In this document: positions 1 to 11,858 of the stretch, piece after piece
How positions within the stretch are numbered: position 1 is the first letter of the stretch
Layout of the letters: each line of letters opens with the position of its first letter
Assembly (NCBI GenBank): GCA_043228905.1
Contig: JBHGNT010001121.1
Location: 1 to 11,858, forward strand
DNA from: Azolla caroliniana
Taxonomy: Eukaryota; Plantae; Polypodiophyta
Reading direction: 5' to 3'
Length of the DNA: 11,858 bases
Notes under the pieces: generated by a model
Databases searched by the model: none
The model's input: only the letters and a program-made list of their open reading frames with translations
Told to the model about the DNA's origin: nothing
Translations under genes and position numbers: made by a program

Positions 1-794
1 CAAAATCAACATCCAATTCTTGACAAATATTTGTATTCACGGCACTCCCAATTACATTATAAAACTCTTGTCGTGCTTTCAAGACATCCTCGTTAATAAT
101 CAACTTTGGCCCAATCAAATTCTTAAAATGAGTAATGCATAACTCAATAACCTTGACTGGGTCTACAACAATGTCATCCCCTATCTTAATTTGTACCACA
201 TTTGAACGAGCATATGGTGGTCTTAATCCTTGAAAAAACATATGAGATTGTGATTGATTATCTATAAATCCTTCCTTTAATTGATGTAGTCTTGTCTGTT
301 GATAACTTTGACAAGACAAATTATTCACAATGTCATGTACTTGAACTTGAACATCCAAAAGCTCTTCATCATGTGGATTATTCATCAATAGTACATTGCA
401 CCGTGTAAGAATATATGAAAACTTATCAATCAATTTCTTACTTCTTTTAGCATTAGTCATACCATACATACGATGCATATCATTGATGTTTTGTAGTGTT
501 GTATCCCATGCATGCCATCCTTTTGAAATAACTTGTTTTGAAAACATGCCTAAAATTTGTTGCATATAGGCAACAAATAAAGAATGTAATAATAAAGAAG
601 AATTAAACCTCAATGGAACTCCTCGAAGCAATGTTTTGTACATATCTACCCCATGTTTATTAAACTCAAAACATATGGGAAAATGATCCGATGTCACAAC
701 CTCTTGCATAATTGACATATTAAGCATCTCTAGCAAAAAGGACTCATCATGCATAACATACATTCTATCTAACCTACTCCATGTTTCCTTGTAT
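1..794 (-). pseudogene. LINE ORF2, second part: end of APE endonuclease plus linker toward RT (RT core lies outside the window)
   Basis: Manual translation of 790->2 gives 263 codons with no stop: KETWSRLDRMYVMH...VTSDHFPICFEF...PLRFNSSLL...HFKNLIG...QELDVDF. Absent from the ORF track because it runs off the edge. Confidence 0.92.
791..794. repeat. Left target-site duplication of the copia element (GTAT; GTATT if the first LTR T is counted)
   Basis: ccttGTAT|TGTTGG on the left and TTTTCA|GTATTgc on the right; removing the element and one copy restores the LINE ORF2 frame. Confidence 0.85.
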
Positions 795-845
795 TGTTGG
801 GAAATCGGTCTCTCCGGATGGGATCTGGTGATGAATAAAGAGGAA

Positions 846-904
846 CCGGTGAGAACCGGAAGAGATCCGGAAACTGGAGGAGACCCGGTGAGAACCGGAA
901 GAGA
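846..904 (+). repeat. 20-bp direct repeat CCGGTGAGAACCGGAAGAGA x2 in copia U3 (846-865, 885-904)
   Basis: Exact repeat with a 39-bp period; degenerate in the 3' LTR. Confidence 0.85.
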
Positions 905-958
905 AGACAGATTTGAAATATGTCTTGAATAAGCCCACTGAGGCTATATTTGTAAATA

Positions 959-995
959 GCCCTAAGTTCATATAACTATAAATATGACTTAGGGC
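959..995 (+). promoter_or_regulatory. Copia LTR TATA box (TATAAATA, 977-984) inside a 14-bp inverted repeat
   Basis: GCCCTAAGTTCATAT-aactataa-ATATGACTTAGGGC; the same structure is at 5362-5398 in the 3' LTR. Confidence 0.65.
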
Positions 996-1048
996 AATCA
1001 CTTTGTGTGTGCGATTGTGTTGTTGTCATATTGTTGTAACTGTTGTAT

Positions 1049-1071
1049 AGAGAGAGAGGGAGAGAGAGAGA
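1049..1071 (+). repeat. (GA)n microsatellite in copia LTR (second copy 5452-5472)
   Basis: AG dinucleotide run seen in both LTRs, with a 2-nt length difference. Confidence 0.9.
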
Positions 1072-1343
1072 TACAGAGCGATACTCTGTTGTAACCGCCA
1101 TTGTGCAAAGAAACAGAGCTCGAGTTCGTTGCCTCTGAGTCTTCGATTGTACCCCTTTCTCTTCATTGTGATAGTTCGGAGTTTGTGGGCTCTCGTGGTT
1201 TTTCCCTATTACGATTTTCCACGTAAACATCCTGTGTTATTTTTTTGTGTACTCTCCACTTCCCATTTCTGTGTTTGATTCTTAAACAAGTGATTTACTA
1301 CTTGGTTGTGGCCGAACGATATTCCGCGCATTTCTTTTCAATA

Positions 1344-1354
1344 TGGTATCAGAG
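1344..1354 (+). other. Copia primer-binding site complementary to tRNA-iMet 3' end
   Basis: TGGTATCAGAG, 3 nt after the 5' LTR end; the standard plant iMet PBS. Confidence 0.95.
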
Positions 1355-1369
1355 TGAACAACACAAAAA

Positions 1370-4300
1370 ATGGAAGAATCTTACGGCGGCATGTTCAAGC
1401 TCACCGGCTCCAACTACTTAGTGTGGAAGTCGAAGATGAGGGACATGCTGGTGGTTAAAGATCTTTGGTTGCCGGTTCAGTTCGGGGACAAGAGACTGGA
1501 TAAGATCGACGCCACGGTGTGGGAGGTGATGCACATGAAGATGACGACATACATCCGGTGCTTCATCGACATGAGCCTGTACAACAACTTCAATGAAGAG
1601 TGCAAGGCTCATGAACTCTGGGAGAAGATCGACATCATGTTCCAGAACAAGAAAGTCGTTAATTGGGTTTCGGTATTTCGGAAGCTAGTGAGGCTCCACT
1701 ACCAAGACGACTCCAGTATGGCGGAGCACATGAATGCCTTCCAGGGGCTGATACACCAAGCAACCTCGTTGGAAGTACCTCTCACCGATGAGGTACTTGG
1801 CTCTACTCCTGCTCGGTTCCCTCCCGGATAGCTGGGAGACGTTAGTTGTTAAGGGGGAGGCCCACTTGCTTCTATTGTGGCAAGCCGGGGCACTTCAAGA
1901 AGAACTGTCGACATTTCCGGAAAGACAAGGGAACCGACAGTACCGATTCGAAGAAGTCACCAGACCGAAACGGTTCGGATCGGCAAGACCCGGATCGGAA
2001 GGGAACGACGGTGATCGCGTCAAGTGAAGAAGAACTAATGCTCATTAATGAGGAGAGTGAGTTGAACCTTGTTGTCAACAAAACAACGTGGGCTGTCGAT
2101 TCCGAAGCGTCGTTCCACCTTACCCCGGACCGGAAATGCTTCTCATCCTACACAGCCGGTGAGCACAACTATGTCCGGATGGGGAATGAAGGGACATGCC
2201 GAATTATCGACATAGGAGATGTGCTGCTGACGACATCAATCGGATGCAAGTTGTTGTTGAAGGATGTCCAACACGTTCCGGAGGTTCGATATCAGCCGAT
2301 CAGCTAGATGATGAAGACTACACAGGTAGCATCTGGAATAATGGCTCGAGCCCGGAAGGTCAACACACTGTACTTAATGCATGCCGGGATATGCCGGGAT
2401 GAAGTGAACGTAGCATCTAACACTGTCGGTGAGCTATGGCACAAAAGACTCTGTCACATGAGTGAGAAGGGGATGAAGAGGCTTGCCGAAGACAACCTCA
2501 TTCTAGTGAAGGACGTGCAACTTGAGAAGTGCATCGACTGCCTGGATGGCAAGCAAAACCGAACCTCCTTCCGGTCAAGACCACCGATGAGACGGAATGC
2601 ACCACTGGAGCTGGTGCATACCGATGTGTGTCAAGTAGACACGAAGTCACATGCTAGATCGCAGTACTTCGTGACGTTTATAGATGACCACATCTGGAAG
2701 CTGTGGGTCTCACCGTTGACGACAAAGGATCAAGTGTTATCCATCTTCAAGGAGCTCCATGCGAGAATGGAAAGAGAAACCAACCGGAAGCTAAAAGCGG
2801 TTCAAGCAAATAACGGAGGAGAATACCGAGGGCAGTTCGAGGAGTACTGCCGGTCGAAGGGAATCCAACTCGAATTCACTGTGCTGAAGACGCCGGAACT
2901 AAACGGGTTGGCCGAAAGGATGAACCGGACCATAATGGAGAGAGTTCGGACCATGCTCGCACATGCCAAGTTACCCAAGACGTTTTGGGTTGAGGTGATG
3001 ACAATGACGACCTATGTGATAAACAGATCACCCTTAGTACCCTTGGGCAGAGACTCACCGCAGAAAGTATGAACCGGTAAGGATGTGTCTTACTGGCATC
3101 TGAAGGTGTTCGGGTGTCTCACATACGTGCATGTGGCGAAGGACAAGAGAGCAAAGTTGGATCCGAAGTCCCGGCCATCCATATTCCTTGGATACGGCGA
3201 TGATAAGTTTGGTTACCGGGTGTGGGATCTGATCGACAGAAAGGTGTTCCGGAGTCTGGACATATTCTTCATGGAAGACATGACCATTGCCGACTGGGAG
3301 TCAGAGAAGAAGGTAATGAACTCCAGATCATCCATTGAGAACCGGCCTGAGGACAAAAGGATATACCCGATTGAAAACCGGATGTTAGCCAATAACCGGA
3401 TGACACTCGACGAACCGGCCCGATACGGACAGGAAACCGAACCGACCGAAGAAGAAGACACCTGAAAGGACAAGATCCCGAATCAGATTCGGATTTGGAA
3501 CAAAAAGAGGAACCGGTAGTCAAAAACCAAGGACGGAGATATCCTCTCTGGGAGAGAAGAGCCCCTCGAAGATTTCCAAATGCAGAGCATGTGTTGCTAA
3601 CCGATGAGAGGGAGCCGAAAAGCTTTGAAGAAGCAAGGGGAGACACCCACAATCGTAAGTGGTTGAGTGCCATGCAAGATGAGATGGATTCCTTACATGA
3701 GACCCACACATATGAATTAGTGGAGTTGCTGAAAGGAAAGAGGGCACTCCGGAACAAGTGGGTGTACAAGCTGAAACTGGGAGACACCGGAAATCCACCA
3801 AGGTATAAGGCCCGAATCGTGGTGAAGGGCTTCCACCAAAAGGAAGGAGTGGACTTCGATGAGATCTTTGCCCCGGTAGTAAAGATGACATCCATCCGGA
3901 CGGTCTTGGGCATAGCGGCAAGCATGGACCTCGAGGTAGAGCAACTGGATGTCAAGACGGAATTCCTACAAGGAGACCTCGAAGAAGAGATCTACATGCA
4001 TCAACCAGAAGGATTTGAGAAGAAAGGGAAGGAGCACCTGGTGTGCTGGCTGAAGAAGAGCTTATACGGACTGAAGCAAGCTCCCTGACAATGGTACCGG
4101 AAGTTTGACTCCTTCATGACTGATCAAGGGTACCACAAGACGTAGGCTGATCACTGCGTGTTTGTGAAGAAATTTGATGAAGGAGATTTCCTGATATTGC
4201 TTCTGTACGTGGACGACATGTTGATTGTCGGACAAGACCAAGTCAAGATATGGATGTTGAAGAAGGCCCTTAACTGGACCTTCTCAATGAAAGACTTGGG

Positions 4301-5183
4301 TCCGGCAAGACAGATACTGGGGATGCACATCATTCGGGACCGGTCGAAGAAGCAATTGTGGTTGTCACAGGAAAAGTATGTGACAAAGGTGCTTCAACGG
4401 TTTAACATGTTAGAAGCAAAACCGATCGGATCGACACTCCCGACAAACTGCAGATTATCCGGTAAGCAAAGACCGAAGACAAAAGCAAAGAAGGCGGATA
4501 TGACGAAAATTCCATATGCCTATGCGGTCGAGAGCTTGATGTACGAAATGGTGTGTACTCAACCGGATATTGGATACGCAATCGGAGTGGTGAGTCGGTT
4601 CATGACCAACCCCGGAAAAGAGCACTGGAATGCGGTAAAATGGATACTCTGGTACTTGAAGGGCACTTCGAGTATGTGCCTCCGATTCGGCTCCGGTAAA
4701 CCCCTCGTGGAAGGATTTACCGATTCGGATATGTCGGCGGATGTGGACACTAGCCGGTCAACTTCCGGATATGTCATGACCTATGCAGGGGGAGTCGTTT
4801 CGTGGTAGTCGAGGTTGCAGAAGACGGTTGCATTGTCAACCACGGAGGCGGAGTACATGGCAACCGTGGAAGCTGGCAAGGAAATATTATGGATGAAGGA
4901 CTTCATCGGAGACCTAGGGATCCGACAAGAGGAATATTGGCTCTACTGCGACCGTCAAAGTGCCATCCACCTTGCAAAGAACGCGACATACCATTCCAGA
5001 ACGAAGCACATCCAACGCAAATACCATTGGATCCGGGAGCGAGTTGAAGATCGAGAGTTCGTACTAACGAAGATCCACACGGAGGAGAACGGGTCGGATA
5101 TGCTAACCAAGGGGCTGACAACCGACAAGCTAGACGCATGTCGGAAACGGATTGGACTTACAAGACATCCCATACCGGAGTGA
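1370..5183 (+). pseudogene. Copia gag-pol polyprotein, disrupted
   Basis: Gag (LLGSLPDSW), knuckle CFYCGKPGHFKKNC (1867-1908), protease WAVDSEASFH, pre-integrase LWHKRLCHMSEKG, integrase LVHTDV/FIDD/NGLAERMNR, RT YKARIVVKGF/LLYVDDML, RNase H FTDSD/STTEAEY/KHI. Stops at 3070, 4086, 4143, 4806; frameshifts near 1800, 1850, 2290, 2340, 3470. Confidence 0.96.
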
Positions 5184-5192
5184 AGGGGGAGA
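5182..5192 (+). other. Copia polypurine tract
   Basis: GAAGGGGGAGA just before the 3' LTR, overlapping the pol stop codon. Confidence 0.92.
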
Positions 5193-5193
5193 T

Positions 5194-5740
5194 TGTTGGG
5201 AAATTGGTCTCTTCGGATGGGATCCAGTGATGAATAAAGAAAGAGGACCCGAAGAGAACCAGAAGAGATCCGAAAACTGAAGGAGTCTTGGGAGAACCGG
5301 AAGAGAAGACAGATTTGTAAATATGTCTTGAATAAGCCCATTGAGGCTATATTTGTAAATAGCCCTAAGTTCGTATAACTATAAATATGACTTAGGGCAA
5401 TCACTTTGTGTGTGCGATTGTGTTGTTGTCATATTGTTGTAACTGTTGTATAGAGAGAGAGAGAGAGAGAGATACATAGCGATACTCTGTTGTAACCGCC
5501 ATTGGCGAAGAAACAGAGCTCGAGGTCGTTGCCTCTGAGTCTCTGATTGTACCCCTTTCTCTTCATCGTGATAGTTCGGAGTCTGTGGACTCCCGTGGTT
5601 TTTCCCTATTCGGGTTTTCCACGTAAACATCTTGTGTTATTTTCTTGTGTACTCTCCACTTCCCATTTCTATGTTTGATTCTTAAACAAGTGATTTACTA
5701 CTCGGTTGTGGCCGAACGGTATTCTGCGCATTTCTTTTCA
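5194..5740 (+). repeat. Copia 3' LTR (547 bp)
   Basis: TGTTGGGAAA...TTTCTTTTCA; direct repeat of 795-1340. Confidence 0.96.
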
Positions 5741-5744
5741 GTAT
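5741..5744. repeat. Right target-site duplication of the copia element (GTAT[T])
   Basis: Matches 791-794(795). Confidence 0.85.
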
Positions 5745-6313
5745 TGCATAGACTAAAATGTAAACCCAACCTCATCTTGATGCAACCATTTCCATACATC
5801 CAACTTCAAAACCTCTGATGCCAATTTGTCCCAAACTACTTGCTCGGGAGAATCCATGAATGAGAATCGTGAAGTAGATTGTGAAGCATCAACACACATA
5901 TTAAAATCACCCATTAATAAACCAACATGTCCCACTAATAACCGTGGATACATTGAAGACCATAACTCAATGCGTTGATTAGCATTATTGGGTGCATAGA
6001 TTCCTACCAACCATATCAAATCCTCAAAATACTTGACTTCCATCACCAAAAAACGTCCATATGGATCATTATAGACTATATGTGGACAAAACGAATCATG
6101 AATAATCATGACAACCCCTGAGTAATGATGTGATAATTATCCTGCATAATATGCGGAATATCCATGCAAATGTAACACAGATCCTGCAAAATCATGACAC
6201 TTATGTTCAAGTGCACATAAAACATCCCATTCTTGATCAAATAAAGTTTTCCATAATATATATTTCTTATGAGGAGAAGATGCCCCTCTCACATTCCATG
6301 ATACCACTTTCAT
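5741..6313 (-). pseudogene. LINE ORF2, first part: APE-type endonuclease domain
   Basis: ATG at 6313 reads MKVVSWNVRG...LCALEHK...YSGVVMII...GRFL...GIYAPN...MGDFN...GFTF*SMQY in one frame, with premature stops at 6139-6137 (TAA) and 5755-5753 (TAG). Confidence 0.93.
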
Positions 6314-7699
6314 TTAACACCTTTGGTAAGAACTTGCTCTTTATGAGCAAGTATATTCATGAATGTACTAACTACTTGTTTAAGAGCTGCATAAGGATTT
6401 GTGTGTACTACATCCCCTCCACCAATATTAGGGTTTTGTTTTCTAGCTCCACGAGAACGAAGTCATTGATTTAATTGAGGTCGTACCACCCTTCCTGAAG
6501 AATCGAATTGTAATTGGTTGGACAATCTCTGATTTCGCACTTGTTTCTGCCAAGGATTTTTCTTAAACCCCTCCTTCAATCTCAAATTATCTTTTGGTAA
6601 TGTCGTACCATAAGTATTTTTGTTTCCCTTTGTATAACAACACCCTTCCCTTTTATCTTATGGTCCACTTGATGCCACTCTCCATCTTCAACATTTGGGC
6701 CATCATTATTACATACTCCATTCTCCTCCCCAACACCTCTAACATGACCATGAACTTTAGGATCTCGCTCTAACCCATGAGATGTTCCCTCATCCATGAC
6801 CATATCAACCATTGAGACAATATCCTTCTCAACATCTTCCTTATTTTTCCCTTTGACATTATTTTCTAGGGATAGTTCACCATGATATTGGCATTCAGCC
6901 ATAAAATGCCCCAATTTACCACATTTAAAACAATGTCCTGCAAAAGTTTCCCATTGAAGCTTAAAACGAAATCGACCAAATCGAGATGTATCGATACTCG
7001 ACCATCCTGGAAGTTTACAGCTTGTATCCCATAACGTGCAAAATCTACATTTGTTCAACGAATTAACATGAGGTGCAACCAAAACTTTACCAATTTGGGA
7101 CATCAATCCCGATAGTAAATCCCAAAAGAATAAGTTACTACAATCAACGGTCACCCAAATTGGACATTGTTGTTTTAATAAATCTTTATAATCCACCACC
7201 GGAACCCATTCCATCACATGCACTAATCTTCTATAAAAAAATATTGGTACCTTTGCCATCAAAGTCGTACGGTGTTCTAACGATCGAAAAACTACATCAT
7301 AGAAACCTCTTAGACCCACATACACATCCTCAACACAATTAGGCATTATGAATGAATTCAACCAATGCTTAATCCATGATACCAAAGGAAGTTTGCTAGT
7401 GAAATACAAAATAACACCATGATCATAGAACCTGGCAAAAGTTGCTAACATAGAGTTGGTCTCCATCACCACCTCGACAACATCTTCCTCCACACAATCT
7501 TTAGCATCTTTCTCATTTTTTTCCATAAAATTGGAAAGCAAAGCCTTAACAAAATCACAACGATTGTCAATATCATAATCATCTCCAATAACATCTTTCC
7601 CACCAATAATATCAGCATATGATGTTCTCTCATTTTTTGTAGAATCAATACACTTTTGCCTCTTGTAATTTTCATAACCATCATCACTACCACATCCAT
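6310..7699 (-). pseudogene. LINE ORF1 (plant L1-type, DUF4283-like region plus CCHC zinc knuckle); N-terminus removed by the gypsy insertion
   Basis: SYADII motif, GFYDVVF...VMEWVP...PIWV block and CFKCGKLGHFMAEC (6932-6891). After a frameshift near 6600-6655 a second frame runs to TGA 6312-6310 with one internal stop (6465-6463). Confidence 0.85.
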
Positions 7700-7708
7700 T
7701 GTCATGAT

Positions 7709-7775
7709 ATGGCAAGACTCGAACCCATGACCTTATACTACATGGGTCGAGCTCTTACCATTAGACTATGAATTG
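7709..7775 (-). promoter_or_regulatory. tRNA-derived Pol III type-2 promoter-like unit (A box 7768-7758, B box 7725-7715); not a functional tRNA
   Basis: Minus strand TAGTCTAATGGTAAGA...AGGTCATGGGTTCGAGTC, with tRNA-like spacing from U8 to G53-T54-T55-C56-G57-A58-C61; the acceptor stem does not pair. Confidence 0.68.
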
Positions 7776-7828
7776 TAATTTGTAAGATATTATTTTCATT
7801 TATATTTTATCATAGAAAATTGATGTAT

Positions 7829-7878
7829 ATTCCAGATCTCTCTGGAACATTCTAGAAGCTTCGGGATTATTCCTAAAA
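7829..7878. promoter_or_regulatory. Heat-shock element array (alternating nGAAn/nTTCn), perfect 4-unit core at 7844-7863
   Basis: TTCcaGATctCTCtgGAAcaTTCtaGAAgcTTCggGATtaTTCctAAA: 10 units in 5-bp phase, 6 perfect and 4 with one mismatch, directly upstream of TATA. Confidence 0.8.
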
Positions 7879-7882
7879 ACAC

Positions 7883-7889
7883 TATAAAA
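7883..7889 (+). promoter_or_regulatory. Gypsy LTR TATA box
   Basis: cTATAAAAgg, 33 nt upstream of the predicted transcript start at about 7916. Confidence 0.75.
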
Positions 7890-8125
7890 GGAGGCACAAG
7901 GCATTGTTTTGAACCAAATTGGTTCAACACCAATCTTAAGCCTCTTAGCCAATTTGTACTTATCTTTCATATAATATAAGAGTTGTTGTCATCATCCTAA
8001 CTCTCCCTCTCCTCTTCTCACTTCCTCTCTCTCGGGAATCTTACGCAGTCACGTCCTCTTAGTACTAATAGTACTGCTCTTCTTAGTACTAATTCCATCT
8101 CTGCTTTAGTACTATTCCTGACAAT

Positions 8126-8137
8126 TTGAACCAATTT
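8126..8137 (+). other. Self-priming primer-binding site
   Basis: TTGAACCAATTT is the exact reverse complement of AAATTGGTTCAA (7916-7927); no TGG-type tRNA PBS follows the LTR. Confidence 0.82.
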
Positions 8138-8196
8138 TCTCTTTCCTCCAGCCTACTTGTCGTTCTCCCTCATCCTCCTACCCTTTTCCCTCTACT

Positions 8197-9354
8197 ATGG
8201 CTATTGTTAGCGCCCAAGAATATCAATCCGTTTTCTCTGAGTTACAGTGCCTAAAAGAAAAGTTTGTTGCCCTGGAACAAGAAAACCAACGGCTGATAGG
8301 GGATCTGCAACAAATCGCTCTAGAAAAGCAACAAACGCAGCAACAACATGGGGAGTTAGCGTTACGGGTGCAACAACTTGAAGCGGCATTGCAACAATAA
8401 GGATCAAGTCCCCAAGGATTTCATAAAGAGCCGAAGATTGGACTTCCTGTGAAATTTGATGGAACGCGATCGCAATTCAGGGGATTCCTTAATCAGGTAC
8501 GATTAGTCTTCCAAATGCATCCTTCCCGATACCCCACTGATGCATCCCGAGTCGGCTTAATAGGCACGTTGCTTAGCGGCTCAACCTTAGCATGGTTCGC
8601 TCCACTTCTAGAAAAACAATCGCCCTTGCTTAATAACTTTGAAGATTTTATTAGTGAGTTCAAAGCCTGCTTTGGAGACACCGACAGCATCAGGACGGCA
8701 ATCAACAAGATCCGGGGATTGCGTCAAGGCGATCGTCCAGCCTCTGCCTACGCGGCGGATTTCCGCCTACTCGCTTCCGACATACCCTGGGATGATCAAG
8801 CACTAATGGAGTAGTTTCGCTATGGCCTGCAAAATGATGTCAAAGATCTACTTCTAACCTTCCCCGAAGAACCAAAGTCTCTTACGGAGGCAATCAGTCG
8901 ACCAGTCCGATGTGACAACTGCCTTTTCGAATGGCGTTCGGAACGTCAATTACAGATACCACGCGCTAGGCCGGAGCCCACTTACGCTGCAGTCGCGGCT
9001 AGACCGTTTGCACGAGACATACCTCAAGCAAATACTTCGACACCGATGGAGATCGATACCATGCGTCGACGCGGCCCGTTATCGGAAGAAGAAAAGCAAC
9101 GACGACGTGCAAATCGATTATGTCTTTATTGCGGTGGACCAGGGCATATCGCAATCAATTGTCCCCATAGGCCAAGAAGACAGGTAAATCAAATTGTAGC
9201 TTGTACTAAACCCGAGTCAATTCTTCCCTTAGGAGTGTCTGATGGTATTAATAGTACTAATAGAGTGTTTGATAGTATTCATAGTACTAATAGCCCAAGT
9301 ATCTCAAATAAATTTGAAATCCTTAGTCAATTAGATGAAGAGTTAAACGATTGA
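8197..9354 (+). pseudogene. Gypsy gag (N-terminal coiled coil, capsid, CCHC nucleocapsid)
   Basis: One continuous frame joining track ORFs 8197, 8449 and 9046, with stops at 8398 (TAA) and 8812 (TAG). Motifs KFDGTRSQFRGF, LRQGDRPASAYAADF, TPMEID, CLYCGGPGHIAINC. Confidence 0.92.
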
Positions 9355-9396
9355 GTCCAGCCAAAATAGGAGCCGTTTGGTTGGACAGCAGCCCTA
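9342..9396 (+). other. Programmed -1 ribosomal frameshift signal between gag and pol
   Basis: G_TTA_AAC in gag phase, 6-nt spacer, 11-bp stem (9355-9365 / 9376-9386), possible second stem; pol is in the -1 frame and has no upstream ATG. Confidence 0.78.
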
Positions 9397-11858
9397 GATC
9401 TGTACAGCCCATTAGTGGTTCCATTCCTTCCAAGCAAGTTAGCAATGTGTTCCTAGCCCAAGTCATTGTTAGTACTAAAAGTACTCCCCCAGTACCCGTC
9501 CTAGCACTTTTAGATTCCGGAGCTAATTCCTGTTTCATGGATTGAAATTTTGCCCAAGCTTCTCAGATATCCTTAAGAAAACTTCCTTGTCCCGCATCTG
9601 TAGTAGTCATTGATGGTCGTCCCATTGCTTCCGGGAATATTGTAGAAGAATCAGAACCCATTCAAGTTGTCCTAGGTAGTTTTGTGTGTGTAATATCATT
9701 TAATATAATTAGTAGTCCAGAGCATCCCATTGTCCTAGGATTACCTTGGTTTGAATTACATAATCCAGCCATAGATTGGAGAACAAGAGAAGTCCGACAT
9801 TGACCACCCCAAGAATTAACTCACCAAGTTTCGACCATTTCACTCCATCAACTACGCGAAGAAGGACCCAAGGAGGCCATGTTCCTATTTGCAATATCAG
9901 TACATCCTTCCAGCACTATTAAGAAGGACTCCTCAGTACAACTTCCAGCAAAATATCATCCTTATGCCGATGTATTTGACAAGGTAAAAGCCGGTACCCT
10001 TCCTCATCACCGTCCCTATGACTGTCCCATCGATTTACAACCAGGAACCAAGCCACCATGGGGACCAATTTACAACTTGTCACCCACCGAGTTAGAAGTC
10101 CTTCGAGCCTACATAGAGGAGAACTTGGCAAGCGGGTTCATTCGCCATTCGAAATCTCCGGCCGGTGCACCCATCTTCTTTGTGAAGAAGAAAGATGGCT
10201 CACTTCGTCTTGTCGTTGATTACGGCGGATTGAATAAAGTCACCATCCGGAATAGGTATGCACTTCCTCTTATATCAAGTCTTTTAGAGCGAGTTAATGG
10301 TGCCAAGTTTTTTACTAAAATCGACCTACGAGGAGCGTATAACCTCGTGCGGATCCGACCGGGAGATGAGTGGAAGACCGCTTTTCGCACGCGGTATGGT
10401 CCTTTAGAGTATACTGTTATGCCGTTTGGCCTAACCAATGCACCTGCAGTCTTCCAACACATGGCAAATGATATATTCAGAGATCTCTTGGATATCTGTT
10501 TGATCATTTATCTGGATGATCTATTGATTTATTCGAAGACCCAGGAAGAGCACGATTCTCATGTACTATTAGTACTAAAGCAACTCCGCGAGAATGGTCT
10601 TTATGCCAAGCTAGAAAAATGTAGCTTTGACTGCAAGCAAGTGGAATTTCTAGGCTACGTCATCTCCTTAGAGAGCATCGCCATGGATCCAGCTAAAATC
10701 CAAACTGTACTAGAGTGGCAAATTCCACGGTCGGTACGAGATGTACAATGTTTTCTAGGTTTTGCTAACTTCTACCGTAAGTTTATACAGGATTACTCGA
10801 AGATTATTTTACCTCTCACACAACTTACGAAGAAGGGCCAAGCATTTCTTTGGTCCATAGAAGCAAATATGGCTTTTCAGCATCTTAAGAAAGCCTTTAC
10901 ATCAGCACCGATTCTAGCTCATGTGGATACAAGCAAACCATTCATCATGGAGGCCAACGCATCAGATTTCGCCCTCGGTAGCATCCTTTCTCAACAAGGC
11001 GATAAAGAAGAGTTGCATCCGGTGGCTTTCCATTCACGCAAATTCGATGTCGCAGAAATCAACTACGAAATACATGACAAGGAGTTATTAGCCATCGTGG
11101 ATTCATTTGTACAATGGCGGCATTTCTTAGAGGGCTCTCCACATCAGGTCATTGTCTTTAGCGATCATAAAAATCTTGCTTATTTTCAGAACGCTCGCGT
11201 ACTAAATCGACGGCAAGCTCGGTGGGCGCAATTCCTCACGCGTTTCGACTTCAAAATCACATATCGATCAGGGAAGCAGCAAGGAAAAGCAGATGCACTA
11301 TCACGGCGTTCATATCTTGCACCTCGTCCTGGTGACACAACATTTGATAATCAAAAGCAAGTAATCTTGGGACCAACACGATTGCACACAACGCAGATTT
11401 TTCACACCTCGATGGATTCACGGATTACCGATGACATACGTGCAACCTTGAAGACGGATAGTTTTGCTCAAGACATCCTGGCGCACATTGATACTTCTCG
11501 GGCATCCTGTTCTCGGTCTCAACAACCAGGTATTGACTACCGACAATTCGAATATCATGATGGTTTGTTATTCTTCAAAAAGCGCGTATATGTCCCCGAT
11601 TGCTCTTGTCGCCTTCAAATCGTCCAACATTGTCACGACACCCATACGGCGGGACATTTCGGTAGTACTAAGACGTTGGAGCTAGTGCAACGATCTTTTT
11701 GGTGGCCCCACATGCGCCGTTTTGTCGACGACTAAGTTCGGACCTGTGATGCTTGCTGCCGAGCAAAGATGCCACGACACCATCCATATGGCTTGTTGGA
11801 ACCCTTACCGATTCCAAGTAAGCCGTGGCAGTCTATTTGTCTTGATTTTATCACAGAT
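9345..11858 (+). pseudogene. Gypsy pol (protease, RT, RNase H, start of integrase)
   Basis: Single frame: ALLDSGA, KIDLRGAY, MPFGLTNAPAVFQ, IYLDDLLI, EANASDFALG (catalytic D appears mutated to N), SDHKNL, ADALSR, HDTHTAGH...CDAC, GLLEPLPIP...LDFITD. Stops at 9543, 9801, 11733. Confidence 0.96.

What the first reader, a model, noticed from the sequence alone, without database searches (positions are those of the whole stretch)
7700..8137. One 424-bp gypsy LTR combines a tRNA-derived Pol III unit, a heat-shock array and tRNA-free self-priming
Seen: from the LTR 5' end, an antisense A/B-box unit (7709-7775), an HSE array (7829-7878), TATA (7883), a self-primer hairpin (7906-7930), U5 palindromes (8060-8114) and a self-complementary PBS (8126). 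Known: each part has a separate precedent (HSEs in the copia ONSEN, self-priming in Tf1, Pol III-gene-derived LTR sequence in Cassandra-type TRIMs). Inference: an element that no longer uses tRNA as primer but keeps a tRNA-type promoter back to back with a heat-inducible Pol II promoter. I do not know this combination from a gag/pol-coding plant element, but cannot check novelty.
Basis: partly seen in the sequence, partly recalled or inferred. Interest (0 to 1): 0.8.

Follow-up and report, generated by a model that had tools for sequence, protein, structure and literature searches.

The report
Fern chromovirus LTR with tRNA-derived edge
The end repeat of an abundant protein-coding jumping gene, likely from a fern, has the self-priming site usual for its group and a predicted heat-shock promoter, but it also carries at its outer edge a conserved, outward-facing piece of a tRNA gene that likely recruits the tRNA-transcribing machinery and would shield the element's promoter from silencing.

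Summary
7700-8123 is the 424-bp 5' LTR of a high-copy Tcn1-like chromovirus inserted in a LINE, probably in a fern. All listed modules are real and shared by relatives. Self-priming is well supported: four different primer/PBS 12-mers stay complementary, 31-34 nt below TATA. It is ordinary, though: 83% of 1,500 REXdb Tcn1 elements self-prime, and the self-priming Tf1/Tf2 are heat-induced. The heat-shock array beats all 60 shuffles and recurs in a relative with 54% pol identity. The unusual part is an antisense, tRNA-derived A/B-box unit at the outer edge of U3. It is present in 10 of 11 family LTRs that appear to reach their left end and spaced as in tRNA, but it folds as a rod hairpin, not a cloverleaf. 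It faces away from the element, so it cannot make the genomic RNA as Helenus/Cassandra promoters are thought to. It looks like a later gain, not something 'kept' from tRNA priming. Best guess (0.45): a TFIIIC/Pol III boundary with outward transcripts; rival: a structural hairpin beside the polypurine tract. A covarying U3/R hairpin may lock the 3' copy of the primer. No expression data. New variant of a known kind.

The parts
7700..8123 (+). 5' LTR (424 bp, TGTCA...TGACA) of a Tcn1-like chromovirus; the 3' LTR lies beyond the window
7710..7775 (-). tRNA-derived unit, antisense to the element, at the outer edge of U3; cloverleaf lost
   Evidence: independent tRNA profile hit 7770-7710, E 0.004; stem pairing counts
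7715..7725 (-). B box (T-loop equivalent)
   Evidence: no listed variant in 7700-7736 (40 of 50 rows shown)
7758..7768 (-). A box; changes in relatives fall mostly on degenerate positions, but position 10 is A in 4 of 10 LTRs
7709..7761 (.). predicted rod hairpin (about 19 bp) with a variable loop at 7735-7741
7776..7828 (.). AT-rich spacer between the two back-to-back units; would be the upstream region of the Pol III unit
7829..7878 (+). heat-shock-element array, ten nGAAn/nTTCn units in register, perfect core 7844-7863
   Evidence: a 30-bp duplication in L009 keeps the register
7883..7889 (+). TATA box
   Evidence: 54 of 56 positions identical in 8 relatives
7908..7915 (+). U3-side arm that pairs with the primer (predicted lock on the 3' LTR copy of the primer)
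   Evidence: 13-bp version with unrelated sequence in L158
7916..7927 (+). self-primer at the predicted transcription start (33 nt below TATA)
8060..8114 (+). U5 AGTACT palindromes, copy number variable, role unknown
8126..8137 (+). primer-binding site, exact complement of 7916-7927
8197..9354 (+). gag, broken by in-frame stops at 8398 and 8812
9330..11858 (+). pol (protease, RT, RNase H, start of integrase), broken by stops at 9801 and 11733 and cut by the window end
   Evidence: chromodomain seen in relative L001
5753..7699 (-). host L1-like LINE (ORF1 with zinc knuckle) interrupted by the gypsy insertion at 7699/7700

Best explanation
This is the 5' LTR of a high-copy Tcn1-like chromovirus whose predicted heat-inducible Pol II promoter would start at a 12-nt self-primer complementary to the element's own primer-binding site, and whose outer edge carries a family-wide, outward-facing tRNA-derived A/B-box unit that likely recruits TFIIIC/Pol III and would act as a chromatin boundary for that promoter. 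Shown from sequence and relatives: boundaries, tRNA ancestry, orientation, conservation, primer/PBS covariation, HSE periodicity, aromatic-cage chromodomain. Inferred: (1) HSF binds the array and Pol II starts near 7916, so the RNA's first 12 nt fold onto the PBS and become the primer as in Tf1; (2) the U3-side arm exists only in the RNA's 3' LTR copy and folds over that copy of the primer, leaving the 5' copy free; (3) the tRNA unit was captured after self-priming was in place, lost its cloverleaf and refolded as a SINE-like rod; (4) because class I chromodomains are thought to steer insertion into heterochromatin, a tDNA-type barrier between host chromatin and the HSE/TATA promoter would keep new copies inducible; (5) by-products would be outward transcripts from the 5' LTR and antisense transcripts over the PPT and chromodomain from the 3' LTR.
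For: Ancestry: 85 of 123 viral-contig matches to the 15-mer 7718-7732 lie inside ARAGORN tRNAs, all 85 in the sense of the LTR minus strand. A profile from 254 tRNAs lacking that 15-mer, run on 149 kb, ranks this unit in the window and 7 relatives as its top 8 hits (best E 5e-5). A-to-B spacing is 43-44 nt in 10 of 10 LTRs; 97 of 114 scored tRNAs have 43-45. A-box positions outside the rod keep the box degeneracy (8 T, 9 purine, 11 pyrimidine, 14 A, 15 purine in 10 of 10) while positions 5-7 and 12 vary; contigs of four runs show the same kinds of change. Departures from Watson-Crick pairs in the rod are G-U rather than A-C on the tRNA-sense strand, 12 to 3 (8 to 3 without the inner two pairs), a weak hint that this strand is the folded RNA. 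Position is the outermost U3. Aromatic cage Y/W/Y in L001 and L008; MAGGY chromodomain binds H3K9me2/3 (PMC3350952 passages); yeast tDNA barriers need intact A and B boxes (PMC7990762 passages). Self-priming: 12/12 pairs in 10 of 12 LTR-PBS sets, four distinct 12-mers, always 2 nt after the LTR end, 31-34 nt below TATA in the 10 where TATA is held. U3/R hairpin of 5 bp or more in 9 of 11 testable sets.
Against: Both boxes meet the strict consensus in only 3 of 10 LTRs (A 6 of 10, B 6 of 10); G10 is A in 4 of 10. A-box identity to the window (81%) is no higher than the AT spacer (83%), while the rod stem between the boxes is 91-94%, so structure alone may explain most conservation; a small upstream hairpin could also account for part of the A box (L009 and L010). 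The invariant-looking CAA sits at tRNA positions 1-3, not at -7 to -3 where plant tRNA genes have it (PMC3082873); only 2 of 10 have it there, and TATA-like words in so AT-rich a stretch are not diagnostic. L012 (gag 81% identical) has HSE, TATA and primer but no unit; it is a single low-coverage copy and may be truncated. All three double-sided changes in the rod come from one lineage, L015, across an alignment gap. tDNA barriers were documented here for yeasts only, not plants. The window copy itself is dead.
Confidence: 0.45

Rival explanations
1. The unit is kept as a structural hairpin. It sits just behind the polypurine tract in the genomic RNA (or in minus-strand DNA) and helps PPT selection, plus-strand start or end formation; its tRNA ancestry is incidental and the boxes are no longer used.
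For: Stem 91-94% conserved, loop 55%; 96% of cells paired, 2 of 500 shuffles reach it (relatedness caveat); L015 builds the outer stem from different sequence; the rod also folds on the plus strand, z -2.6 to -4.5 in 9 of 10; U3 5'-end stem-loops near the PPT are described for Sire and HIV (PMC3601003 passage).
Against: A-box positions outside the rod keep box degeneracy and the 43-44 spacing is fixed; wobble asymmetry and folding energy lean to the antisense strand.
Confidence: 0.3
2. Neutral relic: a SINE head or tRNA retrocopy landed in the LTR of a successful master element and has hitch-hiked since.
For: SINE insertion into an LTR is the proposed origin of Cassandra, Helenus and Ajax (PMC10886601); cloverleaf decayed (anticodon stem 16 of 50, acceptor 30 of 70 cells paired); L012 lacks it.
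Against: Retained across families with gag 74-94% identical; the unit is 55% conserved in its loop and above 90% in stem and B box, against 58% for R/U5; no listed variant of 8% or more in 7700-7736 or 7742-7763 across 8,353 contigs laid (10 of 50 rows hidden).
Confidence: 0.15
3. One reading: the tRNA unit is a leftover tied to the loss of tRNA priming, or supplies a primer or the genomic RNA.
For: On the plus strand the unit reads in the same orientation as a PBS-type copy of a tRNA 3' end, so capture during reverse transcription is conceivable (inference).
Against: Self-priming is clade-wide and seen in L158; the PBS matches the R start, not the unit; the unit points away from the element; 0 of 63 distant loci carry it.
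Confidence: 0.05

Closest known systems
Tcn1 clade of chromoviruses (Neumann et al. 2019, PMC6317226: passages and supplement 5 read; Novikova et al. 2010, PMC2864245: passages)
   Same: Non-seed-plant host (inferred), chromodomain with aromatic cage, gag and pol in overlapping frames, about 5.7 kb, self-priming PBS, kinship with fungal and vertebrate chromoviruses.
   Different: No tRNA-like LTR unit, HSE array or U3/R primer hairpin appears in the passages read; described hosts were moss and club-moss, and Novikova found no primer site in SM-Tcn1.
Tf1/Tf2 of Schizosaccharomyces pombe (PMC5341516 and PMC7175516, passages; primary priming papers not held, mechanism details recalled)
   Same: Primer comes from the RNA's own 5' end; heat raises transcription and, in Tf2, shifts the start to the priming-competent site.
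   Different: No tRNA-derived unit in the passages read; heat response there is tied to nucleosome remodelling, with no HSE array described.
Helenus / Ajax / Cassandra, 'TRIMp3' (Kojima 2024, PMC10886601: parts 1-5 of 6 read, supplement passages for three families)
   Same: tRNA-derived, non-functional-tRNA sequence in the LTR with conserved A and B boxes; probable origin by SINE insertion.
   Different: Those are non-coding, under 1.3 kb and tRNA-primed; in the families seen the unit is in sense orientation and is proposed to make the genomic RNA. Here the element codes gag/pol, self-primes, has TATA/HSE, and the unit is antisense at the LTR edge. Kojima argues autonomous elements need Pol II, and also notes that 'not a few' Repbase LTRs resemble tRNA without analysing the long ones.
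ONSEN/ATCOPIA78 (PMC5056178, passages)
   Same: HSE in the LTR, predicted HSF-driven induction.
   Different: ONSEN is a copia element; HSF binding is shown for it and only predicted here.
tDNA / TFIIIC chromatin barriers of yeasts (PMC7990762, passages)
   Same: A- and B-box unit positioned between silent chromatin and a Pol II promoter (predicted).
   Different: Host loci in yeast, not carried by a mobile element; not shown for plants in what I read.

Membership tests
Tcn1 chromoviruses | PR-RT-RH-IN order with C-terminal chromodomain | tested here: met
   Relative L001 (94% RT-RH identity): all domains and PF00385; the window is cut inside integrase
Tcn1 chromoviruses | Aromatic cage in the chromodomain | tested here: met
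   Y, W, Y present in L001 and L008
Tcn1 chromoviruses | Self-priming PBS (10 bp or more, 0-5 nt behind the LTR) | tested here: met
   12 bp, 2 nt behind the LTR
Tcn1 chromoviruses | gag and pol in overlapping frames; size 5.5-9.4 kb | tested here: met
   L001 frames 181-1473 and 1449-5057; about 5.7 kb inferred; range
Tcn1 chromoviruses | RT-RH-IN groups with REXdb Tcn1 references | tested here: inconclusive
   FastTree of 91 RT-RH rows nests it among fungal and vertebrate chromovirus proteins, away from two angiosperm proteins, with weak deep support and no named Tcn1 reference
Tcn1 chromoviruses | 5-bp target-site duplication | not testable with these tools
   3' end outside the window; no genome held
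Helenus / TRIMp3 | tRNA-like sequence with A and B boxes in the LTR | tested here: met
Helenus / TRIMp3 | Short, non-coding, non-autonomous | tested here: not met
   gag/pol present
Helenus / TRIMp3 | Unit oriented to transcribe the element; tRNA-complementary PBS | tested here: not met
   Antisense and outward; PBS matches the R start; sense orientation seen in Helenus LTRs
Functional tRNA gene | Cloverleaf with paired acceptor and anticodon stems | tested here: not met
Pol III type 2 promoter | A and B boxes at consensus and tRNA spacing | tested here: inconclusive
   Spacing 10 of 10; strict boxes both met in 3 of 10
Pol III type 2 promoter | Plant upstream TATA (about -35) and CAA (-7 to -3) | tested here: inconclusive
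   CAA at the canonical place in 2 of 10; AT-rich block conserved
Pol III type 2 promoter | TFIIIC/Pol III occupancy and transcript | not testable with these tools
   Needs ChIP or stranded raw reads
HSE-driven LTR (ONSEN-like) | Three or more alternating nGAAn units upstream of TATA | tested here: met
   GAA-TTC-GAA core perfect in 9 of 10 rows, L012 has its own run
HSE-driven LTR (ONSEN-like) | HSF binding and heat induction | not testable with these tools
   Needs heat-shock RNA or binding data

The most novel reading that the evidence does not exclude
An autonomous, heterochromatin-seeking chromovirus lineage carries its own tDNA-type Pol III/TFIIIC barrier at the outer edge of each LTR, back to back with an HSF-driven Pol II promoter, so every new insertion arrives insulated, heat-inducible and producing antisense rod RNA over its PPT; and self-priming chromoviruses in general use a U3/R hairpin to lock the 3' copy of their primer.
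Probability: 0.3. Interest if true: 0.8.

Novelty: new variant of a known kind. Interest (0 to 1): 0.5.

Why it matters
If the unit works, a protein-coding LTR retrotransposon has domesticated a Pol III promoter for something other than making its own genome, which the TRIMp3 model does not foresee. It would suggest how an element that targets silent chromatin stays inducible, and it would scatter very many Pol III sites and heat-shock promoters through fern genomes, giving a direct test of tDNA-type barriers in plants. The U3/R hairpin offers a simple, testable answer to how self-priming elements keep the second copy of the primer from competing. If the unit is only structural or a relic, this is an ordinary Tcn1 LTR with a curious fossil.

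Tried and rejected
No genome is held for this window, so the 3' LTR and TSD of this copy could not be recovered. No RNA holder listed; run X20, guessed RNA, was judged probably DNA. ARAGORN and three Rfam scans found no tRNA; best hits were chance miRNA-type hairpins. Gag search of genome contigs found nothing; an alignment search of viral contigs added no locus. Cluster look-up gave no host names; the Atlas gave no taxa for the two nearest gag clusters and could not take the LINE protein. A gag DNA tree could not place L012 inside or outside the unit-bearing families (support 28-63 at the key nodes). Looked for a free SINE with the same head: a profile of the unit over 89 sequences (414 kb) hit only the 10 LTRs it was built from, and no such loose ends were among the listed rows (most rows hidden). 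T-run avoidance on the antisense strand was not consistent (first TTTT after 113, 591 and 959 nt in three 3' LTRs, 221 nt in the window). A recalled claim of very many tRNA-like genes in fern genomes was not found in PMC6786969 passages or supplement search and is not used. Three Tf1 papers were not held. The att-left identity (57%) is an alignment artefact of variable 5-bp units and is not used. The dual-tRNA, PPT-less gypsy families noted elsewhere in this genome are a different thing: this family has a PPT. No structure or complex prediction was run.

Full report
Setting. The window holds an L1-like LINE on the minus strand interrupted by a complete copia element (about 795-5740) and, from 7700 to the end, by a gypsy element. 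The only named relatives of the LINE ORF1 among 18 hits are two proteins of the fern Adiantum nelumboides, so the host is probably a fern (inference). No genome is held, so I used contigs of public runs and 25 metagenome loci found with gag. Many of those loci are collapsed assemblies of high-copy families, and some are single low-coverage copies.

LTR boundaries. The LTR runs from TGTCA at 7700 to TGACA at 8123. Summed contig depth in X1 goes from 3,445 at 7647-7675 to 1,332,468 at 7705-7733. Loose ends before 7700 are mixed and end in a polypurine tract; those after 8123 are mixed. Loci L001, L006 and L008 show pol end, PPT, then the same LTR start. The tRNA-like unit is therefore inside both LTRs of family members.

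Element identity. L001 (94% RT-RH identity) has gag and pol in overlapping frames with protease, RT, RNase H, integrase, Tf2-type SH3 and chromodomain, and the chromodomain has the three cage residues. A tree of 91 RT-RH rows (those aligning over 330 aa or more; P0048-P0120 left out except named ones) nests it among fungal and vertebrate chromovirus proteins, apart from two angiosperm proteins; deep support is weak and no named Tcn1 reference was available. These features match Tcn1: self-priming 83% of 1,500 elements, overlapping frames 60%, chromodomain 100%, 5.5-9.4 kb (PMC6317226 supplement 5; passages). The window copy is dead, with stops at 8398, 8812, 9801 and 11733.

Self-priming. 8126-8137 is the exact complement of 7916-7927; no match arose in 20,000 shuffled LTRs. 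Of 12 LTR-PBS sets, 10 pair 12/12 (two with one G-U) and two low-coverage copies pair 10/12 and 11/12. Four distinct 12-mers occur, including unrelated ones in L011 and in L158 (54% pol identity), always 2 nt behind the LTR and 31-34 nt below TATA in the 10 sets where TATA is held. This is real covariation and puts the predicted start at the primer. It is also the clade's normal state.

U3/R hairpin. The arm at 7908-7915 pairs with the primer. A stem of 5 bp or more covers the primer in 9 of 11 testable sets (weak in L009 and L015), and L158 has a 13-bp version from different sequence. If transcription starts at the primer, the arm exists only in the RNA's 3' LTR copy, where it would hide the second primer copy (inference). 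I did not see this in the passages read, but the primary Tf1 papers were not held.

HSE array. Ten pentamers are in register at 7829-7878; score 26/30 against 19 elsewhere in the window and at most 22 in 60 shuffles. Core positions are 90% identical in 8 relatives and n positions 81%. L009 has a 30-bp duplication that keeps the register; L012 and L158 have their own arrays. Tf1 transcription is heat-induced and Tf2 shifts to its priming-competent start under heat (PMC7175516, PMC5341516 passages), and ONSEN has an HSF-bound HSE (PMC5056178 passage). Heat response plus self-priming thus has precedent.

tRNA-derived unit. Read on the minus strand, the A box starts at 7768 and the B box at 7725. 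A strict A+B pattern (recalled consensus) appears once in 1,500 shuffled windows. This test leans on the B box by construction. A profile of 254 tRNAs without the 15-mer ranks the unit in the window and 7 relatives as its top 8 hits in 149 kb. Ten of 11 family LTRs that appear to reach their left end have it, with 43-44 nt spacing; L012 does not. It was not found in 63 more distant gypsy loci, of which 30 have a PPT-like tract followed by testable sequence; L158 lacks its left end. It is not a tRNA: anticodon stem 16 of 50 and acceptor 30 of 70 cells pair. It folds as a rod, z -1.2 to -6.4 on the tRNA-sense strand, with 96% of cells paired; the three double-sided changes all come from L015.

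Promoter or hairpin? For a promoter: the A-box positions outside the rod keep box degeneracy in 10 of 10, spacing is fixed, none of the 40 listed variants (of 50) in 8,353 contigs falls in 7700-7736 or 7742-7763, and wobble changes lean to the tRNA-sense strand, 12 to 3 or 8 to 3. Against: both strict boxes in only 3 of 10, G10 is A in 4 of 10, canonical upstream CAA in 2 of 10, A-box identity 81% against 83% for the spacer and 91-94% for the stem, and L012 lacks the unit. There is no terminator inside the LTR; a transcript would run 221 nt into the host LINE here, or 113-959 nt antisense into pol from a 3' LTR.

Mechanism. The unit points away from the element and cannot make genomic RNA, unlike the sense-oriented units in the Helenus LTRs seen. 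Its place is between host chromatin and the HSE/TATA promoter. Class I chromodomains are proposed to target heterochromatin (PMC3350952 passages), and yeast tDNAs block silencing through their A and B boxes (PMC7990762 passages). I commit to a TFIIIC/Pol III boundary with outward transcripts at 0.45, against a PPT-adjacent structural hairpin (0.3; precedent in PMC3601003 passage), a neutral relic (0.15) and a link to priming (0.05).

Novelty. Ten literature searches listed no paper whose title or abstract start describes a tRNA-derived unit in the LTR of an autonomous chromovirus. Kojima 2024 (parts 1-5 of 6 read) says 'not a few' Repbase LTRs resemble tRNA but analysed only TRIMs, so unreported cases may exist; Repbase and REXdb sequences (supplements 1 and 3 of PMC6317226, too large) could not be examined. 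Earlier scan notes had nothing on this sequence. Verdict: observation confirmed, interpretation partly supported, new variant of a known kind, interest 0.5.

Noticed in passing
window 795-5740: Complete but decayed copia element with tRNA-Met-type PBS (TGGTATCAGAG, assignment recalled) and PPT, nested in the same LINE; flanks share GTAT, so the TSD is 4 bp or 5 bp with one mismatch.
   Followed up: partly
window 8061-11664; L001, L008, L012: AGTACT occurs 10 times in the gypsy part against 1.2 expected, in U5, the gag end, the protease start and RT, at similar places in relatives; absent from U5 of L009, L011 and L158. Could be dimerisation, packaging or frameshift signals.
   Followed up: partly
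window 7700-7714 and LTR starts of L002, L007-L010, L015: The LTR left end is built of 5-bp units (TGTCA, TGATA, TGGCA and the like) whose number differs between families.
   Followed up: no
L015:308-406: The most tRNA-like A box, a B box looped out of the rod and followed by TTTT, and an outer stem of different sequence; may be closest to the captured ancestor.
   Followed up: partly
L158:1-300: Distant relative filed in a cyanobacterial MAG, with HSE, TATA, self-primer and a 13-bp U3/R hairpin; many gypsy contigs sit as contaminants in prokaryotic MAGs.
   Followed up: partly
L012:300-990: Family member inserted in a copia RT region whose LTR has a long HSE run but no tRNA unit.
   Followed up: partly
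window 9233-9293: 30-bp tandem duplication near the gag end, variable among relatives.
   Followed up: no

What the first reader, a model, noticed from the sequence alone, without database searches (positions are those of the whole stretch)
7709..7775. Outward-facing tRNA-like A/B-box promoter at the LTR tip, refolded into a ~20-bp hairpin
Seen: on the minus strand, A box TAGTCTAATGG and B box GGTTCGAGTC lie at tRNA-gene spacing and include the AGGTC variable-loop motif. The cloverleaf is lost. Instead 7709-7729 (ATGGCAAGACTCGAACCCATG) pairs with 7741-7761 (CATGGGTCGAGCTCTTACCAT) with two bulges, one mismatch and an 11-nt loop. Known: TFIIIC-bound B boxes can act as chromatin barriers. Inference: an insulator for the adjacent promoter, or a source of antisense Pol III RNA. 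From a 3' LTR that RNA would cross the PPT; here it would read into LINE ORF1 up to the first T4 at about 7554-7551.
Basis: partly seen in the sequence, partly recalled or inferred. Interest (0 to 1): 0.72.

Follow-up and report, generated by a model that had tools for sequence, protein, structure and literature searches.

The report
Backwards tRNA promoter in retrotransposon LTRs
Several families of an autonomous retrotransposon, probably from a non-seed plant, keep a backwards tRNA-gene promoter signal at the outer tip of their end repeats while the DNA around it has diverged beyond alignment, which likely gives the element a portable barrier against gene silencing, although binding and function are untested.

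Summary
Confirmed. 7700-8123 is the 5' LTR of a high-copy, self-priming, Tcn1-like chromovirus inserted in a LINE ORF1. A reverse A box, AGGTC and B box sit at its tip with tRNA spacing. The same unit is at the LTR tip of four other families (L011, L012, L013, L015; pol 55-73% identical to the window family's intact relative): 5 of 56 tips, and all 4 testable members of one well-supported clade. Across the five, AGGTC is invariant, B box 0.80 and A box 0.57 identical, the rest about 0.3; each has an A/T-rich 45 nt upstream, as plant tRNA genes do. The cloverleaf, the 20-bp hairpin (window family only) and a terminator are not conserved. So selection acts on a DNA promoter platform, placed outside the Pol II enhancer and TATA box. 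Most likely role (inferred, 0.45): a TFIIIC/Pol III barrier shielding the LTR promoter. Rivals: antisense RNA, landing pad, relic. No binding or RNA data. Closest known: Helenus and Cassandra TRIMs, which are non-autonomous. The scan noted tRNA-type boxes in fungal chromovirus LTRs before (unchecked notes).

The parts
7700..8123 (+). 5' LTR (424 nt, TGTCA...TGACA) of a Ty3/gypsy chromovirus
   Evidence: Depth step and loose ends at 7700 and 8123; ends and PBS
7700..7707 (+). LTR tip; in a 3' LTR the pol frame would end here (V-S-stop)
   Evidence: P0002 ends ...GGIVS; L011 and L012 show pol running through the PPT into the tip; inferred for this family
7709..7761 (.). 20-bp hairpin, 11-nt loop; window family only
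7716..7725 (-). B box (tRNA positions 52-61)
   Evidence: no family variant at 2% or more listed at 7721-7728 (7716-7720 may be masked by the edge of the stretch)
7729..7733 (-). AGGTC (tRNA positions 44-48), identical in 5 of 5 families
7758..7768 (-). A box (tRNA positions 8-19)
   Evidence: family variants mostly at positions 9, 11 and 12, plus G10
7776..7820 (-). A/T-rich 45 nt upstream of the unit (0.89 A+T); predicted TFIIIB loading zone
   Evidence: plant tDNA feature in PMC11700998 section 3.2
7845..7862 (+). Heat-shock-element-like GAA/TTC array (likely Pol II enhancer; pattern recalled)
7883..7890 (+). TATA box of the LTR's Pol II promoter
7916..7927 (+). Predicted 5' end of the genomic RNA = self-primer, inside a short palindrome (7909-7927)
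   Evidence: 12-nt complement of the PBS; fold
8126..8137 (+). Self-priming PBS, 2 nt after the LTR
8197..11858 (+). gag and pol of the element (interrupted by stops and frameshifts; runs off the window)
   Evidence: Pfam Ty3_capsid, Retrotrans_gag, zf-CCHC, RVT_1, RT_RNaseH, Integrase_H2C2; 92% to P0002, which carries a chromodomain
6582..7699 (-). LINE ORF1 interrupted by the insertion; first T4 for a minus-strand Pol III RNA at 7554-7551
   Evidence: 94% to P0181 from its residue 14, starting at the junction

Best explanation
The LTR tip carries a reverse tRNA-type promoter module (A/T-rich zone, A box, AGGTC, B box at tRNA spacing) that several families of this chromovirus lineage have kept while its surroundings diverged, and it likely works as a DNA platform for TFIIIC and the Pol III machinery that would shield the LTR's own Pol II enhancer and TATA box from silencing spreading in from the flank. 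Shown: position, orientation, spacing, box-limited conservation, loss of cloverleaf, order tip - module - enhancer repeats - TATA - self-primer. Inferred: selection on DNA rather than RNA; TFIIIC and TFIIIB binding; barrier activity. Facing outward would also keep Pol III from running into the Pol II promoter (inference). Origin was likely a tRNA gene or SINE head captured into U3; L015 likely got it by a U3 swap or kept it while its sisters lost it. The long hairpin is a later, family-specific addition.
For: 5 of 56 LTR tips carry the unit, all on the - strand, T8-G53 44-46 nt, G53 25-49 nt from the edge. In 1.63 Mb of fetched DNA 120 sites score 14 or more, only 5 have AGGTC, and these are the five tips. 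Pairwise identity: AGGTC 1.0, B box 0.80, A box 0.57, against 0.30-0.35 for anticodon arm, acceptor side and T-stem letters. Upstream A+T 0.78-0.89 against 0.60-0.68 for the LTR; best comparable window 0.58-0.71 in the unit-less relatives L014, L018, L021. The unit stays while the enhancer changes: HSE-like arrays in W, L011, L015, none in L012, L013. Fold and terminator are not kept. Precedent: an S. pombe tDNA barrier needs A box, upstream TATA, TFIIIC and Pol III and works in either orientation (PMC2040200, Results read); C. elegans extra-TFIIIC sites with both boxes overlap CeRep3 repeats near H3K9me3 borders (PMC6950938, abstract and passages).
Against: No binding, chromatin or expression data. 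Only five families, four of them from single assembled copies. L012 lacks C61, L015 has a weak A box (6 of 8), and G10 is changed in 16% of depth in run X2. B boxes mostly lack G52 or C62. The invariance of AGGTC is not explained by known TFIIIC contacts and could be an RNA-level signal. A barrier does not need one fixed orientation, yet all five face outward. Close relatives L014, L018, L021 do without the unit, as does SM-Tcn1 by eye. tDNA barriers in plants are extrapolated from yeast and worm.
Confidence: 0.45

Rival explanations
1. The product matters: Pol III makes a short antisense RNA from the unit, which from a 3' LTR could pair with the U3/PPT end of the genomic RNA and limit the element's own copying or feed small-RNA silencing.
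For: A box, spacing and upstream A/T zone suit productive initiation. AGGTC plus T loop is invariant and 3 of 5 keep 4 of 5 T-stem pairs. The window hairpin is stronger on the - strand. T4 lies 13 and 20 nt after the B box in L013 and L012.
Against: First T4 lies 13, 20, 71, 162 or 1028 nt away, so there is no common RNA end. No common fold. Family variants break pairs on either strand about equally and none is compensatory.
Confidence: 0.25
2. Passive relic of a SINE or tRNA insertion into an ancestral U3, or a motif kept for an unrelated plus-strand reason (an RNA or DNA signal just after the pol stop).
For: Kojima notes that many Repbase LTRs hold tRNA-like pieces (PMC10886601). An unchecked scan note (e1-9852194) judged a backwards tRNA piece in a fungal LTR a passenger. 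Some boxes are imperfect.
Against: Conservation is confined to box positions and spacing while neighbours are at chance level; the A/T zone sits where plant tRNA genes have it; distance from the pol stop varies by 24 nt while box spacing varies by 2.
Confidence: 0.17
3. The unit is a landing pad or decoy: Pol III factors on it steer integrases of the Ty3/Ty1/Skipper-2 kind into or beside these LTRs.
For: Unchecked scan notes report this for gut-fungus chromovirus LTRs (e1-10420520, e1-10420559). Two contigs of run X2 join 7837 to the LTR start with 5-7 letters between, about 74 nt from T8 (table 5c). Chromodomain-bearing Skipper-2 elements sit downstream of tRNA genes (PMC5006619, passages).
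Against: The two contigs may be one event. No break hot spot near 7790 or 7842 among the loose-end rows shown (24 shown and 754 hidden; 19 shown and 127 hidden). The window, L011 and L013 LTRs are uninterrupted.
Confidence: 0.13

Closest known systems
Helenus (TRIMp3; Kojima 2024, PMC10886601; parts 1-4 of 6 and passages read)
   Same: tRNA-derived stretch in the LTR, conserved around boxes A and B, not a functional tRNA.
   Different: Helenus is a non-autonomous TRIM of 311-1263 bp thought to be transcribed from the Pol III promoter; the paper argues autonomous partners must use Pol II and are unlikely to share such LTR sequence. Here the element is autonomous, keeps its TATA promoter, self-primes, and the unit points out of the element. 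The paper notes other LTRs with tRNA-like parts but followed only TRIMs.
Cassandra and Ajax TRIMs (as described in PMC10886601 and PMC12786077, passages)
   Same: Pol III internal promoter carried in plant (Cassandra) LTRs.
   Different: 5S-type boxes, non-autonomous; Cassandra's promoter makes the element's own RNA. A reverse unit cannot.
Tcn1 clade of chromoviruses (PMC2864245, PMC6317226; passages, and supplement S3 of the former)
   Same: Chromodomain pol, TG...CA LTR of about 420-450 nt, self-priming, non-seed-plant type; Gag and R region resemble SM-Tcn1 by eye.
   Different: No Pol III boxes are mentioned in the passages read; SM-Tcn1's LTR tip shows none by eye.
tDNA barriers and extra-TFIIIC sites (S. 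pombe cen1 tDNA, PMC2040200; C. elegans CeRep3, PMC6950938)
   Same: A plus B box platform next to silent chromatin; the proposed mode of action.
   Different: Those are host loci or tRNA-pseudogene-like repeats with ChIP evidence; here the unit is built into the promoter of a mobile element and is untested.
Ty3, DGLT-A, Skipper-2 (PMC5006619, passages)
   Same: LTR elements next to a tRNA promoter; for upstream-inserting elements the gene points away from the element.
   Different: They find a host tRNA gene at integration; this lineage carries its own copy.

Membership tests
Helenus / TRIMp3 | tRNA-derived LTR sequence conserved at boxes A and B | tested here: met
Helenus / TRIMp3 | Non-autonomous, short, no coding capacity | tested here: not met
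   gag, RT, RNase H, integrase domains follow the LTR
Helenus / TRIMp3 | Pol III promoter able to transcribe the element itself | tested here: not met
   Unit faces out of the element in 5 of 5; a TATA promoter is present
Helenus / TRIMp3 | tRNA-primed PBS | tested here: not met
   PBS is complementary to the element's own R start in W, L011, L013
Tcn1 chromovirus | Ty3/gypsy pol with C-terminal chromodomain | tested here: met
   Window ends before it; the 92% identical P0002 carries PF00385
Tcn1 chromovirus | Self-priming instead of a tRNA PBS | tested here: met
   12-nt complement 8126-8137 / 7916-7927
Tcn1 chromovirus | Groups with named Tcn1 elements in an RT-RH-INT tree | not tested
   No named Tcn1 reference was in the trees; likeness to SM-Tcn1 seen by eye only
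Functional tRNA gene | Cloverleaf | tested here: not met
   ARAGORN 0 genes; no Rfam tRNA hit; acceptor stem 1-3 of 7
Type 2 Pol III promoter | A box and B box at workable spacing | tested here: met
   14-16 of 16 invariants, 44-46 nt; consensus positions recalled, in line with PMC10886601 and PMC11700998
Type 2 Pol III promoter | A/T-rich 50 nt upstream (plants) | tested here: met
   0.78-0.89 in 5 of 5
Type 2 Pol III promoter | T4+ terminator within about 50 nt downstream | tested here: inconclusive
   Present in 2 of 5; only 67-72% of plant tDNAs have one
Type 2 Pol III promoter | TFIIIC/TFIIIB/Pol III occupancy or transcript | not testable with these tools
   Only assembled contigs were available
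Host SINE head | Free-standing copies with a SINE body and tail outside LTRs | tested here: inconclusive
   No genome held; none in the window or fetched loci

The most novel reading that the evidence does not exclude
Autonomous plant chromoviruses carry a portable, swappable Pol III barrier in U3: an outward-facing tDNA mimic that lets a heterochromatin-seeking element insulate its own stress-inducible promoter, seeding tens of thousands of TFIIIC sites across the host genome and moving between lineages by U3 recombination.
Probability: 0.4. Interest if true: 0.8.

Novelty: new variant of a known kind. Interest (0 to 1): 0.6.

Why it matters
Pol III promoters in LTRs are described only for short non-autonomous elements that use them to make their own RNA. 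A reverse one kept in autonomous elements needs another job. It offers a testable answer to how chromodomain elements that are thought to insert into silent chromatin stay expressible, and a very abundant family would scatter many TFIIIC sites through a plant genome. It also gives a natural comparison: sister families with and without the unit.

Tried and rejected
No whole genome is held, so copies could not be counted or aligned; Logan contigs were used instead. No RNA holder was listed; the two 'RNA?' runs laid were probably DNA (X20) or gave 2 contigs (X21), which says nothing on expression. ARAGORN and Rfam found no tRNA in the window stretch or four relatives. A PPT-tip-box pattern found 0 matches in viral contigs. 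Of 114 fetched loci, 55 had a visible PPT-TG junction and were scored with the window; the rest were left out, the tips were hand-picked, many are related fungal elements, and the L015 start was off by one base. Hairpin as a conserved structure: rejected (relatives pair 13, 12, 10 and 7 of 20 in register, against 6-14 when slid). One clade for all five carriers: rejected (p-AU 0.0001, quick tree). Better conservation of the B-box CpG than its mirror: not claimed, because hides variants within about 30 nt of the stretch ends (7785 and 7804, strong, are missing there). A role as tRNA primer or integrase att site: rejected, since the PBS is self-complementary and the distance to the edge varies. 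The host species was not determined; organism names are coded. Literature searches listed no paper describing a reverse tRNA-type promoter in autonomous plant chromovirus LTRs; the library lacks most subscription papers and Repbase notes. The element table and FASTA of PMC6317226 (too large) and five DOC files of PMC2864245 could not be read and may show whether moss Tcn1 LTRs carry the unit.

Full report
Setting. The window is a nest of plant-type retroelements: a LINE on the minus strand, a copia element inside it, and from 7700 a Ty3/gypsy element. Its LTR runs 7700-8123. Contig depth in four public runs rises over 100-fold at 7696-7719, and loose ends pile up at 7700 and 8123. LINE ORF1 matches P0181 (94%) up to the codon at the junction. 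The pol frame is 92% identical to P0002, which has a chromodomain. A 12-nt PBS at 8126-8137 is complementary to 7916-7927, about 30 nt after the TATA box at 7883: self-priming, which PMC6317226 (passages) predicts for most Tcn1 elements and for no other plant chromovirus clade, and says Tcn1 occurs in mosses and club-mosses. So this is a Tcn1-like element of a probably non-seed plant; neither the clade name nor the host was tested directly.

A box 7768-7758, AGGTC 7733-7729 and B box 7725-7716 lie on the minus strand with T8-G53 = 44 nt and meet 16 of 16 scored tRNA invariants (positions recalled); 0 of 2000 shuffles match. The hairpin has z -6 to -7 and is stronger on the minus strand. There is no cloverleaf.

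Within the family. In one search, 1482, 1193 and 438 contigs of runs X2, X13 and X20 (three organism labels) were laid on 7690-7812. Depth is highest over the unit, so it is a standard part of the LTR. No variant at 2% or more is listed at 7721-7728; 7690-7720 may be masked by the stretch edge. Variants are common in the hairpin loop (7737, 7738) and beyond the A box (7770-7782, 8-98% at six sites). In the A box they fall at tRNA positions 9, 11 and 12, where the main changes (A9 to G, T11 to C, any base at 12) fit the consensus, and at G10 (16% in X2, 2.5% in X13), which does not. Many copies have one more G after 7756. Changes in the second hairpin arm are single transitions of 1-16%, with no partner change. 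Contigs drop rare variants and had to be 80% alike, so this is a biased view.

Across families. Loci were fetched by pol protein, blind to the LTR (114 loci). Of 56 scorable LTR tips including the window, 5 carry the unit, all reversed, all with AGGTC: window, L011, L012, L013, L015 (pol 73, 69, 68, 55% to P0002). Shuffles reached their scores in 1, 6, 0 and 8 of 2000. One plus-strand score of 14 (L061, B box 6 of 8) looks like chance. In 1,626,824 bases scanned, 120 sites scored 14 or more and only these five had AGGTC. Window, L011, L012 and L013 form a clade (SH-aLRT 99, quick trees). L015 groups with L014 and L021, which lack the unit, as does L018; one clade for all five is rejected (p-AU 0.0001). 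L015 shares its TATA-R stretch with L014 (83% over 53 nt) but its U3 repeats with the window and L011, which suggests a U3 swap; gain plus losses also fits.

What is conserved. Pairwise identity over the five: AGGTC 1.0, B box 0.80, A box 0.57; anticodon arm 0.32, T-stem letters 0.35, positions 62-75 0.30, positions 1-7 0.33. Box spacing is 44-46 nt while distance to the LTR edge is 25-49 nt. The 45 nt upstream are 0.78-0.89 A+T, against 0.60-0.68 for the LTRs; the three unit-less relatives reach 0.58-0.71, and 1 of 14 control tips (L103) reaches 0.80. PMC11700998 (section 3.2) gives an A/T-rich 50 nt as a mark of plant tRNA genes. Not conserved: the hairpin (minus-strand z -2.0, +1.1, +0.4, +0.9), the acceptor stem, the terminator (13 to 1028 nt), and the enhancer repeats (HSE-like arrays in three, none in two).

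Mechanism. The pattern fits selection on a DNA promoter platform (my estimate about 0.8). Its place is the same each time: outermost in U3, before the enhancer repeats and the TATA box, facing away from them. At a 5' LTR it stands between the host flank and the promoter. In S. pombe a tDNA barrier needs the A box, upstream TATA, TFIIIC and Pol III and works in either direction (PMC2040200); in C. elegans TFIIIC without Pol III binds repeats with both boxes near H3K9me3 borders (PMC6950938). I therefore commit to a portable barrier (0.45). That chromodomain integrases aim at silent chromatin is recalled, and PMC5006619 calls it untested for Skipper-1. Against: all five share one orientation, AGGTC invariance hints at an RNA-level signal, and sister families do without. 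Antisense RNA (0.25), relic or plus-strand signal (0.17) and landing pad (0.13) remain. A barrier that needs Pol III would also make some antisense RNA, so the first two are not exclusive. The window hairpin is two near-perfect inverted copies around the B box (19 of 21 letters) and may come from a local template switch; refolding of tRNA-derived SINE RNAs into rods is recalled as a precedent.

Comparison. Helenus has tRNA-derived LTR boxes but is non-autonomous, tRNA-primed and thought to be transcribed from them (PMC10886601); three defining features fail here. The paper remarks that other LTRs hold tRNA-like parts without describing them. Nine searches listed no account of this arrangement. 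Unchecked notes of this scan describe tRNA-type boxes in fungal chromovirus LTRs as landing pads or passengers, so the theme may be wider. Verdict: real, selected, a new variant of a known kind; function inferred; interest 0.6.

Noticed in passing
window 7909-7927; L012, L013, L014, L015, L018, L090 just before the CAACACCA-like motif: The predicted RNA start sits in a palindrome: the end of U3 is an inverted copy of the self-primer (folds -7 to -23 kcal/mol; weak in L011 and L021). It would exist only at the 3' end of the genomic RNA, where it could mask the second primer copy so that only the 5' end primes.
   Followed up: partly
SM-Tcn1, supplement S3 of PMC2864245, 392-406 and 499-513: By eye there is a 15-nt self-priming complement starting 2 nt after the 5' LTR, although the paper reported no evidence of self-priming.
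   Followed up: partly
window 7845-7862; L011, L015, L090 U3: Arrays of alternating GAA/TTC units like heat-shock elements (background 0.039 per kb); L012 and L013 have GC-rich CGCCAAATGGCG-type repeats instead. The family may be heat-inducible.
   Followed up: partly
window 7700-7707; L011 4200, L012 3342: The pol reading frame runs through the PPT and ends at a stop in LTR nt 6-8, so PPT and integrase att site are also coding.
   Followed up: partly
L015 4134-4462: LTR looks chimeric: U3 like the window clade, TATA-R like its pol sister L014.
   Followed up: partly
window 7837-7842: Two contigs of run X2 join this place to the LTR start (table 5c), a possible nested same-family insertion about 74 nt upstream of the A box, near a distance named in note e1-10420520.
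   Followed up: no
window about 795-1340 and 5197-5740: A complete but broken copia element with a tRNA-Met-type PBS and a GA microsatellite in its LTRs (92-96% alike) sits inside the LINE ORF2.
   Followed up: no
window 8054-8115, 9233-9292, 9469-9484, 10563-10578: A TAGTACTA palindrome motif recurs in U5, the gag-pol junction (30-nt tandem) and pol.
   Followed up: no
L090-L114: 25 eukaryotic Ty3/gypsy contigs lie in bacterial and archaeal genome records, likely binning contamination.
   Followed up: no
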